This document shows, piece after piece, positions 1-64,000 of a stretch of DNA of 64,000 nucleotides; positions within the stretch are counted from its first letter, which is position 1, and each line of letters begins with the position of its first letter. Both the position numbers and the translations under genes were made by a program. Source of the stretch: Escherichia coli (GTDB lineage Bacteria; Pseudomonadota; Gammaproteobacteria; Enterobacterales; Enterobacteriaceae); the NCBI RefSeq assembly GCF_024502345.1, contig NZ_JALDNN010000001.1. The stretch is one strand, 5' to 3'. The notes under the pieces were generated by a model. That model worked only from the letters and a program-made list of their open reading frames with translations. It had not been told where the DNA came from and did not search any database.

Positions 1-281
1 GGCGTGTCTGCGGTTTTTCAACTATTCAGATACATCACTCCCATCACATTCATTCCTCCGCATCATAGGCATATAGGCTATATCACCTTGATATTTTTCT
101 TCTTCAGATAAAAACTGTTATCTATGTATACTTTTAAACCCAATCCGTGTAGAGTCTCTGCATAAGATAGTTTGCAGTTGCCACTTCAGCTTGCGCCATA
201 AACCGCCTGATTTTTGCCGCCACCTGGGTGATGCTGCCAACTTACTGATTTAGTGTATGATGGTGTTTTTGAGGTGCTCCA

Positions 282-557
282 GTGGCTTCTGTTTCTATCA
301 GCTGTCCCTCCTGTTCAGCTACTGACGGGGTGGTGCGTAACGGCAAAAGCACCGCCGGACATCAGCGCTATCTCTGCTCTCACTGCCGTAAAACATGGCA
401 ACTGCAGTTCACTTACACCGCTTCTCAACCCGGTACGCACCAGAAAATCATTGATATGGCCATGAATGGCGTTGGATGCCGGGCAACCGCCCGCATTATG
501 GGCGTTGGCCTCAACACGATTTTCCGCCATTTAAAAAACTCAGGCCGCAGTCGGTAA
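282..557 (+). CDS. insA: IS1 InsA
   Basis: 91-aa [27 protein letters not shown]..., recognised as IS1 InsA. Confidence 0.95.
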
Positions 558-979
558 CCTCGCGCATACAGCCGGGCAGTGACGTCATCGTCTGCGCGGA
601 AATGGACGAACAGTGGGGATACGTCGGGGCTAAATCGCGCCAGCGCTGGCTGTTTTACGCGTATGACAGGCTCCGGAAGACGGTTGTTGCGCACGTATTC
701 GGTGAACGCACTATGGCGACGCTGGGGCGTCTTATGAGCCTGCTGTCACCCTTTGACGTGGTGATATGGATGACGGATGGCTGGCCGCTGTATGAATCCC
801 GCCTGAAGGGAAAGCTGCACGTAATCAGCAAGCGATATACGCAGCGAATTGAGCGGCATAACCTGAATCTGAGGCAGCACCTGGCACGGCTGGGACGGAA
901 GTCGCTGTCGTTCTCAAAATCGGTGGAGCTGCATGACAAAGTCATCGGGCATTATCTGAACATAAAACACTATCAATAA
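476..979 (+). CDS. insB: IS1 InsB (expressed as InsAB' by frameshift)
   Basis: 167-aa ORF overlapping insA in the -1 frame, typical IS1 arrangement. Confidence 0.9.
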
Positions 980-994
980 GTTGGAGTCATTACC

Positions 995-1092
995 TAAGTC
1001 AGGTATAAATATAAGTGACATTGCCCAAGAATTCAAAACCTCGCGGCAAACCATTTTAAGAGCTAAAGCAAAAAATCAGACACCTGATATAT
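995..1092 (+). pseudogene. C-terminal HTH fragment of a recombinase/DNA-binding protein truncated by IS1
   Basis: Open frame running straight out of the IS1 right end: ...[31 protein letters not shown]. Resembles the C-terminal HTH of serine recombinases; no start codon of its own. Confidence 0.3.
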
Positions 1093-1191
1093 AAAAATAA
1101 TCTCGGTGTGAGATTCCTTACGTTTTCCAAGCCCCCCTTCCTAGCCTTAAATGGAAAGATACTTCTAATTATAGAATTTATATATCTTACC

Positions 1192-1359
1192 CTACGGTAG
1201 GGCTGGCCATTCAATATCCGGTGCAGTTGATGTATCAACACGGTTCAGCAACACCCGATACTTTTTCCAGGCTTCCAGCAACAAGGTTTCTTCCTCCGTT
1301 GCGATCTCCAGATCCACAGCATCCTGAAGCGGCGCTATATGCTCACTGGCTACCTGCAT
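1192..1359 (-). CDS. Hypothetical small acidic protein (55 aa), divergent from the CI-like gene
   Basis: [58 protein letters not shown]; below the 60-aa cutoff of the ORF track; sits in the cro position but shows no obvious HTH. Confidence 0.3.
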
Positions 1360-1439
1360 CAGGCTGTTTTTTGTTTCTTCCGCCTACCTGTAATACTGAT
1401 TGCGAGTTGAATGGTTTGATTTGTCATTATCAATTCCTA

Positions 1440-1537
1440 TTGGTATTGCAATGAATGAATAATAGCAATGCGTATTAATCCAAGCAATAGCAAAACGTGT
1501 TTTGACCATCAATACGCAAGCGTATAAATTAAAACTT
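1440..1537. promoter_or_regulatory. Operator/promoter region upstream of the CI-like gene
   Basis: AATAGCAAT at 1461-1469 and AATAGCAA at 1486-1493; palindromes ATTGCAAT (1445-1452) and ATACGC-AA-GCGTAT (1512-1525); TTGACC (1502-1507) followed by an AT-rich -10-like stretch ending ~9 nt before the ATG at 1538, suggesting a leaderless or near-leaderless transcript. Confidence 0.45.
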
Positions 1538-2230
1538 ATGAAAAAAGAAACTCTTGCTGATCGCTTAAACCTAGCGATGGAACAATCTGGAATGTCTCAA
1601 GGCGCTCTTGCAAAGGCGTCTGGCGTAGCTCAACCCACAATCTGGAGACTGACAAGCGGCAACGCTCGCGGCTCAACAAAAATTGTTGAAATAGCTAATG
1701 CATTGGGTGTTCGAACAGAATGGCTCTCATCAGGCATAGGCCCGATGAGAAATGACGGTCAACAATCAGGGAAGCCTGCTGTCAGCCATTCAAAATACTT
1801 CAAGATTGACGTTCTTGATATAGAAGTGAGTGCCGGGCCGGGAGTCATCAACCGTGAGTTTGTAGAAGTTCTACGCTCGGTTGAGTACTCGTTTGACGAT
1901 GCTCGTCACATGTTCGATGGTAGGAAGGCAGAAAATATCCGCATCATTAACGTACGCGGTGACAGCATGTCAGGAACGATCGAACCAGGTGATCTGCTGT
2001 TCGTTGATATCACGGTTAAATCTTTCGACGGTGATGGTATCTATGCGTTTCTGTATGACGACACCGCCCATGTAAAGCGCCTGCAAATGATGAAGGATAA
2101 GCTACTGGTTATCTCTGATAACAAGAGCTACTCACCGTGGGACCCGATCGAGAAAGACGAGATGAACCGGGTATTCATATTCGGTAAGGTTATTGGGAGC
2201 ATGCCGCAGACGTACAGAAAACACGGATAA
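1538..2230 (+). CDS. CI/LexA-type phage repressor (N-terminal XRE HTH, C-terminal S24 autopeptidase)
   Basis: 230 aa from MKKETLADRLNLAMEQSGMSQGALAKASGVAQPTIWRL (HTH) to ...NVRGDSMSGTIEPGDLLFVDI...AHVKRL (S24 Ser in GDSM and Lys in VKRL). The ORF track offers an upstream ATG at 1502, but that lies inside the promoter-like region. Confidence 0.85.
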   Translation: MKKETLADRLNLAMEQSGMSQGALAKASGVAQPTIWRLTSGNARGSTKIVEIANALGVRTEWLSSGIGPMRNDGQQSGKPAVSHSKYFKIDVLDIEVSAGPGVINREFVEVLRSVEYSFDDARHMFDGRKAENIRIINVRGDSMSGTIEPGDLLFVDITVKSFDGDGIYAFLYDDTAHVKRLQMMKDKLLVISDNKSYSPWDPIEKDEMNRVFIFGKVIGSMPQTYRKHG

Positions 2231-2312
2231 TCAGCCGCGTGTTGATGAGGCTTTTGGGTAATACGCTGAAGAAAATACCTTATAAAAAATAACATTACGG
2301 GAAAGGCAAAAA

Positions 2313-2576
2313 ATGAGTAATAAAACACTTGTTAAAAAATCAAATAACTGTGTCGATGCATACGCCGACGCGTTTGGCTACTCTTCGTTTGGTGACGGCT
2401 CTCAGCGCCTAGGTTCAATTTCTTTTTTTCATAATGTAACTGAATGGCCTGTTGATGAAAGTGACGATGTTGAGAACATAAAGTACAACATTGCAACCAT
2501 TAGAATGCCCGAAGAATTGATGCTTAAATTGGCTGACTTCATTCGCGACCAGCATGACAAAGCTAAAACAAACTAA
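2313..2576 (+). CDS. Hypothetical protein (87 aa), prophage cargo gene
   Basis: ORF with GGAAAGG ribosome-binding site 7 nt upstream; AT-rich compared with neighbours; no family recognised. Confidence 0.5.
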   Translation: MSNKTLVKKSNNCVDAYADAFGYSSFGDGSQRLGSISFFHNVTEWPVDESDDVENIKYNIATIRMPEELMLKLADFIRDQHDKAKTN

Positions 2577-2588
2577 TCGTAATTAATT

Positions 2589-3032
2589 ATGAAACACGAT
2601 TATTACGAAGCTCCAAACCTAAATGATAAAATTGCAAAGGCGGCAAAATCATTTTGTTTGCACTCCAGTGCGTCTTCCCAGCTAGCAGGTATATCTGGAA
2701 AAAGATGGGACATGCTACAATCAAGTGGTAGCAGTGGGTCTGGGAGTGATAACATGCCTGAAAAAGTTGCAAAACTGGAGTCCGATGTTGCTCATATCAA
2801 ACGAGACGTTGATGAACTTAAAACAGACGTTAAAGCTATCGACAAAAATATGATAACTATTCTTGCACGTCTGGACTCTATAAAAGAATCCTTAACAAAC
2901 AAGCCATCAAGTGATGCTGTCGATAGAAAGATTTCAGACGCAAAGCTTGCGGTATTGCTTGGTGTTCCAGCAATCATCGCTGCAGGAACAGGACTTTATA
3001 AGCTATCAATGTACTTTTTCTTTAGTGCTTAA
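2589..3032 (+). CDS. XhlA-like coiled-coil protein with C-terminal transmembrane helix
   Basis: C-terminal 92 aa MPEKVAKLESDVAHIKRDVDELKTDVKAIDKNMITILARLDSIKESL...AKLAVLLGVPAIIAAGTGLYKL: heptad-like coiled coil plus one hydrophobic helix, resembling phage hemolysin XhlA. The ATG at 2589 has no ribosome-binding site; the ATG at 2754 has GGGAG 7 nt upstream and may be the true start. Confidence 0.5.
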   Translation: MKHDYYEAPNLNDKIAKAAKSFCLHSSASSQLAGISGKRWDMLQSSGSSGSGSDNMPEKVAKLESDVAHIKRDVDELKTDVKAIDKNMITILARLDSIKESLTNKPSSDAVDRKISDAKLAVLLGVPAIIAAGTGLYKLSMYFFFSA

Positions 3033-3106
3033 GAAAATGCTCGCACCCTTGCATTAGGTAAAGCGATTTTTCATTCCCCATTACCCTCGCTCTTAACCAA
3101 TCATCT

Positions 3107-3136
3107 AAACCCGGCCACCGTGCCGGGTTTTCTTTT
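3107..3136 (+). terminator. Rho-independent terminator after the CI/cargo operon
   Basis: aaaCCCGGC-caccgt-GCCGGGttttctttt: GC stem, 6-nt loop and T-run, just downstream of the 3032 stop. Confidence 0.6.
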
Positions 3137-3261
3137 GCCCTCCCCTCATCACACACCGTTCAAAAAACCACCACGACCTCACTTCAGTTATCGCTATGCG
3201 ATGCAAGTCACAAAATTAATTCTTTTTGCTATCAAACATTTAATATCAAAACACATCAACT

Positions 3262-3308
3262 AATAGCAATAAGTATTGATATCACCAATAGCAATAGCTA
3301 TTATCACC
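3262..3308 (+). promoter_or_regulatory. Second operator set with pL-like promoter
   Basis: AATAGCAAT at 3262-3270; palindrome AATAGC-AATA-GCTATT at 3287-3302; TATCACC direct repeats at 3280-3286 and 3302-3308; TTGATA (3276-3281), 17-nt spacer, TATTAT (3299-3304) on the + strand. Confidence 0.4.
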
Positions 3309-3497
3309 ATATCGCAACAACACAACGATACGGCAACCACCTGATTCACCGTTGCGATGACCGCTTAGATCCGCAGCTTGAATTTCAGCAGGCTTCGGGG
3401 AGTGCGAGGGATGAAACGGACGCGTGAACGTCGGTGTGACCAGCTGAAATCAACTCAACATTTCATACCTTAGTCGCTTCAACGAGGCGGCTTAGTT

Positions 3498-3788
3498 ATG
3501 ACAACCGGCGGCCATCCACCGCCTGAATACGCGCAGAAGTCTTTATATGTTCAGCAGCCCAGCTTACGGGCAGGAGTTTTTATGGTTCATCAACATTACG
3601 GAACGCAGACCGTTAATCGCGGTGCGGTCATGCCAGGAATGCTGGTCAAACGCAAAGATGGTACCTGGACTGCATCAGCTAATTTACGCGGACGACTTTA
3701 TCTGCATCGCGGCATTGAGCGCACTTATACCCGTGACTTGCTCGTGGAAGTTTTTCTCGACGGACGCGGCAACGGTCTGAATCACTAA
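3498..3788 (+). CDS. Hypothetical prophage protein (96 aa)
   Basis: ORF with GAGG about 10 nt upstream; no family recognised; an internal start MVHQHYG at 3582 is also possible. Confidence 0.35.
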   Translation: MTTGGHPPPEYAQKSLYVQQPSLRAGVFMVHQHYGTQTVNRGAVMPGMLVKRKDGTWTASANLRGRLYLHRGIERTYTRDLLVEVFLDGRGNGLNH

Positions 3789-3863
3789 TCCCCTTTCCTG
3801 TTTTCCGAATCAGCCTGGCATTCCGCGGGCGATTTTTTCACAGCCATTTTCAGGAGTTCAGCC

Positions 3864-4148
3864 ATGAACGCTTATTACATTCAGGATCGTCTTGAGGCTC
3901 AGAGCTGGGCGCGTCACTACCAGCAGATCGCCCGTGAAGAGAAAGAGGCAGAACTGGCAGACGACATGGAAAAAGGCCTGCCCCAGCACCTGTTTGAATC
4001 GCTATGCATCGATCATTTGCAACGCCACGGGGCCAGCAAAAAAGCCATTAGGCGCGATCACTTTCATCTACTCCGTTACAAAGCGAGGCTGGGTATTTCC
4101 CGGCCTTTCTGTTATCAGAAATCCACTGAAAGCACAGCGGCTGGCTGA
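3864..4148 (+). CDS. Hypothetical prophage protein (94 aa)
   Basis: [31 protein letters not shown]... with AGGAG 9 nt upstream. Confidence 0.5.
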
Positions 4149-4175
4149 GAAGATAAATAATAAACGGGAGGCGGT

Positions 4176-4367
4176 ATGCACAAAGCATCTCCTGTTGAGT
4201 TAAGAACGAGTATTGAGATGGCACATAGCCTTGCTCAAATTGGAGTCAGGTTTGTGCCAATACCAGTAGAAACAGACGAAGAATTTCATACGTTAGCCAC
4301 ATCCCTTTCACAAAAGCTGGAAATGATGGTGGCGAAAGCAGAAGCAGATGAGAGAGACCAGGTATGA
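4176..4367 (+). CDS. Hypothetical prophage protein (63 aa)
   Basis: ORF MHKASPVELRTSIEMAHSLAQIGVRFVPIPVETDEEF... with GGGAGG 5 nt upstream. Confidence 0.5.
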   Translation: MHKASPVELRTSIEMAHSLAQIGVRFVPIPVETDEEFHTLATSLSQKLEMMVAKAEADERDQV

Positions 4368-4377
4368 CAACCACTGA

Positions 4378-4656
4378 ATGCATTTTTCTGGCAGCGGGCT
4401 TCATATTCTGTGTGCTTATGCTTTCCGTTTCCATGACCTCAGACACACCTGGGCAAGCTGGCTGATTCAGTCAGGCGTCCCATTATCAGTGCTTCAGGAA
4501 ATGGGCGGATGGGAGTCCATAGAAATGGTTCGTAGGTATGCTCACCTTGCGCCTAATCATTTGACAGAGCATGCGAGGAAAATAGACGACATTTTTGGTG
4601 ATAATGTCCCAAATATGTCCCACTCTGGAATTATGGAGGATATAAAGAAGGCGTAA
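4378..4656 (+). pseudogene. Tyrosine integrase, C-terminal fragment only
   Basis: ...[46 protein letters not shown]... carries the integrase catalytic box (HxLRHT, trailing Y) but only ~80 aa remain; ends 16 bp from the 3' end of argU, the expected attachment site. Confidence 0.8.
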
Positions 4657-4671
4657 CTGATTGAATTGTAA

Positions 4672-4748
4672 TGGCGCGCCCTGCAGGATTCGAACCTGCG
4701 GCCCACGACTTAGAAGGTCGTTGCTCTATCCAACTGAGCTAAGGGCGC
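4672..4748 (-). tRNA. argU: tRNA-Arg (anticodon UCU)
   Basis: Reverse complement reads GCGCCCTTAGCTCAGTTGGATAGAGCAACGACCTTCTAAGTCGTGGGCCGCAGGTTCGAATCCTGCAGGGCGCGCCA (77 nt, anticodon TCT, CCA end). Confidence 0.95.
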
Positions 4749-4990
4749 GTTGATACCGCAATGCGGTGTAATCGCGTGAATTATACGGTCAACCCTTGCT
4801 GAGTCAATGGCTTTTGATCTGGTTGCTGAACAAGTGAACGACCGCGTCTGATTTTCTGATTTATTTCGCTATAGCGGCAAACAAACACACACCGCTGCGC
4901 GTCTGAATCAAGAAAACCCGTATTTTCATGTATCAAAGTACAATTTACCGCCCTAACGGAAAATTGTCCGCTCCTATGAGACTGGTAACT

Positions 4991-5623
4991 ATGAAACCAA
5001 CGTCGGTGATCATTATGGATACTCATCCTATCATCAGAATGTCTATTGAAGTTCTGTTGCAAAAAAACAGTGAATTGCAGATTGTCCTGAAAACGGATGA
5101 TTACCGCATAACCATCGATTATCTCCGAACCCGTCCTGTTGATTTAATCATTATGGATATAGACTTGCCCGGAACAGACGGTTTTACCTTCCTGAAAAGG
5201 ATCAAACAAATCCAGAGCACAGTGAAAGTGTTATTTTTATCATCGAAATCAGAATGCTTTTATGCTGGCAGAGCGATACAAGCTGGTGCTAACGGTTTTG
5301 TCAGTAAATGCAATGATCAGAATAATATTTTTCATGCCGTTCAGATGATCCTCTCCGGATACACGTTTTTTCCCAGCGAAACGCTTAACTATATAAAAAG
5401 CAATAAATGTAGTACGAATAGTTCAACGGTCACTGTGCTATCTAATCGTGAAGTGACCATATTACGTTATCTGGTTAGCGGATTATCTAATAAAGAAATT
5501 GCCGATAAGTTATTACTTAGCAATAAAACAGTTAGTGCGCATAAATCTAATATTTATGGCAAGCTAGGTTTGCATTCAATTGTAGAGCTTATCGACTACG
5601 CCAAATTATACGAATTAATATAA
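4991..5623 (+). CDS. fimZ: Fimbrial response regulator FimZ (LuxR-type)
   Basis: 210 aa from MKPTSVIIMDTHPIIRMSIEVLL...; receiver domain plus C-terminal LuxR HTH. The ORF track's upstream start at 4928 is probably an overcall. Confidence 0.9.
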   Translation: MKPTSVIIMDTHPIIRMSIEVLLQKNSELQIVLKTDDYRITIDYLRTRPVDLIIMDIDLPGTDGFTFLKRIKQIQSTVKVLFLSSKSECFYAGRAIQAGANGFVSKCNDQNNIFHAVQMILSGYTFFPSETLNYIKSNKCSTNSSTVTVLSNREVTILRYLVSGLSNKEIADKLLLSNKTVSAHKSNIYGKLGLHSIVELIDYAKLYELI

Positions 5624-5720
5624 TATTAATTATAATTGATCATAAATATCGCATCCGCTTTCGCCGGTGATGCTGCCAACTTACTGATTTAGTGTATGAT
5701 GGTGTTTTTGAGGTGCTCCA

Positions 5721-5996
5721 GTGGCTTCTGTTTCTATCAGCTGTCCCTCCTGTTCAGCTACTGACGGGGTGGTGCGTAACGGCAAAAGCACCGCCGGACA
5801 TCAGCGCTATCTCTGCTCTCACTGCCGTAAAACATGGCAACTGCAGTTCACTTACACCGCTTCTCAACCCGGTACGCACCAGAAAATCATTGATATGGCC
5901 ATGAATGGCGTTGGATGCCGGGCAACCGCCCGCATTATGGGCGTTGGCCTCAACACGATTTTCCGCCATTTAAAAAACTCAGGCCGCAGTCGGTAA
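5721..5996 (+). CDS. insA: IS1 InsA
   Basis: Protein identical to copy 1 InsA. Confidence 0.95.
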
Positions 5997-6418
5997 CCTC
6001 GCGCATACAGCCGGGCAGTGACGTCATCGTCTGCGCGGAAATGGACGAACAGTGGGGATACGTCGGGGCTAAATCGCGCCAGCGCTGGCTGTTTTACGCG
6101 TATGACAGGCTCCGGAAGACGGTTGTTGCGCACGTATTCGGTGAACGCACTATGGCGACGCTGGGGCGTCTTATGAGCCTGCTGTCACCCTTTGACGTGG
6201 TGATATGGATGACGGATGGCTGGCCGCTGTATGAATCCCGCCTGAAGGGAAAGCTGCACGTAATCAGCAAGCGATATACGCAGCGAATTGAGCGGCATAA
6301 CCTGAATCTGAGGCAGCACCTGGCACGGCTGGGACGGAAGTCGCTGTCGTTCTCAAAATCGGTGGAGCTGCATGACAAAGTCATCGGGCATTATCTGAAC
6401 ATAAAACACTATCAATAA
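5915..6418 (+). CDS. insB: IS1 InsB
   Basis: Protein identical to copy 1 InsB. Confidence 0.9.
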
Positions 6419-6600
6419 GTTGGAGTCATTACCCGAAAAATGAAGCTTTCAATCTCAGCGACCTCAGCGACGGTGCGCCTCACCTTCGCAAGAGGTCGCT
6501 TCACGCGATAAATCTGAAACGAAACCTGACAGCGTGCCCCGCTTCTGACAAAATAGGCGCATCCCCTTCGACCTACGTAACAGATGGAATCCTCTCTCTG

Positions 6601-7467
6601 ATGGCAGCAAAGATTATTGACGGTAAAACGATTGCGCAGCAGGTGCGCTCTGAAGTTGCTCAAAAAGTTCAGGCGCGTATTGCAGCCGGACTGCGGGCAC
6701 CAGGACTGGCCGTTGTGCTGGTGGGTAGTAACCCTGCATCGCAAATTTATGTCGCAAGCAAACGCAAGGCTTGTGAAGAAGTCGGGTTCGTCTCCCGCTC
6801 TTATGACCTCCCGGAAACCACCAGCGAAGCGGAGCTGTTGGAGCTTATCGATGCGCTGAATGCCGACAACACCATCGATGGCATTCTGGTTCAACTGCCG
6901 TTACCGGCGGGTATTGATAACGTCAAAGTGCTGGAACGTATTCATCCGGACAAAGACGTGGACGGTTTCCATCCTTATAACGTCGGTCGTCTGTGCCAGC
7001 GCGCGCCGCGTCTGCGTCCCTGCACCCCGCGCGGTATCGTCACGCTGCTTGAGCGTTACAACATTGATACCTTCGGCCTCAACGCCGTGGTGATTGGCGC
7101 ATCGAATATCGTCGGTCGTCCAATGAGCATGGAACTGTTGCTCGCAGGTTGCACCACTACCGTGACTCACCGTTTCACTAAAAATCTGCGTCACCACGTA
7201 GAAAATGCCGATCTGTTGATCGTTGCCGTCGGCAAGCCGGGCTTTATTCCTGGTGACTGGATCAAAGAAGGCGCAATTGTGATTGATGTCGGCATCAACC
7301 GTCTGGAAAATGGCAAAGTTGTGGGCGACGTCGTGTTTGAAGACGCGGCTAAACGCGCCTCATACATTACGCCTGTTCCGGGCGGCGTTGGCCCGATGAC
7401 GGTTGCCACGCTGATTGAAAACACGCTTCAGGCGTGCGTTGAATATCATGATCCACAGGGTGAGTAA
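6601..7467 (+). CDS. folD: Methylenetetrahydrofolate dehydrogenase/cyclohydrolase
   Basis: 288 aa, [23 protein letters not shown]... Confidence 0.95.
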
Positions 7468-7468
7468 C

Positions 7469-7681
7469 ATGGCGACATTTTCTTTAGGTAAACATCCGCA
7501 CGTTGAGCTGTGCGATTTGCTGAAACTGGAAGGCTGGAGCGAAAGCGGCGCGCAGGCGAAAATCGCGATTGCCGAAGGCCAGGTGAAAGTCGACGGTGCG
7601 GTTGAAACGCGCAAACGCTGCAAAATCGTCGCCGGTCAGACAGTGAGTTTTGCAGGTCACAGCGTACAGGTTGTTGCCTGA
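7469..7681 (+). CDS. ybcJ: S4-like RNA-binding protein YbcJ
   Basis: 70 aa, MATFSLGKHPHVELCDLLKLEGW...; start 2 nt after the folD stop. Confidence 0.85.
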   Translation: MATFSLGKHPHVELCDLLKLEGWSESGAQAKIAIAEGQVKVDGAVETRKRCKIVAGQTVSFAGHSVQVVA

Positions 7682-7788
7682 TCCCTTTCCCGGCCTGTAT
7701 CAACAGGCCGGTTCTCTTTTCAGACTTTTGCCCTCTACGCCCCGTTCATCCATGCTGATAGCATCGACATTTTGCCGAAGTGACCATC

Positions 7789-8310
7789 ATGCCAACCGTT
7801 ATTACGCACGCCGCCGTTCCCCTATGCATTGGTTTAGGGTTGGGTTCGAAAGTCATCCCTCCGCGTCTGTTATTTGCCGGAATCATCCTGGCGATGCTGC
7901 CCGACGCCGACGTATTGTCGTTTAAATTTGGCGTTGCTTACGGCAATGTTTTTGGTCATCGCGGGTTTACCCATTCGCTGGTGTTTGCGTTTGTTGTCCC
8001 GCTGTTATGTGTGCTGATTGGACGCCGATGGTTCAGGGCTGGGCTGATTCGCTGCTGGCTGTTTTTAACCGTCTCGTTGCTATCGCACAGCATGCTGGAT
8101 TCGGTAACCACTGGCGGTAAGGGTGTTGGCTGGCTGTGGCCGTGGTCAGATGAACGCTTTTTCGCTCCCTGGCAGGTGATTAAAGTCGCGCCGTTTGCAT
8201 TGTCTCGTTACACCACAGCGTACGGGCATCAGGTGATTATTTCTGAATTGATGTGGGTGTGGTTGCCGGGGATGCTACTGATGGGAATGCTGTGGTGGCG
8301 CAGACGATAA
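7789..8310 (+). CDS. ybcI: Inner-membrane protein YbcI
   Basis: 173 aa from MPTVITHAAVPLCIGLGL...; hydrophobic. Confidence 0.85.
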   Translation: MPTVITHAAVPLCIGLGLGSKVIPPRLLFAGIILAMLPDADVLSFKFGVAYGNVFGHRGFTHSLVFAFVVPLLCVLIGRRWFRAGLIRCWLFLTVSLLSHSMLDSVTTGGKGVGWLWPWSDERFFAPWQVIKVAPFALSRYTTAYGHQVIISELMWVWLPGMLLMGMLWWRRR

Positions 8311-8334
8311 CCGGATGCGAAAACTCGCATCCGG
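8311..8334. terminator. Bidirectional hairpin between convergent ybcI and cysS
   Basis: CCGGATGCGA-aaac-TCGCATCCGG, a perfect 10-bp stem. Confidence 0.5.
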
Positions 8335-8345
8335 CAATAGCGCAA

Positions 8346-9731
8346 TTACTTACGACGCCAGGTGGTCCCTTGCGGGCCATCTTCCAGCACGATCCCCATC
8401 TCGTTAAGACGGTCACGTGCCGCATCTGCCGCCGCCCAGTCTTTCGCTTTACGGGCATCCAGACGCTGTTGAATTAACGCTTCAATCTCAGCCACTTCGC
8501 TGTCGTCTGCCTGCGCGCCGCTTTGCAGGAACGCTTCCGGTTCTTGCTCCAGCAGGCCCAATACAGCGGAAAGTTTACGCAGGTGAGATGCCATTGCATT
8601 CGCCGCTGCCATATCTTCTGCTTTCAGACGGTTCACTTCACGGGCCATATCAAACAGCACGGAATAGGCTTCCGGGGTGTTGAAATCGTCGTCCATCGCT
8701 TCAATAAAGCGCGCTTCAAACGCTTCGCCACCGGCAGGCGCAACGGTTTTATCTGTGCCGCGCAGCGCAGTGTAGAGGCGCTCCAGCGCCGCACGCGCCT
8801 GCTTCAGGTTCTCTTCGCTGTAGTTCAGTTGGCTGCGATAGTGGCCCGACATCAGGAAGTAACGCACGGTTTCCGCGTCGTAGTATTTCAGCACATCGCG
8901 CACGGTAAAGAAGTTACCCAGCGATTTGGACATCTTCTCGCGGTCAACCATCACCATTCCGGAGTGCATCCAGTAGTTAACATACTGACCATCATGGGCA
9001 CAGGTGGACTGCGCGATTTCGTTCTCGTGGTGCGGGAACATCAGGTCTGAACCGCCGCCGTGGATATCAAAGTGGTTACCCAGCTGCTTGCAGTTCATTG
9101 CCGAACATTCAATGTGCCAGCCAGGACGGCCCGCGCCCCACGGAGACGGCCAGCTCGGTTCGCCCTCTTTCGACATCTTCCACAGAACGAAGTCCATCGG
9201 GTTGCGTTTGTCGTCGACCACGTCAACGCGCGCGCCTGCCTGCAGCTGGTCGAGATCCTGACGCGACAGCACACCATAAGTCGGATCGGTCGGGACGTCG
9301 AACATCACGTCGCCGTTGTCAGCCACATAAGCGTGACCTTTGGCGATCAGTTGTTCAGTGAGTTCAATAATTTCTGCGATATGGTGCGTCGCGCGCGGCT
9401 CCATATCCGGGCGCAGAATGTTCAAAGCATCAAAATCTTTGTGCATTTCGGCGATCATGCGATCCACCAGCGCCACAAAGCTTTCGCCATTTTCATTGGC
9501 GCGTTTGATGATTTTGTCGTCGATATCGGTAATGTTGCGCACATACTTCAGTTTATAGCCGAGGAAACGCAGATAGCGCGCAACGACGTCAAAAGCAACA
9601 AAGGTACGCCCGTGACCGATATGACAGAGATCGTAAACGGTGATTCCACACACATACATGCCGACTTCCCCGGCGTGAATAGGCTTAAATTCCTCTTTTT
9701 GGCGTGTCAGAGTATTGAAGATTTTTAGCAT
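8346..9731 (-). CDS. cysS: Cysteinyl-tRNA synthetase
   Basis: 461 aa, [42 protein letters not shown]... (HIGH motif). Confidence 0.95.
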
Positions 9732-9904
9732 CGAAGATTCCGTTTAGACATGTGTGGGTAATTGAGTTGCGTATAATACCCATATTTCCCGCGCGAATCA
9801 GCATACATTGCGTGATGATCCGATCGTGCGGTTATGCTATAACACCACCCTATATATGACCCGAACTGGGTTGAAGCACCAATCAAACGGAACAGGATGC
9901 AAAA

Positions 9905-10399
9905 ATGGTTACTTTCCACACCAATCACGGCGATATTGTCATCAAAACTTTTGACGATAAAGCACCTGAAACAGTTAAAAACTTCCTGGACTACTGCCGC
10001 GAAGGTTTTTACAACAACACCATTTTCCACCGTGTTATCAACGGCTTTATGATTCAGGGCGGCGGTTTTGAACCGGGCATGAAACAAAAAGCCACCAAAG
10101 AACCGATCAAAAACGAAGCCAACAACGGTCTGAAAAATACCCGTGGTACGCTGGCAATGGCCCGTACTCAGGCTCCGCACTCTGCAACTGCACAGTTCTT
10201 CATCAACGTGGTTGATAACGACTTCCTGAACTTCTCTGGCGAAAGCCTGCAAGGTTGGGGCTACTGCGTGTTTGCTGAAGTGGTTGAAGGCATGGACGTG
10301 GTAGACAAAATCAAAGGTGTTGCAACCGGTCGTAGCGGTATGCACCAGGACGTGCCAAAAGAAGACGTTATCATTGAAAGCGTGACCGTTAGCGAGTAA
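9905..10399 (+). CDS. ppiB: Peptidyl-prolyl cis-trans isomerase B
   Basis: 164 aa, [27 protein letters not shown]... Confidence 0.95.
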
Positions 10400-10401
10400 T
10401 C

Positions 10402-11124
10402 GTGGCGACACTCTTTATTGCAGATCTTCATCTCTGCGTGGAAGAACCGGCGATCACCGCCGGTTTTCTGCGTTTTTTAGCGGGGGAAGCTCGCAAGGCC
10501 GACGCGCTGTATATTCTTGGCGATCTGTTTGAAGCGTGGATTGGCGACGACGATCCCAATCCACTCCATCGCCAGATGGCGGCAGCGATCAAAGCGGTGT
10601 CCGATTCCGGCGTTCCCTGTTATTTCATTCATGGCAACCGTGATTTTCTGCTCGGCAAACGCTTTGCCCGTGAAAGTGGCATGACGTTATTGCCGGAAGA
10701 AAAGGTGCTCGAACTTTATGGCCGCCGGGTGTTGATTATGCATGGCGACACGCTGTGCACCGATGACGCGGGTTATCAGGCTTTTCGCGCCAAAGTCCAC
10801 AAACCCTGGCTGCAAACGCTATTCCTCGCCCTGCCGTTGTTTGTGCGCAAACGCATTGCCGCGCGAATGCGAGCGAACAGTAAAGAAGCCAACAGCAGTA
10901 AATCGCTGGCGATCATGGACGTTAACCAAAACGCGGTAGTCAGTGCGATGGAAAAACATCAGGTGCAATGGCTGATCCACGGACATACCCATCTCCCGGC
11001 GGTACATGAACTTATCGCCAACCAGCAACCTGCTTTTCGCGTGGTACTCGGTGCCTGGCATACGGAAGGTTCGATGGTGAAAGTCACGGCGGATGACGTT
11101 GAGCTGATTCATTTTCCGTTTTAA
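10402..11124 (+). CDS. lpxH: UDP-2,3-diacylglucosamine hydrolase
   Basis: 240 aa, [26 protein letters not shown]...; GTG start. Confidence 0.9.
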
Positions 11125-11155
11125 AAAACCCACAACTTTGCTGATTTCACAGCCA

Positions 11156-11171
11156 CGCAACCGTTTTCCTT
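11156..11171. promoter_or_regulatory. PurR box upstream of purEK
   Basis: ACGCAACCGTTTTCCT matches the PUR box consensus closely, about 70 bp upstream of the purE start. Confidence 0.6.
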
Positions 11172-11241
11172 GCTCTCTTTCCGTGCTATTCTCTGTGCCC
11201 TCTAAAGCCGAGAGTTGTGCACCACAGGAGTTTTAAGACGC

Positions 11242-11751
11242 ATGTCTTCCCGCAATAATCCGGCGCGTGTCGCCATCGTGATGGGGTCCAAAAGCGACTG
11301 GGCTACCATGCAGTTCGCCGCCGAAATCTTCGAAATCCTGAATGTCCCGCACCACGTTGAAGTGGTTTCTGCTCACCGCACCCCCGATAAACTGTTCAGC
11401 TTCGCCGAAAGCGCCGAAGAGAACGGTTATCAGGTGATTATTGCGGGCGCAGGTGGCGCAGCGCACCTGCCAGGCATGATTGCCGCCAAAACGCTGGTGC
11501 CGGTGCTGGGCGTGCCAGTACAGAGCGCCGCACTGAGCGGTGTCGATAGCCTCTACTCCATCGTACAAATGCCGCGCGGCATTCCGGTGGGTACGCTGGC
11601 GATTGGTAAAGCTGGCGCGGCAAACGCGGCATTACTGGCAGCACAAATTCTCGCGACTCACGATAAAGAGCTACACCAGCGTCTGAATGTCTGGCGCAAA
11701 GCCCAGACCGACGAAGTGCTGGAAAACCCGGACCCGCGAGGTGCGGCATGA
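11242..11751 (+). CDS. purE: N5-carboxyaminoimidazole ribonucleotide mutase
   Basis: 169 aa from [24 protein letters not shown]... Confidence 0.95.
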
Positions 11752-12815
11752 AACAGGTTTGCGTCCTCGGGAACGGGCAGTTAGGCCGTATGTTGCGCCA
11801 GGCCGGCGAACCGTTAGGCATTGCTGTCTGGCCGGTCGGGCTGGACGCTGAACCGGCGGCGGTGCCTTTTCAACAAAGCGTGATTACCGCTGAGATCGAA
11901 CGCTGGCCGGAAACCGCATTAACCCGCGAGCTGGCGCGCCATCCGGCCTTTGTGAACCGCGATGTGTTCCCGATTATTGCTGACCGTCTGACTCAGAAGC
12001 AGCTTTTCGATAAGCTCCACCTGCCGACTGCACCGTGGCAGTTACTTGCCGAACGCAGCGAGTGGCCTGCGGTGTTTGATCGTTTAGGTGAGCTGGCGAT
12101 TGTTAAGCGTCGCACTGGTGGCTATGACGGACGCGGTCAATGGCGTTTACGCGCCGATGAAACCGAACAGTTACCGGCTGAATGCTACGGCGAATGTATT
12201 GTCGAGCAGGGCATAAACTTCTCTGGTGAAGTGTCGCTGGTTGGTGCGCGCGGCTTTGATGGCAGCACCGTGTTTTATCCGCTGACGCATAACCTGCATC
12301 AGGACGGTATTTTGCGCACCAGCGTCGCTTTTCCGCAGGCCAACGCACAGCAGCAAGCGCAAGCCGAAGAGATGCTTTCGGCGATTATGCAGGAGCTGGG
12401 CTATGTAGGCGTGATGGCAATGGAGTGTTTTGTCACCCCGCAAGGTCTGTTGATCAACGAACTGGCACCGCGTGTGCATAACAGCGGTCACTGGACACAA
12501 AACGGTGCCAGCATCAGCCAGTTTGAGCTACATCTGCGGGCGATTACCGATCTGCCGTTACCGCAACCAGTGGTGAATAATCCGTCGGTGATGATCAATC
12601 TGATTGGTAGCGATGTGAATTATGACTGGCTGAAACTGCCGCTGGTGCATCTGCACTGGTACGACAAAGAAGTCCGTCCGGGCCGTAAAGTGGGGCATCT
12701 GAATTTGACCGACAGCGACACATCGCGTCTGTCCGCGACGCTGGAAGCCTTAATCCCGCTGCTGCCGCCGGAGTATGCCAGCGGCGTGATGTGGGCACAG
12801 AGTAAGTTCAGTTAA
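11748..12815 (+). CDS. purK: N5-carboxyaminoimidazole ribonucleotide synthase
   Basis: 355 aa, ATP-grasp; start overlaps the purE stop. Confidence 0.95.
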
Positions 12816-12824
12816 CCTGGTGCT

Positions 12825-12950
12825 CATTTGATTGCCGGATGCGGCGTGAACGCCTTATCCGGCCTACACCGATCCGGTACCCATTGTAGGCCTGATAAGA
12901 CGCGTCAAGCGTCGCATCAGGCATGGTGCGCCGATTGCCGGATGCTCTCA
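12825..12950. repeat. REP (repetitive extragenic palindromic) cluster
   Basis: GCCGGATGCGGCGTGAACGCCTTATCCGGCCTAC and GCCTGATAAGACGCGTCAAGCGTCGCATCAGGC palindromic units between convergent purK and ybcF. Confidence 0.7.
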
Positions 12951-12953
12951 TCA

Positions 12954-13847
12954 CTACAGCGAAATACAGGTCCCCGCTTCGCCCGCCAGCGTCTCTTCAA
13001 TTCGCGATAACGCCCCAATCCACGCGGGTTTACCACGGCTTCTGACATAACCACTCACCGCCGTTACCTTCGGCCCCATCGAACCATCGGCTTTGGCAAA
13101 TGGCGCTAACTCATCCGGTGTGGTATGGCGAATGGCACGTTGCTGCGGCGTTCCCCAGTTTTCATATACCGCATCAGCATCGGTGAGGATCACCAGTCCA
13201 TCGGCATTAATCTGCTCGGCGAGCAACGCAGCGGCGAGATCTTTATCAATCACTGCTTCACTCCCTGCTCCGTCATCCGTCACAGGCACACCGCCGCCGC
13301 CACTGCAAATTACCACATGCCCCTCTTTGAGCAACAACTCGATGGCTTCGCTGTCGAGAATTTTACGCGGTTGCGGAGACGCCACCACCCGGCGTAAATA
13401 TTTACCATCACGTTTCATCTGCCAGCCGTAAGCCGCTTCCAGTGTCTCTTGTTCTTCTGGCTGATAAACCGGACCGATAAACTTCTCTGGCTGCAAAAAC
13501 GCCGGATCATCAGGCGAAACTTCAATGCGCGTCAGCACCGTCGTGACAGGCGGCATCTGCGGCTGTGCGCTCAAACTCTGCGCCAGCATATAGCCAATCA
13601 TCCCCTGACTTTCCGCTACCAGCACATCCAGCGGATACGGTTCTACCTCTTTCCACGCCAGATTCTGTAATGCCAGCAGCCCCACCTGCGGCCCGTTGCC
13701 GTGAACAATCGCCAGCCGATAAGAACGGGCCAGGCGCGCCAGCGCGGGCACAGCACTGGCAATATTGCGATATTGATTTTCTGCCGTCAGCGCCTCACCG
13801 CGCTGGAGTAAGGCGTTGCCCCCAAGAGCCACAACCAGTGTTTTCAT
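12954..13847 (-). CDS. ybcF: Carbamate kinase-like protein
   Basis: 297 aa, [18 protein letters not shown]... carbamate kinase fold; also named allK as I recall. Confidence 0.85.
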
Positions 13848-14659
13848 GGTTTTCCTTGTAATAATTGTTGGCCAAGCCAGAACCCCAGCAGCGTATCTGC
13901 CCCTGACGTATGCCCCAGCGCCAGCAGCGAATCAATCGCAACAGCGGTACGTTTCGGGCAACTCAGAGCATGAACAAAGTGCAGGAGTGGCGAGGCGAAA
14001 TATCCTTGCGCGGCATAACGTAAATAACTGACGCTCACCGCTGTGGTAACGAGTTGCAGATTGTCGGAACAGGCAAAAAACGGGCGACCGGCGCGCGCAT
14101 CTAAAGCGCCATAATACCAGGCCGCCAGCAGCATTCCGCTCAACGTGTCATCATGACTTGGCGTTAATCCGGGGCCTTTACCCAGCCAGTGCCGCCAGTC
14201 GGTCTTAACGCCATTGAGCGCGGCCTGAAAACAGTGACGAAACTGGCGTAATTCAGCGGGCAGCGGATCGCTTGCCGCCATCGCCAGTGGCCCGAAAAGT
14301 CCGGTTTCCTCCGCGCGTTGCATCCATGCAGCTGCAAGCGGTTGAGGATGCGAAGGCGGCGTAATACGCAGCAAACAATAACGCTGTGGCTGTTTAACCG
14401 TAAAACGCCCGAGGCGAATCCCTTGAGCCACAACCTGTGGTCGTTCATTGCCGCATAATCCACCGCATAACGCATCGAATTGCGCGCGGCGAAGCACCCA
14501 TCCTCCGGGGCCGAAACCACTACCCTGACGATGCAGCGTTAACAGTTCGCCGCTTTCCGTCATCAGGTTAATCGCCCGCCGCCACACTCCCGCTAACCGC
14601 CAGGACTGGCGATAATTCGGTGCGCTACTGCTGGCAAGCAGAGGATGGATGATCGTCAT
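13844..14659 (-). CDS. ylbF: DUF2877 protein YlbF
   Basis: 271 aa from [18 protein letters not shown]...; the longer 302-aa ORF (start 14752) would overlap ylbE. Confidence 0.75.
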
Positions 14660-14669
14660 TGCGCGTTCC

Positions 14670-15929
14670 TCAACCAATCCCCATGCTTTCAGCCAGTGCT
14701 TCCAGCGCCTGTTCAAAACACGCCAGCGGTGCCCGCACAGTGCCTGCGCCAATCTGCCCGATCCCCGCCTCTTTATGGGCGATACCGGTATTGATGAGTG
14801 GCGTAATGCCGGTTTCTACCACGCGACGAATATCCAGCCCCAGGCACGCGCCCTGAAAATCCCAGCCTGGGATCTGCAACTGCATATTGCGTTCAAGGTA
14901 AATTTCCGCCATCTCTTCAGATACCGCCCTGGCCGCTTCCATGCCACCCGCACCGACAAAGCGCGTTACGCCAGGCGCTGCGATCATTGCCGCACCTCCG
15001 ATACCAAAGGTTTCGGTAATCGCGCTATCGCCCATATCCGGGTTCGCCTGCTCCTGCGAGAAGCCGGTGAAAAACAGACCTTGCGGAGTGTTTACAGGCG
15101 CAGTAAACCAGCGTTCACCCAGCCCGCTTCCCCGAATCCCGAACATATTGCCGTTGCGGGTCATAGCCGTAACGATGCTGCCTGCGCGGATCATCGCGCC
15201 AGCATCCATCGCCGCCTTGCAGTAAGCCATCGCAAGGTTGAGGAAGAACTGATCGGTCACGCTGAGGAAATCCATCACTTCCGCGATGTGCTGTTTATCA
15301 TGATCGAGGCGAGCAATTTGTGGGGCCAGCGCACGCATTAACAGTGCTGAGGAAGCAATATTGCGTTGATGGAACTCATCGCCCATGGTAATGCCCTGCG
15401 CCATCATCGCCGTGAGATCGATACCGTGCTCCATGCGCCCCAGCGCCGCGCTTAATACTGGCATTAACACATCGCGCATCCAGCGATGGCGAGTCAGGAC
15501 ATCTTCGTCGTAAGCGCCAAAACGCATCACTTTGCCGATACCTTCGTTGAGGTTGCAGTACGCCCGGTTGCCGTCGGTCACGTTCTCGACCACCAGCATC
15601 GGCATACTGGCAGAAGTAATACCGCCCATTGGCCCGACGGCATTCACATGGTGACAAGGAATGAAGTTCACTTCCCCCTGCTCCAGCATCGCCAGTGCCT
15701 GCGCTTCATCTTTCGCCCAGCCTTCGAACAGACATGCGCCCACGCACGCCCCTTTCATGGGTCCGGTCATCTCCTGCCAGCGCATTGGCGGCCCGGCGTG
15801 AAGCAGTGTTTTGCCCTCGTTTAGTTCGCTGATAAGTGAAGACGCCGGTTGCACATCCAGCCAGTGTGGACGAGCACGACGAATTTGTTCGATAACCGCA
15901 GCATTGGCTTGCGCCACTGATGTAAACAT
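14670..15929 (-). CDS. ylbE: DUF1116 protein YlbE, intact
   Basis: Uninterrupted 419-aa [26 protein letters not shown]... Confidence 0.8.
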
Positions 15930-15938
15930 GGGAACCCC

Positions 15939-17606
15939 TTATTGCAAACGTTCTAATAAACGAGCCAGTTTTTTATTGCCGCCGGCGACTGGCGACCATT
16001 GGTAATGCACAACCGGTTTGCTGGCGCTTTGTAGCTCCAGCGCAAAGCTGCGTAATCCGATGTTAATCACGGCGACGTTTTCCAGTAATGACGGTGTGTG
16101 TTGCTGTGCGGCAGGCGAGAGCGGATGAATTAACGCTGCCGCCAGCAAGGTGGCTTCCAGTAGCGAACTCACGACCGCAATCCCCGCATCTTCCAGCGTG
16201 GCGATTTGCTGCGAGCGGCATTGCGGGTCACGTTCAGTGCCTGTCACCGTGGCAATGGCATACAGTGGTTGATTGTCTGAACGCGCAGCACAGGCTTTTT
16301 GCCAGGCGCTTACCAGCGAGGCGGCAGGATCGGCGGTCGCACCGAAGCCAATCACGACATCAAGCAGCAGCACACGCACTTGCGGTTTAGCGCCGAGATC
16401 GGTAATTAACTGGTTGCGTAAGGTTGGGTCGATCATCGGATGGGGACGCCCGACGGTGTAGAAATCATCGCCGAGGTCAATAATCTGGTGGCCATCGGCG
16501 TCGAGCATCATGCCGTGATGATGGGCATCATCGGCTTCCACGCCAAGGTGTCCGGCAAGTAATCCCGCCGCTTCGGCAGCCAGCGTACCGCCGGTATACA
16601 AACCGCAAATAAATCCGCTGCTGGCAGGCGTTATCGCGTTACGTCGCGCCGTAACGCGTGAAAGCAGGCAAGCCAGGCGTGCGGCCTCATCCAGCGAGGA
16701 GGCAAACCAGACATTCTCGTCGCGGGCCACCGCCGGGGTATAACCTAAAAACAGCGCCACCGTCGGTTTGCCGGTTGCTTTCATGGCATTAACAATTTTC
16801 AGACGCACAGCTTCGGCAGGCGGTTTTGAAACAAATGCCAGCACTTCGCTTTTCTCGTCTGCACTGAGCATTTCCAGCGCCGTCAGCGCACTGATGCCGC
16901 CCACTTCACGGCTGAGGTCGCGCCCGCCAAGGCCAATCGCGTGAGTAATTCCCTCCCCTGCCAGCGCAATCTGTGAGCACAGCTCCTGAATCCCGGTACC
17001 GGAAGCGCCAATGACGCCAATGTTGCCTTCCGGCATCACGTTAGCAAAAGCCAGCGGCGTGGCGGCAATCATCGATGTACCGCAGTCCGGCCCCATCACC
17101 AGCAAGCCTTTTTCCCGCGCGCGGGTTTTGAGTTGGATTTCATCTTCCAGCGTGACGTTATCGGAGAACATCATCACGTTGAGGTTGCGATCCAGCGCCT
17201 GATTCGCCAGCTCCGCCGCATACTCGCCAGCCACTGAAATCAGCGCCAGATTGGCATCGGATAATTTCTGACAGGCACTGTCCCAGCGACGCACCTGCGT
17301 CAACGCCTGGCTGCTGCCTGACCCCTGCGCCAGTTGTTTTAGCGCCTCTTCAAGCTGCTGCATAATCGCCAGCGCGATCCCCGCATCCGCCGCTTCGCTA
17401 CGAATTGCCACGCAAATATCGTTCGGCGTGGCGTTATTAAAATCGTCATGCCAGAAACCTGTGGTATCTAATAACGCTTTATTGGCGGGCGTACCCATCA
17501 TTACGGAAACATCATCAACATTTTCTGATTCGCTGAGTTTTCGTGAAATAATCATTAAACTGACCGAATCCTGAAAACACCCTTTTTTAATAAAGGCGTG
17601 GATCAT
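15939..17606 (-). CDS. fdrA: FdrA (succinyl-CoA synthetase-like CoA-binding protein)
   Basis: 555 aa, MIHAFIKKGCFQDSVSLMIISRKL... Confidence 0.85.
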   Translation of the reverse strand: MIHAFIKKGCFQDSVSLMIISRKLSESENVDDVSVMMGTPANKALLDTTGFWHDDFNNATPNDICVAIRSEAADAGIALAIMQQLEEALKQLAQGSGSSQALTQVRRWDSACQKLSDANLALISVAGEYAAELANQALDRNLNVMMFSDNVTLEDEIQLKTRAREKGLLVMGPDCGTSMIAATPLAFANVMPEGNIGVIGASGTGIQELCSQIALAGEGITHAIGLGGRDLSREVGGISALTALEMLSADEKSEVLAFVSKPPAEAVRLKIVNAMKATGKPTVALFLGYTPAVARDENVWFASSLDEAARLACLLSRVTARRNAITPASSGFICGLYTGGTLAAEAAGLLAGHLGVEADDAHHHGMMLDADGHQIIDLGDDFYTVGRPHPMIDPTLRNQLITDLGAKPQVRVLLLDVVIGFGATADPAASLVSAWQKACAARSDNQPLYAIATVTGTERDPQCRSQQIATLEDAGIAVVSSLLEATLLAAALIHPLSPAAQQHTPSLLENVAVINIGLRSFALELQSASKPVVHYQWSPVAGGNKKLARLLERLQ

Positions 17607-17922
17607 AACAACTCCTTAAAAATTGCACCCATGGCAATTGCACGAGCAGTGTTAATGTGGCGATTACGGTATCGATGACAACGGGTAAATAAGGTGATGA
17701 ATATCACACAGGGATTATTAACAAAAGAATTCAAATAACCGCCATGCTATTACGTGTTATTTTTTAATAAGCGTGGTTGTTTTAAAAACCAGGTTAAAAG
17801 CGAGCGGATTATCAAATAAATTCTAACTATATTTTTTTGCCTGTCTGGATCACATAATCCAGATATTTTCCCTGTATGTTAATTGCAGTCATGCTTCACA
17901 CCGTCGTTAAAAAGGAAGACAG

Positions 17923-18972
17923 ATGAAAATCAGTCGGGAAACACTCCACCAGCTAATTGAGAATAAACTCTGCCAGGCTGGGTTAAAACGTGAGCACGCT
18001 GCAACCGTGGCTGAAGTATTGGTTTACGCCGATGCCAGAGGGATCCACTCTCATGGCGCGGTGCGCGTGGAATACTACGCGGAACGCATTTCAAAAGGCG
18101 GCACCAACCGCGAACCGGAGTTTCGTCTTGAGGAAACCGGGCCGTGCTCGGCAATTTTACATGCCGACAATGCCGCCGGACAGGTCGCGGCGAAAATGGG
18201 TATGGAACATGCCATCAAAACCGCCCAGCAAAATGGCGTTGCGGTGGTCGGTATCAGCCGGATGGGTCACAGCGGCGCAATCTCTTATTTTGTGCAGCAG
18301 GCAGCCCGCGCCGGATTAATTGGCATTTCGATGTGCCAGTCCGATCCAATGGTGGTGCCGTTTGGCGGCGCGGAAATTTACTACGGTACTAACCCCCTGG
18401 CCTTTGCCGCGCCGGGAGAAGGCGACGAGATCCTTACCTTTGATATGGCGACTACCGTACAGGCATGGGGAAAAGTGCTCGACGCCCGCTCGCGTAATAT
18501 GTCTATCCCGGATACCTGGGCGGTCGATAAAAACGGTGCACCAACAACCGATCCGTTCGCGGTACATGCTCTGCTCCCCGCCGCCGGGCCAAAAGGGTAT
18601 GGCCTGATGATGATGATTGACGTCCTCTCAGGCGTCTTACTCGGCTTACCGTTCGGGCGACAGGTTAGTTCGATGTATGACGATTTACACGCAGGGCGTA
18701 ATTTAGGGCAATTACATATAGTTATTAATCCGAACTTTTTCTCCTCCAGCGAATTATTCCGTCAACATCTTAGACAGACCATGCGCGAATTAAATGCCAT
18801 TACCCCCGCGCCCGGTTTTAATCAGGTTTATTATCCCGGACAGGATCAGGATATTAAACAACGTAAAGCCGCCGTCGAAGGCATCGAAATTGTTGATGAT
18901 ATTTACCAGTATTTAATTTCCGACGCGCTTTATAACACGTCATACGAAACGAAAAATCCCTTTGCGCAATAA
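17923..18972 (+). CDS. allD: Ureidoglycolate dehydrogenase
   Basis: 349 aa, MKISRETLHQLIENKLCQAGLKRE... Confidence 0.9.
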   Translation: MKISRETLHQLIENKLCQAGLKREHAATVAEVLVYADARGIHSHGAVRVEYYAERISKGGTNREPEFRLEETGPCSAILHADNAAGQVAAKMGMEHAIKTAQQNGVAVVGISRMGHSGAISYFVQQAARAGLIGISMCQSDPMVVPFGGAEIYYGTNPLAFAAPGEGDEILTFDMATTVQAWGKVLDARSRNMSIPDTWAVDKNGAPTTDPFAVHALLPAAGPKGYGLMMMIDVLSGVLLGLPFGRQVSSMYDDLHAGRNLGQLHIVINPNFFSSSELFRQHLRQTMRELNAITPAPGFNQVYYPGQDQDIKQRKAAVEGIEIVDDIYQYLISDALYNTSYETKNPFAQ

Positions 18973-18993
18973 TTATTGAGACAGGACTTTCTT

Positions 18994-20229
18994 ATGATTA
19001 CACATTTCCGTCAAGCCATAGAAGAAACGCTACCCTGGCTTTCCTCTTTTGGCGCTGACCCAGCGGGTGGGATGACCCGTTTACTTTATTCGCCGGAATG
19101 GCTGGAAACCCAGCAGCAATTTAAAAAAAGAATGGCAGCAAGTGGGCTGGAAACACGTTTCGATGAAGTGGGGAATTTATACGGTCGCCTGAGTGGCACC
19201 GAATATCCACAGGAAGTGGTTCTGAGCGGTTCGCATATCGATACCGTGGTTAACGGCGGTAACCTCGACGGGCAATTCGGCGCGCTGGCGGCGTGGCTGG
19301 CAATTGACTGGTTGAAAACGCAATACGGCGCGCCGTTACGTACGGTCGAAGTGGTGGCGATGGCAGAAGAAGAAGGCAGCCGCTTCCCGTATGTCTTCTG
19401 GGGCAGTAAAAATATCTTTGGGCTGGCGAATCCTGACGACGTGCGGAATATCTATGATGCCAAAGGAAATAGTTTTGTCGATGCGATGAAGGCTTGCGGA
19501 TTTACTCTGCCGAACGCCCCACTAACTCCGCGTCAGGATATTAAAGCCTTTGTTGAACTGCATATTGAACAGGGCTGTGTGCTGGAAAGTAATGGTCAAT
19601 CAATTGGCGTGGTGAATGCAATTGTCGGGCAGCGTCGCTATACGGTGACGCTGAACGGCGAATCAAACCATGCAGGCACCACGCCGATGGGTTATCGTCG
19701 TGATACGGTTTACGCTTTCAGTCGCATTTGCCATCAGTCGATCGAAAAAGCGAAAAATATGGGCGATCCGCTGGTTCTGACCTTTGGCAAAGTAGAGCCG
19801 CGCCCGAATACGGTAAATGTGGTGCCGGGTAAAACCACGTTCACCATTGATTGTCGTCATACCGACGCTGCCGTGCTGCGTGATTTCACCCAACAGTTAG
19901 AAAACGACATGCGGGCGATTTGCGATGAAATGGACATTGGTATTGATATCGATTTATGGATGGACGAAGAACCCGTGCCGATGAATAAGGAGCTGGTCGC
20001 CACCCTGACAGAATTGTGTGAAAGAGAAAAACTGAATTACCGGGTGATGCACAGTGGTGCCGGGCACGACGCGCAAATTTTCGCGCCTCGCGTACCAACC
20101 TGCATGATTTTCATTCCCAGCATCAACGGGATCAGCCATAACCCGGCGGAACGCACCAATATTACCGACCTTGCCGAAGGGGTCAAAACGTTGGCACTCA
20201 TGCTTTATCAACTTGCCTGGCAGAAATAA
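18994..20229 (+). CDS. allC: Allantoate amidohydrolase
   Basis: 411 aa from MITHFRQAIEETLPWLSSFGADPAGGMTR...; M20 peptidase family. Confidence 0.9.
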   Translation: MITHFRQAIEETLPWLSSFGADPAGGMTRLLYSPEWLETQQQFKKRMAASGLETRFDEVGNLYGRLSGTEYPQEVVLSGSHIDTVVNGGNLDGQFGALAAWLAIDWLKTQYGAPLRTVEVVAMAEEEGSRFPYVFWGSKNIFGLANPDDVRNIYDAKGNSFVDAMKACGFTLPNAPLTPRQDIKAFVELHIEQGCVLESNGQSIGVVNAIVGQRRYTVTLNGESNHAGTTPMGYRRDTVYAFSRICHQSIEKAKNMGDPLVLTFGKVEPRPNTVNVVPGKTTFTIDCRHTDAAVLRDFTQQLENDMRAICDEMDIGIDIDLWMDEEPVPMNKELVATLTELCEREKLNYRVMHSGAGHDAQIFAPRVPTCMIFIPSINGISHNPAERTNITDLAEGVKTLALMLYQLAWQK

Positions 20230-20239
20230 GGAGTCATAA

Positions 20240-21025
20240 ATGGGATATTTAAATAACGTCACCGGTTACCGCGATGATTTACTGGCTAACCGTGCGATTG
20301 TTAAACACGGTAATTTCGCACTGTTAACCCCGGATGGTCTGGTAAAAAATATTATTCCGGGCTTTGAAAATTGTGACGCGACAATCCTCTCCACGCCAAA
20401 GCTGGGTGCCTCTTTTGTTGATTATCTGGTCACACTGCATCAAAACGGCGGCAACCAACAGGGCTTCGGTGGCGAAGGCATTGAAACGTTCCTGTATGTG
20501 ATCTCTGGAAATATCACTGCCAAAGCCGAAGGCAAAACATTTGCCTTAAGCGAAGGTGGCTATCTTTATTGCCCGCCAGGCTCCTTAATGACGTTTGTTA
20601 ACGCCCAGGACGAAGACAGCCAAATCTTTTTATATAAGCGCCGCTATGTTCCGGTAGAAGGCCATGCACCGTGGCTGGTTTCTGGCAATGCCAGCGAACT
20701 GGAACGCATTCATTATGAAGGCATGGACGATGTTATTCTGCTGGATTTTCTGCCCAAAGAGTTAGGTTTTGATATGAACATGCATATCCTCTCTTTTGCA
20801 CCAGGTGCCAGCCACGGTTATATCGAAACACATGTTCAGGAACACGGTGCCTATATTCTTTCCGGTCAGGGGGTTTATAACCTCGACAATAACTGGATCC
20901 CGGTGAAAAAAGGCGATTACATCTTTATGGGCGCTTATTCTTTACAGGCTGGTTATGGCGTAGGGCGTGGTGAAGCGTTCAGCTATATTTACTCGAAAGA
21001 TTGTAACCGCGACGTAGAGATTTAA
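20240..21025 (+). CDS. allE: (S)-ureidoglycine aminohydrolase (cupin)
   Basis: 261 aa, MGYLNNVTGYRDDLLANRAIVKHGNF... Confidence 0.85.
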   Translation: MGYLNNVTGYRDDLLANRAIVKHGNFALLTPDGLVKNIIPGFENCDATILSTPKLGASFVDYLVTLHQNGGNQQGFGGEGIETFLYVISGNITAKAEGKTFALSEGGYLYCPPGSLMTFVNAQDEDSQIFLYKRRYVPVEGHAPWLVSGNASELERIHYEGMDDVILLDFLPKELGFDMNMHILSFAPGASHGYIETHVQEHGAYILSGQGVYNLDNNWIPVKKGDYIFMGAYSLQAGYGVGRGEAFSYIYSKDCNRDVEI

Positions 21026-21067
21026 GTCATACCACTCGCCTGATTATTTTTAGCTATGTTGGATTTT

Positions 21068-21094
21068 GCCACGGTTTATACCGTGGCTTTTTTT
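21068..21094 (+). terminator. Rho-independent terminator after allE
   Basis: GCCACGG-tttata-CCGTGGC followed by TTTTTTT. Confidence 0.6.
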
Positions 21095-21110
21095 GTAGTA
21101 AATTCAGGTA

Positions 21111-21135
21111 AAAAAGATGCGAAATAAATCGCATC
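21111..21135 (-). terminator. Rho-independent terminator after glxK
   Basis: On the minus strand GATGCGA-tttatt-TCGCATC followed by TTTTT. Confidence 0.55.
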
Positions 21136-21152
21136 CGCTTTAAAGGTAAGAG

Positions 21153-22298
21153 TCAGTTTTTAATTCCCTGACCTATTTTAATGGCGCAGGCAATATTTCG
21201 CGCGCTGTTGAAGAGATTGGTTTCACCGCTGGCGAGCACTTCGGCTAAAGGTGCCAGACGTGGCAAAATGCTGAATACCGCATCAATGCCGTACTGGTGT
21301 ACCACTTCCACGCCATCACCCAATACGCCAGCAATCCCAATCACCGGTACATTAAACTGCTTCGCCACCGACGCAACGCCCAGCGGCGCTTTACCGCCTG
21401 CCGTTTGCGAGTCAATGCGCCCTTCCCCGGTGATCACCAGTGCTGCCCCCTGCACCGCCTGCTCAAGGTTGACCGCACGCAGTACAATCTCAATGCCCGG
21501 TTTAATATCCGCATTGAGAAATACCGCCGCCGCAATACCCATACCGCCCGCAGCGCCGCCGCCCGCCATCTGGCAGACATTAATTTCAGTTTGCTGTTGT
21601 AAAACACGGGCGTAATTTTGCAGCCCCTGTTCCAGCTCTTCGACCATTTCCGGCGTTGCCCCTTTTTGCGGGCCAAACACCGCCGCCGCGCCGCGTGCCC
21701 CTACCAGCGGGTTATCAACGTCACATGCTACTTCAATATGGCAATTCGCCAGACGCGGATCGCATTCATCCATCTCAATGCTTGCCACGCGCGCTAAATT
21801 ACCGCCGTTAGCCACCAGCACCTGACCGTCGGCATCAAGGAAACGCACACCGAGCGCCTGCGCCATGCCCATACCACCGTCGACCGTCGCACTGCCGCCA
21901 ATGCCGAGAATAATATGGCGAATGCCGTTATCCAGCGCATGACGAATTAACTCCCCCGTACCAAAACTGGAGGCCAGCAACGGATTACGCTTTTCAGGCG
22001 CGACCAGCATCAGGCCACTTGCTGCCGCCATCTCAATCACCGCCGTTTTCCCGTCGCCGGTAAGGCCATAAAAAGCATTCACTTTTTCGCCCATCGGCCC
22101 GCAGACTTCAAGCGTCACGATGTTGCCGCCCGTCGCGGCGACCATCGCATCCACCGTTCCTTCGCCGCCATCCGCTATCGGCAAACAGATATAGTTCGCA
22201 TCGGGAAAGAGGGTCGAAAACCCGGCTTTAATTGCCTGACAACATTTTTCTGCACTTAAGCTCTCTTTAAAAGAGTCTGGCGCAATGACAATCTTCAT
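21153..22298 (-). CDS. glxK: Glycerate 2-kinase
   Basis: 381 aa from [23 protein letters not shown]... Confidence 0.9.
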
Positions 22299-22319
22299 TA
22301 TCAATCCTTTTTCAACAAA

Positions 22320-23627
22320 TTATTCGATACGTTCCCACGGAATAAGGTTATCCATAAGAACAGCCAGTAAAATCCCGACCAATAAGCCGTTACTGAGCAG
22401 AGGACGAAGCGTTAATGGAAGGTCTTGCAGATACACAGGCGGTAATGCCATTAAAAATATGCCGACAAATAACGGCAATGCGAGTCGATAAATATTGCGA
22501 GCGGTAAAGGTTATTTGCTGGCTAAACACCAGCGCGGAAAAGAGTAAAGGCAGATAAGAAACCAGCATGACCGCGCTACTCACGGGTAAAGGGATACTGC
22601 AAAACAGTCGTGTGAGTGCCGGAACCAGCGCCACCAGCAGGCAAATAACGCTGCCATAAATAAACGAACGCCGCGTGTAATCGCCTGTCTGGGTTAATAA
22701 ACCAATGGATGAAACAAACGGTGAAAATGGAATTACCGCCAGCGGTACGGTTATCAGCGTCATAAATCCGGTCGCCACAAAGCTGCGACGATAACGCGTA
22801 TTTCCCGCGCCCTGCTGCGGATAAAAAACATCCGTGCCCCGAATCGCACCGTAGGTATTGCTGATATTCACCAGACCTGTAATCACCGCCGTCAGAATAA
22901 TTCCCGGCGACAAAGCACCGCCACTGCCGAGCGGGAACCACTGCCAGTGCAACTCACCGGAGAGCGAATGCGAAGAAGGAAAGCAAAAGTACCACAACAA
23001 CCAGCCGGTTATCGTACCGACCAGCAGGCCATAACGGGCAAAACGTTGCGGCAGGAAAATAATCATCGCCAGTACCAGGCACATCACCGCCACCGAGAGC
23101 GCGAACGGTGGTAACTGAATTTTAAAATTTGGGTCGGCTATGCCAAACGGCAGCCCGAGCATACCTTTGAAAAAGATAGTGGTCAGCTGTGCGCCCAGCA
23201 TCAACATAAACAAGACCATCACCGACGGCGTAAATAACCGTGCCAGGCGATGGCCTAATCCGCTAAAACCAATCAACATCGTCAGCACGCCGGAGAGCGC
23301 AATCCCCACTGCCAGGCTGGTGGCGATATCGTTGATCGGTGTCCCGCGCGATGCTTCGCCAAGGGTGATAGTTAGGATGGTTCCCCACCACAGGCCCCCC
23401 GGCCCTTCCATAATAGCGCGACGATGGCCACAGAACGCCTGAGCGAAGCAGGCCAGTGCGGTAGCAAGAAAAGCATATTGTGTGAGTGTAAGCAGGCTAC
23501 TTTGCGGCAACTGAAAAGCAGAAAGTAGCGTAGGAGGAACCACAACCGTGTTGCAAAAAATAAAGAAAAACCACTGAAATCCTGATAACAGGCTTTCGCG
23601 GCTGACTGCAAAATTGAACATAAACAC
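22320..23627 (-). CDS. ybbY: Nucleobase (purine) permease family transporter YbbY
   Basis: 435-aa polytopic membrane ORF; start uncertain by a few codons. Confidence 0.8.
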   Translation of the reverse strand: MFMFNFAVSRESLLSGFQWFFFIFCNTVVVPPTLLSAFQLPQSSLLTLTQYAFLATALACFAQAFCGHRRAIMEGPGGLWWGTILTITLGEASRGTPINDIATSLAVGIALSGVLTMLIGFSGLGHRLARLFTPSVMVLFMLMLGAQLTTIFFKGMLGLPFGIADPNFKIQLPPFALSVAVMCLVLAMIIFLPQRFARYGLLVGTITGWLLWYFCFPSSHSLSGELHWQWFPLGSGGALSPGIILTAVITGLVNISNTYGAIRGTDVFYPQQGAGNTRYRRSFVATGFMTLITVPLAVIPFSPFVSSIGLLTQTGDYTRRSFIYGSVICLLVALVPALTRLFCSIPLPVSSAVMLVSYLPLLFSALVFSQQITFTARNIYRLALPLFVGIFLMALPPVYLQDLPLTLRPLLSNGLLVGILLAVLMDNLIPWERIE

Positions 23628-23677
23628 ACCTTAACCGGAGAATGCCCGCCGCAAGGACGGGCATTGCAGGGGCCAGA

Positions 23678-24882
23678 TTACTGCTGATGTTTAAGGATAA
23701 ATTGACCTTTCGGCGCAACAGGGAAGCCCTGTTCGATGTCGTAAATCACATCACCACGTAAGATGGTTTTCGTGATACGCGCGCCAATGGTACGGCCAAC
23801 ATACGGGCTGACTTTGTGGCGATATTCCAGATCGTCATTGGTAAGAACATAGCTGCTATTCGGCTGAATGAAGACGAAGTCGGCATCTTTTCCTGGGGCG
23901 ATACGGCCTTTTTGCTGCAGACCGAAAATATCTGCTGCGTTAGTCGCCATTAATTTGCCGAACATTGGCAGAGACATTCCGCGTTTCTGTACCGCTTCAT
24001 CGAACATCACGTCCATACAGTTTTGCAGACCGGCAATACCGCCCCATGCTTCCATGATGTTGCCGGCTTTCATTTCCGGAGGGCATGGTGAGTGGTCGGA
24101 AACCAGGCAGTCGATTTCACCGTTAAACAGTTTTTCCCACATGCCTTTCTGGTTTTCCAGATCGCGGATCGGCGGTGAACACTTCGCCAGAGTACCAATT
24201 TCTTCGAACTGATCGGTATCCAGTACAAAGTAATGCGGGCAGGATTCACAAGTAACGTCCTGACCTTCCTGACGTGCACGAGTCACTTCCTCAACACCTT
24301 CCGGGCTGCTGATATGGCAAATGTGCAGACGGCAACCGGCAACTTTCGCCAGATACAGCACGCGGCGAATCGCTTCCACTTCGGTAAATACCGGACGCGA
24401 AGCCACATAGTCATGGGCAGTTACGCGACCTTCACGTTTCGCTTCTTCGCCCAGTGCGTCACAGATCAGCGCGTTTTCGCAGTGCACCAGCACCGGCTGC
24501 CCCAGTTCGCCCAGCTTCTGCGCACCTTTGAAGAACTGCCAGTCGTTTACATCACGGAAGTCGTTGTCGATACCGCGATCGCCACAGGTCGCAACGAAGC
24601 ATTTGAAGCCGACAACGCCCACTTCATCCAGCTCATGCAGACGGTCGATGTTGTAAGACACCAGGCCACCGAGTTGTGCCGCATCGATAGTTAGCTTGCC
24701 TTTAGCGGCATCGAACTTCAGTTCAATTGAAGCGCGGTCAACCGTTGCAGGCAGCTGGTTGAGCGGCATTTCGATCATGGTGGTGATACCACCTTTTGCC
24801 GCTGCGCGAGTACCGGTTTCATAACCTTCCCAGTGGCTACGACCCGGTTCAGAAATATGGGTGTGCGCATCAACCATGCCCG
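23678..24882 (-). pseudogene. allB: Allantoinase allB, 3' portion (interrupted by IS903)
   Basis: Encodes allantoinase residues from ...[21 protein letters not shown]... to the C-terminus; the 5' part of the gene lies on the other side of the IS. Confidence 0.85.
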
Positions 24883-25939
24883 GGCTTTGTTGAATAAATC
24901 AGATTTCGGGTAAGTCTCCCCCGTAGCGGGTTGTGTTTTCAGGCAATACGCACGCTTTCAGGCATACCTGCTTTCGTCATTTTGTTCAGCGCTCGTACCA
25001 GGGCCATAGCCTCTGCAACCTGACCATCGTAGTCACGCAGTGTCAGTGAACCCCCGAACAGCTGTTTTACCCGGTACATCGCCGTTTCCGCTATCGAGCG
25101 ACGGTTGTAATCTGTTGTCCATTTCCACCGCGCATTACTCCCGGTCATTCGCTGATTAGCCACTGCACGGTTACGGTCTGCATATTCACCGGGCCAGTAA
25201 CCCGCACCTTTTCGGGGAGGGATAAGCGCGCTGATTTTCTTACGCCGCAGTTCATCGTGACATAGCCGGGTATCGTAAGCGCCATCGGCGGCGGCTGACC
25301 TGATTTTCCGGTGGGTTTGCCGGATTAACCCGGGGAAGGCCTCTGAGTCCGTAACGTTGTTCAGCGACAGGTCAGCGCAGATGATTTCATGTGTTTTACT
25401 GTCAACGGCGAGATGCAGCTTACGCCAGATACGGCGGCGTTCCTGGCCATGCTTTTTGACTTTCCACTCGCCTTCACCGAAGACCTTCAGCCCGGTGGAA
25501 TCAATTACCAGGTGTGCGATTTCACCCCGGGTGGGCGTTTTGAAACTGACATTAACCGACTTTGCCCGCCTGCTGACACAGCTGTAATCCGGGCAGCGTA
25601 GCGGAACGTTCATCAGAGAAAAAATGGAATCAATAAAGCCCTGCGCAGCGCGCAGGGTCAGCCTGAATACGCGTTTAATGACCAGCACAGTCGTGATGGC
25701 AAGGTCAGAATAGCGCTGAGGTCTGCCTCGTGAAGAAGGTGTTGCTGACTCATACCAGGCCTGAATAGCTTCATCATCCAGCCAGAAAGTTATGGAGCCA
25801 CGGTTGATGAGGGCTTTATTGTAGGTGGGCCAGTTGGTGATTTTGAACTTTTGCTTTGCCACGGAACGGTCTGCGTTGTCGGGAAGATACGTGATCTGAT
25901 CCTTCAACTCAGCAAAAGTTCGATTTATTCAACAAAGCC
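24883..25939 (-). mobile_element. IS903-type insertion sequence (IS5 family), 1057 bp
   Basis: Terminal inverted repeats GGCTTTGTTGAATAAATC at 24883-24900 and 25922-25939; direct 9-bp duplication CCATGCCCG at 24874-24882 and 25940-25948; end sequence matches the IS903 ends known from Tn903. Confidence 0.9.
24939..25907 (-). CDS. IS903 transposase
   Basis: 322-aa ORF with DDE transposase features; the true start may be downstream of the first ATG. Confidence 0.85.
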   Translation of the reverse strand: MKDQITYLPDNADRSVAKQKFKITNWPTYNKALINRGSITFWLDDEAIQAWYESATPSSRGRPQRYSDLAITTVLVIKRVFRLTLRAAQGFIDSIFSLMNVPLRCPDYSCVSRRAKSVNVSFKTPTRGEIAHLVIDSTGLKVFGEGEWKVKKHGQERRRIWRKLHLAVDSKTHEIICADLSLNNVTDSEAFPGLIRQTHRKIRSAAADGAYDTRLCHDELRRKKISALIPPRKGAGYWPGEYADRNRAVANQRMTGSNARWKWTTDYNRRSIAETAMYRVKQLFGGSLTLRDYDGQVAEAMALVRALNKMTKAGMPESVRIA

Positions 25940-26105
25940 CCATGCCCGGCGAAACCACCAGACCAGACGCATCCATAACTTCTTTTGCATCGCCCAGATC
26001 CTGACCGATAGCAGCAATTTTCCCGCCTTTAACGGCGATATCTACAACGCGAGCTTCGTTTTCTAAAATAACGGTGCCGTTTTTAATGATTAAATCAAAA
26101 GATAT
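25940..26105 (-). pseudogene. allB: Allantoinase allB, 5' portion; start codon position reads ATA
   Basis: Encodes (I)[53 protein letters not shown]; the codon where Met1 is expected is ATA (plus-strand tat, 26103-26105). Confidence 0.8.
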
Positions 26106-26164
26106 AACAAACTCCTTGTAAAATACAGATTGGTTTTTAACTCAATGTTCAATATCGGGATTAA

Positions 26165-27619
26165 TTAACCTATGGTTTTTTGCTCTCCTGTTTTTTCTGC
26201 TGTTGTACGTTTCTTTAATAAGGCGTAGGCCGCAAAGGCGACGATGACGCCGACAAACCATGAAACACGCGATAACGGTTCCATTAAGGGAATAAACTTA
26301 CCGCCAAGAGATAAAATAACGGCGACCAGAGTTACTGAAAACGCGGTGAGGTTAAAACCGTTATCGTAATATTTATAATCGCCAGGTGCGGTGTACAGTT
26401 CATCAAGATTAATTTGCCCACGCATCACCACAAAATAATGCGCCATCATGACACCAATTACCGGACCAAGCATTCCGCCGATAATATCGAGGAACAGATA
26501 AATACTGTCCTGATTTTCCATTAATTTCCACGGGCAGATCAGCAGGCTGATAATACTGGCAATCAGTACGCCGTTTTTATAAGTCAGTTTCGTCGGTGCA
26601 ATAGCGGCAATCTGATAACCGGCAGGAATAATATTACCGGTGGCGTTAGTGGAGATAGTCGTCATCAGAATAACCAGTACCGCAAAGAACGAGGTGAACA
26701 AGCTGTCCCAACGCTGAACAATATCCAGCACGTTCCAGGTATCAGCGCCGTAATGAATACTGGCTCCGGCAATAATACATACCCCCGCGACCGCAAACAG
26801 AATATAGGCCACAACTAAACCCAGCGTTTGCCCCAGCGCTTGCTCACGAAACGAGTGGGCGTTTTGCGTAAAGTCGGATGCGCTCACCGCCGGTGCCGCC
26901 CAGACCGCAACTACCGCGTTTATCACCACCAGGAACAGGAAGCCACTGTTTTCTGCTTTCTGAATACCGCTCGGAATGTAGTCAAAGATTGGACCGAGCC
27001 CGACCAGCGAAATCGCCCAAATCGCCATACCGCCGAAAACGATATAGATGCACGGGTTAAGAATGGCAGTGAATTTATTTAAAACTTTGCCACCGCCAAA
27101 ACCTATACCAACGTTGACCAGCCAGAAGAGTAAGAAAGTAATTAAGCCCGGTAGAGAAAGCCCTAACAGCGTGAAATCACCACCGAGAGTTAAAAATCCC
27201 GGCCAGATTTTGCCAATCAGAATCAAGCAGGCCAGTGACCCCGCGTAACATTGCAGGCCAAACCACATAATGGCAGCAATACCGCCTCTTAATAATCCGG
27301 GAAACAGTGCGCCACGTACGCCGTAAGAAGCACGCAGGATCATGGCAAACGGTACGCCGTATTTACTGCCCGCAGCGCCGTTTAATACCATTACCGCGGC
27401 AATGAAAAAGGCGCTGAGGATAATTGCCAGCATAATACTAAAGGTAGACAAGCCGAGAATAAAAAAGCCGCCGACCATCACATAATTGGGAACGTTATGA
27501 ACCGAACCCATCCATAAGGTAAAATAGTTAAATGTTTTCCAGGTCCGCTGGCTTTGCGTTTTCGGCAATAGATCTTCGCTATAGCCGCGTTGCTGGAATA
27601 GTTTTCTCTGATGTTCCAT
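26165..27619 (-). CDS. ybbW: NCS1-family allantoin permease
   Basis: 484 aa, MEHQRKLFQQRGYSEDLLPKTQSQRTWKTFNYFTLWMG... Confidence 0.9.
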   Translation of the reverse strand: MEHQRKLFQQRGYSEDLLPKTQSQRTWKTFNYFTLWMGSVHNVPNYVMVGGFFILGLSTFSIMLAIILSAFFIAAVMVLNGAAGSKYGVPFAMILRASYGVRGALFPGLLRGGIAAIMWFGLQCYAGSLACLILIGKIWPGFLTLGGDFTLLGLSLPGLITFLLFWLVNVGIGFGGGKVLNKFTAILNPCIYIVFGGMAIWAISLVGLGPIFDYIPSGIQKAENSGFLFLVVINAVVAVWAAPAVSASDFTQNAHSFREQALGQTLGLVVAYILFAVAGVCIIAGASIHYGADTWNVLDIVQRWDSLFTSFFAVLVILMTTISTNATGNIIPAGYQIAAIAPTKLTYKNGVLIASIISLLICPWKLMENQDSIYLFLDIIGGMLGPVIGVMMAHYFVVMRGQINLDELYTAPGDYKYYDNGFNLTAFSVTLVAVILSLGGKFIPLMEPLSRVSWFVGVIVAFAAYALLKKRTTAEKTGEQKTIG

Positions 27620-27787
27620 AAATCCCTCTTAATTTCACGTATCGAATAACGTTGTTTTAATCTAGCTATGAGGAACAAATAAAATAAAAATATTATTTTT
27701 AATACTGAAGCAACATCTTTGGCTGCTTTCTTTTTTAATATTGCTGGCCGATTCATTTTCTGATATCGGCCATTTTTATTGCGGGTA

Positions 27788-28666
27788 TCAGGCCAGTTTA
27801 TGGTTAGCCATTAATTCCAGCGCCTGCACTAACGCAGAGTGATCCAACTGGCTGCCACCGTTTGCCGCACAGGTATTAAATAACTCCTGGCAGGTCGCAG
27901 TGTTTGGCAGGTTCAGCGCAAGTGCTTTCGCACTTTGCAGTGCCAGGTTGAGATCTTTCTGGTGCAGAGCGATTTTGAAGCCCGGATTAAAGGTGCGTTT
28001 AATCATACGCTCGCCATGAACTTCCAGAATACGTGAGGAAGCAAAGCCGCCCATCAGCGCCTGGCGCACACGTACCGGGTCCGCACCGGCTTTTGAAGCA
28101 AATAGCAGGGCTTCAGAAACCGCTTCAATATTGAGCGCCACAATAATCTGATTTGCCACTTTGCAGGTTTGACCGTCGCCGTTACCGCCCACGAGGGTGA
28201 TATTTTTACCGAGCAGTTCAAACAGCGGTTTAACACGTTCAAATACCGCTTCATCACCGCCAACCATAATCGACAACGTCCCTTCACGCGCACCGATTTC
28301 ACCGCCGGAGACTGGCGCATCGAGATAATCGCCGCCCAGTTCATTCACCTGACGAGCGAAACGCTTAGTTTCAATCGGGGAAATGGAGCTCATATCAACA
28401 ATGGTTTTGCCCTTCAGCGAGGCTTTGGTACAACCATTTTCACCGAACAGAACTTCTTCAACCTGTGGTGTATCTGGCACCATAATAAAAATGATGTCCG
28501 ATGCTTCCGTTACCTGGCGAGCAGTTTCAACACTGACGGCACCCAGTGACAGTAATTCATCAGCAACCGGACCAATGGTTGTGACATGCAGTTGATGACC
28601 GGCACGCGCCAGATTAATGGCCATCGGTGTACCCATAATGCCTAAGCCAATAAATCCCAGTTTCAT
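27788..28666 (-). CDS. glxR: Tartronate semialdehyde reductase
   Basis: 292 aa, MKLGFIGLGIMGTPMAINLARAGH... Confidence 0.9.
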   Translation of the reverse strand: MKLGFIGLGIMGTPMAINLARAGHQLHVTTIGPVADELLSLGAVSVETARQVTEASDIIFIMVPDTPQVEEVLFGENGCTKASLKGKTIVDMSSISPIETKRFARQVNELGGDYLDAPVSGGEIGAREGTLSIMVGGDEAVFERVKPLFELLGKNITLVGGNGDGQTCKVANQIIVALNIEAVSEALLFASKAGADPVRVRQALMGGFASSRILEVHGERMIKRTFNPGFKIALHQKDLNLALQSAKALALNLPNTATCQELFNTCAANGGSQLDHSALVQALELMANHKLA

Positions 28667-28765
28667 AATTAACCTCTTTTAAATTTCGCTTTTCCTGAAT
28701 TCAGACAACACGATCCCCTGCTAACTTAGCGGCCTAAAAAAGCATTGTCTGAATAGCGTTACGTT

Positions 28766-29542
28766 TTAACGGTACGGATCCATCCAGCGTAAACCAGCTT
28801 CCGTGGTGGTTTGGGGTTTATATTCACACCCAACCCAACCGTTGTAGTCAGAGTTTTCAATTACCGTAAAGAGATATTCGTAATTAATTTCTCCGGTTCC
28901 CGGTTCGCCGCGATGCGGATTATCAGCAATTTGCAGGTGACCAATTTTATCGGCCCACTGAGTCATGGTGTTGGTTAATTCACCTTCCATCCGCTGCATG
29001 TGATAAATGTCATACTGAATTTTCAAATTGCAGCAACCAACATCATCAATCAATTTCAGCGCCTGCCGAGTTCCGGTGAGATGGAAACCAGGAATATCAA
29101 AATGGTTAATAGGTTCAATCAGTAATAAAATATCTTCTTTCATCAGCATATTCGCGGCATAACGCAGGTTTTCTACAAGCGTTGCGTGAATCTGTTCACT
29201 GCTGAAACCAGCCGGCGTTTTACCGACCAGACAGTTAATTTTTTTATTCCCCAGCGCACGGGCATAACGAATCGCTGCTGCTACGCCATCCCGAAACTCT
29301 TCTTCACGGCCAGGAATACAGGCAATACCGCGCTCCCCCGCCGCCCAGTCACCCGCCGGTAAATTGTGCAGCGTATGTTCGAGTTTATTACTCGCCAGCA
29401 CCTGTTTTAATTCTTCAATGTCGTAGTCATAAGGAAACATAAATTCAACGCCGCGAAAACCACACTGCGCAGCTTTCTCAAAACGGGCGAGAAAATCATA
29501 TTCTCCAAATAACATCGATAAATTAGCAGAGAAACGTAACAT
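28766..29542 (-). CDS. hyi: Hydroxypyruvate isomerase
   Basis: 258 aa, MLRFSANLSMLFGEYDFLARFEKAAQCGFRGVEF... Confidence 0.9.
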   Translation of the reverse strand: MLRFSANLSMLFGEYDFLARFEKAAQCGFRGVEFMFPYDYDIEELKQVLASNKLEHTLHNLPAGDWAAGERGIACIPGREEEFRDGVAAAIRYARALGNKKINCLVGKTPAGFSSEQIHATLVENLRYAANMLMKEDILLLIEPINHFDIPGFHLTGTRQALKLIDDVGCCNLKIQYDIYHMQRMEGELTNTMTQWADKIGHLQIADNPHRGEPGTGEINYEYLFTVIENSDYNGWVGCEYKPQTTTEAGLRWMDPYR

Positions 29543-29554
29543 TATTTATCTCCC

Positions 29555-31336
29555 TTATTCATAGTGCATGAAGCAGGTTTCAGTCGGTGCGTCCGCTGCG
29601 TTATCGGCGATATCTTCAAATTCCATGACGTTATCCAGTTCGCTGCCCATCGAAATATTGGTCACACGCTCGAGAATAACTTCCACGACTACCGGTACCC
29701 GATATTGCGCCATTAAGGCTTTCGCCTGTTCAAAGGCTGGCGCAATATCTTCCGGTTTGAAGACCCGAATAGCTTTACAACCTAAACCTTCCGCTACTTT
29801 TACGTGGTCGACGCCGTAACCGTTCACTTCGCTGGAGTTAATATTTTCGAACGCGAGCTGTACGCAGTAATCCATATCAAACGCGCGCTGCGACTGGCGA
29901 ATCAGCCCCAGATAAGCGTTGTTGACCAGTACATGGATGTACGGAATGTTGAACTGTGCGCCAACGGCTAATTCTTCAATCAGGAACTGGAAGTCGAAGT
30001 CACCGGAAATCGCCACCACATTGCGTTTCGGATCAGCGGCACAAACCCCCAGCGCCGCCGGAATCGTCCAGCCTAACGGACCAGCCTGACCACAGTTGAT
30101 CCAGTGGCGGTCTTTAAAGACATGCAGCATTTGTGCCGCAGCGATTTGTGACAGGCCAATGGTGGTGACATAACAAACATCGCGACCAAAGGCTTTGTTC
30201 ATCTCTTCATACACGCGCTGCGGTTTCACCGGCACGTTGTCGAAATGGGTTTTGCGCAGCAAAGTGCGTTTGCGCTGCTGGCAGTCGGCGACCCATTCTT
30301 TACGACACGGCAGACGACCCGCTTTTTGCATCTCCTGCGCCACTTCAACCAGCAGTGTCAGCGCCGCTTTAGCATCAGAAACAATGCCGAGATCCGGACA
30401 CAACACGCGGCCAATTTGCGTCGGCTCAATATCGATATGAACGATTTTGCGCCCTTCGGTGTATTTCTCTACCGAACCGGTATGACGGTTAGCAAAACGG
30501 TTACCGATACCAAACACCATGTCGGACGCCAGCAGCGTTGCGTTACCGTAACGATGCGCGGTTTGCAGACCGACCATCCCGGCCATCAGTTCATGATCGT
30601 CCGGGATACAGCCCCAGCCCATCAGTGTTGGGATCACCGGAACGCTGGTCAGTTCAGCAAACTGTTGTAACAGTGCAGCTGCGTCAGCATTGATTACCCC
30701 GCCCCCGGCAACAATCACCGGACGTTCGGCCTGGATTAACATTTCTACAGCTTTTTCGATCTGCATACGGCTGGCAGCAGGTTTGTAGACCGGCAGCGGT
30801 TCGTACATGTCAGGATCAAACTCGATTTCCGCAACCTGAACGTCGAACGGTAAATCCACCAGTACCGGACCCGGACGACCAGAACGCATCAGGTGAAATG
30901 CCTGTTGCAGCACGCGAGGCACCAGCGCCGCTTCACGTACTGTAACCGCCATTTTGCTGACCGGTTTAGCAATTGCTTCAATATCTACGGCCTGAAAATC
31001 TTCTTTATGCAGACGGGCGCGCGGAGCCTGGCCGGTAATGCACAGAATAGGAATGGAATCAGCAGAAGCAGAATAGAGCGCGGTGATCATGTCCGTGCCC
31101 GCAGGACCGGAAGTCCCCAGACATACGCCGATATTCCCTGCCGTTGCGCGGGTATAACCTTCCGCCATGTGCGAAGCACCTTCCACATGACGCGCCAGAA
31201 TGTGACGAATACCGCCATGCTTACGCATCGCTGAGTAGAACGGATTGATTGCAGCTCCCGGAACACCGAAGGCGGTGGTGATACCTTCTTTCTCCAGCAC
31301 ATACATTGCCGCGTCAACGGCTCTCATTTTTGCCAT
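29555..31336 (-). CDS. gcl: Glyoxylate carboligase
   Basis: 593 aa from [34 protein letters not shown]...; the 623-aa ORF in the track is an N-terminal overextension. Confidence 0.9.
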
Positions 31337-31425
31337 TTTATTCCTACCTCTATTAATTGGAAAAATTTTCCAACTTTCAAATTTTGTCAAAAAAACCCGC
31401 TCCGCAGAGCGGGATGCGACAGACA

Positions 31426-32241
31426 TTATGGATGTGCTTTCAGTCCCAACGCCGTGCTGATATCGCGGGCGGTGTCTCTGACCAGCTCACCCTGACTGAC
31501 AAAACGATCTTCTGTCAGTCTTGATGAAGGCCCGGAGATGGAGATAGCGGCAACAACGCTACCGACATCATCGTAAATTGCTGAAGCTATGCAATTCAGA
31601 CCTACAACATGCTCTTCTTTATCTACGGTATAGCCCAGTTCACGCGCTTGTTCCAGGTCCTTCAGCAAGGTGGGCATATCCACAAGCGTAGTTGGCGTAA
31701 ACTGCTGCAAACCGGTTTGCAGAATGATGCTCATCAACTCCTCTTCCGCCAGCGGATAAAGCAACGCCTTGCCCGCACCGGAAGCATGCAGCGGCAGACG
31801 ACTGCCCAGTGGCGCACACATCCTGACCATCGATTTACACTCTAACTGACCAATTAATACCGCTTCATTGCCGTTACGGATCGCGACATTGACCGTTTCG
31901 CCGGAAAGTAACATCAGACGGCGCATAAACGGCCCGGCGACGGAGAGGACATCGCGGTTATGGATGTACGCCGCACCGACGTTAAAGACACCTAATCCTA
32001 TATGCCACCAGCCTAATTGACTGTCCTGATAGACAAAATCCGCTGCCTGTAAAACCTTCAGCAAGCGAAAGGTCGTGGAGAGCGGCAAATCCAGATTGAG
32101 AGAAATATCGCTAACCGACGAACTTCCCCCACTTTTTTCCAGATATTGCAGAATCGCAATTCCCCGCTCTAACGCCTGTGCGCCCTTCTGTGCCACAGGC
32201 TCCGCCTGTCCTGGCCTGCCGCGCCGTCTAACTTCCGTCAT
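31426..32241 (-). CDS. allR: IclR-family allantoin regulon repressor
   Basis: 271 aa, [34 protein letters not shown]... Confidence 0.9.
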
Positions 32242-32318
32242 ACCTACGTTAACTCCGACCTACAAGTGAGCATAAACAATGAACAATTAGTTTATCTTAT
32301 GCAAGTCGGTTGCAGGCG

Positions 32319-32801
32319 TCACGCAAAACAGAGTTCCTGTTCAGGAATACTTTCAACATCACAGTTGTCACTGCCGCCGCGATCGATGGTCAGAAAATCG
32401 GTGACGCGCTGCCAGGCGAAAAGTGGGTGATGCCAGACGTTACGATGGTAATTCACCCCCTGTTCGCCGTTGGTGATAAACGCCCGCAGCGTTGACAGGT
32501 CTGGTTTGTCGTCGCCTAACGCCACGACCACCACAAACACTTCACCTTTCATCGGGATAAAGGCCTGAGTGCCCAGCGGATGACGTTCGAGTTCGTGAAT
32601 GGTCAGCGGCAGATTCGCCGGTTGCGCGCGGTTAATGCTGATAAGCGTACGGTCTTGCTCAAGAATCTCAACCAGCGCCAAATCGTGGTAACGCTCCACC
32701 AGGCCATTGTTAATATGGAAAAAATCCCGTTGCTGCGTTTCGATTACGTCGCCATAAGCACTAAAGGCTTCCTGACTTAACGGTAATACCTGAAGTTTCA
32801 T
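32319..32801 (-). CDS. allA: Ureidoglycolate lyase
   Basis: 160 aa, [34 protein letters not shown]... Confidence 0.9.
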
Positions 32802-33030
32802 CTTTTTGTCCTTGTAACATAATTCCGTTCAACCACCGCCGACCGGTCAGCTTGGTTTCAATAACAAGCAATCTAAAACCTTAAGAGAACAACATCAATA
32901 CAAAAGTTGGAATATTTTTCCAAAACTAGATTTAGTCCACAAATTGAACAGGGTTATCATGTAAAAATACTGATAAATCAGAGGATAAGAAAATCACGCA
33001 ACTTGCGGATTTAAAAGGGGATACCTGAAG

Positions 33031-33957
33031 ATGTTCGATCCAGAAACCTTGCGGACTTTCATTGCGGTTGCTGAAACAGGAAGTTTTTCAAAAGCGGCAG
33101 AACGATTATGTAAAACCACGGCGACGATCAGTTATCGCATTAAACTTCTGGAAGAGAATACCGGAGTAGCGCTGTTTTTCCGCACGACTCGCAGCGTGAC
33201 GTTGACAGCGGCTGGCGAGCATCTACTTTCCCAGGCCAGAGACTGGCTGAGCTGGCTGGAAAGTATGCCAAGCGAGCTGCAACAGGTGAATGATGGCGTG
33301 GAACGCCAGGTGAATATTGTCATCAACAACCTGCTCTACAACCCCCAGGCCGTCGCCCAGTTGCTGGCGTGGCTGAATGAACGTTACCCCTTTACCCAGT
33401 TTCATATCTCCCGACAAATCTATATGGGCGTCTGGGATTCGCTATTATACGAAGGTTTTTCACTGGCTATCGGCGTCACGGGAACCGAGGCGCTGGCAAA
33501 TACCTTTAGTCTTGATCCCTTAGGATCGGTGCAATGGCGCTTTGTCATGGCGGCGGATCATCCGCTGGCGAACGTTGAAGAGCCGCTAACAGAAGCGCAG
33601 TTGCGGCGCTTTCCGGCGGTCAATATTGAAGACAGCGCCCGCACCTTAACCAAACGCGTCGCCTGGCGATTGCCAGGGCAAAAAGAGATTATTGTTCCTG
33701 ATATGGAAACGAAAATCGCCGCCCATCTTGCGGGCGTTGGCATTGGTTTTTTGCCAAAATCGCTTTGCCAGTCAATGATCGATAATCAACAACTGGTTAG
33801 CCGGGTAATCCCAACGATGCGCCCTCCTTCGCCATTGAGTCTGGCATGGCGCAAATTTGGCAGCGGCAAAGCGGTAGAAGATATTGTGACCTTGTTTACC
33901 CAGCGCAGGCCGGAAATCAGCGGATTTTTAGAAATTTTCGGCAACCCACGCAGTTAA
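33031..33957 (+). CDS. allS: LysR-family activator of allDCE
   Basis: 308 aa, [26 protein letters not shown]... Confidence 0.9.
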
Positions 33958-34010
33958 AAATCAAGTTTCCTTGCGCGTTGGCGCGTAAAATAGCGCGCAA
34001 GCTGATTTGA

Positions 34011-35120
<1,110 letters not shown>

Positions 35121-35199
35121 TGAGGGACGTATTTGTATTAGTCGCGACTTGATCTGACACATGGCCTTGAAAGGTTGAGAGTTACCGGTTTTGATATGA

Positions 35200-35580
35200 G
35201 TGTCGAATCCTTATCCAAAACAAGAGGTAACTCTCATGCTTCATACTGCCAATCCCGTCATCAAACACAAAGCCGGTTTGCTCAATCTGGCTGAAGAACT
35301 CAGCAACGTATCAAAAGCCTGTAAAATCATGGGCGTTTCGCGTGATACGTTTTATCGTTACCGCGAACTGGTCGCTGAAGGCGGTGTGGATGCGCAGATT
35401 AATCGTAGTCGCCGCGCTCCTAACCTTAAGAACCGTACCGATGAGGCAACTGAACAGGCTGTTGTTGATTACGCCGTCGCTTTCCCGACACATGGTCAGC
35501 ACCGGGCCAGCAACGAGCTGCGTAAACAGGGGGGTTTTTATCTCCGACAGTGGTGTCCGTTCTGTCTGGTTACTCCATAA
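35200..35580 (+). pseudogene. ybbD: IS481-family-like transposase, N-terminal fragment
   Basis: 126-aa ORF with HTH ...KACKIMGVSRDTFYRYRELVAEGGVDAQINRSRRAPNLKNRTDEATEQAVVDYAVAFPTHGQHRASNELRKQG...; the DDE catalytic domain is missing. Confidence 0.6.
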
Positions 35581-35620
35581 CCTTGAGAATCTCAAAAGAC
35601 GATACTGAACAAATTTTATC

Positions 35621-35756
35621 AGGTGACGTTCCGTAAAAAGTTGTATGGAGTTCTCGATGCAGTCGGCGCGACTATCAGTACCCCCGCTGAACCCTGGACT
35701 ATCGGGCCGCCGTACTGGGGCATGTCACCCTGGCGTGCCGCTGGTTTTCCGCTAAT
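35621..35756 (-). pseudogene. ylbH: Orphan Rhs N-terminal fragment
   Basis: Reads [26 protein letters not shown]..., about 80% nucleotide identity to the first ~95 nt of the rhs gene at 40806, but with ATT where that gene has ATG. Confidence 0.7.
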
Positions 35757-36122
35757 GGTTTATTTCCTCTTTCTTTCCCGGCAAGAATTTATTTTAATCC
35801 GGAAGGATTATTTATTTTCAGATAGGGACTCACATTAAACACGTAACATTTTAATTAATGCATGGCTGAATATGTATTACACAATGTCAGATATCGTAAA
35901 AGACCAGTGCAATTCTATGTAAACTCTCTGACTGTTCATTTTATTTGTTGTTTCAGGGTCGGAACTCACCCTCAATAAACAACTGAATACGAGTAGATAT
36001 TCATCGTCTGAGCTATATGGCTTTACACAATAGCCGACATGTCTTTTCTCAGTCAGGAATTTTACTTTTCCTCACTACGAAGTTGACGACTTCGATATGG
36101 GATAGACTCTTAATTCAAGCAA

Positions 36123-36584
36123 TTACTCTGCACAAGCATCAGGCAATCCAGCTCCAATATTTGTTATAAAATAATGCGTAACATTAATTTCACCAACAAA
36201 AAAAAGGTTTACACCATCCCCTTGCCCTGGTATCTTACCATATTTACACCACACTTTTTTTGTATCTGGATCATTCTTTGATACGATTTTCGCCACTTGT
36301 TCCCTGGCCCTCACTGTCAATGTTTTCTTAAACCTACCCCCATCATCATTTGTTAGGGAAAAATAAGAAAAAAAATAATCATCTTCTACATTTGTGTATA
36401 TTGATATATCCACCGCTACGTGCGGAAAAAAATCTGGGAGCCATGTAAAAACTCCATCATTTTCTGGTATTGCCATATAGTTTATGTAATGTTTACTTAC
36501 AAGAGATTCATCTTTGTATAAATAAAGATAAGTAATTACGCATAAAACAACAATGATTATAATAGCAAAAATAAATATTATCAT
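36123..36584 (-). CDS. Putative Rhs immunity protein (N-terminal transmembrane helix)
   Basis: AT-rich ORF just downstream of the rhs stop; MIIFIFAIIIIVVLCVITYLYLY...; the longer version starting at 36614 would overlap rhs by 20 nt. Confidence 0.6.
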   Translation of the reverse strand: MIIFIFAIIIIVVLCVITYLYLYKDESLVSKHYINYMAIPENDGVFTWLPDFFPHVAVDISIYTNVEDDYFFSYFSLTNDDGGRFKKTLTVRAREQVAKIVSKNDPDTKKVWCKYGKIPGQGDGVNLFFVGEINVTHYFITNIGAGLPDACAE

Positions 36585-36594
36585 CTTTGATAGA

Positions 36595-39500
36595 TTACTT
36601 GAGATAGCCAGCATCTTGTAAAGCCTTTATCGTTTTTTTATGCTCTGGATTAATATAATCACTACATCTATCTGAGCAATCTGTTGTTGATGGACATGTC
36701 AACCCATGGTCATTTACAGCCAAGTCTTTTTTATTATCTTCAATCATTTCAGAATGGGATAGCTTTACTTTTCTGCCGTACATACCGAACAGATTTAACC
36801 CGTAATCTCTAATCTCTTTTTCATAACCCAGCCCTTTCGCCGATCGGCTAACACCAGCGTCATTTAATTTAGACACTCGACAAAATGCCATACAATGAAA
36901 AAATTGATCAGTCCCACCTAAATTTAATCTCTTCATATCTTCATAAGTATCAGATAATATATCCCATGCTCTTTGATGGTTTAGTTGATCTTTTCTTCTT
37001 ATTAGCGCTACATCTGCGGGACTTAACCCTAATGGATCAATACCATTCACCGGATTCAGCGGATACGCATACAGACTCCATCCCCCCTCCAGCCCTATCG
37101 GGTCCTGAGTGATATACCGCCCCTGCAACGGATCGTAGTACCGGTTCCGGTTGTAGTACAGCCCCGACTCCTTATCATACTGCTGCCCCGGCAGCCGGTA
37201 CGGCTGGTGCAGGTGATGCGGGTTCTCCTCATTAAGCTGGTTGCCCCATTCATCATATTCCGCGCTCCACGCCGTATTGCCGTCTTCACTGATAAGCGCC
37301 AGCGGCAGGCCCCGGTGGTCACAGTGATAAAGATGTATTTTTCGCTCAGGCAAATAAACCGGCTCTATCTGTGCCGCCAGCCGCTCCACCGTCAGCCCGC
37401 ACTGCGCAAGCCACTGGCGGCTTTCACTGCTCACGCAGTTTGCCCGGATTTCCCCCTCCAGCCTGTCCAGCAGCCCCACCAGTTCAGCCGGGAACACCAC
37501 ACCGTGACCGTCTTCGCTCCCTTCCTGCTGTAACTTCTCCGCCAGGCTGCGGCACTGCGCTTTCTCCCGTTCACCGTTGTCTGTTTCGATGCGGATGAGC
37601 GGCGCGAAGCTCCCCGGCAGGTAGACCGTCTGGATTCGCGTGGTATCTGTCTGTACCGTCGTCAGGCGGTCTCCGTCCCAGCCGTACCATGTCATCTCCG
37701 GTTTACGCGACAGCGACATCCACCCCGTCAGGTCACGCTCCCGCCGCCATACCCGTTTCGCCATTCGCCGTCCCAGCGGGTCGTAGAGGTAGCGGCTCTC
37801 GACCAGTGGCTCGCCATGCTGTATCCGCGTGTGGAACACCAGGCGGTGCTGGCTGTCGTAGTGGTAGTGGTGGGTCCGCTCGTCGTCCGTCCGTATCACA
37901 CCCGTCGGGATGCGGTCCGTCTTCTCCGTCAGTCTGCCGTATTCATCATAGTGGTAAACATAGTGCGCATCCTCTGCGATGCGGTTATCCGGCCACGCCG
38001 TGAGCGTGCTGTCCGGGTGTAGCTCCGGGTCCGGCAGGCGGTTTCCCGCCGGGTCGGTGGCATACGGGATGCGGATGTCCAGGTCCGGTGCGAGGGTGCG
38101 CACGCTCTCCAGCCTGCCCGTGGCACTGTAGCCGTATTCCCGCGTCTGTCGCGGACCGCTGATGCGCACCAGGTCGCCGTTGTCATTCCACCCGTAGTCA
38201 CGGTCATACACCAGGCTGTTCAGGTGCTGGCTCTGTAACTGGCCTGCGGGGGTGTATGTGCTGGTCAGTTCATATGCGGCATTACTGCCTGCCATGCTGC
38301 CAAAGCTGCGCACCGTCTCCCGGTGCAGGCGGTCGCGCGTGTACTCCAGCAGCGGCGTGTCGCCGAGCTTCATGCCCGCCAGATAACCGCTGCCATACGT
38401 CAGCCACTCCACCGGCGGCAGGCTGTCCGGCGTGACGCGGTTTGCCAGCCCCTGTTCGTTGTAGGCGTGCGTTGTCTCATGCTGCCACAGCAGTTCCCCC
38501 GTCTCCGGGTTCTCCACCGTCTGGCGTTCGCCGGTCAGGCGGCCTTTATCGTCATAGCCGTAGTGGACCGACACGCGGTGGCCTTCACTGGTATGGCTGA
38601 GGGTGGTTAACCACCCGTGCTCATCATACTGCCACTGCTCTGCCGGGTCGCCGTTCACCGTCCGGTGCGTGATGCGGTCCGACGCATCGTAGTGCCAGAG
38701 GGTGATAAGCCCCTCATCCTCACTCTGCGTGAGTTTTCCGGTCAGGTCATAATGATAACGTTGCGTCCGCCCGTCAAAGCCGCCCTGCTGTACCAGCCGG
38801 TCCAGCGCATCGTAGCTGAAGTCGCTGTGACTGCCGTTCTCGTTAGTCAGACTGATGACACGTCCGGCAGCATCGTACTCCATACTGCGCGTCAGCCCGC
38901 CCTGCGTGGTGCTGACCGCCTTTCCCCACGCATCGTACTGTGTCTCGCTCCGGTTGCCGTCCGGGGTGATAACGGCAGTCAGGTCGCCTGCGGCGTTGTA
39001 CTCATACTGCGTTTCACGGCCCTGTGCGTCTTTCACCGAGGTTAACCGGCCACGGTTGTCATAGTGGCGGTAAAGGCTGATACCTTCCTCGCGGTGAACC
39101 GCCGTCATCTGGCCGAAGCGGTCGTATTCATAGCGGGTCTGGTAGCCCGAGCAGTCAGTGAACGCCAGCAACTGCCCGTAGCGGCTCCACGTCATCTGCC
39201 GGGTGCTGCCCGTCGCATCCGTTGTCGTCGCCGGTAACTCACTGTGCGCGTCATCGTAGCGGTAGCGTACTGTCTCCCCGCTGCGCGATGTCTCCGATAC
39301 CAGCCTGCCCGGTTCATCATATTCCCGGCGGCTCTCCAGCCCGTCCGGGTACACCACCGCCGTCAGCTGGTTCCCGTCGTTATAGTAAAATTTCGTCTCC
39401 CGCCCGTCCGGTGTGGTGATGTCCGTGATATCGCCGGACACCACATTCAGACCGTACTCTGTCCGCCGTCCCGCCGCGTCCGTCTGCGCCGTGAGCCTTC

Positions 39501-40806
39501 CTGCCGCGTCATACCCGCTGCGCGTGACGCTGCCGTCCGCCAGTTCTTTTTTCACCACCCGTTTCAGCCCGGCCCCGCCTTCTGTATGCAGCACCTCACG
39601 CCGGTTCAGGCTGTCGGTGACGGTGATGCGGTCCTGCTCATAAAGATAGCGGTAGCTTAACCCTGCCGGGTTCAGTTGCTCCACCACCCGCCCCGTATCG
39701 TCGTAGCGGTAGCGCATCTCCGGCCTGCCTGCATAACGGTGCCCCACCATCCGGCCCCGGTATTTATCATCGTAAGTAAAGTGGCGCATCTGCGTACCGC
39801 TGCGGTCATACACCGCCGCCAGCTCACCGCGTGGCGTCCAGTCGTAGCACACCAGTGGCGCGGCAGGTAAATTTTCCGGGTATTCCGGGTCGTGCATCAG
39901 CCACACCGCCGAAAGACGGATACCGCTGTCAGCGCCGTATTCCGTACCGGGCAGTGTGTCGGGGAAGGAAGGAGCTGAGAGAGGGCGGGGACTGTCAGGG
40001 GAAGATAACGAAGCGGTGTGCGGTTTACGGGCCTCTTCCGCCCGCTGTGCCTGTGTGGTCAGTACCAGACGGAACTCCCGCCCGGCACCGTCCGTCACGC
40101 CGGTGATTTCCCCGGCCAGGTCACCGGCGGCCTCACGCCGGTACGCCAGCGTCCGCCCGAAGCGGTCCGCCATCCCGGTAAGCACCCGGTACGGCGGCAG
40201 CGGCGCTGGCAGTAAGTCCTCAGCACCCGGCACCCGCTCAGACCACCCCAGTATCCACCACGGCCCCTGTGCGCTGTTGGTCGCCAGGTAAAGATGCGGG
40301 CTTAACCGGATATCCGGTGGCAGCGACGCCCACAGCCGTGCCAGCGTGTGGCCGTCCGGCTGCGCTGCCTTACCGCCACGCACCAGCCACATTGACTCAC
40401 TGCGGCTGTACACCGCCTCCCCCGGCAGCAGCGGCTCAAAGTGAATGCTCCGCCCGCCGTTGTCGTTGAGTATCAGTGCATCATCGCGTATCTGTAAGCG
40501 GATATCAGAAGGCGCTTTCCAGCCGGGGCCGAAAACGCCCACCGGTGCAGGCGTCTTCGTCCGGTAGCTGCTGTAGGTGCGGGAGAGAATGAACGGCAGC
40601 GGGCCGGGCAGCGCAAGGTCCGTCTCGCCGGGCTGTACTTTTGCACCGAGCAGCGGGTTCACCGGGTTGCCCGAGGTCATCCCGCCCGGACACACCGAGC
40701 ACGCCACGCCAGTTGGCGCGCCAATTCTTACACCTGCCGAACCCTGGACAATGGGACCGCCATACTGAGTCATATCTCCCTGACGCGCCGCTGGTTTTCC
40801 GCTCAT
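36595..40806 (-). CDS. rhsD: Rhs-family polymorphic toxin (YD-repeat protein)
   Basis: 1403 aa; N-terminus [25 protein letters not shown]; many YD repeats; DPxGL motif ([12 protein letters not shown]) followed by a 141-aa AT-rich C-terminal tip (about 36598-37020). Locus equated to rhsD by position. Confidence 0.9.
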
Positions 40807-41234
40807 ATAAAGTGCCCTTTTAGTTATTGTTCATATCCCTGTGTTAGCAACAAAAAAAATAAAATGACACACAAGACCAGCTAATGTATTTATATATTTT
40901 TCACATAAACTTATTTGTTCTCAATCAACAACAACTGTTATTACAGGTCACTTTCAATATTTTATTAAACTAAAATTTTTAGCACAGATGAATTCATCAT
41001 CAACAAATTCACTATATGGATAATATCCATTCAACGCATATGATTTATGATTTTATTAGTCTGAGTTATTTTTGTAGGGCTATATTTAAAATTATTAAAC
41101 TCCACCGATTCAGATTAATATCGCAATAGAAAGATAGGAAATCACCAATTCAATAACATCATCAATGAAACATATTGTAGAATTAATTTAAACAAGGCGT
41201 TCCATTCAACCAGAACGCCCCTTATTTACTCTCA

Positions 41235-43649
41235 TCACCCCGCAAACTGCCTGAACAGCGCCTTACCCTTAACCAGTCGCGCACCCAGCCAGCCGCCGAA
41301 AAGCGACAGCAGCAGCGCACCGCTGCACGGCAGAACAATCCACAATCGCCAGTCTGGCTCCCACGGGAAATCAAACACTTTCGCCTGCAACACTGCCAGT
41401 GCCGTTTCCGCACCAATTGCGGCCACCAGGCCGGAAACAAACCCAAGCATGACGAACTCACACCACAATGTCGTGCGCAGCAGTTTTTTCCCCGCACCGA
41501 GTGTGCGCCATACCACCAGCTCCTGATGACGCTGGCGCATTCCCACCTGCACCTGTGCCAGCAACAGCAACATACCGCAGGCGGTGACCAGCACCACCAT
41601 CACCTCCAGCGCCCGACTTACCTGCTCCAGCACCTGACCGACCTGTTTTAAAATCGCGCCAATATCTAACAGGCTAATGGTCGGGAACTGGCGGTTGAGT
41701 TGCGTCAACATGCCGTTGCCATTCTCCCAGCGGAAACTGGTAAGCCAGCTCTGCGGTTGCCCGTCTAATGCCCCTTCCGGGAAAATAAAATAGAAATTAG
41801 GCCGCAGACTTTCCCAGTCCACTTTGCGCAGGCTGGTCACTTTAGCGCGGAACTCCTGGGTATCGCCCATAAAAGTCACGGTATCACCGAGGGCAACGTT
41901 TAAGCGTTTCGCCAGCCCCTCTTCCATCGACACTTCATCGGCTTTTGGCGGCCAGTTACCGGCGACAATCGGATTATGATCGGGCCGCGTATTTTGCCAG
42001 GTAAGATTGAGTTCGCGATTAAGCGCCTCATCTTCATTACCTTCTGTCGGCTTATCGTTAATCGCCGTCAGCCGCGCCCGCACTACCGGATAAAATGATT
42101 CCGGGACTATATGATGTTCCGCGAGGAACGCTTTTAGCGGTGCTACCTGTTCTGTGGCGATGTTAATTAAAAAGTAGTTCGGGCTTTCTGGCGGTAGCTG
42201 CTGCTGCCAGCGGTCGAGCAGATCGCCACGCAATACCAGCAACAGCGCCAGCAGCATAAAGGAGAGCGAAAATGCCGAAAGCTGGCTTAACGTTGACCAC
42301 GGCTGACGTAACAGGCGGCTAACCGCCAGGCGCAAAGGTAGCGATTTCAGCGTCATGCGGCGAAGTACATTCAGCTGCATCCAGCCCAGCACACCGCACA
42401 GCAAAGCCAGTACTACCGCGCCCGCCAGCACCGCCCAAAGCAGCATGCTGCCACCCATTAATCCGGCGAGCAGCAGCACAACCACCACACTGACAATCGG
42501 CAGATAAAACTTCAGCGGCCAGACGTTCGCTACCACATCATTATGTAATACGCGTAAAGGCTGCGTTGCCAGCAACAAGCGGTATGGTCGTAGCCCCACC
42601 AGCAGCGAGATGACCGTCATGGTGCCAAGCGCCCACAGCCACGGCCAGAGGCTGGCTGGCGGTAGTGCAGCAGGCAGAACGGGCTTGAGCAGCACCATCA
42701 ACACGTTTTCGAACAACAGGCCTATGGCCCCACCGGTAACGGCTGAAAGCGTCAGCACCATCAACCACTGACCGACGATTAGCTTACGCAGTTGCGCTCG
42801 CCCTGCCCCCAGCGTTTTGAGGATCGCCACCAGATCGTAGCGACTGCGACAGTAATGATTCATCGCTACCGCCACCGCTGCCACTGCCAGCAGCAAGGTC
42901 AGAAGCGCCGAAAGCAGCAGGAACTGTTGCGAGCGTTCCATCGATCGCCCCAGCGCGCCTTCGTCCTGTTCCAGACCGTACCAGCGTTGTTCGGGTTTAA
43001 GCTGAGGTAACAACCATTTCTCATAGCCGTCGAGCTGGTTCTCGTTGCCGCCGAATTTATAACGCCAGGTGACCCGACTCCCCGGCTGCACGGCTCCGGT
43101 TTTATCGACATCCGCCAGATTCATCATCAGACGCGGAGCCATCTGGAAGGGGTTAAAACCGGAATCCGGTTCCTGAATCACTTCTCCGGCAATCCGCAAG
43201 GTGGCATCGCCCACGTCAATGGTGTCGCCCGTTTTCAGGTTAAGCAGTGCCATCAGGCGTGGGGCCAGCAATACGCTGCCCGCCTGCGGTTTCAGGCCAG
43301 GGGGATTAGTTTGCAGATCGCCATACATCGGGTAGATATCATCCACCGCTTTGACGTTCGCCAGCTGCGGTGTGTCGCCTGCAAAGGTCATTGTGGCGAA
43401 AGTCAGCTGCTTGCCGACTTTCAGGCCGCGCTTTTGCGCTTCCTCCAGCCACGCTTGCGGCACTTCGCGTGAACTGCGCAACGCCCGATCGCCCGCCATA
43501 AACTCACGGCTTTGCTGGCTTAAGCCCTTCTCCATGCGATCGCTGATATTGCCCAGCGCCAGCACGCAGGCCACCGCCAGGCTTAGCGCCAGCCAGACAA
43601 TTAATAGCGACGGCGAACGCCATTCGCGCCAGAACCAACGTGCAATCAT
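41235..43649 (-). CDS. ybbP: ABC transporter permease (FtsX-like, two-domain)
   Basis: 804 aa, MIARWFWREWRSPSLLIVWLALSLAVACVLAL... Confidence 0.9.
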   Translation of the reverse strand: MIARWFWREWRSPSLLIVWLALSLAVACVLALGNISDRMEKGLSQQSREFMAGDRALRSSREVPQAWLEEAQKRGLKVGKQLTFATMTFAGDTPQLANVKAVDDIYPMYGDLQTNPPGLKPQAGSVLLAPRLMALLNLKTGDTIDVGDATLRIAGEVIQEPDSGFNPFQMAPRLMMNLADVDKTGAVQPGSRVTWRYKFGGNENQLDGYEKWLLPQLKPEQRWYGLEQDEGALGRSMERSQQFLLLSALLTLLLAVAAVAVAMNHYCRSRYDLVAILKTLGAGRAQLRKLIVGQWLMVLTLSAVTGGAIGLLFENVLMVLLKPVLPAALPPASLWPWLWALGTMTVISLLVGLRPYRLLLATQPLRVLHNDVVANVWPLKFYLPIVSVVVVLLLAGLMGGSMLLWAVLAGAVVLALLCGVLGWMQLNVLRRMTLKSLPLRLAVSRLLRQPWSTLSQLSAFSLSFMLLALLLVLRGDLLDRWQQQLPPESPNYFLINIATEQVAPLKAFLAEHHIVPESFYPVVRARLTAINDKPTEGNEDEALNRELNLTWQNTRPDHNPIVAGNWPPKADEVSMEEGLAKRLNVALGDTVTFMGDTQEFRAKVTSLRKVDWESLRPNFYFIFPEGALDGQPQSWLTSFRWENGNGMLTQLNRQFPTISLLDIGAILKQVGQVLEQVSRALEVMVVLVTACGMLLLLAQVQVGMRQRHQELVVWRTLGAGKKLLRTTLWCEFVMLGFVSGLVAAIGAETALAVLQAKVFDFPWEPDWRLWIVLPCSGALLLSLFGGWLGARLVKGKALFRQFAG

Positions 43650-44332
43650 GCTTCCTCCTGCAACTGCCCGTTCACCAGCCGTAAGCAGCGGTCGCAGCGT
43701 GCCGCCAGTTGCAGGTCGTGGGTCACCATAATCAACGTGGTGCCATGTTCACGGTTGAGGGAAAACAGCAGGTCGGCAATTTTATCGCCCGTCTGGCGGT
43801 CAAGGTTGCCGGTGGGTTCGTCGGCAAACAGCACATCAGGTCGACCATTAAAGGCTCGTGCCAGCGCCACTCGTTGCTGTTCACCGCCGGAAAGCTGTGC
43901 CGGAAGATGATCCAGACGTTTACCCAGCCCTAACTGTTCGAGCAACGCTTTCGCCCCGTTACGACTTTCCGCGCTACTCTCACCGCGCAGCAGAGCCGGA
44001 AGCTCGACGTTTTCCAGCGCGTTAAGGGTAGGAATTAACATAAATGACTGAAAAACAAAGCCGACGTGCTTCGCGCGCAACTTTGCCCGCGCTTCTTCGT
44101 CCATATTATGTAGCGGTTGTCCCACCAGACTCACTTCGCCACTGCTGCCGTCATCAAGCCCGGCGAGGATCGCCAGCAAGGTTGACTTACCCGATCCCGA
44201 CTCGCCCACCAGTGCGATGGTCTCGCCACGTTTGACAACCAGCTCAACTCCGGTGAGGATGGAGAGTTCATGCTCCCCCTGACCGACGGACTTCTTAAGA
44301 TGATGAACTTCAACAATGTTTTCCGCTGGCAT
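43646..44332 (-). CDS. ybbA: ABC transporter ATP-binding protein
   Basis: 228 aa with Walker A (GESGSGKST) and signature LSGGEQQR. Confidence 0.9.
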   Translation of the reverse strand: MPAENIVEVHHLKKSVGQGEHELSILTGVELVVKRGETIALVGESGSGKSTLLAILAGLDDGSSGEVSLVGQPLHNMDEEARAKLRAKHVGFVFQSFMLIPTLNALENVELPALLRGESSAESRNGAKALLEQLGLGKRLDHLPAQLSGGEQQRVALARAFNGRPDVLFADEPTGNLDRQTGDKIADLLFSLNREHGTTLIMVTHDLQLAARCDRCLRLVNGQLQEEA

Positions 44333-44926
44333 TTGCCCTTCCTGTTCCTGGTCCTGTTAACCTTCCGTGCCGCCGCAGCGGACACGTTATTGATTCTGGG
44401 TGATAGCCTGAGCGCCGGGTATCGAATGTCTGCCAGCGCGGCCTGGCCTGCCTTGTTGAATGATAAGTGGCAGAGTAAAACGTCGGTAGTTAATGCCAGC
44501 ATCAGCGGCGACACCTCGCAACAAGGACTGGCGCGCCTTCCGGCTCTGCTGAAACAGCATCAGCCGCGCTGGGTGCTGGTTGAACTGGGCGGCAATGACG
44601 GTTTGCGTGGTTTTCAGCCACAGCAAACCGAGCAAACGCTGCGCCAGATTTTGCAGGATGTCAAAGCCGCCAACGCTGAACCATTGTTAATGCAAATACG
44701 TCTGCCTGCAAACTATGGTCGCCGTTATAATGAAGCCTTTAGCGCCATTTACCCCAAACTCGCCAAAGAGTTTGATGTTCCGCTGCTGCCCTTTTTTATG
44801 GAAGAGGTCTACCTCAAGCCACAATGGATGCAGGATGACGGTATTCATCCCAACCGCGACGCCCAGCCGTTTATTGCCGACTGGATGGCGAAGCAGTTGC
44901 AGCCTTTAGTAAATCATGACTCATAA
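44300..44926 (+). CDS. tesA: Acyl-CoA thioesterase I / lysophospholipase L1
   Basis: 208 aa from MMNFNNVFRWHLPFLFLVLLTFRAAAADTLLILGDSLSAGY (signal peptide plus SGNH GDSL motif). Confidence 0.9.
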   Translation: MMNFNNVFRWHLPFLFLVLLTFRAAAADTLLILGDSLSAGYRMSASAAWPALLNDKWQSKTSVVNASISGDTSQQGLARLPALLKQHQPRWVLVELGGNDGLRGFQPQQTEQTLRQILQDVKAANAEPLLMQIRLPANYGRRYNEAFSAIYPKLAKEFDVPLLPFFMEEVYLKPQWMQDDGIHPNRDAQPFIADWMAKQLQPLVNHDS

Positions 44927-45725
44927 AGCAACGGAGATCCTGACAGGTAAAGTTATGCAAAAATCGGTCTTAATTACCGGATGTTCCAGTGGAATTGGCC
45001 TGGAAAGCGCGCTCGAATTAAAACGCCAGGGTTTTCATGTGCTGGCAGGTTGCCGAAAACCGGATGATGTTGAGCGTATGAACAACATGGGATTTACCGG
45101 CGTGTTGATCGATCTGGATTCACCAGAAAGTGTTGATCGCGCAGCAGACGAGGTGATCGCCCTGACCGATAATTGTCTGTATGGGATCTTTAACAATGCC
45201 GGATTCGGCATGTATGGCCCCCTTTCCACCATCAGCCGTGCGCAGATGGAACAGCAGTTTTCCGCCAACTTTTTCGGCGCACACCAGCTCACCATGCGCC
45301 TGTTACCCGCGATGTTACCGCACGGTGAAGGGCGTATTGTGATGACATCATCGGTGATGGGATTAATCTCCACGCCGGGTCGTGGCGCTTACGCGGCCAG
45401 TAAATATGCGCTGGAGGCGTGGTCAGACGCGCTGCGCATGGAGCTACGCCACAGCGGAATTAAAGTCAGCCTGATCGAACCCGGTCCCATTCGTACTCGC
45501 TTCACCGACAACGTCAACCAGACGCAAAGTGATAAACCAGTCGAAAATCCCGGCATCGCCGCCCGCTTTACGTTGGGACCGGAAGCGGTGGTCGACAAAG
45601 TGCGCCATGCTTTTATTAGCGAGAAGCCGAAGATGCGCTATCCGGTAACGCTGGTGACCTGGGCAGTAATGGTGCTCAAGCGCCTGCTGCCTGGGCGCGT
45701 GATGGACAAAATATTGCAGGGGTGA
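44916..45725 (+). CDS. ybbO: Short-chain dehydrogenase/reductase
   Basis: 269 aa with TGCSSGIG Rossmann motif and YAASK active-site motif. Confidence 0.85.
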   Translation: MTHKATEILTGKVMQKSVLITGCSSGIGLESALELKRQGFHVLAGCRKPDDVERMNNMGFTGVLIDLDSPESVDRAADEVIALTDNCLYGIFNNAGFGMYGPLSTISRAQMEQQFSANFFGAHQLTMRLLPAMLPHGEGRIVMTSSVMGLISTPGRGAYAASKYALEAWSDALRMELRHSGIKVSLIEPGPIRTRFTDNVNQTQSDKPVENPGIAARFTLGPEAVVDKVRHAFISEKPKMRYPVTLVTWAVMVLKRLLPGRVMDKILQG

Positions 45726-45743
45726 GTTGAAGCGCGCGCTTAA

Positions 45744-46640
<897 letters not shown>

Positions 46641-46671
46641 TATTCCGTTGTTCGGCACATGAACCACAACG

Positions 46672-46696
46672 CCGGATGCGATGCTGCGCATCCGGC
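46672..46696. terminator. Hairpin between convergent ybbN and fetB
   Basis: GCCGGATGCG-atgct-GCGCATCCGGC palindrome. Confidence 0.45.
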
Positions 46697-46702
46697 ATCG
46701 CA

Positions 46703-47482
46703 TCATTTCTTCTTCAATTGCGTCACCACCAACTGGTGGCGCGAATTATAAAACTTACGATAGGTTAAATAGCAGGCAATAATGGTCGACAAGCTGGCGG
46801 TTGAGAGCAGCATAAAGGTCACCATAATCTGATATTTAATCGCCTTCACCGGATCAATCCCGGCAAATATCAGCCCGGACATCATTCCTGGTAAACTCAC
46901 TAAGCCAACCGTTTTTGCTGAATCGACCGTCGGAATTAAAGCCGCGCGAATACTGTCGCGAATCAATATCGCTGAAGCCTGCTTCGGCGTCGCGCCAAGA
47001 CTCAGTTTCTCCTGAATCTGTTGCTGTTCGCTAATGACCCGTTGCCCTAAATTGTTGTAACACAACCCCACCGCTACCATGGCGTTACCGGCAATCATCC
47101 CGGCGATAGGGATCACCTGCATCGGGATAAATTCAATCGACCCTGAGAGAATCAGCACCGCCAGGGTAATTCCCGCCCCGACCGTAATGGCAATAAACGA
47201 TGAGATAAAAGCTTTAGCAATATATTTACTGCGTTTTTGCGCGTTCCACGCCGCATTAAAGCAGATAAATAACACCATCAATAATGTCAGGCTGGCATCA
47301 TCCACGCTGAAAATATACTTCAGCACATAGCCGACAATAATCAGCTGAATTATCGCGCGCCCGACGCTCCAGAAAATATCTTTCTCCAGCGCCAGTTTTT
47401 CTTTATGGCTAATTAAGATTGCCACCACCACCAGCATTAATGCCAGTGCCAATGATTCGTTAGTAATATTATGCGAGTTCAT
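46703..47482 (-). CDS. fetB: Iron export ABC permease
   Basis: 259 aa from MNSHNITNESLALALMLVVVAIL... Confidence 0.85.
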   Translation of the reverse strand: MNSHNITNESLALALMLVVVAILISHKEKLALEKDIFWSVGRAIIQLIIVGYVLKYIFSVDDASLTLLMVLFICFNAAWNAQKRSKYIAKAFISSFIAITVGAGITLAVLILSGSIEFIPMQVIPIAGMIAGNAMVAVGLCYNNLGQRVISEQQQIQEKLSLGATPKQASAILIRDSIRAALIPTVDSAKTVGLVSLPGMMSGLIFAGIDPVKAIKYQIMVTFMLLSTASLSTIIACYLTYRKFYNSRHQLVVTQLKKK

Positions 47483-48146
47483 AGCGTGCTTCCTGCATTT
47501 CTCCGGCATGCGGTTGCAGTGTAATCACTTTATCCGCATGATTAATTTCGTCTTTATCGTGTGTCACCCACAGCACGGCAATATTTTGCTCGCGCACATA
47601 ACGATGGATCATCTCATTAACGTTATGTTTATTACTTTCATCCAGCGCACTGGTGATTTCATCCAGCAATAAAACCTTCGGCATAAATTGCAGGTTACGA
47701 ATCAGTGAGATGCGTTGTTTTTCACCACCAGATAGCTCGGCGATATTTTTCGTCAAAATGCTGTCCGGCAAGGCGAAGCGTTCGAGAAAATCGAGAAAAA
47801 TGGCTGGGTCAGGCTGCCGGTTACGGATCTGCCAGGGAAAGATCAGATTATCGTATACCGTATCGCCAAACAGCGTCGGTGTCTGGGCGCAGTAAGAGAC
47901 TTGTTGGCGGTAGATTTCTGGCTTTAGTGTGCTGACATCCTCACCTTCAAACAGTAACGTTCCGCTGGTTGGGCTGATCAATGAAGCAACTATTTTTAGC
48001 AGCGTACTTTTGCCACAACCAGAAGGACCGGTAATTAACTTAAATTCGCCAGCACGCAGCGAAAAATTGATGTTATTAAGAATCTTCGCATCACCCGCCA
48101 GATATCCTACGTTTTGTAGCTGAAGCAAAGGACTATTTTCCTGCAT
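47469..48146 (-). CDS. fetA: Iron export ABC ATP-binding protein
   Basis: 225 aa with Walker A (GPSGCGKST) and signature LSGGEKQR. Confidence 0.85.
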   Translation of the reverse strand: MQENSPLLQLQNVGYLAGDAKILNNINFSLRAGEFKLITGPSGCGKSTLLKIVASLISPTSGTLLFEGEDVSTLKPEIYRQQVSYCAQTPTLFGDTVYDNLIFPWQIRNRQPDPAIFLDFLERFALPDSILTKNIAELSGGEKQRISLIRNLQFMPKVLLLDEITSALDESNKHNVNEMIHRYVREQNIAVLWVTHDKDEINHADKVITLQPHAGEMQEARYELA

Positions 48147-48291
48147 CGCTGTTCCCTTTTTCTGATTTTTACTAAAAACAGTTTATCCTTCGCAGGAATA
48201 AGGGGGAACTCTCTTTCAGTAATCAGGTATAATTTGTTTAATCAAGCAGCAATTTTGCTGATTATGGACGGTACAACAGGAGGTTTTTCCG

Positions 48292-49209
48292 ATGCTTATC
48301 TTTATCCCGATTCTCATTTTTGTCGCGCTGGTCATTGTCGGCGCGGGCGTCAAAATCGTGCCGCAGGGCTATCAATGGACGGTAGAACGTTTTGGTCGCT
48401 ATACCAAAACGTTACAGCCGGGGCTCAGTCTGGTGGTGCCGTTTATGGATCGCATTGGTCGCAAGATCAATATGATGGAGCAAGTGCTCGATATCCCTTC
48501 CCAGGAAGTTATCTCGAAAGATAACGCCAACGTTACCATCGACGCAGTCTGTTTTATTCAGGTGATTGACGCGCCACGCGCTGCCTATGAAGTCAGCAAT
48601 CTGGAGCTGGCGATCATCAACCTGACCATGACTAACATCCGTACCGTGTTGGGTTCAATGGAACTTGACGAAATGCTCTCTCAGCGCGACAGCATCAACT
48701 CACGCCTGCTGCGTATTGTCGATGAAGCCACCAACCCGTGGGGGATTAAAGTCACCCGTATTGAAATTCGCGACGTGCGCCCACCGGCAGAGCTTATCTC
48801 TTCAATGAACGCGCAGATGAAAGCGGAACGTACCAAACGCGCTTACATTCTTGAAGCGGAAGGGATCCGTCAGGCGGAAATCCTCAAAGCCGAAGGTGAA
48901 AAACAGTCGCAAATCCTGAAAGCGGAAGGCGAACGTCAGTCGGCGTTTTTACAGGCTGAAGCGCGTGAACGTTCCGCCGAAGCAGAAGCCCGCGCCACCA
49001 AAATGGTGTCTGAAGCTATCGCCTCCGGTGATATTCAGGCGGTGAACTACTTCGTAGCGCAGAAATACACCGAAGCGTTACAGCAGATCGGTTCCTCCAG
49101 TAACAGCAAAGTAGTGATGATGCCATTAGAGGCCAGCAGCCTGATGGGGTCGATTGCCGGGATTGCCGAGCTGGTGAAAGACAGCGCCAACAAACGGACT
49201 CAGCCATGA
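48292..49209 (+). CDS. qmcA: SPFH/band-7 (stomatin-like) protein
   Basis: 305 aa, [37 protein letters not shown]... Confidence 0.9.
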
Positions 49210-49664
49210 TGGAGTTAATGGTCGTTCATCCACATATTTTCTGGCTCAGTCTCGGCGGTTTGCTGCTGGCAGCCGAGATGCTGGGCGGAAATGGTTATTT
49301 GTTGTGGAGCGGCGTGGCAGCGGTGATTACCGGCCTGGTGGTCTGGCTGGTGCCGCTGGGTTGGGAGTGGCAAGGGGTAATGTTTGCCATCCTGACGCTG
49401 CTCGCCGCCTGGCTGTGGTGGAAATGGTTGTCGCGGCGGGTGCGCGAACAAAAGCACAGCGATAGTCATTTAAACCAGCGCGGGCAGCAGCTGATTGGCC
49501 GACGTTTTGTGCTGGAATCTCCGCTGGTCAACGGGCGCGGTCATATGCGCGTCGGTGACAGTTCATGGCCTGTCAGCGCCAGCGAGGATCTCGGTGCAGG
49601 TACGCATGTTGAAGTCATTGCGATAGAAGGGATAACCCTACATATCCGAGCCGTCTCGTCTTAA
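49206..49664 (+). CDS. ybbJ: NfeD-like inner-membrane protein
   Basis: 152 aa; overlaps the qmcA stop, the usual SPFH/NfeD pairing. Confidence 0.85.
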
Positions 49665-50072
49665 TCACCCTGCCCGATGATGACAGCAGCCGGAGAGATT
49701 TTCGATAATCGGGCAGTCGGCGCTGTCATCGCCAGGGCAGGCATTCGCCAGTGCCAGCAGCTGGTCGCGCATGGATTGCAGCTCCTCAATGTGTCGTTCG
49801 ATCTCCGCCACCTTCTCCAGCGTGCGCCGTTTGACGTCGGCGCTGTGCCGCTGCGGGTCGTTAAACAGATTCACCAGCTCGCCGCTCTCTTCCAGGTTAA
49901 AGCCCACCTGCCGTGCCTGGCGCAGTAAGGTCAGTTCGTTGAGATGCTGCTGCGTGTAGGTGCGATAACCGTTTTCGCTGCGCATCGGCGGCGTCACCAG
50001 CCCCTTCTCTTCATAGAAGCGAATGGCTTTGCTAGTCAGGCCGGTAATTTTTGCTACATCGCTGATGTTCAT
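49665..50072 (-). CDS. cueR: MerR-family Cu(I)-responsive regulator
   Basis: 135 aa, [29 protein letters not shown]... with C-terminal Cys motif. Confidence 0.95.
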
Positions 50073-50196
50073 CGTTCGCGCAACGCCTCCTGTGCTTTGT
50101 TAAAGGGTTTCAACAGATATTCAAGCACGTTTTTTTGCCAGTGCGAATATCGACCGCCACCACAATAATACAGGAAGTACTGCGCACAGAGAGATG

Positions 50197-51489
50197 TTAT
50201 ACGGTTTTATTGCGCTTCATGACCATTGCCACAATAAGGCTGAGTAAGAGTGAGCCAATAATCCATATCAACGCACGGCTACCCTGGGACCACAGACTGT
50301 AGATAAAGCCAACGATCACCAACAACATCACCAACGTACCAACGATAAGAATCGGCAACGAGGCGTGAATATCATGACGCAGGCGGATCGCCACCACAAA
50401 CACCGCCAGGTAGCAAATCAAAAAGGTGGCGCTGGCAACGCTGGCGAGTGAGCCTAAATTCAGTGCCGCCGTCATCAGCATAATCAACACCACGACAATG
50501 ATGTTGCCCCAGGTACTCTGCCGCCACAGGGATTTATTCATTAGCTTCGGCAGTTCGCGTTCGCTGCCCATGTTGTCCATGATGTTAAACACGGCGAACA
50601 GGTTCGCGTTAATGGCTGAAGCCGTCGCCAGTAAAGCGCCGATGACGACGATCACATAACCCACATGTCCGAGCAGCGGAGAAGCAGCCTGCGCTACGGC
50701 GGTATCGGCATATTTTTCTAACTCTAATGCCGATACATCGCTAAGCAAAACCAGTGCCAGCGAGATATAAAGCAACGTGGTAACGCCAATCGCCACCAGA
50801 AACGCCCGCGGCATAATGACCTGCGGATCTTTCACTTTATCCGCCGCGTTCGCCATCATGCCAAAGCCCGCATAGGCAAGGAAGGTTATCCCGATACAGG
50901 AGAAGAACGCACCGGAGCTGGGGGGCGCAGAGACGGAAATATGCGCCGGTTGCAGCGACCAGACACCGGCAATAATCAGCAATAACAGGATCATCATTTT
51001 AATGCCGACGAGGATCACTTCCAGCCGCCCTACCGCATGGTTGCTTAAGGAGTTGAAAAGCGTCATCACCGCAATGATCCCCAACGCGTAGAGCAAAATA
51101 AGGTGCTCCTCCTGGCTGCCTTCATGCAAAAACTGCACGGCATAAGCGCCAAAAGCACGGGCGACCATGGCGATGCTCACCGCCAGCGTCAACAGGTACA
51201 GTAACGAGAGCGCCAGCGAAAAGACGCCGTTGCCTAATCCGCGACGAAAGAAGTCGATAATGCCGCCATTGCTGGGATAGCTCGCCCCCAGGCGCGCATA
51301 GGCATAACCGGAAAACATCGCCACAATACCGCCAAAAGCAAAGGCGACCCAGGTCGAGGCTTCCATTAGCAATGCAGCCTGCCCCAGCAGCGCGAAGATC
51401 CCCGCCCCCACCATTGCCCCAATGCCGATGGAAACGACGTTCCATAGACCGAGAGGTTTGTTACCGTTATTACCTTCCGTGTTCATCAT
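50197..51489 (-). CDS. ybaT: APC-family amino acid transporter
   Basis: 430-aa polytopic membrane ORF. Confidence 0.85.
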   Translation of the reverse strand: MMNTEGNNGNKPLGLWNVVSIGIGAMVGAGIFALLGQAALLMEASTWVAFAFGGIVAMFSGYAYARLGASYPSNGGIIDFFRRGLGNGVFSLALSLLYLLTLAVSIAMVARAFGAYAVQFLHEGSQEEHLILLYALGIIAVMTLFNSLSNHAVGRLEVILVGIKMMILLLLIIAGVWSLQPAHISVSAPPSSGAFFSCIGITFLAYAGFGMMANAADKVKDPQVIMPRAFLVAIGVTTLLYISLALVLLSDVSALELEKYADTAVAQAASPLLGHVGYVIVVIGALLATASAINANLFAVFNIMDNMGSERELPKLMNKSLWRQSTWGNIIVVVLIMLMTAALNLGSLASVASATFLICYLAVFVVAIRLRHDIHASLPILIVGTLVMLLVIVGFIYSLWSQGSRALIWIIGSLLLSLIVAMVMKRNKTV

Positions 51490-51491
51490 GA

Positions 51492-52424
51492 TCAGCCCTT
51501 AAACACGTTATAGCCGAGTTGCTTAGCGACCGATGCCACCATTTTTTGACCGCGAACACTGTTGCCTTCTTCGTCCAGCGGTGGTGAGAACGCGGCAATT
51601 CCCATCACGCCAGGGACGACCGCCAGAATACCGCCACCTACACCGCTTTTGCCCGGTAAACCAACGCGATACGCCCAATCACCGGAGCGACCATACAGCC
51701 CTTCCATCATCATTTCGGCCAGAATGTACGGCACGTTGTCGGCCTGAAGAACGCGTTTATGCGTCAACGGATTCACACCACCCGCCGCCAGCGTCGCGCC
51801 AAGCGTTGCCAGTTCAACAGTATTGATGAGCGTAGAGCACTGACGGGTGTACACGTCACAGGCTTCCATTGCATCACAATAGAGATATCCGGCGGAGTAC
51901 AGCAGCCAGGCAATGGCCCGGTTATGGAAGTTGGTTGTTTGTTCCGACTGGTTGACTTCGTCAGAGAGCGCTACCTGCTCACCAGCCAGTTGCTGTTGGA
52001 TATGTAAAATTCGCTGCCAGCGTTGTTCGGCGTTTTCAGCGTTAATCAGGCTGGTGGTGGCAATAGCGCCAGCATTTACCAGTGGCGACAGCGGTTTGCC
52101 ACCATGCAACTCTAAGGCGATAACTGAGTTAAAGGGCAATCCGGTCGGGTCAGCGCCAATTTTGTCCTGTACCGCCTGCGGGCCGACATCTTCTAACGCG
52201 AGGGCTAACGTACAGACTTTCGAGATGGATTCCAGCGCAAAGCGGTAATCACTGTCACCCGCACTATAGATGTTGCCATCGCTGGTCACGATAGCCACTG
52301 CTGCCAGTTGACCAGGTACATTCGCCAGAAAGGGAATGTAATCGGCATTTTGTCCGCCGTTAAGTGAGTGAAATTGGGTGTGAGCCTGATCCACTGCCTG
52401 CTGTAATTTGTTTGCATCTAACAT
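51492..52424 (-). CDS. glsA: Glutaminase 1
   Basis: 310 aa, MLDANKLQQAVDQAHTQFHSLNGGQNADYIPFLANV... Confidence 0.9.
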   Translation of the reverse strand: MLDANKLQQAVDQAHTQFHSLNGGQNADYIPFLANVPGQLAAVAIVTSDGNIYSAGDSDYRFALESISKVCTLALALEDVGPQAVQDKIGADPTGLPFNSVIALELHGGKPLSPLVNAGAIATTSLINAENAEQRWQRILHIQQQLAGEQVALSDEVNQSEQTTNFHNRAIAWLLYSAGYLYCDAMEACDVYTRQCSTLINTVELATLGATLAAGGVNPLTHKRVLQADNVPYILAEMMMEGLYGRSGDWAYRVGLPGKSGVGGGILAVVPGVMGIAAFSPPLDEEGNSVRGQKMVASVAKQLGYNVFKG

Positions 52425-52615
52425 CTTTTGTTAACTCCTTTTTATAGATGCGGGAGGTAATTCCTCACCCCGGTGCCGATTTTCAGGCATCCTGATTTAA
52501 CTTAGCACCCGCAACTTAACTACAGGAAAACAAAGAGATAAATGTCTAATCCTGATGCAAATTGAGCCAATTTTTTAATCTTTACGGACTTTTACCCACC
52601 TGGTTTATTAATTTC

Positions 52616-52645
52616 TTGACCTTCCCCTTGCTGGAAGGTTTAACC
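52616..52645 (+). promoter_or_regulatory. copA promoter with CueR operator dyad
   Basis: TTGACC then the dyad CCTTCC-cttgct-GGAAGG inside the long spacer typical of MerR-type promoters, ~45 bp upstream of the copA start. Confidence 0.7.
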
Positions 52646-52685
52646 TTTATCACAGCCAGTCAAAACTGTCTTAAAGGAGTGTTTT

Positions 52686-55190
52686 ATGTCACAAACTATC
52701 GACCTGACCCTGGACGGCCTGTCCTGCGGTCACTGCGTTAAACGCGTGAAAGAAAGTCTCGAACAGCGCCCGGATGTGGAACAAGCGGATGTGTCTATCA
52801 CTGAAGCGCACGTTACCGGGACTGCCAGTGCAGAACAGCTGATCGAAACCATCAAACAAGCGGGTTATGACGCATCTGTAAGCCACCCAAAGGCTAAACC
52901 GCTGGCGGAGTCATCAATCCCGTCGGAAGCACTGACAGCGGTTTCTGAGGCGCTTCCGGCAGCGACCGCCGATGACGATGACAGCCAGCAGTTGCTGCTG
53001 AGCGGCATGAGCTGCGCCAGCTGTGTCACCCGCGTACAAAATGCGCTGCAAAGCGTACCGGGCGTCACTCAGGCACGGGTAAACCTGGCGGAGCGTACTG
53101 CGCTGGTGATGGGCAGTGCCTCCCCACAAGATTTAGTGCAGGCGGTGGAAAAAGCGGGCTACGGCGCGGAAGCGATTGAAGATGACGCTAAACGCCGCGA
53201 GCGCCAGCAAGAAACCGCCGTTGCTACGATGAAGCGCTTCCGCTGGCAGGCAATTGTCGCACTGGCGGTGGGTATCCCGGTGATGGTCTGGGGGATGATT
53301 GGCGATAACATGATGGTCACCGCTGACAACCGCAGCCTGTGGTTAGTTATCGGCCTGATAACCCTGGCGGTGATGGTTTTCGCCGGCGGGCATTTTTACC
53401 GCAGCGCATGGAAAAGCCTGCTGAACGGTGCGGCGACGATGGATACGCTGGTGGCGCTGGGAACGGGTGTGGCGTGGCTCTATTCGATGAGCGTCAACCT
53501 GTGGCCGCAGTGGTTCCCGATGGAAGCGCGGCATCTTTACTATGAAGCCAGTGCGATGATTATCGGTCTGATTAATCTCGGCCATATGCTGGAAGCGCGC
53601 GCACGTCAGCGTTCTTCTAAGGCGCTGGAGAAATTACTCGATTTAACCCCACCGACGGCGCGAGTGGTCACCGCAGAGGGTGAAAAAAGCGTGCCGCTGG
53701 CGGAAGTTCAGCCAGGGATGTTACTGCGCCTGACGACCGGCGATCGCGTGCCGGTAGATGGCGAGATTACCCAGGGCGAAGCATGGCTGGATGAAGCGAT
53801 GCTGACGGGCGAACCAATCCCACAGCAAAAAGGCGAAGGCGAAAGCGTCCATGCCGGGACAGTGGTACAGGACGGTAGCGTGCTATTTCGCGCCAGTGCG
53901 GTTGGCAGCCATACCACGCTGTCACGGATCATTCGCATGGTGCGCCAGGCCCAGAGCAGCAAGCCAGAAATCGGTCAGCTGGCGGATAAAATCTCAGCCG
54001 TATTTGTGCCGGTAGTAGTGGTTATTGCGCTTGTCAGTGCGGCAATCTGGTATTTCTTTGGTCCGGCACCGCAGATTGTCTATACCCTGGTGATTGCCAC
54101 CACGGTGCTGATTATTGCCTGCCCGTGTGCGCTGGGGCTGGCGACGCCGATGTCGATTATTTCCGGCGTCGGGCGGGCGGCTGAGTTTGGCGTGCTGGTG
54201 CGGGACGCTGACGCGCTGCAACGCGCCAGTACACTCGATACCGTCGTGTTCGATAAAACCGGGACGCTGACCGAAGGGAAGCCGCAGGTTGTCGCAGTAA
54301 AAACGTTTGCTGATGTTGACGAAGCGCAGGCATTGCGTCTGGCGGCGGCACTGGAGCAAGGTTCCAGCCATCCGCTGGCACGGGCGATCCTTGATAAAGC
54401 AGGCGATATGCAGCTGCCGCAGGTCAACGGTTTCCGCACATTGCGCGGGCTGGGCGTGAGCGGTGAAGCAGAAGGTCATGCGTTATTGCTGGGTAATCAG
54501 GCGTTGTTAAATGACCAGCAAGTCGATACTAAAGCGATTGAAGCCGATATTTCAGCTCAGGCATCGCAAGGAGCAACGCCTGTGCTGCTGGCGATTGACG
54601 GGAAAGCAGTAGCCCTGCTGGCTGTACGCGATCCGTTGCGTAGTGATAGCGTGGCGGCGCTGCAACGCCTGCATAAAGCGGGATATCGTCTGGTGATGTT
54701 GACCGGGGATAACCCAACCACCGCCAATGCGATCGCCAAAGAAGCAGGGATTGATGAGGTGATAGCCGGCGTGCTGCCGGACGGTAAAGCCGAAGCGATC
54801 AAACGTCTGCAAAGTGAAGGACGTCAGGTGGCAATGGTGGGCGACGGCATTAACGACGCGCCAGCGCTGGCCCAGGCGGATGTCGGTATTGCGATGGGTG
54901 GCGGCAGTGATGTTGCCATTGAAACCGCGGCGATTACCCTGATGCGCCATAGCCTGATGGGTGTTGCGGATGCGCTCGCGATTTCCCGCGCAACGCTGCG
55001 CAACATGAAGCAGAACCTGCTCGGCGCGTTTATCTACAACAGTATCGGTATTCCGGTCGCCGCCGGTATTTTGTGGCCGTTTACTGGAACACTGCTTAAC
55101 CCGGTAGTTGCCGGAGCGGCAATGGCGCTCTCGTCGATTACCGTAGTGAGTAACGCCAACCGGTTGCTGCGGTTTAAACCGAAGGAATAA
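52686..55190 (+). CDS. copA: Cu(I)-exporting P-type ATPase
   Basis: 834 aa; two N-terminal CxxC metal-binding motifs (GLSCGHC, GMSCASC), CPC, DKTGT. Confidence 0.95.
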
Positions 55191-55247
55191 GTATGTCATT
55201 GCGGATGCGCTGCTTTAGGGTGGCGCATCCGTTATAGGGAAATTATT

Positions 55248-55589
55248 CTACGCGACCTTTTTTGCACGCTCTTCACGGCGTGCCAAATATTCAGCCACTG
55301 TTTCAATCCGTCCCAATTCTTCCTGGGTACGCATGTTGTTTTCAACTTCCCAAAGATCAACTGCCGCCTGGAGGTTTAGCCAAAAATCGACTGTGGTATC
55401 AAAAACTTTCGCCAGACGGAATGCCATCTCAGTGGTGAGTTTACGATTGTTATTGATCAGTGCACTGACGCTATTACGATGAACATGCAGCAACTCTGCT
55501 AATTCATTGATTTTCAAATCGAGCGGTTCCAGATATTCATAGAGAAGAATATCTCCGGGTGTCGTCGGTTTTCTTGTTGCCTGTTTCAT
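55248..55589 (-). CDS. ybaQ: HigA-like XRE-family HTH protein (putative antitoxin)
   Basis: 113 aa, MKQATRKPTTPGDILLYEYLEPLDLKINELAELLHVHRNSVSALINNNRKLT... Confidence 0.85.
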   Translation of the reverse strand: MKQATRKPTTPGDILLYEYLEPLDLKINELAELLHVHRNSVSALINNNRKLTTEMAFRLAKVFDTTVDFWLNLQAAVDLWEVENNMRTQEELGRIETVAEYLARREERAKKVA

Positions 55590-55624
55590 AGTTTTACCTT
55601 TCTCGTCAATACGACAGCTATGTT

Positions 55625-55927
55625 TTAGTAGTTGTGTGGGTCTAAAAACAATTCTTCGGCCTTGCCATTAACCCATTTAAATATCAGTCGGTACTGTTTA
55701 TTCACTCTAATGGAGGAATATTCCTGTAATTTCCCGGACAACTCTTCGTATCGGTTCCCCGGAGGGGAGCGTAAATCCCGATGAGAAGTGGCAGCATTAA
55801 TGATGTCCAACTTTCGTGATAACGAGGTATGGATTTCAGCAGGGATCTTTCGATGTGGCGTTGAATGGACAAAAAAATCAGCCAGCCAGGCATCACGAAA
55901 ACTCCTTATATTATTCTTTTGAGCCAT
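55625..55927 (-). CDS. HigB-like RelE/ParE-superfamily toxin candidate
   Basis: 100-aa ORF 35 bp upstream of and co-directional with ybaQ (toxin-first order as in higBA); basic, ...YRLIFKWVNGKAEELFLDPHNY. Confidence 0.55.
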   Translation of the reverse strand: MAQKNNIRSFRDAWLADFFVHSTPHRKIPAEIHTSLSRKLDIINAATSHRDLRSPPGNRYEELSGKLQEYSSIRVNKQYRLIFKWVNGKAEELFLDPHNY

Positions 55928-56059
55928 TCCATTCTCATCTCCTTGTCCATTGTTTAATTATTGTAATGCACACAAGCACTGTGCACAAGTGCGACAATCA
56001 ACTCCATTTGCGCCATCCCTCCCCGCGCGCTAGCATGATATTTCACAAAGGGAGGTCGT

Positions 56060-56854
56060 ATGGATCTGTTGTACCGGGTAAAAACGCTTTGGGCCGCGCT
56101 GCGCGGTAATCATTACACCTGGCCTGCCATCGATATCACCCTTCCCGGCAATCGCCATTTTCATCTGATTGGCAGTATTCATATGGGTAGCCACGATATG
56201 GCTCCCCTGCCCACCCGTTTGCTCAAAAAGCTCAAAAACGCCGATGCGCTGATCGTCGAGGCTGATGTTTCCACCAGCGATACGCCTTTTGCTAATTTGC
56301 CTGCCTGCGAGGCGCTGGAAGAGCGCATTAGCGAGGAGCAACTCCAAAACCTGCAGCATATTAGCCAGGAGATGGGCATTTCTCCCTCACTCTTTTCTAC
56401 CCAACCGCTGTGGCAAATCGCGATGGTTCTTCAGGCGACGCAGGCGCAAAAACTGGGGCTGCGGGCAGAATACGGTATCGATTACCAGCTATTGCAGGCG
56501 GCGAAGCAACAACATAAACCCGTGATTGAACTGGAAGGGGCTGAAAACCAGATTGCCATGTTGCTCCAGCTCCCTGACAAAGGACTGGCGCTGCTGGACG
56601 ATACGCTGACCCACTGGCATACCAACGCACGGTTGCTGCAACAAATGATGAGCTGGTGGCTGAATGCACCTCCGCAAAATAATGATATAACGCTGCCCAA
56701 TACGTTCAGTCAGTCGCTGTACGATGTGCTGATGCATCAGCGAAATCTCGCCTGGCGGGATAAACTGTATGCTATGCAGCCAGGGCACTATGTGGTCGCG
56801 GTCGGTGCACTACACCTGTATGGAGAAGGGAATTTGCCGCAAATGTTGCGCTAA
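56060..56854 (+). CDS. ybaP: TraB-family protein
   Basis: 264 aa, MDLLYRVKTLWAALRGNHYTWPAIDITLPGNRHFHLIGSIHMG... Confidence 0.85.
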   Translation: MDLLYRVKTLWAALRGNHYTWPAIDITLPGNRHFHLIGSIHMGSHDMAPLPTRLLKKLKNADALIVEADVSTSDTPFANLPACEALEERISEEQLQNLQHISQEMGISPSLFSTQPLWQIAMVLQATQAQKLGLRAEYGIDYQLLQAAKQQHKPVIELEGAENQIAMLLQLPDKGLALLDDTLTHWHTNARLLQQMMSWWLNAPPQNNDITLPNTFSQSLYDVLMHQRNLAWRDKLYAMQPGHYVVAVGALHLYGEGNLPQMLR

Positions 56855-57042
56855 AAAAATGGCCAATATCGCTATTGGCCCGTCAAAGAGGAATTTCATT
56901 TTTTTATTATTATGCCGTCACTTTAAGCGACGGTGTAACTCGATTGTCGCTCAATCTCACCATCCTGCCAATACTCTTAGGCAAGATGACTCTTTTTTTT
57001 GGACCGCCATCAGGCGTATGCTTGCTTCGTTTTTTTGTTTAA

Positions 57043-57537
<495 letters not shown>

Positions 57538-57542
57538 GCATT

Positions 57543-57570
57543 GTGCCGGATGCAAATATCCGGCACTTTC
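57543..57570 (+). terminator. Hairpin after ybaK
   Basis: GTGCCGGA-tgcaaata-TCCGGCAC followed by TTT. Confidence 0.5.
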
Positions 57571-57573
57571 GGA

Positions 57574-59226
57574 TTACTGCCAGCTCACCTCACCTTTCGG
57601 TTCATAAACACTCACATCCAGCGGTGAGTTTTTCTGGATATACGCTTTCAGCACTTCGGCATCAATAAAGCCGGTATTCACATAGCCCGGTTTGTTATCA
57701 AGGCGCGGATAGCCATCACCGCCGGTGGCATTGAAGTTTAATGTCGCCATACGATAAGTTTTCGCCGGATCGACCGGTTCGCCTTTGATTTTCAGGTCGT
57801 TGAGTTTGCCGTCTTTCGCCACAAAGCTAACGTTGGCAAATTGCGGGTAGGCACCTGAATCTGGCTTCATTTGTGCGACGGCTGACAGGTAATCAATCAC
57901 CTCTTTACCGGTCATGTCGGCATACACCACCACATTGCCGAATGGCTGCACTTTCAGCACGTTTTTATAGCTGATATCGCCTGCTTCGATAGAATCACGA
58001 ATTCCGCCTCCGCTCATCACCGCAAAGTCGGCACCAGTGCGATCCATTTGGGCTGCCAGAATCAACCGCCCCATATTGGTCTGTACAAAACGCACTTTGT
58101 CACGATCGCCTTCCAGACGACCATTGGTTTCGCCTATTTTCACTTCCAGCTGCGCTTTGCCTTTGTTCTGGAACGGCGATAACAGCGAGATCATTTGCTG
58201 GTTTTCAGCGATTTCAGGGGTGTACAGCACGCGCTCGCTTTTCCCGTCTTCCCAGGTCACTTTCTTCTTCAGGTTCACCGGAATCAGCTGGTAGTTAACC
58301 ATTTTCATTTCGCCATTACGAAACTCAAAATCAGCCCGTCCCACGTATTTGCCCCACTCATGCGCCTGCACAATCCAGATGCCGTTTTGTTGATCTGGTT
58401 TGCATGGCGTACCCGGCACGTAATCGACCTGTTTTTTGTTTTCTGCCGCCATGCAGACCGGATCTTGCGAGTGACCACCGACGATCATCGCCAGCGATCC
58501 GGCAGGCAGCGCGCGCGCCATCTCCACATCGCCCGCTGCGTTAGAGCCGTGCTCACCATTATCGTAATGCCCCATATGGGTCGCCGCGATAATAATGTCT
58601 GGCTTTTCTGTCTGTTGCAGCTCCTGAATCACCAGCTTCGCTTCATCGGCGGGCTTACGAAATTCGATATCAGTGAAGTATTCCGGGTTACCAATTTTTG
58701 CTGTGTCATCGGTTGTCAGCCCAATAACGGCAATTTTCAGATCCTGACGCTTAAACAGCGCCCACGGTTTAAACAGGCGCTCGCCAGTACTTTTCTGGTA
58801 GATATTCGCGGAAAGCAACGGGAACTTGGCCCACTTTTCCTGCTGGCGTAATACGGTGAGCGGATTATCAAATTCATGATTACCGATCGCCATCGCGTCA
58901 TAGCCCACCAGATTCATACCGCGAAAATCAGGTTCGGCATCCTGTAAGTCAGACTCGGGCACGCCAGTGTTAATGTCGCCACCGGAAAGTAGCAGCACGC
59001 TACCGCCTTCAGCCGCAACCTCTTTGCGGATACCATCCACCAGCGTTTTTTGCGCCGCCAGACCATATTCGCCATATTCATTGCGCCAAAAATGCCCATG
59101 ATGATCATTGGTATGCAGAACTGTAATTTTGTAGGTTTTATCCTGCTCATACGCCAGAGCAGTTTCACTCGCCAGTGTAAATGTGGTTAACAGCGCTAAC
59201 GCCACGCCCCGCTGCAATAATTTCAT
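57574..59226 (-). CDS. ushA: UDP-sugar hydrolase / 5'-nucleotidase
   Basis: 550 aa with signal peptide; MKLLQRGVALALLTTFTLASETALAYEQDKTYKITVLHTNDHHGHF... Confidence 0.95.
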   Translation of the reverse strand: MKLLQRGVALALLTTFTLASETALAYEQDKTYKITVLHTNDHHGHFWRNEYGEYGLAAQKTLVDGIRKEVAAEGGSVLLLSGGDINTGVPESDLQDAEPDFRGMNLVGYDAMAIGNHEFDNPLTVLRQQEKWAKFPLLSANIYQKSTGERLFKPWALFKRQDLKIAVIGLTTDDTAKIGNPEYFTDIEFRKPADEAKLVIQELQQTEKPDIIIAATHMGHYDNGEHGSNAAGDVEMARALPAGSLAMIVGGHSQDPVCMAAENKKQVDYVPGTPCKPDQQNGIWIVQAHEWGKYVGRADFEFRNGEMKMVNYQLIPVNLKKKVTWEDGKSERVLYTPEIAENQQMISLLSPFQNKGKAQLEVKIGETNGRLEGDRDKVRFVQTNMGRLILAAQMDRTGADFAVMSGGGIRDSIEAGDISYKNVLKVQPFGNVVVYADMTGKEVIDYLSAVAQMKPDSGAYPQFANVSFVAKDGKLNDLKIKGEPVDPAKTYRMATLNFNATGGDGYPRLDNKPGYVNTGFIDAEVLKAYIQKNSPLDVSVYEPKGEVSWQ

Positions 59227-59443
59227 ACTTCTCTCCCTGACCTGATTTCAACGTGTTGAAAAATAGTATGACGCGACATCATAGACAAGTCTGCGTCCGG
59301 TGAAGATAAATCTGCATCCAGATTAGAAATTCTGTATTCGGCGTTGAGACTTCCTTCAGACGACGCATACAGGTATGTTAGTCGGGTAATAATCACAAAT
59401 AAGATCATTCTTTACATCGCAACCCTGAAAAAGTGACTTTCCT

Positions 59444-60664
59444 ATGGCAATGAGTGAACAACCCCAGCCTGTGGCGGGCGCGGCTGCGTCAACGACCAAG
59501 GCCCGAACATCGTTTGGTATTTTAGGTGCTATCAGCCTCTCACATCTGCTGAACGACATGATCCAATCGCTGATTCTGGCGATTTATCCGCTGCTTCAGT
59601 CAGAATTTTCTCTGACATTTATGCAGATTGGCATGATAACCCTCACCTTCCAGCTCGCCTCTTCGCTACTGCAACCAGTGGTCGGCTACTGGACCGATAA
59701 ATATCCGATGCCGTGGTCGTTGCCAATTGGCATGTGCTTTACCTTAAGTGGTCTGGTGCTGCTTGCGCTGGCGGGCAGTTTTGGCGCAGTTCTGCTGGCG
59801 GCGGCGCTGGTCGGTACCGGTTCATCGGTCTTTCATCCGGAATCTTCTCGCGTAGCCCGTATGGCTTCCGGCGGGCGGCATGGCCTGGCGCAATCTATCT
59901 TTCAGGTCGGCGGCAACTTTGGCAGTTCCCTGGGACCCTTGCTGGCGGCGGTGATTATCGCGCCTTATGGCAAAGGCAACGTTGCCTGGTTTGTGCTTGC
60001 GGCACTGCTGGCGATCGTGGTGTTGGCGCAAATTAGCCGTTGGTACTCGGCACAGCACCGAATGAATAAAGGAAAACCCAAAGCGACGATAATCAATCCA
60101 CTGCCGCGCAACAAAGTGGTACTGGCAGTCAGCATTCTGTTAATCCTCATTTTCTCGAAATATTTCTATATGGCGAGCATCAGCAGCTATTACACCTTTT
60201 ATCTGATGCAAAAATTCGGATTATCTATCCAGAATGCCCAGCTTCATCTGTTTGCCTTCCTGTTTGCCGTTGCGGCAGGTACGGTGATCGGCGGGCCTGT
60301 AGGGGATAAAATTGGACGGAAATATGTGATTTGGGGCTCTATCCTCGGCGTTGCGCCGTTTACGCTGATTTTACCCTACGCCAGCCTGCACTGGACGGGG
60401 GTTTTAACGGTGATTATTGGATTTATCCTCGCTTCGGCATTCTCTGCCATTCTGGTCTACGCTCAGGAGCTACTTCCGGGACGTATCGGTATGGTTTCTG
60501 GACTCTTTTTCGGTTTTGCTTTTGGCATGGGAGGTCTGGGAGCGGCAGTTCTGGGGCTTATCGCCGATCACACCAGCATCGAGTTAGTCTATAAAATCTG
60601 TGCTTTCCTGCCACTATTGGGGATGTTGACCATATTCCTGCCTGATAACCGGCATAAAGACTGA
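59444..60664 (+). CDS. fsr: Fosmidomycin-resistance MFS transporter
   Basis: 406-aa 12-TM MFS protein. Confidence 0.9.
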   Translation: MAMSEQPQPVAGAAASTTKARTSFGILGAISLSHLLNDMIQSLILAIYPLLQSEFSLTFMQIGMITLTFQLASSLLQPVVGYWTDKYPMPWSLPIGMCFTLSGLVLLALAGSFGAVLLAAALVGTGSSVFHPESSRVARMASGGRHGLAQSIFQVGGNFGSSLGPLLAAVIIAPYGKGNVAWFVLAALLAIVVLAQISRWYSAQHRMNKGKPKATIINPLPRNKVVLAVSILLILIFSKYFYMASISSYYTFYLMQKFGLSIQNAQLHLFAFLFAVAAGTVIGGPVGDKIGRKYVIWGSILGVAPFTLILPYASLHWTGVLTVIIGFILASAFSAILVYAQELLPGRIGMVSGLFFGFAFGMGGLGAAVLGLIADHTSIELVYKICAFLPLLGMLTIFLPDNRHKD

Positions 60665-60901
60665 TTTCATTGCAGCCAAAGGCAAACTTTGGCTGCATCG
60701 TTTTACAGTCGCCATAAGCCTTTCCTCTGTTAAACCGCCTTCTGTTTTCCGATCCGTGCTTTTTTTGCAGCTAATTCCATTTTTCTGCAAAATTCAATAA
60801 TTATTCATGAACATCATCAATGAAATTGTCATAAACTATTACCTGTAATTTTGGCTTTCCCGGCCAAAAATGGACAATAACCACCAGGAAAAGGAGACGG
60901 A

Positions 60902-62578
60902 ATGCATCACGCCACCCCGCTTATCACCACCATTGTTGGCGGCCTTGTGCTCGCCTTTATCCTCGGCATGCTGGCCAATAAACTACGTATTTCTCCTCTG
61001 GTGGGATATCTGTTAGCGGGTGTGCTGGCAGGACCATTCACTCCGGGCTTTGTTGCCGATACCAAGCTTGCGCCGGAACTGGCTGAACTGGGCGTTATTT
61101 TGCTGATGTTCGGCGTCGGTTTGCATTTTTCGCTCAAGGATTTGATGGCGGTAAAGTCCATCGCCATTCCCGGCGCGATCGCCCAGATAGCCGTGGCGAC
61201 GCTGCTGGGTATGGCGCTCTCCGCCGTGCTGGGCTGGTCGTTAATGACCGGTATCGTGTTCGGCTTATGTCTTTCCACCGCCAGTACCGTGGTGTTACTG
61301 CGCGCACTTGAAGAACGGCAATTAATAGACAGTCAGCGTGGGCAAATCGCCATCGGTTGGTTGATTGTGGAAGACCTGGTGATGGTTCTGACGCTGGTGT
61401 TGCTGCCCGCAGTGGCAGGAATGATGGAACAGGGCGATGTGGGCTTTGCCACTCTTGCAGTCGATATGGGGATCACCATCGGCAAGGTGATCGCATTTAT
61501 CGCCATTATGATGCTGGTAGGTCGCCGTCTGGTGCCGTGGATTATGGCACGCAGCGCGGCAACCGGTTCTCGCGAGCTATTTACCCTGTCGGTGCTGGCG
61601 CTGGCGTTAGGGATTGCCTTTGGTGCGGTGGAGTTGTTTGACGTCTCCTTCGCACTTGGCGCGTTCTTTGCCGGGATGGTACTGAACGAGTCTGAACTGA
61701 GTCACCGTGCCGCCCACGATACGCTGCCATTGCGCGACGCGTTTGCGGTGCTGTTTTTTGTCTCCGTCGGGATGTTGTTTGATCCGTTAATTCTGATTCA
61801 GCAACCGCTGGCAGTGCTGGCGACGCTGGCAATTATTCTGTTTGGTAAATCGGTCGCGGCCCTGTTCCTTGTCCGTCTGTTTGGTCACTCCCAACGTACG
61901 GCATTAACCATCGCCGCCAGCCTGGCGCAGATTGGTGAGTTCGCGTTTATCCTGGCGGGACTGGGAATGGCATTGAATTTACTGCCGCAGGCCGGACAAA
62001 ACCTGGTACTGGCAGGGGCGATCCTGTCGATTATGCTCAACCCGGTACTGTTCGCACTACTGGAGAAATATCTGGCGAAGACCGAAACGCTGGAAGAGCA
62101 GACGCTGGAAGAGGCAATCGAAGAAGAGAAACAGATCCCAGTGGATATTTGCAACCATGCGCTATTGGTGGGTTACGGTCGTGTAGGCAGCCTGCTGGGG
62201 GAGAAATTGCTCGCCTCTGATATTCCGCTGGTGGTGATTGAGACGTCACGAACCCGTGTTGATGAGCTGCGAGAGCGTGGGGTCCGCGCTGTATTGGGCA
62301 ATGCAGCGAACGAAGAAATTATGCAACTGGCGCATCTGGAATGTGCAAAATGGCTGATCCTGACGATCCCCAACGGTTATGAAGCGGGTGAGATTGTGGC
62401 GTCTGCCCGCGCGAAAAACCCGGATATTGAGATTATCGCCCGCGCCCATTATGACGATGAAGTGACGTATATCACCGAACGTGGCGCGAATCAGGTAGTG
62501 ATGGGTGAACGTGAAATTGCCCGTACTATGCTGGAACTGCTGGAAACGCCACCGGCGGGTGAAGTGGTGACGGGGTAA
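60902..62578 (+). CDS. ybaL: CPA2-family cation:proton antiporter with C-terminal RCK/TrkA-N domain
   Basis: 558 aa; membrane domain plus NAD-binding motif LLVGYGRVG. Confidence 0.9.
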   Translation: MHHATPLITTIVGGLVLAFILGMLANKLRISPLVGYLLAGVLAGPFTPGFVADTKLAPELAELGVILLMFGVGLHFSLKDLMAVKSIAIPGAIAQIAVATLLGMALSAVLGWSLMTGIVFGLCLSTASTVVLLRALEERQLIDSQRGQIAIGWLIVEDLVMVLTLVLLPAVAGMMEQGDVGFATLAVDMGITIGKVIAFIAIMMLVGRRLVPWIMARSAATGSRELFTLSVLALALGIAFGAVELFDVSFALGAFFAGMVLNESELSHRAAHDTLPLRDAFAVLFFVSVGMLFDPLILIQQPLAVLATLAIILFGKSVAALFLVRLFGHSQRTALTIAASLAQIGEFAFILAGLGMALNLLPQAGQNLVLAGAILSIMLNPVLFALLEKYLAKTETLEEQTLEEAIEEEKQIPVDICNHALLVGYGRVGSLLGEKLLASDIPLVVIETSRTRVDELRERGVRAVLGNAANEEIMQLAHLECAKWLILTIPNGYEAGEIVASARAKNPDIEIIARAHYDDEVTYITERGANQVVMGEREIARTMLELLETPPAGEVVTG

Positions 62579-62584
62579 ACGGTG

Positions 62585-62705
62585 GTTGCCGGATGTAAAA
62601 TATGAAAAATATGTAGGCATGATAAGACGCGCCAGCGTCGCATCAGGCATCGAGAGCCAAATGCCAGATGCGGCGTGAACGCCTTATCTGGCCTACGAAC
62701 CGACG
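62585..62705. repeat. REP element cluster
   Basis: GATAAGACGCGCCAGCGTCGCATCAGGC and GCCAGATGCGGCGTGAACGCCTTATCTGGCCTAC units between convergent ybaL and gsk. Confidence 0.7.
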
Positions 62706-62710
62706 ATAAC

Positions 62711-64000
62711 TTAACGATCCCAGTAAGACTCTTCCAGGCTGTCTTCACGCTCCGGCAAGCCGCGCGTTAAACGAGGTGAATGCTGGTTCAGTACCTGATA
62801 GCTCACACGGTTAGCATATTTACACACCTGCGCTAACGATGAATAAGTTAACCAGGTGAATTTATGTTTGCTGGAGTTTGGTACGTTGCTACGATGGTAG
62901 CTGTTGGCGGTAATGTCATGCAGCAACGCTGCCAATGCGCCATCCCCCGCTCCATTAGTGTTCATGATTTTTTCCGGCCCGCCCATGTACGGCGCAATGT
63001 GCGAATAGACACGCAGCGGATTCTGGCAATCCTTGTGGCGCATGGCGCGGCTAAACTCATACTGGTTGAATTCCGCTATAGCGCCCGGCAGCAGCGGATG
63101 CTGGGTTTTACGTTTCGCTTCGTCTTCGGTAAAGCCCGCCATATACAAGCCGATTGGCCCGGCGGTGCACAGCACCAGATCTACCCAGTCCAGCGCCTTG
63201 TCAGATGCCAACAACGGATCGCTTTCTCCGGTCAACGCTTCGGCTTCATCTTCGTTCATCGCAAGGATAGAGACGTGATCTTTGAGGAATTGCTGCCACC
63301 ACTGCGGATTCTCGGCAATGACAAACTTGGTGCCCAGCGTCAGCACCACCGGTACGTTATATTTCTTCGCGTACTCAATGGCTTTCATGGTTGCTTCCGG
63401 CATGGGTTCACCCGGTTTGCAACGCACCAGATAAGAGGTGAGAACCAGTGCCGAGGCTCCGGCAATCACATCTTCCGGAATGCTTTCAGCCCGCAGCTGG
63501 TTCATGTGGCCTGGACTGATAGCAAAGGTACGTTCCCCGGACTCGCCAATCAGCGTAAAGCAACGACCAATCGGGCCATCCACGCCTTGTAGATAGTTAA
63601 GATCGGTACGGCTGGAAGTGTTACACAGGTAACGATAGGCATAACTGCCAATTTCAATATTGCTGCACATGACGCCCAGCAGCACCGAACGGTCGTCCGC
63701 GAGCACCGAGTAGTTGTGCATGGTGTTACCAATGGTGCCACCCGCAAACTGATGGGTAATCAGGTTTTTCTGTTTTAGCTCCTGATAAAGCGCTTCGGCT
63801 ACGTCATCCTCAATCACCAGTGAATGCCCGGCGCTTAATCCATAACGCTCAATGAATTCATCATCCACTTTCGCTTCAATATCGACCAGCGTCTGGTCAA
63901 TACCTACGACCCAGGCGGCGCTGGTTTCGTTTTCTGGCTGGAATTGCTGAAGCAGCGGATCGCGTGCATTTACAGGGAAGTAATGTTTGGATTTACGTTT
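62711..64000 (-). CDS. gsk: Inosine-guanosine kinase (5' end lies beyond the window)
   Basis: Frame stays open to the window edge; translation ...KRKSKHYFPVNARDPLLQQFQPENETSAAWVVGIDQTLVDIEAK...; only the first few codons are missing. Confidence 0.9.
   Translation of the reverse strand, partial: KRKSKHYFPVNARDPLLQQFQPENETSAAWVVGIDQTLVDIEAKVDDEFIERYGLSAGHSLVIEDDVAEALYQELKQKNLITHQFAGGTIGNTMHNYSVLADDRSVLLGVMCSNIEIGSYAYRYLCNTSSRTDLNYLQGVDGPIGRCFTLIGESGERTFAISPGHMNQLRAESIPEDVIAGASALVLTSYLVRCKPGEPMPEATMKAIEYAKKYNVPVVLTLGTKFVIAENPQWWQQFLKDHVSILAMNEDEAEALTGESDPLLASDKALDWVDLVLCTAGPIGLYMAGFTEDEAKRKTQHPLLPGAIAEFNQYEFSRAMRHKDCQNPLRVYSHIAPYMGGPEKIMNTNGAGDGALAALLHDITANSYHRSNVPNSSKHKFTWLTYSSLAQVCKYANRVSYQVLNQHSPRLTRGLPEREDSLEESYWDR

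Follow-up and report, generated by a model that had tools for sequence, protein, structure and literature searches.

Among described elements, the closest to the locus analysed here is DLP12, the prophage that Escherichia coli K-12 carries at the 3' end of the tRNA gene argU and whose att repeat is 47 bp long (PMC6379469). Phage epsilon34 has an argU attP of 43 bp (PMC2629481), and both lengths agree with the attachment core reported below. In K-12, DLP12 with its intact intD excises in fewer than 1 per 100,000 cells, and for two further elements of that strain that are without an active integrase, Qin (inactive intQ) and CP4-44 (no integrase), excision was not detected (PMC3105296). These two are, like the locus described here, remnants without a working integrase, but they derive from different phages, occupy different sites and belong to different integrase families. 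IntD is also found in free-living phages: Turner (PP925837), 2G7b, ev243 and PhiR68_2 encode an Int that is 100% identical over 387 aa to our reference, the intact IntD of E. coli STEC384. Unlike the remnant, Turner, 2G7b and ev243 are complete viable genomes of 45-48 kb in which int is intact and one molecule holds both att arms.

Here we analyse a 64-kb stretch of E. coli DNA (hereafter the window), which matches E. coli chromosomes in the folD-cysS-fimZ-argU region. It very probably contains the int-proximal end of a DLP12-type lambdoid prophage that sits at the 3' end of argU and has been eroded by deletions, its integrase gene reduced to a dead stump of 77 codons.

Results

A DLP12-type prophage at argU

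The prophage is integrated at the 3' end of argU in the manner of DLP12, with a tRNA segment supplied by the phage. It shares with DLP12 (intD, b0537) the site and the 47-bp att core (PMC6379469), the integrase family, the orientation of int toward the tRNA gene, the lambdoid gene order and the neighbouring genes (fimZ, and ybcY-like, ompT and envY at the far end), and positions 4423-4800 of the window match sampled K-12-derived strains at 99.7-100%. Whereas K-12 keeps a full-length intD, the window has int codons 311-387 only and the xis-like gene is gone. Compared with the DLP12 gene set, the remnant retains a cI-like repressor, kil, gam' and DUF1382 but, within the window (the far end beyond IS1 lies outside it), shows no replication, nin, Q or lysis genes and nearly no structural genes.

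A fuller relative is found in E. coli STEC384, where a nearly complete lambdoid prophage lies at argU. Its early-left genes are ordered repressor, two small ORFs, kil, gam, bet, exo, DUF1317, DUF1382, a hypothetical gene, a TraR/DksA-like gene, DUF4222, a partial HTH gene, intD and tRNA-Arg, with the structural genes beyond, running toward ompT. The window follows the same lambdoid order toward int and att and is colinear with the two STEC384 loci used for comparison (L004 and L009) save for three deletions. By blastn, window positions 1674-4050 correspond to L004 896-3272, 4049-4427 to L004 4875-5253 and 4422-5665 to L004 7256-8499. The three gaps are clean, with 1,604 and 2,008 bp missing relative to STEC384 and 2,814 bp relative to L012, a contig of the same lineage as the window.

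Only the C-terminal end of the integrase remains

The initial annotation of this DNA had proposed that nothing but the catalytic tail of a tyrosine integrase, about 80 codons, was left, and our searches bear this out. The open reading frame at 4378-4656 (plus strand, 92 aa) matches the Pfam family Phage_integrase (PF00589) with 62.6 bits, against a cut-off of 27.1 bits, and the match covers profile positions 125-171 of 172. When the intact 387-aa IntD was used as a tblastn query, residues 311-387 aligned at 4423-4653 on the plus strand with 100% identity (E 9e-48), leaving 77 integrase codons that begin with F311, and residues 1-310 had no credible match in any frame of the 64 kb.

Alignment of IntD to the HP1 integrase (PDB 1AIH), whose catalytic residue roles we take to be established knowledge of the family, places Arg-I at R215, the HxxR motif at H314/R317, the tryptophan at W340 and the nucleophile at Y349. 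Four of the six catalytic positions (H314, R317, W340 and Tyr349) are thereby retained in the stump; Arg215 and the beta-hairpin Lys are absent, so that the catalytic set is incomplete, and neither the arm-binding nor the core-binding N-terminal domain was detected by tblastn in any frame of the window. Because two of the six catalytic residues (Arg-I and the Lys) and both DNA-binding domains are missing, the stump cannot act as a recombinase. Judged by its residues, the feature is a gene fragment (pseudogene) of the IntD (DLP12) subgroup of PF00589 and not a functional member of it, and the best reading of the stump is that of a dead gene fragment. The int tail itself is 100% identical across very many E. 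coli. The 90% cluster to which the stump protein belongs has 124 members, and those with names are nearly all 'site-specific integrase, partial' from E. coli.

The truncation is a clean deletion

The initial annotation had put the fusion of this tail to unrelated sequence at about 4370-4420, directly after the stop of a 63-aa ORF. The junction is real, but it lies at 4421-4424, which is 54-57 bp past that stop: a three-way alignment, blastn offsets and mismatch lists resolve it into a left-parent C at 4421, a shared TT at 4422-4423 and a right-parent T at 4424. Mapping of the breakpoint against an intact argU-associated integrase, the check originally proposed, gave a clean deletion, and the blastn alignment offsets put the missing DNA at 2,008 bp relative to STEC384 (L004). 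This segment comprises the hypothetical gene, the TraR/DksA-like gene, DUF4222, the HTH gene and int codons 1-310; the deleted HTH frame lies just upstream of int and matches Pfam HTH_17, with an excisionase-type fold. By tblastn, bet, exo, TraR and DUF4222 are also absent from the 64 kb as a whole.

The parental sequences at the junction, GCTTGCCG and GATTTCCG, form an imperfect 8-bp match with a microhomology of 2 bp, which suggests that the deletion arose by illegitimate recombination at this microhomology. Both the size of the deletion and the microhomology are to be read relative to proxies, since the exact parental prophage differs from the references; the left flank, for instance, is 96% identical to L004 and 99.5% identical to L001. 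An IS-mediated deletion was considered as well and rejected: the IS1 copies of the region sit at 227-994 and 5666-6433, and no IS sequence is present at 4421-4424 or at the gam/DUF1317 junction described below.

Could the integrase instead be full length, and its truncation a product of a sequencing frameshift or an assembly collapse? We give this almost no credence. A frameshift would leave the N-terminal part readable in another frame, as had been pointed out when the deletion was first suggested, and no full integrase can be recovered in this way; residues 1-310 are unmatched in all frames of the 64 kb, and the deletion is a true one. An assembly error is opposed by the sequence before the junction, which has its homologue downstream of DUF1382 in intact relatives, and by the independent assembly of the same junction elsewhere. 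The exact 51-mer that spans it is found in contigs of 10 independent samples (L005-L008 and L011-L016), and these junction-bearing metagenome contigs include an NCBI E. coli draft genome (GCA_001484475.1); the junction is therefore not an assembly artefact. The truncation is accordingly treated below as a deletion.

The junction creates a chimeric open reading frame

The fusion had been described as being in frame. The frame is indeed open across the junction and continues upstream by 15 codons to an ATG at 4378, so that a predicted ORF of 15 upstream phage codons, int codons 311-387 and a stop extends over 4378-4656 on the plus strand; 'in frame' holds in this sense only and says nothing about expression. 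The first 15 residues are the start of a 93-aa frame found in phage Turner and in L001, L002 and L004. The same ATG is annotated as its start in phage Turner, and RefSeq uses a later ATG in STEC384 (L004). Direct reading of the sequence revealed no Shine-Dalgarno at a usable distance from the ATG at 4378.

If the 92-codon chimera were expressed, it would carry the Tyr nucleophile together with the C-terminal tail and might interfere, in a dominant-negative or exclusion-like manner, with the Int of incoming IntD-type phages. Its frame starts from an ATG that also opens the 93-codon frame of intact phages, phages with an identical Int are in circulation and would be possible targets, and the ORF is unchanged in L006 in spite of nine differences just upstream. 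Against this stand the missing Shine-Dalgarno, the later start that RefSeq gives the upstream 93-codon gene in L004, and the stumps of other lengths with other upstream partners that other strains carry. The identity in L006 carries little weight for selection on the ORF, an idea that we rejected: the nine differences all lie to its left, in a mosaic DUF1317/DUF1382 segment, and the int tail is identical in very many E. coli anyway, so that the conservation of the chimera reflects recency or recombination rather than selection. We therefore regard expression with interference as most improbable, and as no more probable the fuller version in which a translated chimera poisons the integrase tetramers of incoming phages with identical IntD and lets the remnant act against lysogeny, or as an exclusion factor, at its own att site. 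The preferred reading remains that of a dead gene fragment.

A second small frame crosses the same junction. A 27-codon hydrophobic ORF (window 4364-4465, plus strand; L004 5190-5273; L019, the phage Turner locus, 1364-1447) overlaps the DUF1382 stop by ATGA and is conserved in intact relatives including phage Turner, where it is unannotated. In the window its last 7 codons are lost to the int deletion, and 13 out-of-frame codons follow instead.

The attachment site and argU are intact

The tRNA gene, argU for tRNA-Arg(UCU), is intact at 4672-4748 on the minus strand (ARAGORN; Rfam tRNA, 72.1 bits), is 100% identical to many E. coli genomes and is the only tRNA gene that ARAGORN finds in the window. 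A promoter-like site upstream of it (TTGACT, a 16-nt spacer and TATAAT at 4780-4807, minus strand), found by consensus scan, agrees with the consensus at 11 of 12 positions and is to be read as a consensus match only. Between the int stop (4656) and the 3' end of the tRNA (4672) lies a spacer of 15 nt, to which the previously reported distance of 16 bp corresponds when counted as an offset.

That the attachment site is preserved, a further point of the initial annotation, was confirmed by three-way alignment. The att core, AATGGCGCGCCCTGCAGGATTCGAACCTGCGGCCCACGACTTAGAAG, extends over 4670-4716 and is made up of 2 bp past the tRNA end and the 3' 45 nt of argU; its 47 bp are intact and identical to the attP core of phage Turner. 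In the stretch aligned, window positions 4600-4716, the int tail, spacer and core agree base for base with Turner, which also shares the upstream module of DUF1317, DUF1382 and the 93-codon frame. From the int tail up to and including 4716 the window is thus the same as Turner attP; past that position it departs from the phage and enters the 5' part of argU. Conversely, the far att of the DLP12-type prophage in E. coli RM10466 (L010 1664-1710) has exactly the sequence of 4670-4716 in common with the window and then continues as the other arm of the phage, a structure that fits the Campbell model. For about 47% of complete E. coli genomes, the match to the window ends precisely at 4670. Everything past nucleotide 32 of the tRNA, that is, the 3' 45 nt of argU, is phage-derived, and since the phage supplies this part of the tRNA gene, the int deletion has left the att core and argU untouched. 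At the attP core of phage Turner (L019 3680-3763) the depositors annotated a 'tRNA-Pro'; by its position it is made up of the 47-bp core derived from argU and of phage sequence, so that a genuine tRNA gene is unlikely here.

A search for a direct repeat of the tRNA 3' end, proposed earlier as a means to locate the other att site, failed within the 64 kb but succeeded in a relative. No second copy was found in the window, either with a 33-mer at up to 3 mismatches or by blastn-short with 120 bp, which returned only chance matches of 11-15 bp; nor was a repeat present in the 49.9-kb prophage locus of STEC384 (L009), which stops just short of the envY-ompT spacer. In RM10466 the 47-bp partner is found in the envY-ompT spacer, at a distance of 4.3 kb leftward from the segment corresponding to window positions 1-226. 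The partner of the site described here would accordingly be expected about 4.3 kb before the window begins, and thus outside our view; contigs of the same lineage all end at the IS1 copy.

The retention of the stump next to argU raised the question of whether it could be kept by selection, because the opposite strand carries phage-supplied termination or 3' processing signals of argU, or because it contains the P' arm, without which the site would no longer be usable. Transcription of argU does run toward the int tail, argU past nucleotide 32 is entirely phage-derived, and every truncated int allele that we saw keeps at least about 210 bp beside the tRNA gene. A scan of the minus strand from 4400 to 4672 revealed no terminator-like site, however, and the 116 nt that follow the tRNA downstream fold no better than shuffled sequence (z = -0.6), so that an argU terminator in the stump was rejected as unsupported. 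In addition, the genomes that diverge at the edge of the att core (about 47% of complete E. coli genomes, as above) keep argU nevertheless, and the length retained is equally explained by deletions having to end before the tRNA gene. Selection for such signals is in our judgement very unlikely. Instead, the stump may survive because any deletion that reached argU would harm a tRNA gene that the cell needs, a suggestion that draws on the geometry of the locus only.

The rest of the remnant is eroded as well

Upstream of the integrase, several genes of the prophage are still intact. A cI-like repressor with HTH and S24 LexA-like peptidase domains occupies 1538-2230 on the plus strand (Pfam Peptidase_S24, 1.5e-18, and HTH_3); gene calls in L005 and L012-L018 give it 230 aa. 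It is followed on the same strand by two small prophage ORFs of 87 and 147 aa (2313-3032), taken from the ORF list and colinear with hypothetical genes at L004 1534-2253, and by a gene for a Kil-type cell-division inhibitor (3498-3788). The last assignment comes from a precomputed Pfam KilR match to the identical gene of L005 and from L004, where the gene is annotated 'phage encoded cell division inhibitor'; our own Pfam search of the window gave no match for it. The DUF1382 gene, 63 aa at 4176-4367 (plus strand), matches its Pfam family over positions 1-60 of 60 (E 7.7e-31).

Between kil and DUF1382 lies a truncated gam (gam', 3864-4148, plus strand), which matches Pfam Gam over positions 1-73 of 98. 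By blastn and alignment against L004, it is cut by the deletion of 1,604 bp, which took the 3' end of gam, bet, exo and the 5' end of DUF1317 and left a junction at 4049-4050 with a shared TA. The third deletion junction, between tfa' and the immunity region, is at 1384-1388 with an overlap of 5 bp. Here tfa' is the 3' fragment of a tail-fibre assembly gene (1192-1388, minus strand; Pfam Caudo_TAP, positions 76-130 of 131, E 1.6e-26), and L012 and L013 hold 2,814 bp more, namely the rest of tfa, stf', O, ydaT and ydaS. In these two contigs (519-3327 of L012) and in L017 and L018, all of the same lineage, the additional 2.8 kb has an stf fragment already fused to the replication gene O, along with ydaT and a cro-like ydaS, and the four seem to show the same decay series at an earlier stage.

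The tfa' region also gave a full-length match to the Rfam sRNA family 'IS009' at 1226-1426 on the minus strand (177.7 bits; gathering score 117). We did not accept it as an sRNA: the matched sequence is the coding remnant of the 3' end of tfa, the first 35 or so model positions align poorly, including a stretch of 25 positions that is not shown, and what the family captures appears to be conserved coding sequence of prophage tfa. Elsewhere in the window, in its chromosomal part, gathering-level Rfam matches were obtained to the enterobacterial sRNAs STnc480 (21032-21098), sroB (56853-56936) and naRNA4 (CssrE; 62616-62693), all on the minus strand.

Beyond tfa', a fragment of a Pin-type serine invertase retains its C-terminal 30 codons and stop (1002-1094, plus strand; Pfam HTH_7, the resolvase HTH, E 4.8e-6), and its DNA has E. 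coli matches annotated 'recombinase family protein' beside tfaQ. The invertase gene is cut by an IS1 copy at 227-994 (plus strand, with InsA/InsB ORFs), which parts the remnant from a far-end segment at 1-226; this segment agrees at 100% identity with L010 6001-6226, which belongs to the far-end region of a DLP12-type prophage. The chromosomal gene that borders argU on its bacterial side, fimZ (4991-5623, plus strand; Pfam Response_reg and GerE; annotated fimZ in L001-L004), is followed by a second IS1 at 5666-6433 (plus strand), recognized by self-blast, that stands in place of the sfm fimbrial operon; L011 and L004 (STEC384) carry about 5.9 kb of sfm genes at this position. The two IS1 copies are 100% identical, in direct orientation and about 4.7 kb apart, and bracket the remnant together with argU and fimZ. 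No 9-bp target duplication is present at either copy, which is consistent with IS1-adjacent deletions.

The exact junction recurs in 10 samples, and truncated integrases at argU are common

The int junction was seen in the 10 samples mentioned above but in not one of 5,426 complete E. coli genomes, and a 39-mer across it has no match among GTDB species-representative genomes. One of the contigs that carry it, L006, has exo and DUF1317 intact and differs from the window at nine positions, all within 4066-4299. Lineages with different upstream sequence thus have the int deletion in common, and since L006 has the int junction yet keeps these genes, the int deletion probably came before the gam-exo deletion.

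Similar stumps, abutting argU and lacking the N-terminus, occur in other strains, where they are annotated 'site-specific integrase, incomplete, missing N-terminus', and each differs from the window in its breakpoint and upstream partner: 561 bp after DUF4222' in E. coli Z1323HEC0422, 219 bp after a hypothetical gene in TUM12355 and 333 bp after bet' in PS3Tanimalfeces2. Further int breakpoints at argU were seen in a spread sample of 60 genomes. Among the 5,426 complete genomes, at least 80% of a query of intD plus the tRNA gene is present in 1,642, and at least 80% of a query of int tail plus tRNA gene in 2,877, a gap that is due in part to mosaic integrases and not to truncation. A truncated int beside argU is thus ordinary prophage decay of a known kind, found in many E. 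coli.

Discussion

The gene order and the junctions described above suggest a simple history for this locus. A lambdoid prophage of the DLP12 type would have integrated at the 3' end of argU, bringing with it the 3' 45 nt of the tRNA gene. A single deletion, probably by illegitimate recombination at a microhomology of 2 bp, then removed 2,008 bp, and with them three small genes of the early-left region, the excisionase-like HTH gene and int codons 1-310. Deprived of int and xis, the remnant would have been locked in and passed on as part of the chromosome, while two further deletions at microhomologies eroded the prophage and two IS1 copies came to bracket it.

Excision of a prophage requires Int, an Xis-like factor and two att sites. 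Because int codons 1-310 and the HTH_17 xis-like frame both lie within the missing 2,008 bp, the remnant has neither an Int nor a directionality factor of its own, and self-directed excision should be impossible, in agreement with the K-12 data cited above. The initial annotation had concluded that the element can no longer excise and is a fixed island, and the loss of both genes supports it in the sense that the remnant would be unable to leave by itself and would be inherited as chromosome; 'fixed' is here a statement about the absence of int and xis and about nothing else. In principle, Int and Xis supplied in trans by phages with an identical Int could allow excision. By the same token, the intact 47-bp core leaves the site open as a target for phages with the same integrase.

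The frequency with which int stumps are met at argU may have a geometric basis. As only 15 nt separate the int stop from a tRNA gene whose integrity has to be kept, deletions that enter from the phage side would usually end inside int.

The exact junction reported here (window 4400-4450) provides a clean lineage marker, present in contigs of 10 samples and in none of the 5,426 complete genomes, and when it is combined with the other two deletion junctions and the two IS1 sites, the steps by which the prophage decayed can be partly ordered. Beyond annotation the finding matters little. For annotation, the feature should be labelled an intD pseudogene fragment in a degraded DLP12-type prophage, and should be read neither as an integrase nor as the sign of a mobile island.

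Follow-up and report, generated by a model that had tools for sequence, protein, structure and literature searches.

The allantoinase gene allB of this Escherichia coli strain is interrupted by a complete copy of IS903B, and its start codon reads ATA instead of ATG. Very probably the insertion is a recent second hit in a gene that the start-codon change had already damaged, and not the sole cause of an allantoin-negative phenotype. We analysed a stretch of 64 kb (the window), which is colinear with the K-12 chromosome from fimZ to beyond fetA in reverse orientation. The insertion is real, simple and recent. As a kind of event it is an ordinary gene knockout by a well-known insertion sequence (IS) and is already known as such; all that is added here is the older lesion in the start codon, and with it a different account of the cause.

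Structure of the insertion in allB

The element, delimited from its sequence and from its match to annotated copies, lies on the minus strand at positions 24883-25939. Its length of 1,057 bp agrees with the approximately 1,057 bp of the IS903 group, within the IS5 family. It is bounded by 18-bp terminal inverted repeats, GGCTTTGTTGAATAAATC at 24883-24900 on the transposase-downstream side and its exact reverse complement at 25922-25939 on the transposase-upstream side. The two ends match at 18 of 18 positions and complementarity ends at base 19. This 18-mer occurs at two places in the 64-kb window, one per strand, where shuffled sequences predict 0.01, and no further match was found elsewhere in the window with two mismatches permitted. 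A composite transposon or a rearrangement was considered and rejected, since no second copy of IS903B is present in the window, and the sequences on either side of the element adjoin each other in K-12 and in the close relatives.

The transposase ORF (24939-25862, minus strand) is intact and encodes 307 aa from a GTG start at 25862, while the RefSeq annotation gives a 322-aa form from a TTG at 25907; exact copies of both forms are present on at least 1,000 contigs of public sequence data. Against the NCBIfam profile NF033579 (IS5 family transposase) the protein scored 357.6 bits, where the cut-off is 140, and the match covered all 289 positions of the profile. A residue check located D121, D193 and E259, the putative catalytic triad. 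Judged by its intact ORF and its two intact ends, this copy appears compatible with transposition activity.

Identical transposase proteins are named "IS5-like element IS903B family transposase" in RefSeq, and over its 1,057 bp the DNA of the element shows 100% identity to a copy annotated IS903B on the Citrobacter plasmid NZ_CP026234. The copy in E. coli ECNB21-M121 is likewise 100% identical over query positions 309-1370, a range that spans the element. By these sequence matches the element, for which the original prediction had given the name IS903, is the IS903B isoform of that group, the isoform name being the one that RefSeq gives to identical copies. It is very common on plasmids of enterobacteria; at least 5,000 plasmid records carry it, 3,032 of them from Klebsiella, and the copy in allB may have arrived from a plasmid.

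Each end of the element adjoins a direct copy of CCATGCCCG, at 24874-24882 on the left and at 25940-25948 on the right. K-12 and the IS-free close relatives have one copy of this sequence, and nine nucleotides would match at fixed positions by chance with a probability of about 4e-6. The repeat finder returned 10 nt, CCATGCCCGG, because the element has G as its first base and a G also follows the right copy; since the ends of the element are known, we set the duplication at 9 bp. On alignment with K-12 the two flanks overlap by these 9 bases, at allB nt 158-166, and are otherwise contiguous. The insertion point is therefore at codons 53-55, splitting the protein between VVSPG and MVDAH. The predicted 1057-bp element with perfect 18-bp inverted repeats and a 9-bp duplication was thus confirmed to the base at 24874-25948, and the K-12 alignment upheld the predicted position within allB.

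The motif WTTYA-N9-TRAAW is the preferred target of the IS903 group, though not a required one, and a mismatch to it leaves group membership unaffected. The site in allB reads atcaa-N9-gcgaa and fits the motif at 5 of 10 positions, about 3.5 being expected by chance.

Both parts of allB lie on the minus strand. The 5' fragment (25941-26105) holds codons 1-55, and the 3' fragment (23678-24882) holds codons 53-453 and the stop, with its longest ORF starting at Met55 (24877). If translated, the head would comprise 55 AllB residues followed by Gly-Leu-Cys, ending at a TGA inside the inverted repeat of the IS. We found no Shine-Dalgarno sequence in the IS end upstream of the tail ORF at Met55. In-silico removal of IS903B and one repeat copy restored an allB ORF of 453 codons, which differs from K-12 AllB by five amino-acid substitutions and the start codon. 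Given Met1, the reconstructed protein is a common allele, for which the index lists 1,076 blocks of the collection. The identity of the gene as allB, which encodes allantoinase, a cyclic amidohydrolase, is also clear from orthology and synteny: the order allW-allB-ybbY-glxK is kept within gcl...ybcF, and the cluster is colinear with K-12. As it stands the gene cannot be regarded as functional, as it starts with ATA and the IS interrupts the ORF after codon 55.

We propose the following sequence of events. In a commensal-type E. coli lineage, an earlier change of ATG to ATA would have brought initiation at chromosomal allB down to about 0.02-3% of the AUG level. One intact IS903B would then have inserted at codons 53-55, its transposase making target cuts staggered by 9 bp, with repair of the gaps giving the duplication of CCATGCCCG. 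This would have divided the gene into a head of 55 codons and a tail of 399 codons without a ribosome-binding site, so that no allantoinase would be made.

The allB start codon and IS-free relatives

Comparison with K-12 and with the population identified ATA in place of ATG as the start codon of allB (26103-26105, minus strand). Neither the Shine-Dalgarno sequence, AAGGAG, nor its spacing has changed. In order to see how widespread this change is, we searched the 57-nt start context of allB in complete E. coli genomes, the region being kept in 5,316 of 5,426. The exact context with ATA was present in one of these 5,316 genomes, and 5,314 differed from it at a single position; in K-12 this position belongs to the start codon. 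In frame, the next ATG comes at codon 44, from which gene callers give a 410-aa product.

The only complete genome with the ATA start is that of E. coli 2013C-3252, in which ybbY is frameshifted as well. We rejected it as a relative, its identity being only about 98%, and for the same reason its ATA must have arisen independently. Its ATA-start allB is annotated by PGAP as full length.

Close relatives were traced by exact-protein look-ups. The insertion site is empty in E. coli ccpm3961/AN61 (2 mismatches in 9.5 kb), a strain isolated from a healthy preschooler (PMC7133007). It is also empty in GCA_050022275.1 (4 mismatches in 17.5 kb) and in the Logan assembly of ERR14375843 (0 mismatches). 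As these near-identical relatives have an empty site, the IS903B insertion is the latest event at the locus. All three share the ATA start, which is therefore older than the insertion. The claim that this strain is allantoin-negative through one lesion thus did not hold, because an older lesion, the ATA start at 26103-26105, is present in relatives free of the IS; the earlier reading had overlooked both this codon and a probable polarity on ybbY/glxK.

Initiation at AUA reached 1-2% of the AUG level in one set of reporters and 0.02-3% in another (bioRxiv 10.1101/063800). Since AUA initiates at so low a level, about 0.02-3% of that of AUG, allB was probably already crippled before IS903B arrived. 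It may nevertheless have kept some function, as an AUA start still yields some protein. AllB is needed to stabilise the AllW transporter, and its Km is very high, above 15 mM (PMC10163214); without AllB, both the uptake and the hydrolysis of allantoin should fail.

These data also bear on the reading in which the ATA start gave enough allantoinase until the IS arrived, so that IS903B would be the single functional lesion. Initiation at AUA is measurable, the Shine-Dalgarno sequence of allB and its spacing are intact, the remainder of the ORF is an unblemished common allele, and PGAP calls a full-length AllB in another strain with ATA. Against this, 5,314 of 5,316 complete genomes keep the ATG, and the output from AUA is no more than 0.02-3% of that from AUG. 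A drop of 30- to 1,000-fold is unlikely to be harmless, given an AllB Km above 15 mM and the stabilising role towards AllW. We therefore regard a single functional lesion as unlikely, and prefer two successive lesions with the start codon first. Accordingly, the proper annotation of allB in this strain is that of a pseudogene bearing two lesions, a finding whose importance beyond strain annotation is small. We predict that the source strain, like its IS-free relatives, can use little or no allantoin as a source of nitrogen under anaerobic conditions. The case also illustrates how an obvious IS lesion can mask an older and subtler start-codon change, which becomes visible only by genome comparison.

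The allantoin operon and other insertions in it

The remaining genes of the cluster were all predicted to be intact, and this was borne out. Sixteen genes (allS, allA, allR, gcl, hyi, glxR, allW, ybbY, glxK, allE, allC, allD, fdrA, ylbE, ylbF and ybcF) aligned end to end with the K-12 proteins at 98-100% identity; no gaps or internal stops were found in them, and all 16 are full length and start with ATG. In the operon allW-allB-ybbY-glxK (PMC10163214), the intact allantoin transporter gene allW (ybbW; 26165-27619, minus strand) lies upstream of allB. The intact ybbY and glxK (21153-23621, minus strand) lie downstream, promoter-distal to the IS. The transposase is transcribed in the minus direction, as are allB and the gcl-glxK operon. 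Polarity of IS903B on ybbY-glxK is plausible, because the element sits promoter-proximal to these genes and in the same orientation. GlxK activates AllB (PMC10163214). A consensus scan of IS903B for promoters and terminators returned no more sites than shuffled sequence did.

Downstream of the operon, identity changes sharply at 21097-21117, in the intergenic region between allE and glxK, which also holds a match to the STnc480 sRNA at 21032-21098. A metagenome contig has 99.95% identity to the window on one side of this point, falling to 97.9% beyond it, and the alignment with K-12 is broken at this point too. A boundary of recombination may lie at 21097-21117, or the intergenic segment may be variable.

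Only two records covered the whole query, those of E. coli CFS3273 and NH-21, and both carry IS903B at other sites, in the neighbouring allW. Going by their sequences, these two insertions are independent of the event in allB. We rejected the idea of an insertion hot spot, since the three IS903B sites in the operon have no sequence in common and their fit to the target motif is at chance level; the two allW sites fit WTTYA-N9-TRAAW more poorly than the allB site. The orientation is identical in all three, and three cases are too few to interpret. Other elements were also seen in the cluster: an IS with an rve-type integrase (IS30-like) in allW of LR536431, an IS1 in allW of CP026803, and an IS5 at the 3' end of allD in a metagenome contig whose identity to the window is 99.8%.

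One could argue from such cases that loss of allW-allB is selected in some gut E. coli, the insertion being one of several convergent adaptive knockouts. Independent lesions do cluster in the allW-allB module (IS903B, the rve-type IS and IS1 in allW). To these may be added the IS5 at the allD 3' end in the metagenome relative, and 2013C-3252 with its ATA start and its ybbY frameshift. However, such cases are few among genomes that number in the thousands; 5,316 of 5,426 genomes keep the start region of allB, the fit of the insertion sites to the IS903 motif does not exceed chance, and two hits in one gene resemble relaxed selection. We consider convergent adaptive loss quite improbable. It is very doubtful, too, that the lesions here and in the other lineages mark repeated adaptive loss of allW-allB from E. 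coli of the human and animal gut, with selection against the import or catabolism of allantoin in some niches rather than neutral decay. A late insertion into an allB already damaged at its start codon is the explanation that we retain.

Recency, neighbouring features and comparison with known insertions

The insertion was found in none of 5,426 complete E. coli genomes. Its junction was absent from GTDB representative genomes and from JGI metagenome contigs, and an exact-protein look-up of the 399-aa C-terminal AllB fragment gave no other carrier. A literature search on allB together with IS903B yielded nothing relevant. The absence of the junction from the 5,426 genomes and the empty site in relatives support the simple and recent transposition that had been proposed from the sequence. 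It is scarcely credible that the insertion is an assembly artefact, or that it arose in laboratory culture and is unfixed in a natural population: the junction is known only from this window and from no other genome, read-set assembly or metagenome contig searched, but a precise 9-bp duplication at exact IS termini is beyond an assembler, both flanks are unique sequence contiguous in relatives, and an origin in culture would still be a true transposition. The insertion is thus a private and very recent marker, which could separate this isolate from its near-identical relatives.

Two 20-kb stretches of the window were compared with the 5,426 complete RefSeq E. coli genomes, and the best match was 98.6-98.8%, whereas drafts and read-set assemblies reached at least 99.97%. 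The source lineage seems, on these identities, to be without a close complete reference genome. A Shigella origin, suspected from the IS1 copies and the best identity of 98.6-98.8%, was rejected, since the near-identical relatives are commensal E. coli. The insertion also shows activity of IS903B, best known from resistance plasmids, in this commensal-type lineage.

The window contains two IS1 copies (227-994 and 5666-6433), each of 768 bp, 100% identical and in direct orientation. The second occupies the position of the whole sfmACDHF fimbrial operon of K-12 (approximately 5.9 kb), which is absent here. The junction between folD and this IS1 is shared with GCA_050022275.1, whose contig ends 77 bp into the IS1. 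Because a close relative has the same junction, the IS1 event at folD preceded the arrival of IS903B.

At argU, the position of DLP12, the window has the eroded remnant of a lambdoid prophage (995-4471), with tRNA-Arg(tct) at 4672-4748 (minus strand). The remnant includes an ORF for an S24/LexA-like repressor (1502-2230) and an Rfam match to the IS009 sRNA (1226-1426), and it aligns to other E. coli genomes in patches and with deletions. A Rhs element at 36123-40806 encodes 1,403 aa, of which residues 1-1258 match the K-12 RhsD core at 92.9%, and the C-terminal tip differs. The ORF of 163 aa that follows it, a match to the NCBIfam 'hypothetical protein' PRK14710, is possibly an immunity gene. 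In ylbG (35236-35605) two overlapping K-12 alignments in different frames imply a frameshift near codon 100.

IS903 was originally identified as the arms of Tn903. The element in allB is the same as IS903B/IS903 (IS5 family) in its length, its 18-bp inverted repeats, its 9-bp duplication and its 307-aa DDE transposase. There is no difference at the level of the element, 'IS903' being the group name and IS903B the isoform used in RefSeq. The closest counterparts by location are the allW insertions of CFS3273 and NH-21, where the element, the operon and the orientation to transcription are all the same, with 9-bp duplications, 0.7-1.1 kb away. They differ from the present case in the gene and sites hit (target-site duplications TGGAGATAG and GGGTTAAGA), in belonging to unrelated strains, and in a flank identity of 95-99%. 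In mechanism the insertion resembles mgrB::IS903B of colistin-resistant Klebsiella pneumoniae, where the same IS has entered a chromosomal gene by simple insertion. The mgrB insertions are selected by antibiotic exposure and have a clinical phenotype, unlike the insertion described here, which struck a dispensable allB with a prior loss of its start codon.

Follow-up and report, generated by a model that had tools for sequence, protein, structure and literature searches.

In one strain of Escherichia coli, the allantoinase gene allB was very probably lost in two steps: a start-codon transition from ATG to ATA that is specific to a small lineage, and then an IS903B insertion, private to this strain, that knocked the gene out. 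The order of the two lesions is deduced from comparison of genome sequences, and the loss of expression from the first lesion is extrapolated from reporter measurements. The window, that is, the whole stretch of DNA that we analysed, comprises 64,000 nucleotides of contig NZ_JALDNN010000001.1 (assembly GCF_024502345.1). At about 97.3-99.7% identity, it aligns collinearly with the K-12 folD-purEK-all-rhsD-copA-gsk region. Within it, allB lies in the allantoin regulon, between allW and ybbY, and the order and orientation of its neighbours are those of K-12 (gcl-hyi-glxR-allW-allB-ybbY-glxK). The features of the locus are as follows.

26165..27619, minus strand: allW (ybbW), the allantoin transporter gene, intact and immediately upstream of allB
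26142..26144, minus strand: in-frame TGA, 13 codons upstream of the ATA, read from the sequence
26112..26117, minus strand: Shine-Dalgarno sequence AAGGAG, 6 nt (TTTGTT) before the ATA, the same as in references
26103..26105, minus strand: ATA at the allB initiation-codon position, from the sequence reading and comparison with references
25974..25976, minus strand: ATG, codon 44 of allB, the first downstream in-frame canonical start
25940..26105, minus strand: allB 5' fragment, codons 1-55 plus 1 nt, continuing as GGG CTT TGT TGA into the end of the IS
25940..25948: target-site duplication, copy 1, 9 bp, CGGGCATGG on the minus strand (allB sense)
24883..25939, minus strand: IS903B (IS5 family), 1057 bp, with terminal inverted repeats; transposase ORF at 24939..25907
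24874..24882: target-site duplication, copy 2, 9 bp, CGGGCATGG in the allB sense
23678..24882, minus strand: allB 3' fragment, from the duplicated target site (codons 53-56) to codon 453 plus the stop codon

The stop codon of allW (26165..26167) is followed by a 59-nt spacer, ending in ...TACAAGGAGTTTGTT, that leads to the allB start. On the minus strand, the order is AAGGAG (26117..26112), TTTGTT, ATA (26105..26103) and TCT-TTT-GAT-TTA-ATC (26102..26088), and the codons from the start position read ATA TCT TTT GAT TTA ATC ATT AAA AAC GGC ACC. The initial annotation of this DNA had given the minus-strand reading ATA-TCT-TTT-GAT-TTA-ATC at these coordinates, and the sequence bears it out. Relative to the ATG of reference E. 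coli, the window carries a G-to-A change at 26103; reference allB genes have ATG where the window has ATA, and the reference strain 88-3493 is the same as the window across the start region except for this codon. The N-terminus of allantoinase given in the initial annotation is also correct: residue 1 of the solved E. coli allantoinase (PDB 8HFD) aligns to residue 1 of the reconstructed protein.

It had also been claimed that no canonical in-frame start precedes the ATA. We read all the codons back to the in-frame TGA (26144..26142), namely, from the TGA onwards, gtt aaa aac caa tct gta ttt tac aag gag ttt gtt, and found no ATG, GTG or TTG among them, in agreement with the claim. The out-of-frame TTGs near the Shine-Dalgarno sequence were ruled out as rescue starts, as they open mini-ORFs of 3-7 codons that end at TAA. 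Two further candidates were rejected: the in-frame ATC and ATT (codons 6 and 7) lie 21-24 nt from the Shine-Dalgarno sequence, and Met44 has no good Shine-Dalgarno sequence and its use would remove the first 43 residues. None of the alternative start candidates is predicted to rescue allB.

The second lesion is the insertion. That allB is split by an IS903-type element, and hence carries two lesions, was proposed in the initial annotation and proved correct: the element is a 1057-bp IS903B with a 9-bp target-site duplication. The spacing of the direct repeats is 1066, that is, 1057 + 9. The element is identical (100%, full length) to annotated IS903B copies in many E. coli genomes, and its transposase scored 357 bits against NF033579, the equivalog model for IS5-family transposases. 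Its size, inverted repeats, 9-bp duplication and transposase are thus those of an IS903B of the IS5 family. The insertion splits allB after codon 55 plus 1 nt, and the 5' fragment reaches a TGA three codons inside the IS. Within the 3' fragment, the ORF at 23678..24877 begins at Met55. Removal of the IS and one repeat copy gave an uninterrupted 453-codon allB frame, whose product scored 1003.6 bits against NF005960 (AllB equivalog; cut-off 688) with coverage of 1-453/453 and aligned end to end, over residues 1-453, with E. coli AllB as represented by PDB 8HFD and 3E74. This product differs from K-12-type AllB by V240I only. Since the base concerned (A at +717) was also found in three ATG-bearing contigs (L037, L038 and L041), it is a standing polymorphism. 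Compared with E. coli AllB, the gene in the window has an ATA start and is split at codon 55/56 by IS903B and the duplication; it has neither the canonical start nor the uninterrupted frame of a functional gene. The insertion is an unambiguous knockout of allB, and no full-length enzyme can be encoded in the window's strain. As a case of insertional inactivation by IS903B it is typical and shows nothing unusual.

To find sister genomes, we used contigs encoding exactly the AllW protein of the window, and compared their DNA with the window after excision of the IS. GCA_050022275.1 (L005) showed 5 differences in 13,455 bp, and GCA_001484085.1 (L003; from a healthy preschooler, the commensal strain ccpm3961/AN61; PMC7133007) showed 16 differences over the same length. 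A Logan contig from ERR14375843 (L008) showed 0 differences in 4,428 bp. These three sequences, which over 4.4-13.5 kb share 99.88-100% identity with the window after excision of the IS, all have ATA at the start position and an uninterrupted allB without IS903B (3/3). Two others (L004 and L006) encode an AllW protein identical to the window's from more divergent DNA, and their start is ATG. Two incomplete contigs (L009 and L010), one of which begins in adapter, were uninformative on the start codon. Across the 2,965 bp of allW-allB in 38 sequences, the ATA was the sole window base unshared outside its own lineage, with the exception of one sequence, NZ_CP027442.1 (L001), discussed below. Most of the differences between L003 and the window (14/16) fall within ~770 bp of allS (window 32836-33606), which resembles a short recombination tract in otherwise near-identical DNA.

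Because the ATA occurs in near-identical relatives that are free of the IS, the start-codon change appears to predate the insertion: start codon first, IS903B second. The initial annotation had taken the ATA as a mutation accumulated after the IS903 disruption. A mutation due to such secondary decay should be missing from IS-free relatives, and L003, L005 and L008 all have it. The corresponding scenario, in which IS903 disrupted allB first and the ATA is later neutral decay of a dead gene, is in our view very improbable. It draws on the presence of both lesions in one gene, and pseudogenes do accumulate secondary mutations. However, with three independent, near-identical assemblies or contigs that combine ATA with an uninterrupted allB, it would need parallel identical mutations or repeated precise excision. 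Moreover, no other decay is visible, since the IS-excised frame is intact with V240I, a base common to three ATG-bearing contigs, as its only difference, and the IS itself is 100% identical to other IS903B copies. By exact look-up, no contig on record encodes the 399-aa product of the 3' fragment, and the junction of allB with the IS was not found in complete E. coli genomes, where the junction query matched unrelated IS903B ends only. From these two results, the insertion in allB looks private to the window's strain.

The same three relatives bear on whether the strain really has ATG and the A at 26103 stems from faulty sequencing or assembly. About 99% of E. coli genomes differ from the window here by one base, as they would from an error, and the initial annotation had kept this escape open. 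It is refuted by independent assemblies carrying ATA: GCA_001484085.1, GCA_050022275.1 and the Logan contig of ERR14375843 have the same base, all with the window's haplotype. In addition, 26103 does not lie in a homopolymer or other error-prone context. We consider an error hardly credible.

The initial annotation had also implied a wider accumulation of mutations, which the surrounding genes do not support. Among 53 K-12 genes compared with the window, every full-length ungapped alignment has an unchanged start and no internal stops, except for the readout of allA; this gene was extracted one base out of register, which makes its start/stop readout invalid, and it aligns over its full length with 3 mismatches. 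In the allantoin regulon, the genes that passed are allS, allR, gcl, hyi, glxR, allW, ybbY, glxK, allE, allC, allD, fdrA, ylbE, ylbF and ybcF. With these genes intact and the IS-excised allB frame intact as well, allB appears to be an isolated casualty in a locus that is not in general decay.

To estimate how rare the ATA is, we used 61-mers centred on the allB start codon, in an ATG and an ATA version. Of the 5323 complete RefSeq genomes of E. coli with the locus, 5250 matched the ATG 61-mer at 100% identity. The window's own ATA 61-mer had a full-length match in one complete genome, that of the Shiga toxin-producing E. coli (STEC) strain 2013C-3252 (NZ_CP027442.1); every other genome among the matches listed differs from it by that one base. 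Metagenome contigs were scanned with a pattern of the start region in which the codon was given as NNN. All 54 contigs matching the flanks had ATG (54/54), and the scan of these contigs yielded no further ATA carriers. The carriers are the window, GCA_001484085.1, GCA_050022275.1, the Logan contig of ERR14375843 and NZ_CP027442.1. From these counts, ATG appears to be essentially fixed in E. coli, with ATA as a rare derived state. Among GTDB species representatives, the start-region pattern gave a single match, on a scaffold of 226 bp assigned to Corynebacterium striatum ATCC 6940 (NZ_GG667593.1, scaffold 75). This scaffold is almost certainly E. coli contamination and is uninformative. A search of the literature found nothing relevant on E. 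coli pseudogenes of allB or allantoinase.

The ATA of strain 2013C-3252 stands on a different background. Of the 2,965 sites of its allW-allB haplotype, 48 differ from the window, and many O26/O111-type STEC genomes lie within about two mismatches of that haplotype. The O26/O111-type genomes that we checked (E2865, E2863 and E2855) are one base off the ATA 61-mer. Given the 48 differing sites and the ATG-bearing near relatives of 2013C-3252, the simplest reading would be that the ATA arose at least twice, independently in this strain; for the same reasons, we rejected sharing by descent or recombination as the simplest reading. Conversion over a very short tract, of less than about 530 bp, is formally possible as the source, given that all strains are nearly invariant between -180 and +347. 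We do not read the recurrence as evidence of selection, as the change is a simple transition and thousands of genomes were sampled. In the genome of 2013C-3252, ybbY, downstream of allB (NZ_CP027442.1, 4447-5747), is annotated as frameshifted, which could reflect operon decay or an assembly indel.

How far the ATA by itself inactivates allB can be gauged from initiation at AUA in E. coli reporters. In one set-up, AUA gave about 1-2% of the output of AUG (Hecht et al., bioRxiv 10.1101/063800), and values elsewhere in E. coli reporter contexts were 0.02-3% of AUG (bioRxiv 10.1101/063800). Some initiation at the AUA of allB is plausible, because the consensus Shine-Dalgarno sequence is kept at ideal spacing. 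The ATA allele is probably a severe hypomorph that would be functionally null for growth on allantoin, yet not formally dead. The "second inactivating lesion" of the initial annotation is therefore right in part: there is a second lesion, in that the ATG has been replaced, but "inactivating" is too strong for a weak near-cognate codon behind a consensus Shine-Dalgarno sequence. In the IS-free carriers the allB frame is perfectly intact, without further lesions, which fits a very recent mutation as well as a still-useful, weakly translated gene.

The latter raises the possibility that the ATA is a tolerated or selected low-expression start, providing useful low-level AllB in the IS-free lineage. 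AUA supports measurable initiation, the Shine-Dalgarno sequence and its spacing have been retained, and the allele has been kept while its lineage diversified through scattered SNPs and what looks like a recombination tract. STEC 2013C-3252, whose O26/O111-type haplotype otherwise comes with ATG, acquired the same change independently, and the annotations of both NZ_CP027442.1 and GCA_001484085.1 call the gene intact. Nevertheless, we regard this reading as unlikely. With 1 carrier among about 5,300 complete genomes and none among 54 metagenome contigs, the allele is very rare, which argues for purifying selection on ATG and against any lasting success of ATA. Two independent changes at one transition site are expected by chance among thousands of genomes. 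The gene was later destroyed outright in the window's strain, and the frameshifted ybbY of 2013C-3252 hints at operon decay there. Slightly more doubtful still is a recurrent, tolerated down-tuning, with AllB made at about 1% from AUA both in the commensal lineage and, independently, in STEC. If it were true, allB would be a natural chromosomal E. coli gene that initiates at AUA and is silently treated as normal by annotation pipelines.

Returning to the reading that we favour, in which the start codon was weakened before the gene was interrupted, the events would be these. A G-to-A transition, in the ancestor from which a small lineage of commensal E. coli descends, would have converted the ATG of allB to ATA and left the Shine-Dalgarno sequence and the entire 453-codon frame unaltered. 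Judged from the reporter measurements, synthesis of AllB would have been cut to roughly 1% of normal, making the allele a severe hypomorph or effective null. Later, and in the window's strain only, IS903B would have transposed into codon 55/56 of the already crippled gene, with a 9-bp duplication, to give the definitive knockout.

The first of these lesions resembles known start-codon weakening alleles: it is likewise a third-base transition of ATG to a near-cognate codon with ~1% of the activity of AUG, and there is no other canonical start. It is not a strict start-codon loss, and gene callers handle it inconsistently. RefSeq annotates the allele of NZ_CP027442.1 as an intact allB of 453 aa (WP_000006887.1), the annotation of GCA_001484085.1 likewise has a 453-aa AllB starting from the ATA, and in GCA_050022275.1 the call begins at Met44, for an N-terminally truncated protein of 410 aa. 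Translation table 11 permits ATA as a start. Natural AUU starts are used for regulation in infC and pcnB of E. coli and are conserved across relatives. The ATA of allB shares with these starts a class II near-cognate AUN codon behind a good Shine-Dalgarno sequence. Unlike them, however, it is a rare derived allele, found in one small lineage and one unrelated strain, at a position where ATG is near-universal, and it has no evident regulatory role; it does not behave as a conserved non-AUG start.

Outside the allantoin genes, the window departs from the K-12-type locus at several places. Two copies of IS1 (768 bp each, 100% identical, in direct orientation and with InsA/InsB ORFs) lie at 227-994 and 5666-6433. 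Nothing in the window matches the K-12 sfmA-sfmF fimbrial operon or envY; the second IS1 occupies the position of the sfm operon in K-12, which suggests an IS1-associated deletion. Between the two IS1 copies, the segment 1000-4750 is a phage-like remnant that adjoins tRNA-Arg(TCT) at 4672-4748 and did not align to the K-12-type locus. By eye, the ORF at 1502-2230 resembles a phage repressor and that at 4378-4656 the C-terminal fragment of an integrase. The segment 35200-40806 contains a rhsD-like ORF (36595-40806, 1403 aa) that is 92.8% identical to K-12 rhsD over the first 3755 nt and differs at its C-terminal tip. The window lacks a match to K-12 ybbC, and together with the different tip this would fit the usual replacement of an Rhs toxin tip and its immunity gene. 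Finally, a 100-aa ORF at 55625-55927, in a segment that did not align to the K-12-type locus, adjoins ybaQ, which encodes a HigA-type antitoxin; it is possibly a cognate toxin gene that K-12 lacks.

Both lesions of allB are of an ordinary kind, a start-codon transition followed by an IS insertion, and their biological significance is small: one non-essential nitrogen-scavenging gene was weakened and then destroyed in one commensal lineage, with the rest of the regulon intact. The inconsistent annotation of ATA starts means that surveys of gene presence and pseudogenes miss or misreport such lesions. Furthermore, a single genome does not reveal which lesion of a pseudogene arose first, and here the sister genomes overturn the intuitive sequence of IS first and decay second.

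What the first reader, a model, noticed from the sequence alone, without database searches (positions are those of the whole stretch)
35200..35580. IS481-family-like transposase N-terminal fragment bordering the Rhs island
The 126-aa ORF has the HTH plus RSRRP-type motif arrangement of IS481-family transposase N-termini but no catalytic domain. Together with the orphan Rhs fragment and the AT-rich spacer (35840-36120) it marks the edge of the Rhs accessory island next to selU.
Basis: partly seen in the sequence, partly recalled or inferred. Interest (0 to 1): 0.3.

Follow-up and report, generated by a model that had tools for sequence, protein, structure and literature searches.

The report
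Dead IS481-family insertion sequence remnant (ylbG)
The 126-codon reading frame is the already annotated E. coli pseudogene ylbG, a broken leftover of a 1.2-kb IS481-family jumping gene that sits at the selU-side edge of the Rhs toxin island and can no longer move; it is an ordinary finding.

Summary
The window is the E. coli allS–mnmH(selU)–ylbG–rhs–ybbP region. RefSeq annotates this ORF as the pseudogene ylbG.

The relic spans 35134-35661, which is wider than the reported ORF. It is made of these pieces:
- an intact 26-bp left inverted repeat, 13 bp after the selU stop codon;
- the leader, with a hairpin over the ribosome-binding site;
- transposase codons 1-122, the HTH part;
- a deletion of about 470 bp that removes the whole DDE/rve catalytic core;
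- a 66-bp scrap of transposase codons 278-298.

The last ~200 bp of the IS, including the right inverted repeat, are missing. The break abuts a 32-codon N-terminal Rhs fragment on the other strand.

Positions 35134-35601 are 95.7% identical to an intact 1201-bp IS481-family element. That element's transposase scores 293 bits against a 224-bit cutoff. It occurs nearly full-length in 77 of 5426 complete E. coli genomes, with a 7-bp target duplication in one copy.

The window carries an extra G in a G5 run, so the last 14 residues of the reported ORF are out-of-frame junk. Other strains carry other slippage alleles.

Genomes without the island lose homology at 35122-35127, so the relic does mark the island edge.

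Verdict: already known, low interest.

The parts
35134..35159 (+). Left terminal inverted repeat (IRL) of the IS481-family element, TGTATTAGTCGCGACTTGATCTGACA, 13 bp downstream of the selU/mnmH stop codon
   Evidence: Invariant in the alignment with three intact copies and two other relics. Flanks diverge immediately to the left. It pairs with the IRR in intact copies (26 nt, 81%). The ends are confirmed by a 7-bp target duplication, TTTAATG, in L012.
35160..35235 (+). IS leader / 5' UTR. A hairpin with arms 35171-35186 and 35226-35241 covers the Shine-Dalgarno sequence and the ATG.
   Evidence: The same inverted repeat occurs in all intact copies (I3, 16 nt, 88%). RNA fold: -34.8 kcal/mol, z = -2.9, 0 of 200 shuffles as good. 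The antisense strand gives a sub-threshold Rfam psRNA2 match.
35236..35601 (+). Transposase codons 1-122 (HTH_29 domain plus linker), equal to ylbG. Frameshifted here by a +1 G in the run 35529-35534.
   Evidence: tblastn against the intact 346-aa transposase gives 94% identity over aa 1-101, then aa 98-122 in the next frame. PGAP annotates 'ylbG, frameshifted; incomplete; missing C-terminus'. G-run comparison. Pfam and NCBIfam matches.
35200..35580 (+). It has 12 spurious N-terminal codons and 14 out-of-frame C-terminal codons.
35593..35605 (+). Internal deletion junction. IS positions ~468-938 (transposase aa 123-277, the rve/DDE core) are missing. Short AAAA(A)AC microhomology lies at the joint.
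   Evidence: The two blastn segments overlap at 35593-35601. Sequences printed. The rve domain is at aa 162-267 of the intact protein.
35596..35661 (+). Scrap of the transposase C-terminal region (aa 278-298, KTILNKFYQVTFRKKLYGVLD), equal to IS positions 931-999, 81% nt identity
35660..35756 (-). Orphan N-terminal Rhs fragment (32 codons, [31 protein letters not shown]; start codon mutated to ATT). It abuts the IS break point. It is called ylbI in K-12 (name from memory, supported by the ybbD>ylbI order in PMC3946193).
   Evidence: 79% identical over 97 nt to the first 97 nt of the main rhs gene, 40710-40806. Translation. PGAP annotates a partial 'hypothetical protein, missing C-terminus'.
35757..36122 (-). 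AT-rich spacer, the former upstream region of the orphan rhs start. It contains the RpoD-SELEX promoter TCGTCA-19-TAAAAT at 36059-36089 (minus strand).
   Evidence: GC 0.34-0.385. The promoter pattern is found once, with 0 expected by chance. It is listed for the ybbD>ylbI spacer in PMC3946193.

Best explanation
The feature is ylbG, an inert relic of a 1201-bp IS481-family insertion sequence. It lies at the left (mnmH/selU) boundary of the ~6.1-kb Rhs island that occupies the mnmH-ybbP intergenic hot spot.

Proposed history, inferred from the anatomy:
- An intact IS sat with its left end 13 bp downstream of the selU stop codon.
- An illegitimate (microhomology) deletion removed IS positions ~468-938, the DDE core.
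- A second deletion removed the last ~200 bp with the right inverted repeat. It fused IS position ~999 to codon 32 of an oppositely oriented rhs gene start.
- Homopolymer slippage later produced frameshift alleles.

The element cannot transpose on its own because it has no catalytic domain. It cannot be mobilised in trans because it has only one end. Its practical meaning is as a scar that marks the island edge.

What survives is the left repeat, the leader hairpin and an HTH-only ORF. The ORF is most likely not functional. If expressed, it could at most bind the ends of intact sister copies. That last point is speculation.
For: Identity with ylbG: the 35100-36200 stretch is 99.9-100% identical to the annotated ylbG locus, and 2722 of 5426 complete E. 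coli genomes, K-12 MG1655 among them, cover at least 80% of it. PGAP flags it as a pseudogene. The window is collinear with K-12 at 98.9% over 33001-37272.

IS origin: 35134-35601 matches IS positions 1-467 at 95.7%, and 35593-35661 matches IS 931-999 at 81%. The intact relative scores 293 bits on NF033577 against a 224-bit cutoff and has rve/rve_3 domains. IS ends are defined by the IRL/IRR pair and a 7-bp target duplication. The intact IS occurs at >=80% length in 77 of 5426 genomes, with up to 9 matching places per genome.

Loss of function: there is no IRR within 3 mismatches anywhere in the window. No homology to aa 123-277 is found. At least three slippage alleles exist at the G5T5 tract: K-12 type P0001 (123 aa), P0088 (132 aa) and this window. 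Compared with the intact E. coli copies, ylbG shows 9 non-synonymous and 4 synonymous differences. That is close to the neutral expectation of about 3:1.

Island edge: ylbG-less genomes break at 35111-35127, and BEN2908 has an empty 58-bp mnmH-ybbP spacer.

Neutrality in practice: the K-12 ybbD-ylbG interval is used as a chromosomal landing pad (PMC2847246; bioRxiv 10.1101/2020.01.04.894907).
Against: The first ~98 codons (the HTH) remain open in every allele seen, and the leader is intact. Expression of a short DNA-binding protein is therefore not excluded. The 9:4 substitution count is too small to prove neutrality. The order of the two deletions, and whether the IS arrived before or with the Rhs island, cannot be determined from the data. 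No expression data were examined.
Confidence: 0.95

Rival explanations
1. ylbG is a domesticated HTH protein. Either it is a stand-alone transcription factor, as some records name it ('DNA-binding transcriptional regulator'), or it is a truncated-transposase inhibitor. In the second case it would bind the inverted repeats of intact sister IS copies and dampen their transposition, as truncated or N-terminal transposase products are said to do for other IS families (from memory, not checked here).
For: The HTH part (codons 1-98) is open in all alleles seen. The leader, SD and ATG are conserved. N-terminal fragments of this IS are very common in Enterobacteriaceae: all of the best 120 protein hits are 216 aa or shorter. 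Intact copies are rare in E. coli, 77 of 5426 genomes.
Against: Frameshift alleles differ between strains right after the HTH. The non-synonymous to synonymous ratio of 9:4 is near neutral. Most of the listed chromosomes that carry an intact copy show two or more matching places, and one shows 7. That fits coexistence with ylbG but was not verified. PGAP treats it as a pseudogene. The locus is used as a neutral landing pad. The other fragments have unrelated break points, as expected for random decay.
Confidence: 0.04
2. It is a non-autonomous, MITE-like deletion derivative that intact copies can still mobilise in trans.
For: It has an internal deletion and a perfect left inverted repeat.
Against: The right inverted repeat is absent from the whole 64-kb window, and IS positions 1000-1201 are missing. 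The same junctions occur at one chromosomal site: 2722 genomes cover at least 80% of the 35100-36200 stretch, and 2813 records match it at >=99% identity. That points to one fixed event, not repeated mobilisation.
Confidence: 0.005
3. It is a component of the Rhs element itself, like the H-rpt (ISAs1-family) elements that some Rhs elements carry (from memory).
For: It is physically adjacent to Rhs fragments.
Against: The NCBIfam hits are IS481, with weak IS3, IS630 and ISNCY matches and no ISAs1 match. The same IS occurs independently of Rhs on plasmids and in nanQ, next to cnf1 and elsewhere.
Confidence: 0.005

Closest known systems
E. coli K-12 pseudogene ylbG (b0502, number from memory), annotated by RefSeq/PGAP as 'helix-turn-helix domain-containing protein, incomplete, missing C-terminus'
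   Same: Same locus, same synteny (allS-mnmH-ylbG-Rhs fragment) and same junctions. The 35100-36200 stretch is 99.9% identical to K-12.
   Different: The window carries one extra G in the G-run 35529-35534. This gives a 126-aa (GTG) or 114-aa (ATG) frame in place of the 123-aa K-12 frame. Only one complete genome, NZ_LR536431.1, was 100% identical over the stretch.
Intact 1201-bp IS481-family insertion sequence of Escherichia. Examples: E. albertii plasmid pEA13_3 NZ_CP117662.1 62040-63240 (WP_256878404.1) and E. coli Z1323CEC0019 WP_024236841.1. PGAP gives it no specific name, and some submitters label relatives 'ISSod13'.
   Same: The left inverted repeat, the leader hairpin and transposase codons 1-122 match at 95.7% nt identity, and codons 278-298 at 81%.
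   Different: The window copy lacks aa 123-277 (the rve/DDE core), aa ~299-346 and the right inverted repeat, and no target duplication can be assessed.
IS481 family (NCBIfam NF033577; type element IS481 of Bordetella pertussis, from memory)
   Same: Same N-terminal HTH architecture. The best family hit has E 1.5e-19 and aligns to profile positions 2-91.
   Different: At 70.6 bits it falls far below the 224-bit family cutoff, because two thirds of the protein are missing.
Other relics of the same or related IS: the IncX1 plasmids of Salmonella Heidelberg, the fragment next to cnf1 in E. coli MS20658, and the fragment at the betA/ipbA island edge in B2 strains
   Same: Each is a truncated left-end or N-terminal fragment left in accessory DNA or at an island edge.
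   Different: They have independent break points and different neighbours. The betA relic is only ~76% identical, so it comes from an older or different family member.

Membership tests
IS481-family insertion sequence | N-terminal HTH DNA-binding region homologous to IS481-family transposases | tested here: met
   Pfam HTH_29 at 2.2e-20. NCBIfam NF033577 is the best hit, 1.5e-19, profile positions 2-91 of 284.
IS481-family insertion sequence | Whole-protein score above the curated NF033577 cutoff (224 bits) | tested here: not met
   The window ORF scores 70.6 bits. The intact relative scores 293 bits.
IS481-family insertion sequence | DDE / integrase-core (rve) catalytic domain | tested here: not met
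   No rve hit in the window ORFs. tblastn finds only aa 1-122 and 278-298 of the 346-aa transposase. The rve and rve_3 domains lie at aa 162-326 of the intact protein.
IS481-family insertion sequence | Terminal inverted repeats at both ends | tested here: not met
   The IRL is present and perfect at 35134-35159. The IRR has no match within 3 mismatches in the window, and IS 1000-1201 has no homolog.
IS481-family insertion sequence | Flanking target-site duplication | not testable with these tools
   The right end is deleted, so no duplication can be assessed in the window. An intact copy, L012, shows a 7-bp duplication TTTAATG.
IS481-family insertion sequence | Descent from a bona fide member (near-identity to an intact element) | tested here: met
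   95.7% identity over 468 aligned nt to the intact 1201-bp IS, including non-coding end sequences.
E. coli ylbG pseudogene locus | Sequence identity and synteny with the annotated ylbG between mnmH and the Rhs fragments | tested here: met
   99.9-100% identity. ylbG is annotated under the match in every genome listed. The window is collinear with K-12.
Rhs-associated H-rpt (ISAs1-family) element | ISAs1-type transposase homology | tested here: not met
   No ISAs1 model appears among the NCBIfam hits at E<=1.
Rfam RF02349 psRNA2 | Score at or above the gathering threshold (65 bits) | tested here: not met
   31.1 bits on the minus strand at 35062-35233. The intact IS copies reach 43.3 and 34.2 bits.

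The most novel reading that the evidence does not exclude
The HTH-only product of ylbG is expressed and acts in trans on the inverted repeats of intact sister IS481-family copies, or on a host promoter. On this reading it is a fixed, host-retained transposition inhibitor or regulator, which would help explain why intact copies are rare in E. coli (77 of 5426 genomes) while the relic is carried by about half of all strains.
Probability: 0.04. Interest if true: 0.3.

Novelty: already known. Interest (0 to 1): 0.08.

Why it matters
It matters little. The result confirms that this ORF should be treated as a pseudogene or IS scar and not as a regulator. It fixes the true extent of the relic (35134-35661). 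It also places the left boundary of the Rhs island within a few bases of the selU stop codon. That is useful for annotation hygiene and for describing the mnmH-ybbP site as a hot spot for interchangeable toxin cargo. It opens no new biological question.

Tried and rejected
- Searched the whole window for the right inverted repeat with up to 3 mismatches: none found.
- Ran blastn of the whole intact IS against the 64-kb window: only the two adjacent segments match, with no other copies.
- The consensus promoter scan of 35000-36200 found no sigma-70-like site. It found one terminator-like hairpin, inside the Rhs fragment, which is no more than chance.
- Pfam and NCBIfam scans of the overlapping ORFs 35342-35608 and 35623-35838 gave nothing. 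tblastn later explained both frames as out-of-frame pieces of the transposase.
- A literature search for ylbG found no functional study, only its use as a landing-pad flank and listings in tables.
- A search for 'ISSod13' gave no paper naming the E. coli element. ISfinder itself is not available here, so the element's ISfinder name remains unknown.
- I considered that the 202-aa 'HTH + rve_3' proteins of Klebsiella and Salmonella (P0009) might be a functional short form. Their C-terminus reads by eye like an IS3-family transposase tail, so they look like chimeric junk. This was not followed further.
- The MITE and H-rpt readings were rejected, as set out under the rival explanations.

Full report
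**What is there**

The window around the finding is the E. coli allS–mnmH(selU)–…–rhs–ybbP region, in reverse orientation relative to K-12.
- allS lies at 33031-33957 (+) and mnmH/selU at 34026-35120 (+).
- A 1403-aa Rhs protein lies at 36595-40806 (-), with a 163-aa downstream ORF at 36123-36614 (-).
- ybbP lies at 41235-43649 (-).

The reported ORF (35200-35580, GTG start, 126 aa) exists. It matches Pfam HTH_29 (E 2.2e-20). Its best NCBIfam match is the IS481 transposase model NF033577 (E 1.5e-19), aligned only to profile positions 2-91 of 284. At 70.6 bits it is far below the 224-bit family cutoff, as expected for a fragment.

**It is the known pseudogene ylbG**

Megablast of 35100-36200 against 5426 complete E. 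coli genomes finds the stretch in 2722 genomes at >=80% coverage, and 2813 records match it at >=99% identity. In every genome listed, K-12 MG1655 among them, the feature under the match is 'ylbG: helix-turn-helix domain-containing protein', flagged as a pseudogene. In the one genome identical to the window it also reads 'frameshifted'. The window is collinear with K-12 at 98.9% over 33001-37272.

**The parent element**

tblastn against plasmids and blastn against E. coli genomes recovered intact relatives.
- The element is 1201 bp, bounded by TGTATTAGTCGCGACTTGATCTGACA and its imperfect inverted copy (26 nt, 81%).
- One chromosomal insertion beside nanQ has a 7-bp target duplication, TTTAATG.
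- It encodes a 346-aa transposase that scores 293 bits on NF033577 against a 224-bit cutoff. Pfam places HTH_29, rve (aa 162-267) and rve_3 (aa 256-326) on it.
- Copies of at least 80% of the length occur in only 77 of 5426 genomes, with up to 9 matching places per genome. The element therefore looks alive but rare in E. coli.

**Anatomy of the relic**

- Window 35134-35601 equals IS positions 1-467 at 95.7% identity.
- Window 35593-35661 equals IS positions 931-999 at 81%.
- Nothing else in the 64-kb window matches the IS.

The left inverted repeat is intact at 35134-35159, 13 bp after the selU stop codon. In a six-sequence alignment the flanks diverge exactly at its first base.

The leader (35160-35235) keeps a conserved hairpin. 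Its arms at 35171-35186 and 35226-35241 cover the Shine-Dalgarno sequence and the ATG at 35236. The fold is -34.8 kcal/mol with z = -2.9.

Codons 1-122 of the transposase follow. A deletion of about 470 bp, with AAAA(A)AC microhomology at the joint, then removes aa 123-277, which is the entire catalytic core. After it comes a 66-bp scrap that encodes KTILNKFYQVTFRKKLYGVLD (aa 278-298) in another frame.

IS positions 1000-1201 are gone. The right inverted repeat has no match within 3 mismatches anywhere in the window.

At 35660/35661 the IS sequence is joined to the minus-strand start of an rhs gene. The 97 nt at 35660-35756 are 79% identical to the first 97 nt of the main rhs gene (40710-40806). 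They translate to [31 protein letters not shown], and the start codon has mutated to ATT.

**The frameshift**

The intact IS reads CAGGGCGTTTTT and K-12 reads CAGGGGGTTTTT. The window reads CAGGGGGGTTTTT, a +1 G at 35529-35534.

A very common third allele, P0088 (132 aa, on at least 1000 contigs), reads as a -1 slip in the adjacent T-run when translated by hand. Alternative slippage alleles indicate no constraint on the sequence beyond the HTH.

Compared with the intact E. coli copies, ylbG carries 9 non-synonymous and 4 synonymous differences. That is close to the neutral expectation of about 3:1. The sample is small.

**The island-edge claim**

Nearly all genomes have mnmH (5406 of 5426), but only 2903 continue into ylbG. 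In the rest, homology stops at query positions 411-427, which correspond to window 35111-35127.

Downstream of mnmH these genomes differ:
- BEN2908 has ybbP after a 58-bp spacer, which is the empty site.
- EC71 has a dinQ-like type I toxin gene.
- ST131 has an Hcp-fusion (tssD) gene with three DUF2931 genes.

In the window the accessory segment therefore runs from about 35128 to about 41232, roughly 6.1 kb. The IS left end lies within about 6 bp of its left boundary.

It contains the sequence TCGTCA-19-TAAAAT at 36059-36089 (-). Shimada et al. list this as an RpoD-holoenzyme site in the ybbD>ylbI spacer (PMC3946193).

**Mechanism**

What is shown:
- there is no catalytic domain;
- there is only one terminal repeat;
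- the same junctions sit at one fixed chromosomal position in every carrier examined.

What is inferred:
- one ancestral insertion was followed by two illegitimate deletions and later homopolymer slippage;
- the element is immobile and most probably non-functional.

The K-12 interval next to it (ybbD-ylbG) is routinely used as a chromosomal landing pad (PMC2847246; bioRxiv 10.1101/2020.01.04.894907).

One reading I cannot exclude is that the still-open HTH ORF makes a small DNA-binding protein that binds sister IS ends or a host site. I give this about 4%. Most of the listed chromosomes that carry an intact copy show two or more matching places, and one shows 7. That fits coexistence of intact copies with ylbG and argues weakly against strong inhibition, but I did not verify that the extra places are ylbG.

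**Comparison with known families, and verdict**

It is derived from an IS481-family element, through near-identity to a bona fide member. As it stands it fails the family's defining features:
- it scores below the family cutoff;
- it has no DDE domain;
- it has only one inverted repeat;
- no target duplication can be assessed.

The correct label is therefore 'IS481-family relic / pseudogene ylbG', not 'IS481-family IS'. It is not an H-rpt/ISAs1 element of the kind associated with some Rhs loci. It is already annotated, so novelty is 'already known' and interest is low.

Noticed in passing
window 35062-35233 (-); L012:12-200 (-) and L012:1274-1324 (+); L008:1820-1998 (-): Rfam family RF02349 'psRNA2' gives sub-threshold matches to the antisense of the IS left repeat plus leader: 31 bits in the window and 43 and 34 bits on intact copies, against a gathering score of 65. 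It also gives a weak match (18 bits) to the right repeat. The aligned consensus reads as the reverse complement of the IS end. The Rfam 'sRNA' family may therefore have been modelled on IS481-type IS termini.
   Followed up: partly
window ~35121-41234; L009, L010, L011: The mnmH-ybbP intergenic site is a cargo hot spot. It is empty in BEN2908 (58 bp). It holds a dinQ-like type I toxin gene in EC71 and an Hcp-fusion tssD gene with three DUF2931 genes in ST131. In this window and in K-12 it holds ylbG plus the Rhs element.
   Followed up: partly
window 36123-40806 (-) compared with L002 (K-12): The window's single 1403-aa Rhs protein ends in the C-terminal tip that K-12 carries as a separate Rhs C-terminal fragment (ylbH). 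The 163-aa ORF downstream (36123-36614, no Pfam hit) covers the stretch that K-12 annotates as two short ORFs (ybbD). About 975 bp of K-12, covering the rhsD 3' end, ybbC and the junction with the fragment, have no counterpart. This looks like tip displacement or recombination between the main and orphan rhs genes.
   Followed up: partly
L015:1501-1662 and L016:1501-1627 (E. coli B2 strains): A second, older relic of a related IS left end is ~76-80% identical to window 35137-35298. It sits at or just after the betA stop codon, between betA and the ipbA (fimX/hbiF) invertase gene. This is another IS481-like scar next to the end of a core gene. 1203 records have their best match to the ylbG query in the 60-80% identity band.
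   Followed up: partly
P0009, P0012, P0057 etc.; L003, L005: N-terminal fragments of this IS are widespread in Klebsiella, Salmonella and Escherichia, and on IncX1 and IncF plasmids. All of the best 120 protein hits are 216 aa or shorter. Some are chimeras, for example a 202-aa form whose C-terminus reads by eye like an IS3-family transposase tail. Break points differ between loci.
   Followed up: no
window 36059-36089 (-): The sequence TCGTCA-19-TAAAAT, reported as an RpoD-holoenzyme (constitutive promoter) site for the ybbD>ylbI spacer in K-12 (PMC3946193), is conserved in the window. It points toward the dead rhs N-terminal fragment and, beyond it, antisense into the IS relic.
   Followed up: no
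H2-H7 (other E. coli genomes): In several strains the 35100-36200 stretch is additionally split by an IS1A or IS1B insertion (two blast pieces, about 0.8 kb extra). This fits the region being a tolerated sink for IS insertions.
   Followed up: no

What the first reader, a model, noticed from the sequence alone, without database searches (positions are those of the whole stretch)
35621..35838. Orphan copy of the Rhs N-terminus with ATT in place of the start codon
The sequence at 35650-35756 (minus strand) repeats the first ~95 nt of the rhs gene at 40806 at roughly 80% identity ([25 protein letters not shown] vs [25 protein letters not shown]) and then diverges; the start position reads ATT. 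A decayed N-terminal fragment flanking the tip/immunity cassette marks an earlier rearrangement and provides a direct repeat bracketing the ~5-kb rhs body.
Basis: seen in the sequence. Interest (0 to 1): 0.4.

Follow-up and report, generated by a model that had tools for sequence, protein, structure and literature searches.

The report
Known E. coli pseudogene ylbI
The orphan piece is real, but it is the already-annotated E. coli pseudogene ylbI: the first 96 bases of a long-lost second Rhs toxin gene, cut off where it was fused to a dead insertion sequence, and almost certainly inert.

Summary
Window 35661-35756 (minus strand) repeats the first 96 nt of the rhs gene at 40806 with 76/96 identity. 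That is z≈30 against dinucleotide shuffles and BLAST E=1e-19. ATT sits at the start position and homology stops abruptly at nt 97.

The window is the E. coli RhsD island between ybbP and mnmH/selU. The fragment is 100% identical to K-12 pseudogene ylbI (b4632) and is essentially invariant in about 2,790 of 5,426 complete E. coli genomes.

It is not a decayed copy of the neighbouring gene. Sixteen of 20 differences fall at third codon positions, and the upstream leaders are unrelated. The rhsD and rhsE 5' ends match each other 96/96 but match ylbI only 76/96. So ylbI is the 5' stump of a different rhs lineage that diverged while still functional.

The break at 35660/35661 joins it directly to an internal point of a defective IS481-family transposase. 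The N-terminal part of that transposase is ylbG, and its outer end forms the island's left boundary.

The "direct repeat" is literally true, with starts 5,050 bp apart. However, its longest identical run is 17 nt, and no genome shows the predicted recombinant or deletion product.

Verdict: ordinary, already annotated, low interest.

The parts
35661..35756 (-). ylbI: the first 96 nt (32 codons) of an rhs gene, carrying the literal P-A-A-R motif, with ATT in place of ATG at 35756-35754
   Evidence: 76/96 identical to the rhs 5' end at 40711-40806. 100% identical to K-12 ylbI b4632. PGAP annotates the same 96 nt as an incomplete CDS missing its C-terminus. Pfam PAAR_motif scores 22 bits, E=1.9e-4, below the 27-bit cut-off.
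35622..35660 (-). Non-rhs tail of the 45-codon reading frame (ASRTPYNFLRNVT, then two stop codons at 35616-35621). It is the antisense of the IS481 transposase remnant.
   Evidence: Translation. Homology to the IS481 remnant.
35593..35661 (+). C-terminal (integrase-core) remnant of an IS481-family transposase (KTILNKFYQVTFRKKLYGVLDA). It ends at the junction with ylbI, with a 2-nt CA overlap at 35660-35661.
   Evidence: 81% identical over 69 nt to L013 2931-2999 on a Salmonella IncX1 plasmid. That ORF matches NCBIfam IS481 transposase positions 225-283 (E=1.3e-19) and Pfam rve_3. Junction alignment.
35134..35601 (+). Left part of the same defective IS481-family element, including ylbG (ATG at 35236; HTH_29 DNA-binding N-terminus). 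In this window it is frameshifted by one extra G relative to K-12.
   Evidence: 94.9% identical to L013 2398-2868 and 95.4% to the F11 pathogenicity-island copy. Pfam HTH_29 E=2e-20. NCBIfam IS481 positions 2-112 of 284, E=2e-25. Frameshift shown.
35757..36122 (-). AT-rich spacer (35.5% G+C) between the ybbD stop codon and ylbI. A Shine-Dalgarno-like AGAGGA lies 8 nt before the ATT. 35805-35987 is shared with the RhsE locus.
   Evidence: Single copy and at least 99% conserved in 2,689 genomes. 86% identical to the spacer after the immunity gene at the RhsE locus of strain 142. A genomic SELEX paper lists an RpoD holoenzyme site ybbD>ylbI with the motif TCGTCA-19-TAAAAT, which I located at 36089-36059.
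36123..36614 (-). Intact ybbD-family gene (163 aa), the presumed immunity partner of the rhs tip
   Evidence: NCBIfam NF011298, 379.6 bits, full length. RefSeq names it 'YbbD family protein'.
36595..40806 (-). Full-length rhs gene (1403 aa). 40711-40806 is the other copy of the repeat. The core/tip boundary [10 protein letters not shown] is at aa 1252 (nt 37053).
   Evidence: ORF. Pfam RHS_repeat x11, DUF6531 and RHS. The core is 93.6% identical to K-12 rhsD, and the tip plus downstream region is 99.1% identical to K-12 ylbH-ybbD-ylbI-ylbG. Boundary motif.
35128..41224 (.). The whole RhsD accessory island, inserted between mnmH/selU (34026-35120, +) and ybbP (41235-43649, -)
   Evidence: The empty site in APEC O1 has mnmH, 58 bp, then ybbP. 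Homology to that empty site ends at window 35127 on one side and resumes at 41225 on the other.

Best explanation
The fragment is ylbI, an inert relic. It is the 5' stump (codons 1-32) of a second rhs gene that once lay downstream of the rhs-tip-ybbD cassette in the RhsD island, in the same orientation.

That gene belonged to an rhs lineage distinct from rhsD/rhsE and had diverged from it while both were functional. An illegitimate, 2-nt-microhomology junction then joined its nt 96/97 to an internal point of a convergently oriented, already or subsequently defective IS481-family element. ylbG is the N-terminus of that element, and its outer end forms the island boundary next to mnmH. The junction removed the rest of the gene, more than 4 kb.

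The ATG>ATT and T13P changes are later or coincident decay. The stump has been carried unchanged ever since in every E. coli lineage that has the island. It has no role of its own.

Shown: homology, identity with ylbI, the substitution pattern, the exact junction and its IS481 partner, the island boundaries, the population distribution and the absence of recombinants.

Inferred: that a full-length second rhs gene existed at this position. The alternative is that the stump was simply the end of the DNA segment when it was acquired. Lack of function is also inferred.
For: - Identity to K-12 ylbI (b4632) is 100% over 341 nt.
- Similarity to the rhs 5' end is 76/96, far above chance. It starts exactly at the start codon and ends exactly at nt 96/97.
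- 16 of 20 differences fall at codon position 3, giving 13 synonymous and 4 non-synonymous codons.
- rhsD and O157 rhsE are 96/96 identical to each other and 76/96 to ylbI. The best intact E. coli rhs 5' end is 84% identical over the 95 nt BLAST aligned, 80/96 in register.
- 35593-35661 is an IS481 transposase C-terminal remnant and 35134-35601 is its N-terminal part, ylbG.
- The IS left end coincides with the island boundary at 35128-35134.
- The same junction and the same ATT are present in K-12, B, O157:H7 and many other strains. About 2,790 of 5,426 genomes match at 99% or better.
- There is no canonical start codon, the frame is only 45 codons long, and its last 13 codons are antisense IS sequence.
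- No deletion or recombinant product was found.
Against: - No genome was found in which the spacer is followed by an intact rhs gene, so the 'lost second gene' has no living witness. The spacer is always followed by ylbI in E. coli. A 26-mer scan of 100,044 species representatives returned only a mis-binned E. coli contig.
- A good Shine-Dalgarno-like AGAGGA sits 8 nt upstream of the ATT. A published in-vitro RpoD-holoenzyme SELEX peak lies in the ybbD-ylbI spacer. Some expression therefore cannot be excluded.
- The fragment is near-invariant. However, so is the flanking non-coding spacer, so this reflects the island's low diversity rather than selection on ylbI.
Confidence: 0.85

Rival explanations
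1. A local duplication of the neighbouring rhs gene's own 5' end was created by a rearrangement of this locus and then decayed in place to about 80% identity.
For: The two copies have the same orientation, lie 5,050 bp apart, and sit in a locus known for rearrangements. The start codon is mutated.
Against: Neutral decay would spread changes evenly over codon positions. Here 16 of 20 are at position 3 and 13 of 17 changed codons are synonymous. The leaders immediately upstream are unrelated, 10/30. The rest of the island is 99-100% conserved among strains while the repeat is 21% diverged. The rhsD and rhsE 5' ends are identical to each other and equally distant from ylbI.
Confidence: 0.05
2. 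The stump is functional. One version is that it makes a small translated peptide with a PAAR motif, initiated at ATT or at the internal ATG of codon 12. The other is that it acts as a cis recombination site (direct repeat) that lets the cell excise or exchange the rhs gene.
For: A Shine-Dalgarno-like AGAGGA lies 8 nt upstream. An RpoD SELEX site lies in the spacer. The fragment is near-invariant in about 2,790 genomes. Annotation pipelines sometimes-54 aa ORFs here.
Against: - 32 residues cover only a fraction of the Pfam PAAR_motif profile (positions 50-69 of 70), and the Pfam score is below its cut-off.
- The rest of the ORF is antisense IS sequence.
- From my own knowledge, not tested here: ATT is a very weak initiator in E. 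coli.
- The adjacent non-coding spacer is equally invariant.
- The longest perfect match between the repeats is 17 nt. From my own knowledge, this is below the roughly 25-bp minimum for efficient RecA-mediated recombination.
- None of 5,426 genomes has the predicted deletion product, and none has a converted allele.
Confidence: 0.04
3. This is a variant on timing. No full second rhs gene ever existed in E. coli. The island arrived as a DNA segment whose end happened to fall 96 nt into the donor's next rhs gene, and it was joined to the resident or co-transferred IS481 remnant during integration.
For: The junction is identical in all island-bearing lineages examined, and no longer version of the stump exists in E. 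coli. The junction has only 2 nt of microhomology, as expected for end-joining or illegitimate recombination. The IS remnant forms the island's outer edge.
Against: Nothing discriminates this from an in-situ deletion. The same defective IS481 derivative occurs elsewhere, on Salmonella IncX1 plasmids and in a UPEC pathogenicity island. It is therefore a mobile or hitch-hiking remnant that could have been on either partner.
Confidence: 0.35

Closest known systems
ylbI (b4632), pseudogene of E. coli K-12 MG1655, at 529497-529592 between ybbD and ylbG
   Same: It is the same sequence: 100% identity over the fragment and 245 nt of flanks. It has the same neighbours (ybbD upstream, ylbG and selU/mnmH downstream) and the same 96-nt extent.
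   Different: Nothing differs in the fragment itself. The window strain differs upstream. Its main rhs carries the ylbH-type tip directly and ybbD is intact, whereas K-12 has an extra rhsD-CT/ybbC module and a disrupted ybbD.
Orphan Rhs C-terminal tips made by C-terminal displacement (for example ylbH, yibJ, ybfO; Jackson et al. 2009, PMC2935791)
   Same: Both are rhs gene remnants that accumulate downstream of the main rhs gene inside Rhs islands and record past rearrangements.
   Different: Orphan tips are 3' fragments: a piece of core, the PxxxxDPxGL motif, a toxin domain and an immunity gene. They can be re-fused to the main gene by homologous recombination. ylbI is a 5' fragment with no toxin and no immunity gene. 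It cannot arise by C-terminal displacement. In the term search of Jackson et al. that I ran, no passage described N-terminal stumps.
rhsE 5' stump at the vgrG-rhsE locus of E. coli strain 142 (L010 6835-6851)
   Same: It is another rhs N-terminal stump produced by a mobile-element-associated break. Its ribosome-binding region resembles ylbI's in 14 of 18 nt.
   Different: It is only 17 nt long and is cut by an intact ISEc1 (H-repeat) insertion, with its ATG retained. ylbI is 96 nt and is fused to an internal point of a defective IS481 element, so it is a deletion junction rather than an insertion end.
IS481-family insertion sequences (NCBIfam NF033577)
   Same: The partner of the junction (ylbG plus 35593-35661) matches the N-terminal HTH (profile positions 2-112) and, through its plasmid homologue, the C-terminal integrase-core end (profile positions 225-283).
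   Different: The catalytic middle (about positions 113-224) and the right end are missing, so it cannot transpose.

Membership tests
Rhs core-protein gene (E. coli PAAR-motif Rhs N-terminus) | Sequence homology to the conserved 5' end / N-terminus of rhs genes | tested here: met
   76/96 nt and 28/32 aa identical to the resident rhs, E=1e-19, z≈30. 80/96 identical to another E. coli rhs lineage.
Rhs core-protein gene (E. coli PAAR-motif Rhs N-terminus) | Canonical start codon and a long open frame encoding YD/RHS repeats, the RHS core and a C-terminal tip | tested here: not met
   ATT sits at the start position. The frame is 45 codons, of which only 32 are rhs-derived. Pfam finds no RHS_repeat, DUF6531 or RHS domain.
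K-12 pseudogene ylbI (b4632) | Same sequence at the same chromosomal position (between ybbD and ylbG/selU) | tested here: met
   100% identity over 341 aligned nt, with identical gene order.
Orphan Rhs toxin/immunity module (C-terminal displacement product) | A 3' core fragment with the PxxxxDPxGL boundary, a toxin tip and a downstream immunity gene | tested here: not met
   The fragment corresponds to codons 1-32 only. The next feature downstream is a convergent IS481 remnant, not an immunity gene. In the window rhs, the boundary motif occurs only at aa 1252.
PAAR domain (Pfam PF05488) | Score at or above the Pfam gathering threshold, with a complete domain | tested here: not met
   22.0 bits against a cut-off of 27. 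Only profile positions 50-69 of 70 are matched. The literal P-A-A-R tetrapeptide is present at residues 5-8.
IS481-family insertion sequence (the junction partner, ylbG) | N-terminal HTH plus a DDE integrase core matching the family profile at full length | tested here: not met
   Only profile positions 2-112 are matched (E=2e-25; 89.9 bits against a cut-off of 224), plus a remnant of about 23 codons from the C-terminal end. This is family-level homology, but the element is defective.
IS481-family insertion sequence (the junction partner, ylbG) | Terminal inverted repeats and a target-site duplication | tested here: inconclusive
   The left end is inferred at about 35130-35134, where homology to other copies begins. 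The right end is deleted, so inverted repeats and a target duplication cannot be checked.

The most novel reading that the evidence does not exclude
The RhsD island once carried two full-length rhs genes in tandem, and ylbI, with its retained ribosome-binding site and the RNA-polymerase-binding spacer, is still expressed. It would make a short PAAR-motif peptide or a transcript that modulates the neighbouring rhs/ybbD cassette or type VI secretion loading. That would make it a domesticated stump rather than junk.
Probability: 0.03. Interest if true: 0.4.

Novelty: already known. Interest (0 to 1): 0.08.

Why it matters
It matters little. The fragment is an annotated pseudogene found in about half of all E. 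coli genomes.

The modest added value is anatomical. The stump comes from a separate rhs lineage rather than from the neighbouring gene. Its break-point is a direct fusion to a defective IS481 element that also forms the edge of the RhsD island.

This gives a fixed, easily scored marker for the single origin of the RhsD island in phylogroups A, B1, C and E. It also shows that Rhs islands record N-terminal losses as well as the well-known C-terminal displacements.

Tried and rejected
- **Recombinant or deletion product.** I searched 5,426 complete E. coli genomes with a synthetic rhs-leader + rhs nt 1-44 + ylbI nt 45-onward query. No place covered 80% or more of it.
- **ATG/Thr13 'ancestral' allele.** A synthetic query found nothing better than the normal ylbI. 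A metagenome scan for the ATG version gave 0 hits. The nr protein P0001 with M1/T13 has no contig on record. Its cluster mates are ordinary ylbI translations or rare indel variants.
- **Donor lineage.** A 26-mer scan of 100,044 species-representative genomes gave only a mis-binned E. coli contig. In hindsight the pattern was too strict at its 3' end, because the closest E. coli rhs lineage differs there by 1 nt. The donor therefore remains unidentified rather than shown absent.
- **Protein search with the 45-aa ORF.** It returned only short rhs stubs and partial proteins, which were uninformative on origin.
- **Rfam.** Nothing reached threshold in 33000-43000.
- **Promoter and terminator consensus scan.** It showed no enrichment, and there was no site on the ylbI strand in the spacer.
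- **Literature.** 'ylbI' occurs in one relevant paper, the SELEX table. 'b4632' occurs in none. In the term search of Jackson et al. 2009 that I ran, no passage described N-terminal stumps.
- **Frame error of mine.** Searches used 35237 instead of 35236 as the ylbG start. This did not affect the DNA-level conclusions and was corrected.

Full report
**Observation.** Read on the minus strand from 35756, the sequence is ATT AGC GGA AAA CCA GCG GCA CGC ... It translates to [32 protein letters not shown], then ASRTPYNFLRNVT and two stop codons. The rhs ORF at 36595-40806 (1403 aa) begins [32 protein letters not shown].

In register from the two start positions, the DNA is identical at 64/78, 75/95 and 76/96 positions. 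Only 3 of the next 24 match. The 30 nt upstream match at 10/30. So the similarity begins exactly at the start codon and ends at nt 96/97.

It is far beyond chance. BLAST of the fragment against the whole window finds only itself and 40710-40806, E=1e-19. None of 100,000 mononucleotide shuffles exceeded 45/96. Against 2,000 dinucleotide-preserving shuffles, the local alignment score is 37 compared with 7.9 ± 1.0, z≈30.

**What the locus is.** The window is the E. coli RhsD locus in reverse orientation, with these genes:
- ybbA: 43646-44332, minus strand
- ybbP: 41235-43649, minus strand
- rhs: 36595-40806, minus strand
- a 163-aa YbbD-family gene: 36123-36614, minus strand
- the fragment
- ylbG: plus strand
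- mnmH/selU: 34026-35120, plus strand
- allS

In K-12 MG1655 the 96-nt fragment is annotated as pseudogene ylbI (b4632, 529497-529592). The window is 100% identical to K-12 over the fragment and its flanks, 341 nt in all. RefSeq/PGAP annotates the same 96 nt in other strains as an incomplete CDS 'missing C-terminus'. One GenBank record (E. coli P12b) even calls a sub-ORF of it 'YD repeat protein'. From memory, not checked here: K-12 curators describe ylbI as an Rhs-family N-terminal fragment.

**Distribution.** About 2,790 of 5,426 complete E. coli genomes carry ylbI at 99% identity or better, including K-12, B, O157:H7 and many B1 strains. The ATT and the downstream junction are the same in all those inspected. 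The only variants seen were a synonymous CCC>CCT and a C>T at position -1.

Phylogroup-B2-type genomes such as APEC O1 have an empty site, with mnmH, 58 bp, then ybbP. Homology to that empty site ends at window 35127 and resumes at 41225. The whole 6.1-kb block 35128-41224, including ylbG and ylbI, is therefore the accessory RhsD island. A few strains have lost ylbI through IS3-associated deletions.

**Not a decayed copy of the neighbour.** Of the 20 differences between ylbI and the resident rhs 5' end, 16 are at third codon positions. Thirteen changed codons are synonymous and four are not: M1I (the start codon), T13P, R27L and G29V. The 5' 96 nt of the window rhs (rhsD-type) and of O157:H7 rhsE are 96/96 identical to each other and 76/96 to ylbI. 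An rhs in an asn-tRNA island of strain H5 is 85/96 to rhsD/E and 80/96 to ylbI. It shows that ylbI's CCC (Pro13) is one step from ACC (Thr). No intact E. coli rhs gene exceeds 84% identity.

This pattern means the lineage that gave rise to ylbI diverged from rhsD/E under purifying selection, that is, as a working gene. Only a few changes, ATG>ATT and T13P among them, look like decay. The ribosome-binding region of ylbI (AGAAAGAGGAAATAAACC) resembles that of rhsE (14/18) more than that of rhsD. This is only a weak hint about ancestry.

**What cut it.** On the plus strand, 35134-35601 is 94.9% identical to a defective IS copy on Salmonella IncX1 plasmids (L013 2398-2868). It is 95.4% identical to a copy in a UPEC F11 pathogenicity island. 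ylbG (ATG at 35236) is its HTH_29 N-terminus. It matches NCBIfam 'IS481 family transposase' positions 2-112 of 284, E=2e-25.

The 59 nt between ylbG homology and ylbI are not anonymous. 35593-35661 is 81% identical to L013 2931-2999. It translates to KTILNKFYQVTFRKKLYGVLDA, against KTILNEFYQVTFRKKLYGDLDT in the plasmid ORF. That ORF matches IS481 profile positions 225-283 (E=1.3e-19) and Pfam rve_3.

The three-way alignment places the junction at 35660/35661, with a 2-nt CA overlap. So nt 96/97 of an rhs gene is fused head-on, in convergent orientation, to an internal point near the C-terminus of a defective IS481 transposase gene. The IS's outer (left) end at about 35130-35134 is also the island's boundary next to mnmH. 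Because the IS's own right end is missing, this is an illegitimate deletion or joining event, not an IS insertion end.

**The spacer.** The 366-nt AT-rich spacer (35757-36122) is single-copy and at least 99% conserved in 2,689 genomes. So the near-invariance of ylbI reflects the island's low diversity, not selection on ylbI. Positions 35805-35987 are 86% identical to the spacer that follows the immunity gene at the RhsE locus of strain 142, where ISEc1 follows. This fits the known RhsD-E kinship (Jackson et al. 2009, PMC2935791). A genomic-SELEX study lists an RpoD-holoenzyme site 'ybbD > ylbI' with TCGTCA-19-TAAAAT (PMC3946193). I located that motif at 36089-36059, about 300 nt upstream of ylbI. 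A simple consensus scan found no promoter on that strand in the spacer and no enrichment overall. Rfam found nothing above threshold.

**The 'direct repeat' idea.** The two copies are direct repeats with starts 5,050 bp apart, but the longest identical run is 17 nt. A synthetic query representing the expected deletion product (rhs leader + rhs 5' + ylbI 3' + IS flank) found no place covering 80% or more in any of 5,426 genomes. Megablast would tolerate any crossover point within the repeat. The identity bands for the natural fragment contain no 90-95% class, so converted alleles are absent too. The repeat is therefore real in geometry but has left no trace of activity.

**Comparison with strains carrying other tips.** The window rhs is 93.6% identical to K-12 rhsD up to the [10 protein letters not shown] boundary (aa 1252, nt 37053). 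From 37303 downstream, the window is 99.1% identical to K-12 ylbH-ybbD-ylbI-ylbG-selU. K-12 thus has an extra module of about 0.95 kb (rhsD-CT + ybbC) inserted ahead of the ylbH tip, the classical C-terminal displacement architecture. The window strain has the ylbH-type tip on the main gene and an intact ybbD. ylbI sits at the same place, unchanged, in both architectures. It therefore predates this tip turnover.

**Origin searches that failed.**
- A 26-mer from ylbI scanned against one genome for each of 100,044 species hit only a 4-kb contig that is 98.5% E. coli RhsD DNA, mis-binned into an Alistipes MAG. The pattern was strict, so a moderately diverged donor is not excluded.
- A metagenome scan for an ATG-bearing allele found nothing.
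- A protein search with the 45-aa frame returned only short rhs stubs. These show that truncated rhs 5' ends are common in E. coli assemblies.

**Conclusion.** The finding is a correct sighting of a known, annotated pseudogene. The best-supported account (confidence about 0.85) is an inert 5' stump of a distinct rhs gene, fused by illegitimate recombination to a defective IS481 element at the edge of the RhsD island. It has been inherited unchanged by all island-bearing E. coli.

It remains unresolved whether a complete second rhs gene ever stood here in E. coli, or whether the stump was simply the end of the acquired segment. A functional role, as a peptide or a recombination site, is not excluded but has no support. 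Novelty: already known. Interest: low.

Noticed in passing
window 36595-37303 and 36123-36614: The main rhs gene carries, as its own tip, the toxin domain that is only an orphan (ylbH) in K-12. Its partner ybbD is intact here (163 aa) but disrupted in K-12. K-12 has an additional rhsD-CT/ybbC module of about 0.95 kb in between. This is a textbook case of C-terminal displacement, or of its reversal by recombination between the core repeats.
   Followed up: partly
window 35134-35661 (+): ylbG is not a free-standing regulator. It is the HTH N-terminus of a defective IS481-family element that has lost its catalytic middle. Near-identical defective copies sit on Salmonella Heidelberg IncX1 plasmids and next to cnf1 in a UPEC F11 pathogenicity island. 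In this window a G7 run (G6 in K-12) frameshifts ylbG.
   Followed up: yes
window 35805-35987: This part of the ybbD-ylbI spacer is 86% identical to the spacer after the immunity gene at the RhsE locus (E. coli strain 142, L010 9001-9185). There the homology stops about 150 nt before the ISEc1 (H-repeat) transposase gene, roughly where that element should begin. It is a shared 'post-immunity' segment of the RhsD and RhsE elements.
   Followed up: partly
window 35062-35233 (-): A sub-threshold Rfam match to psRNA2 (RF02349; 31 bits against a gathering score of 65; E=1.4e-4; full model length) spans the mnmH 3' end and the island/IS left boundary. It is probably chance or a fortuitous structure.
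   Followed up: no
It is a chimera of the IS481 C-terminal remnant read through into the antisense of ylbI and the spacer. No annotation calls it, and it is very likely spurious.
   Followed up: partly
L012 (CASFSC010000074.1, 3995 bp): A contig assigned to an 'uncultured Alistipes sp.' MAG is 98.5% identical to window 34487-37303, which is E. coli RhsD island plus mnmH. It is a binning contaminant in a public species-representative genome.
   Followed up: yes
L010 6817-6851 (E. coli strain 142, RhsE locus): This is another rhs N-terminal stump. Only the ribosome-binding site, the ATG and 14 further nt of rhsE remain after vgrG, and the sequence beyond is non-rhs, ahead of an ISEc1 transposase gene. 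Many short 'hypothetical proteins' beginning [17 protein letters not shown] in public E. coli annotations are similar stumps.
   Followed up: partly

Follow-up and report, generated by a model that had tools for sequence, protein, structure and literature searches.

A putative Rhs toxin tip related to serum amyloid A and its candidate immunity gene ybbD at the rhsD locus of Escherichia coli

We analyzed a 64,000-nt stretch of Escherichia coli DNA (hereafter the window), and found that the C-terminal tip of its Rhs protein is, as judged from sequence profiles and a predicted structure, a bacterial serum amyloid A ("prok-SAA") Lipocone domain of the SAA-Wnt clade. The window holds the E. coli rhsD locus. 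Its tip and the downstream gene ybbD make up a toxin/immunity cassette of the kind usual for E. coli Rhs, and the tip probably acts as a toxin on the cell envelope, from within the periplasm. The Rhs layout is textbook knowledge and both genes have names in K-12 (ylbH/rhsH and ybbD). What is new is that the cassette, which about half of the complete E. coli genomes carry, codes for an evident SAA homologue beside a predicted periplasm-facing candidate immunity protein, and that the tip in the window retains every residue shared from bacteria to human.

Architecture of the Rhs cassette

The whole cassette lies on the minus strand (Table 1); the first-pass annotation, made from sequence alone, had given no strand. 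The NCBIfam model RHS_core ("RHS element core protein", 1261 positions) covers Rhs residues 1-1261 over its full 1261 positions with 2717 bits. Within this region, Rhs_assc_core spans residues 1184-1261, YD_repeat_2x was also matched, and Pfam places DUF6531 at residues 46-123 together with 13 RHS_repeat matches. Residue 1261 is the last leucine of DPLGL and the exact end of the NCBIfam core model, so the boundary between core and tip is fixed independently of base composition. The core model closes with a 10-residue string of the PxxxxDPxGL type, the motif generally accepted as delimiting Rhs-CT in Enterobacteriaceae (PMC3150448).

The GC content was 0.63 in the core (GC3 0.75), 0.366 in the tip (GC3 0.27) and 0.329 in the downstream ORF (GC3 0.245), with 0.52 for the whole window. 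The fall lies within ~30 nt of DPLGL, and because this change in composition coincides with the boundary of the protein model, it is not a chance feature. These results bear out the first-pass description of a GC-rich, YD-repeat-dense Rhs up to DPxGL, an AT-rich tip of 141 residues (the count without Ser), an AT-rich ORF with an N-terminal membrane helix directly downstream, and a polymorphic-toxin layout of YD-repeat core, DPxGL boundary, variable AT-rich tip and tightly coupled small gene. Both peptides quoted there (12 and 21 residues) occur in the Rhs translation.

A full PAAR domain was not supported in the Rhs protein, where Pfam PAAR_motif matched residues 3-20 at model positions 52-69 of 70 with an E-value of 0.27. 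Neither vgrG nor eagR adjoins rhs, the upstream genes being ybbP and ybbA. A promoter and terminator scan of positions 35600-41300 gave counts no higher than in shuffled controls, and scanning the window for Rfam families and tRNAs returned no match relevant to the cassette.

Table 1. Features of the Rhs cassette and its remnant in the window
Feature	Position	Strand	Details and basis
Rhs ORF	36595..40806	-	1403 aa; translation
Rhs core, residues 1-1261, DPLGL at end	37024..40806	-	DUF6531, YD/RHS repeats, RHS repeat-associated core domain
DPLGL motif, core/tip boundary	37024-37038	-	sequence; second DPxGL of DPIGL-x18-DPLGL
C-terminal tip, 142 aa after DPLGL (141 without counting Ser)	36598..37023	-	translation
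SAA-homology (prok-SAA Lipocone) domain, tip residues ~17-123	36655..36975	-	Pfam, profile, AF2, Foldseek
rhs stop codon	36595-36597	-	
ybbD, intact, 163 aa, candidate immunity protein	36123..36614	-	ORF, NCBIfam NF011298, PF26610
Predicted transmembrane helix, YbbD residues ~6-32	36519..36599	-	hydropathy and AF2
Rhs N-terminus remnant (equivalent of K-12 pseudogene ylbI), downstream of cassette	35662..35756	-	

Profile and structural evidence for a serum amyloid A domain in the tip

The first-pass annotation could name no family for the tip, and here our results depart from it. Pfam SAA (PF00277) matched the tip at model positions 9-84 of 102 (i-E 3.6e-4 to 4e-4, 21 bits), and 28 of 39 tip-family members matched the same model at <=1e-3. 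We gathered 92 representative relatives and made two alignments (A1 and A2), and a profile from the bacterial relatives only (A2) found PDB SAA chains at 1e-16. Structure prediction, which had been proposed as a check for both proteins, gave an AlphaFold (AF2) model of the tip with a pLDDT of 96.2, consisting of four long helices and a short helix at residues 116-123. The top 7 Foldseek matches of this model were SAA1/SAA3, with a probability of 1.0. Because SAA is not a housekeeping domain, the match does not count against a toxin tip.

When the tip was used as a single sequence, a PDB search returned SAA matches below threshold only (E 0.3-1.5), and an NCBIfam search returned no match. The PDB matches to SAA turned convincing only with the family profile.

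In the alignments, D39, H43, E70, D100 and N104 (tip numbering) are invariant from bacteria through human SAA1. The tip has H43, E70, D73 and N104-x-x-G107, all of which are invariant or nearly so among its relatives, while the Arg of the sNxxGR motif is Leu108 in the tip and likewise in many bacterial members. Two CxxxC pairs, C44/C48 and C116/C120, were also found, and the four cysteines are invariant in the bacterial members. Disulfides between these pairs probably link helices 2 and 5. The Kyte-Doolittle 19-residue maximum of the tip is 0.55, a low hydrophobicity as expected of a soluble domain.

YbbD and its linkage to SAA tips

A 20-nt overlap joins the ybbD ORF to the rhs stop, and NCBIfam NF011298 covers residues 1-163 of 163 with 380 bits. 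By sequence, YbbD is a member of the YbbD_head (PF26610) family. This assignment comes from precomputed annotations on cluster representatives 92-96% identical to the YbbD of the window, while our Pfam-A copy searched directly gave YbbD no match; the head motif WLPxFxPxSxxxI of the family is present. The Kyte-Doolittle 19-residue maximum is 3.37 at residues ~6-32, and the AF2 model (pLDDT 85.6) has a helix at 6-32 and an alpha/beta domain.

The linkage of an SAA tip with an anchored downstream protein is conserved. All seven other SAA-tip loci examined (7/7) have a membrane- or lipid-anchored protein of similar size downstream. We trained a YbbD_head HMM on Pfam-supported members with their anchors removed, and compared its scores with those of shuffles. 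A PF26610 protein or an HMM-supported homologue directly follows the SAA tip in five loci (L004, L007, L008, L009 and L010). The downstream protein of L006 scored only marginally above shuffles, and the downstream lipoprotein of L005, of similar size, scored no better than shuffles.

Tip exchange at the rhsD locus

Compared with K-12, the cassette of the window is 98.9% identical at the nucleotide level to the orphan module ylbH(rhsH)-ybbD over 1801 nt, and the tip protein of K-12 ylbH (rhsH) is identical to the tip in the window. Both have the same downstream ORF, ylbI remnant and flanking ylbG, selU and allS genes. However, the K-12 module is an orphan downstream of rhsD-CT/ybbC that keeps only ~250 nt of core, whereas the tip in the window ends a full-length Rhs protein; likewise, ybbD is frameshifted in K-12 and intact in the window. 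After an identical boundary motif, K-12 rhsD carries a different tip and ybbC. This comparison directly demonstrates tip exchange at the rhsD locus, in agreement with the earlier view of the tip and its ORF as the variable, exchanged part.

The Rhs remnant downstream of the cassette matches the first 95 nt of K-12 rhsD at 79% identity and has a collinear counterpart in K-12 ylbI, and NZ_LR536431.1 annotates it as a 96-nt pseudogene. Cassette DNA (>=80% coverage) was found in 2728 of 5426 complete E. coli genomes. The full-length fusion was found in 965 genomes, and about two thirds of the carriers are thus apparently without the long core. For the function of ylbH and ybbD, we found only Tn-seq and H-NS observations in the literature.

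Proposed mechanism and alternatives

We propose, tentatively and at somewhat under an even chance for the explanation as a whole, that the window encodes an rhsD-locus Rhs with a periplasm-acting prok-SAA tip and YbbD as its immunity protein. The YD-repeat shell would enclose the 142-aa tip, and cleavage at DPLGL, as in known Rhs proteins, would free it. Delivery would presumably be by a T6SS, which may be encoded at a distance, though this Rhs is without a full PAAR domain and without a neighbouring vgrG. The tip, predicted to be a soluble helical SAA homologue, would act in the periplasm of the target cell. Its putative active-site residues are His43 (helix 2), Glu70 and Asp73 (helix 3), Asp96, Asp100 and Asn104-x-x-Gly107 (helix 4); that the polar residues form an active site is the view of those who described prok-SAA (Burroughs et al., PMC12419801). 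With these residues the tip may cleave or exchange the phosphate-linked head group of an envelope lipid. By analogy with the Lipocone toxin TelC, the most plausible substrate would be an undecaprenyl-(pyro)phosphate-linked precursor, e.g. lipid II, and wall or envelope synthesis would be blocked as a consequence. YbbD, with its start overlapping the rhs stop, would be held in the inner membrane by its anchor, the alpha/beta domain facing the periplasm, where it would bind the tip and shield the producer.

The same pair may act at the same periplasmic site with the tip as a non-enzymatic binder, in which case the His/Glu/Asp groove would be a binding surface for which YbbD competes. We consider this unlikely. 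A non-enzymatic action has been claimed for BteO of the BteO/BtiO pair from the Bacteroides fragilis GA3 T6SS (PDB 9UU0; PMC12541434), and the outcome for the tip would bear on the choice between an enzymatic model and the OmpA-binding one that BteO suggests.

The cassette may also be genuine but silent in this strain, as an H-NS-repressed, undeliverable relic of tip shuffling, possibly in a cell without a T6SS, retained chiefly for the protection that ybbD gives against toxin-deploying neighbours. This is consistent with the orphan state of the K-12 module and its frameshifted ybbD, with the AT-rich ybbC-rhsH-ybbD region of K-12 being under H-NS/StpA and free of transposon insertions, with the share of carriers apparently without a long core (2728 versus 965), and with the lack of both a vgrG neighbour and a significant PAAR domain. 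However, neither ORF is disrupted in the window, the complete 1403-aa Rhs runs in frame into the tip, and no family-invariant residue has been lost. "Neighbourless" E. coli Rhs are moreover regarded as relatives of T6SS2-linked Rhs (review PMC6730261), and silence in the laboratory is compatible with induced use. We regard a silent cassette as rather improbable.

We regard it as very unlikely that the tip works in the cytoplasm (as a nuclease or a His43-Cys44 dyad protease) or forms membrane pores, with its SAA likeness uninformative on activity. In favour of this reading, nucleases make up the majority of the E. coli Rhs tips characterised so far, H43 and C44 do not vary among bacterial members, and Pfam Peptidase_C7 matches residues 44-87 weakly (E 0.02). 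Against it, searches of Pfam, NCBIfam and PDB yielded no nuclease or protease family, the candidate immunity proteins that accompany the family are lipoproteins or membrane-anchored proteins predicted to face outward, and the tip has no hydrophobic segment, its low Kyte-Doolittle maximum disfavouring a pore-former. We dropped the cysteine protease because only 1 of 39 relatives matches Peptidase_C7, animal SAA keeps the H/E/D/N residues yet is without these cysteines, and the four invariant cysteines, as paired CxxxC on two helices, suit structural disulfides over a nucleophile.

Returning to the proposed enzymatic tip, E. coli offers the simplest genetics for SAA function and for the predicted catalysis of the SAA-Wnt branch of the Lipocone superfamily. 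A tip that proved inactive or cytoplasmic would weaken the family-level prediction. Mammalian SAA binds E. coli OmpA. It is conceivable, if doubtful, that in the SAA fold the conserved His/Glu/Asp groove serves as an ancient recognition module for members of the OmpA family or for envelope precursors, with one mechanism for YlbH-type tips, Bacteroides BteO and mammalian SAA. If so, ylbH/ybbD would be a tractable system for the biochemical effect of SAA on bacteria, and would decide whether "non-enzymatic" BteO-type effectors are lipid-head-group enzymes.

Comparison with known systems

Burroughs, Nicastro & Aravind (eLife 2025; PMC12419801) described the prok-SAA family from computational analysis as a tip of polymorphic toxins. 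Its features are a soluble four-helix cone with a short fifth helix between H2 and H4, and polar positions comprising a His in H2, a Glu in H3 with an acidic residue where that helix ends, and sNxxGR in H4 (PMC12419801). The tip resembles this family in its sequence and profile matches, in the four-helix core and short fifth helix of its model, in its His (H2), Glu (H3) and Asn-x-x-Gly (H4), and in being a soluble Rhs toxin tip paired with a TM-anchored candidate immunity protein. It differs in its motif VNDHGL, which is missing the Arg of sNxxGR, and in an extra C-terminal helix at residues 129-137. The Imm-SAA domain of Burroughs et al. has four absolutely conserved cysteines, whereas none is conserved in the YbbD family. 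The available part of their supplement text has no match for E. coli, ylbH or ybbD.

The fold of animal SAA (SAA1/SAA3; PDB 4IP8, 4Q5G and 6PXZ) is homologous to that predicted for the tip, with a TM score of 0.68-0.73 normalised to SAA. Both share D39, H43, E70, D100 and N104, and a ...GLPEKY terminus is common to human SAA and some bacterial relatives of the tip. However, animal SAA, an acute-phase protein and apolipoprotein that is secreted, has no cysteines, while the tip carries two CxxxC pairs, is joined to an Rhs shell and has a candidate immunity gene as its partner.

BteO is a standalone TM-anchored effector, and the immunity protein of BteO is an OmpA-C mimic, a resemblance that YbbD does not show. 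No sequence relationship between the SAA family and BteO was found at E<=10.

TelC and TipC are a lipid II phosphatase toxin and its immunity protein from the T7SS of Streptococcus intermedius. Burroughs et al. place TelC in the same superfamily as prok-SAA; TelC works exclusively outside the cytoplasm, and from PTDSS1/2 and TelC the Lipocone superfamily is predicted to cleave or exchange phosphate-linked lipid head groups (PMC12419801). We found no direct sequence or structure match between the tip family and TelC, which belongs to another Lipocone clade and another secretion system. TelC is nevertheless the template for the chemistry proposed for the tip, and its immunity protein TipC is located in the membrane or periplasm, as we propose for YbbD.

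Architecture of the Rhs gene and its tip

Residues 1-1261 of the Rhs protein match the full length of the NCBIfam 'RHS element core protein' model (1261 positions), and the alignment stops at the last Leu of DPLGL; the variable tip therefore comprises residues 1262-1403 (142 aa). The base composition shifts at the same point, in agreement with the first-pass annotation, which had described an AT-rich tip behind a GC-rich core, and both peptide strings quoted there were found in the Rhs translation. Like the tip region, the leader that separates ybbP from rhs is extremely rich in AT, and the GC-rich core is thus bordered at both ends by DNA that likely binds H-NS. Elsewhere in the window, Rfam and ARAGORN matched ordinary E. 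coli features with no relation to the cassette (tip and downstream ORF), namely IS009 RNA, tRNA-Arg(tct), STnc480, sroB and naRNA4.

Features and base composition of the rhs region, in window coordinates
Feature	Position	Strand	GC	GC3	Remark
Rhs protein ORF, 1403 aa	36595..40806	minus			ORF and translation
Rhs core			0.63	0.75	
Tip			0.366	0.27	
Cysteine pairs of the tip	about 36664-36894	minus			
Downstream ORF (ybbD), 163 aa	36123..36614	minus	0.329	0.245	Starts 20 nt before the rhs stop
Rhs N-terminus remnant, 95 nt, equivalent to K-12 pseudogene ylbI	35662-35756	minus			79% identity to K-12 rhsD start; ~370 nt downstream of ybbD
Leader between ybbP and rhs, ~430 nt	40807-41234		about 0.28-0.45 (200-nt windows)		
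Rfam/ARAGORN matches	1226-1426, 4672-4748, 21032-21098, 56853-56936, 62616-62693				
Whole window			0.52		

The tip is a bacterial serum amyloid A domain

The first-pass annotation could name no family for the tip. Searched against Pfam, the tip gave one significant match, to Serum amyloid A (SAA; PF00277, i-E 4e-4, model positions 9-84 of 102), which taken alone is marginal. Exhaustive searching of 1.84 billion representative proteins with phmmer returned 92 relatives at E<=1e-3, most of them C-termini of RHS/YD proteins or small standalone proteins. When 39 relatives were scanned singly, 28 matched the Pfam SAA model at <=1e-3 (best 2e-26), and several bacterial relatives terminate in ...GLPEKY or ...GLPAEY, like human SAA1. 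A profile built from 39 bacterial sequences alone retrieved solved SAA chains from the PDB with E values of 1.1e-16 to 4e-13; no other chain scored below E 0.2.

AlphaFold2, supplied with the relatives' alignment, predicted four long helices and two further ones, of which the first, at 116-123, is short and the second lies at 129-137 (pLDDT 96.2, pTM 0.88). The best seven Foldseek matches of this model in the PDB were human SAA1 and mouse SAA3 (probability 1.0, TM 0.68-0.73 normalised to SAA), every other match having a probability below 0.12. Taken together, the Pfam, profile, AlphaFold2 and Foldseek results identify the tip as a bacterial SAA domain (prok-SAA) of the Lipocone superfamily.

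Five columns are invariant in an alignment that includes human SAA1 (D39, H43, E70, D100 and N104, tip numbering), and D73, D96 and G107 are nearly so. C44, C48, C116 and C120 are also invariant among the bacterial members. All of these residues, cysteines included, are kept in all close variants down to 58% identity.

YbbD and other anchored proteins after SAA-type tips

The downstream protein is membrane-anchored and belongs to the YbbD_head family. Its residues ~6-32 are very hydrophobic (Kyte-Doolittle maximum 3.37) and form a helix in the AlphaFold model, which bears out the N-terminal transmembrane helix previously noticed in this AT-rich ORF. The protein had no match in a Pfam-A copy lacking PF26610 ('YbbD_head'); cluster representatives 92-96% identical to it carry precomputed PF26610, and NCBIfam NF011298 covers it end to end. 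The polymorphic-toxin outline of the earlier interpretation stands, refined by a family assignment for each protein, prok-SAA for the tip and YbbD_head for the downstream protein.

At seven of seven other loci with an SAA-type tip on an Rhs/YD protein (L004-L010), the next ORF overlaps or lies within about 10 nt, and encodes 143-173 aa. These proteins have an N-terminal transmembrane helix in L004, L006, L007 and L009, and a lipobox in L005, L008 and L010. Of these proteins, those of L007, L008 (weak), L009 and L010 are annotated as YbbD_head; an HMM from YbbD_head members with the anchors removed detected the L004 protein (20 bits, E 3e-6), matched that of L006 only marginally, and gave no match for that of L005. 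The lipoprotein ORFs after the SAA-tipped Rhs genes of L005 (3143-3625, plus strand) and L010 (about 7620-8110, plus strand) are uncalled in the source annotation. The latter is P0126, whose 'uncultured Methanoregula' label in nr is probably a binning or taxonomy artefact.

YbbD has a single anchor, preceded by Lys10 and followed by acidic residues. From these charges and the lipoprotein versions in relatives, we infer that the folded YbbD domain would face the periplasm.

Exchange of the cassette at the rhsD locus

The neighbours of the cassette (allS, mnmH/selU and the ylbG pseudogene on one side, ybbP/ybbA on the other) identify the locus as E. coli rhsD. Window 35500-37300 is 98.9% identical over all 1801 nt to the K-12 MG1655 stretch annotated ylbH (rhsH), ybbD and ylbI. 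However, rhsD of K-12 bears a different tip followed by ybbC, and the ylbH tip is an orphan downstream of it with a core reduced to about 250 nt, whereas in the window the ylbH-type tip ends a full-length Rhs protein. Likewise, ybbD is frameshifted in K-12 and intact in the window. The ylbI-like remnant was left by a past rhs rearrangement. This comparison directly shows that what can be exchanged in the Rhs element is the tip/immunity pair, as had been proposed, and exchange at the locus agrees with published accounts of 'C-terminal displacement' and orphan modules at Rhs loci (Jackson 2009, Poole 2011; PMC3150448).

Of 5426 complete E. coli genomes, 2728 contained the 1.7-kb cassette at a coverage of at least 80%, and a query of 577 nt core plus 223 nt tip was covered to at least 80% in 965 genomes. 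Thus the tip sits on a long core in roughly one third of carriers, and full-length fusions can make up no more than this share. The cassette, already named and functionally uncharacterised, is common in E. coli.

The only genome with a 100% match to the cassette (NZ_LR536431.1, 3771825-3781689) has an N-terminally truncated Rhs gene, with a Mu-like prophage (transposase, AAA ATPase, Gam, gp16) inserted at the truncation site; the window Rhs is intact, so the window derives from another strain or state. L007 (CP029992.1, 3517158-3523300) is an orphan toxin/immunity array of an Ntox16 fragment, DUF6714, a 380-aa Rhs fragment with SAA tip and YbbD_head, then TseH and Imm58, which shows the SAA/YbbD pair travelling as a single cassette among others.

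Delivery and expression

The similarity of the Rhs N-terminus ('KPAARQGD...') to PAAR domains is confined to their last strand pair (Pfam PAAR_motif, E 0.27, model positions 52-69 of 70), and DUF6531 comes next; neither vgrG nor eagR adjoins the window rhs gene. According to a review, 'neighbourless' E. coli Rhs proteins are related to T6SS2-linked Rhs (PMC6730261). The AT-rich ybbC-rhsH-ybbD stretch of K-12 is bound by H-NS/StpA, which explains its lack of transposon insertions (PMC9948719), earlier read as possible essentiality of ybbD (10.1101/237842). Given this binding of the homologous stretch, the window cassette is likely repressed by H-NS too.

Proposed site of action and chemistry

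The invariant cysteines of the tip form CxxxC pairs on helix 2 (44/48) and helix 5 (116/120). Such pairs on two helices are typical of disulfide-stapled helices, expected only in an oxidising compartment, and suggest that the tip has two inter-helix disulfides and folds in such a compartment. The tip has no hydrophobic segment. This feature, the twin CxxxC cysteines and the presumed outward orientation of the immunity proteins point to action in the periplasm of the target cell.

The Lipocone superfamily, defined by Burroughs, Nicastro and Aravind, includes Wnt, SAA, TelC, PTDSS1/2 and VanZ (bioRxiv 10.1101/2025.01.14.632903; eLife 2025, PMC12419801). The same paper names prok-SAA among several families recruited as polymorphic-toxin tips, and describes the immunity proteins of Lipocone toxins as transmembrane proteins or lipoproteins. 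Its inferred ancestral active site has His on helix 2, Glu on helix 3 and Asp on helix 4, to which the SAA-Wnt clade adds an sNxxGR motif. The predicted activity is attack on phosphate-linked lipid head groups, anchored experimentally by PTDSS1/2 and by TelC, a lipid II-cleaving toxin active only outside the cytoplasm (PMC12419801). The word 'disulfide' is absent from its main text, and the accessible part of its supplementary text makes no mention of E. coli, ylbH or ybbD. Our literature search found no experimental work on prok-SAA toxins.

By homology with the Lipocone model, the best-supported chemistry, which we propose tentatively, is that the tip hydrolyses or exchanges the phosphate-linked head group of a lipid in the envelope, for example lipid II or some other undecaprenyl-linked precursor. 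The tip could instead bind OmpA non-enzymatically, like the T6SS effector BteO of Bacteroides fragilis (PDB 9UU0), which we consider unlikely. The two are linked at the fold level only, with no profile match at E<=10, YbbD does not resemble the OmpA C-domain, and the assays described for BteO did not include lipid-linked substrates; for these reasons we set the enzymatic model above OmpA binding.

The cassette offers a tractable means of testing the unproven biochemistry of the Lipocone superfamily's SAA branch. The prok-SAA description applies to the E. coli tip, which has H43, E70, D73 and N104-x-x-G107 and differs only in having Leu instead of the Arg of sNxxGR. Animal SAA lacks the twin CxxxC...CxxxC pattern, whereas bacterial SAA-like domains invariantly carry it. 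The residues essential for BteO toxicity (H144, H167/E168, D187 and D191) have a spacing like that of H43...E70...D96xxxD100 in the SAA/Lipocone groove, and it may be that BteO, described in print as non-enzymatic, is a Lipocone-type effector that has gone unrecognised.
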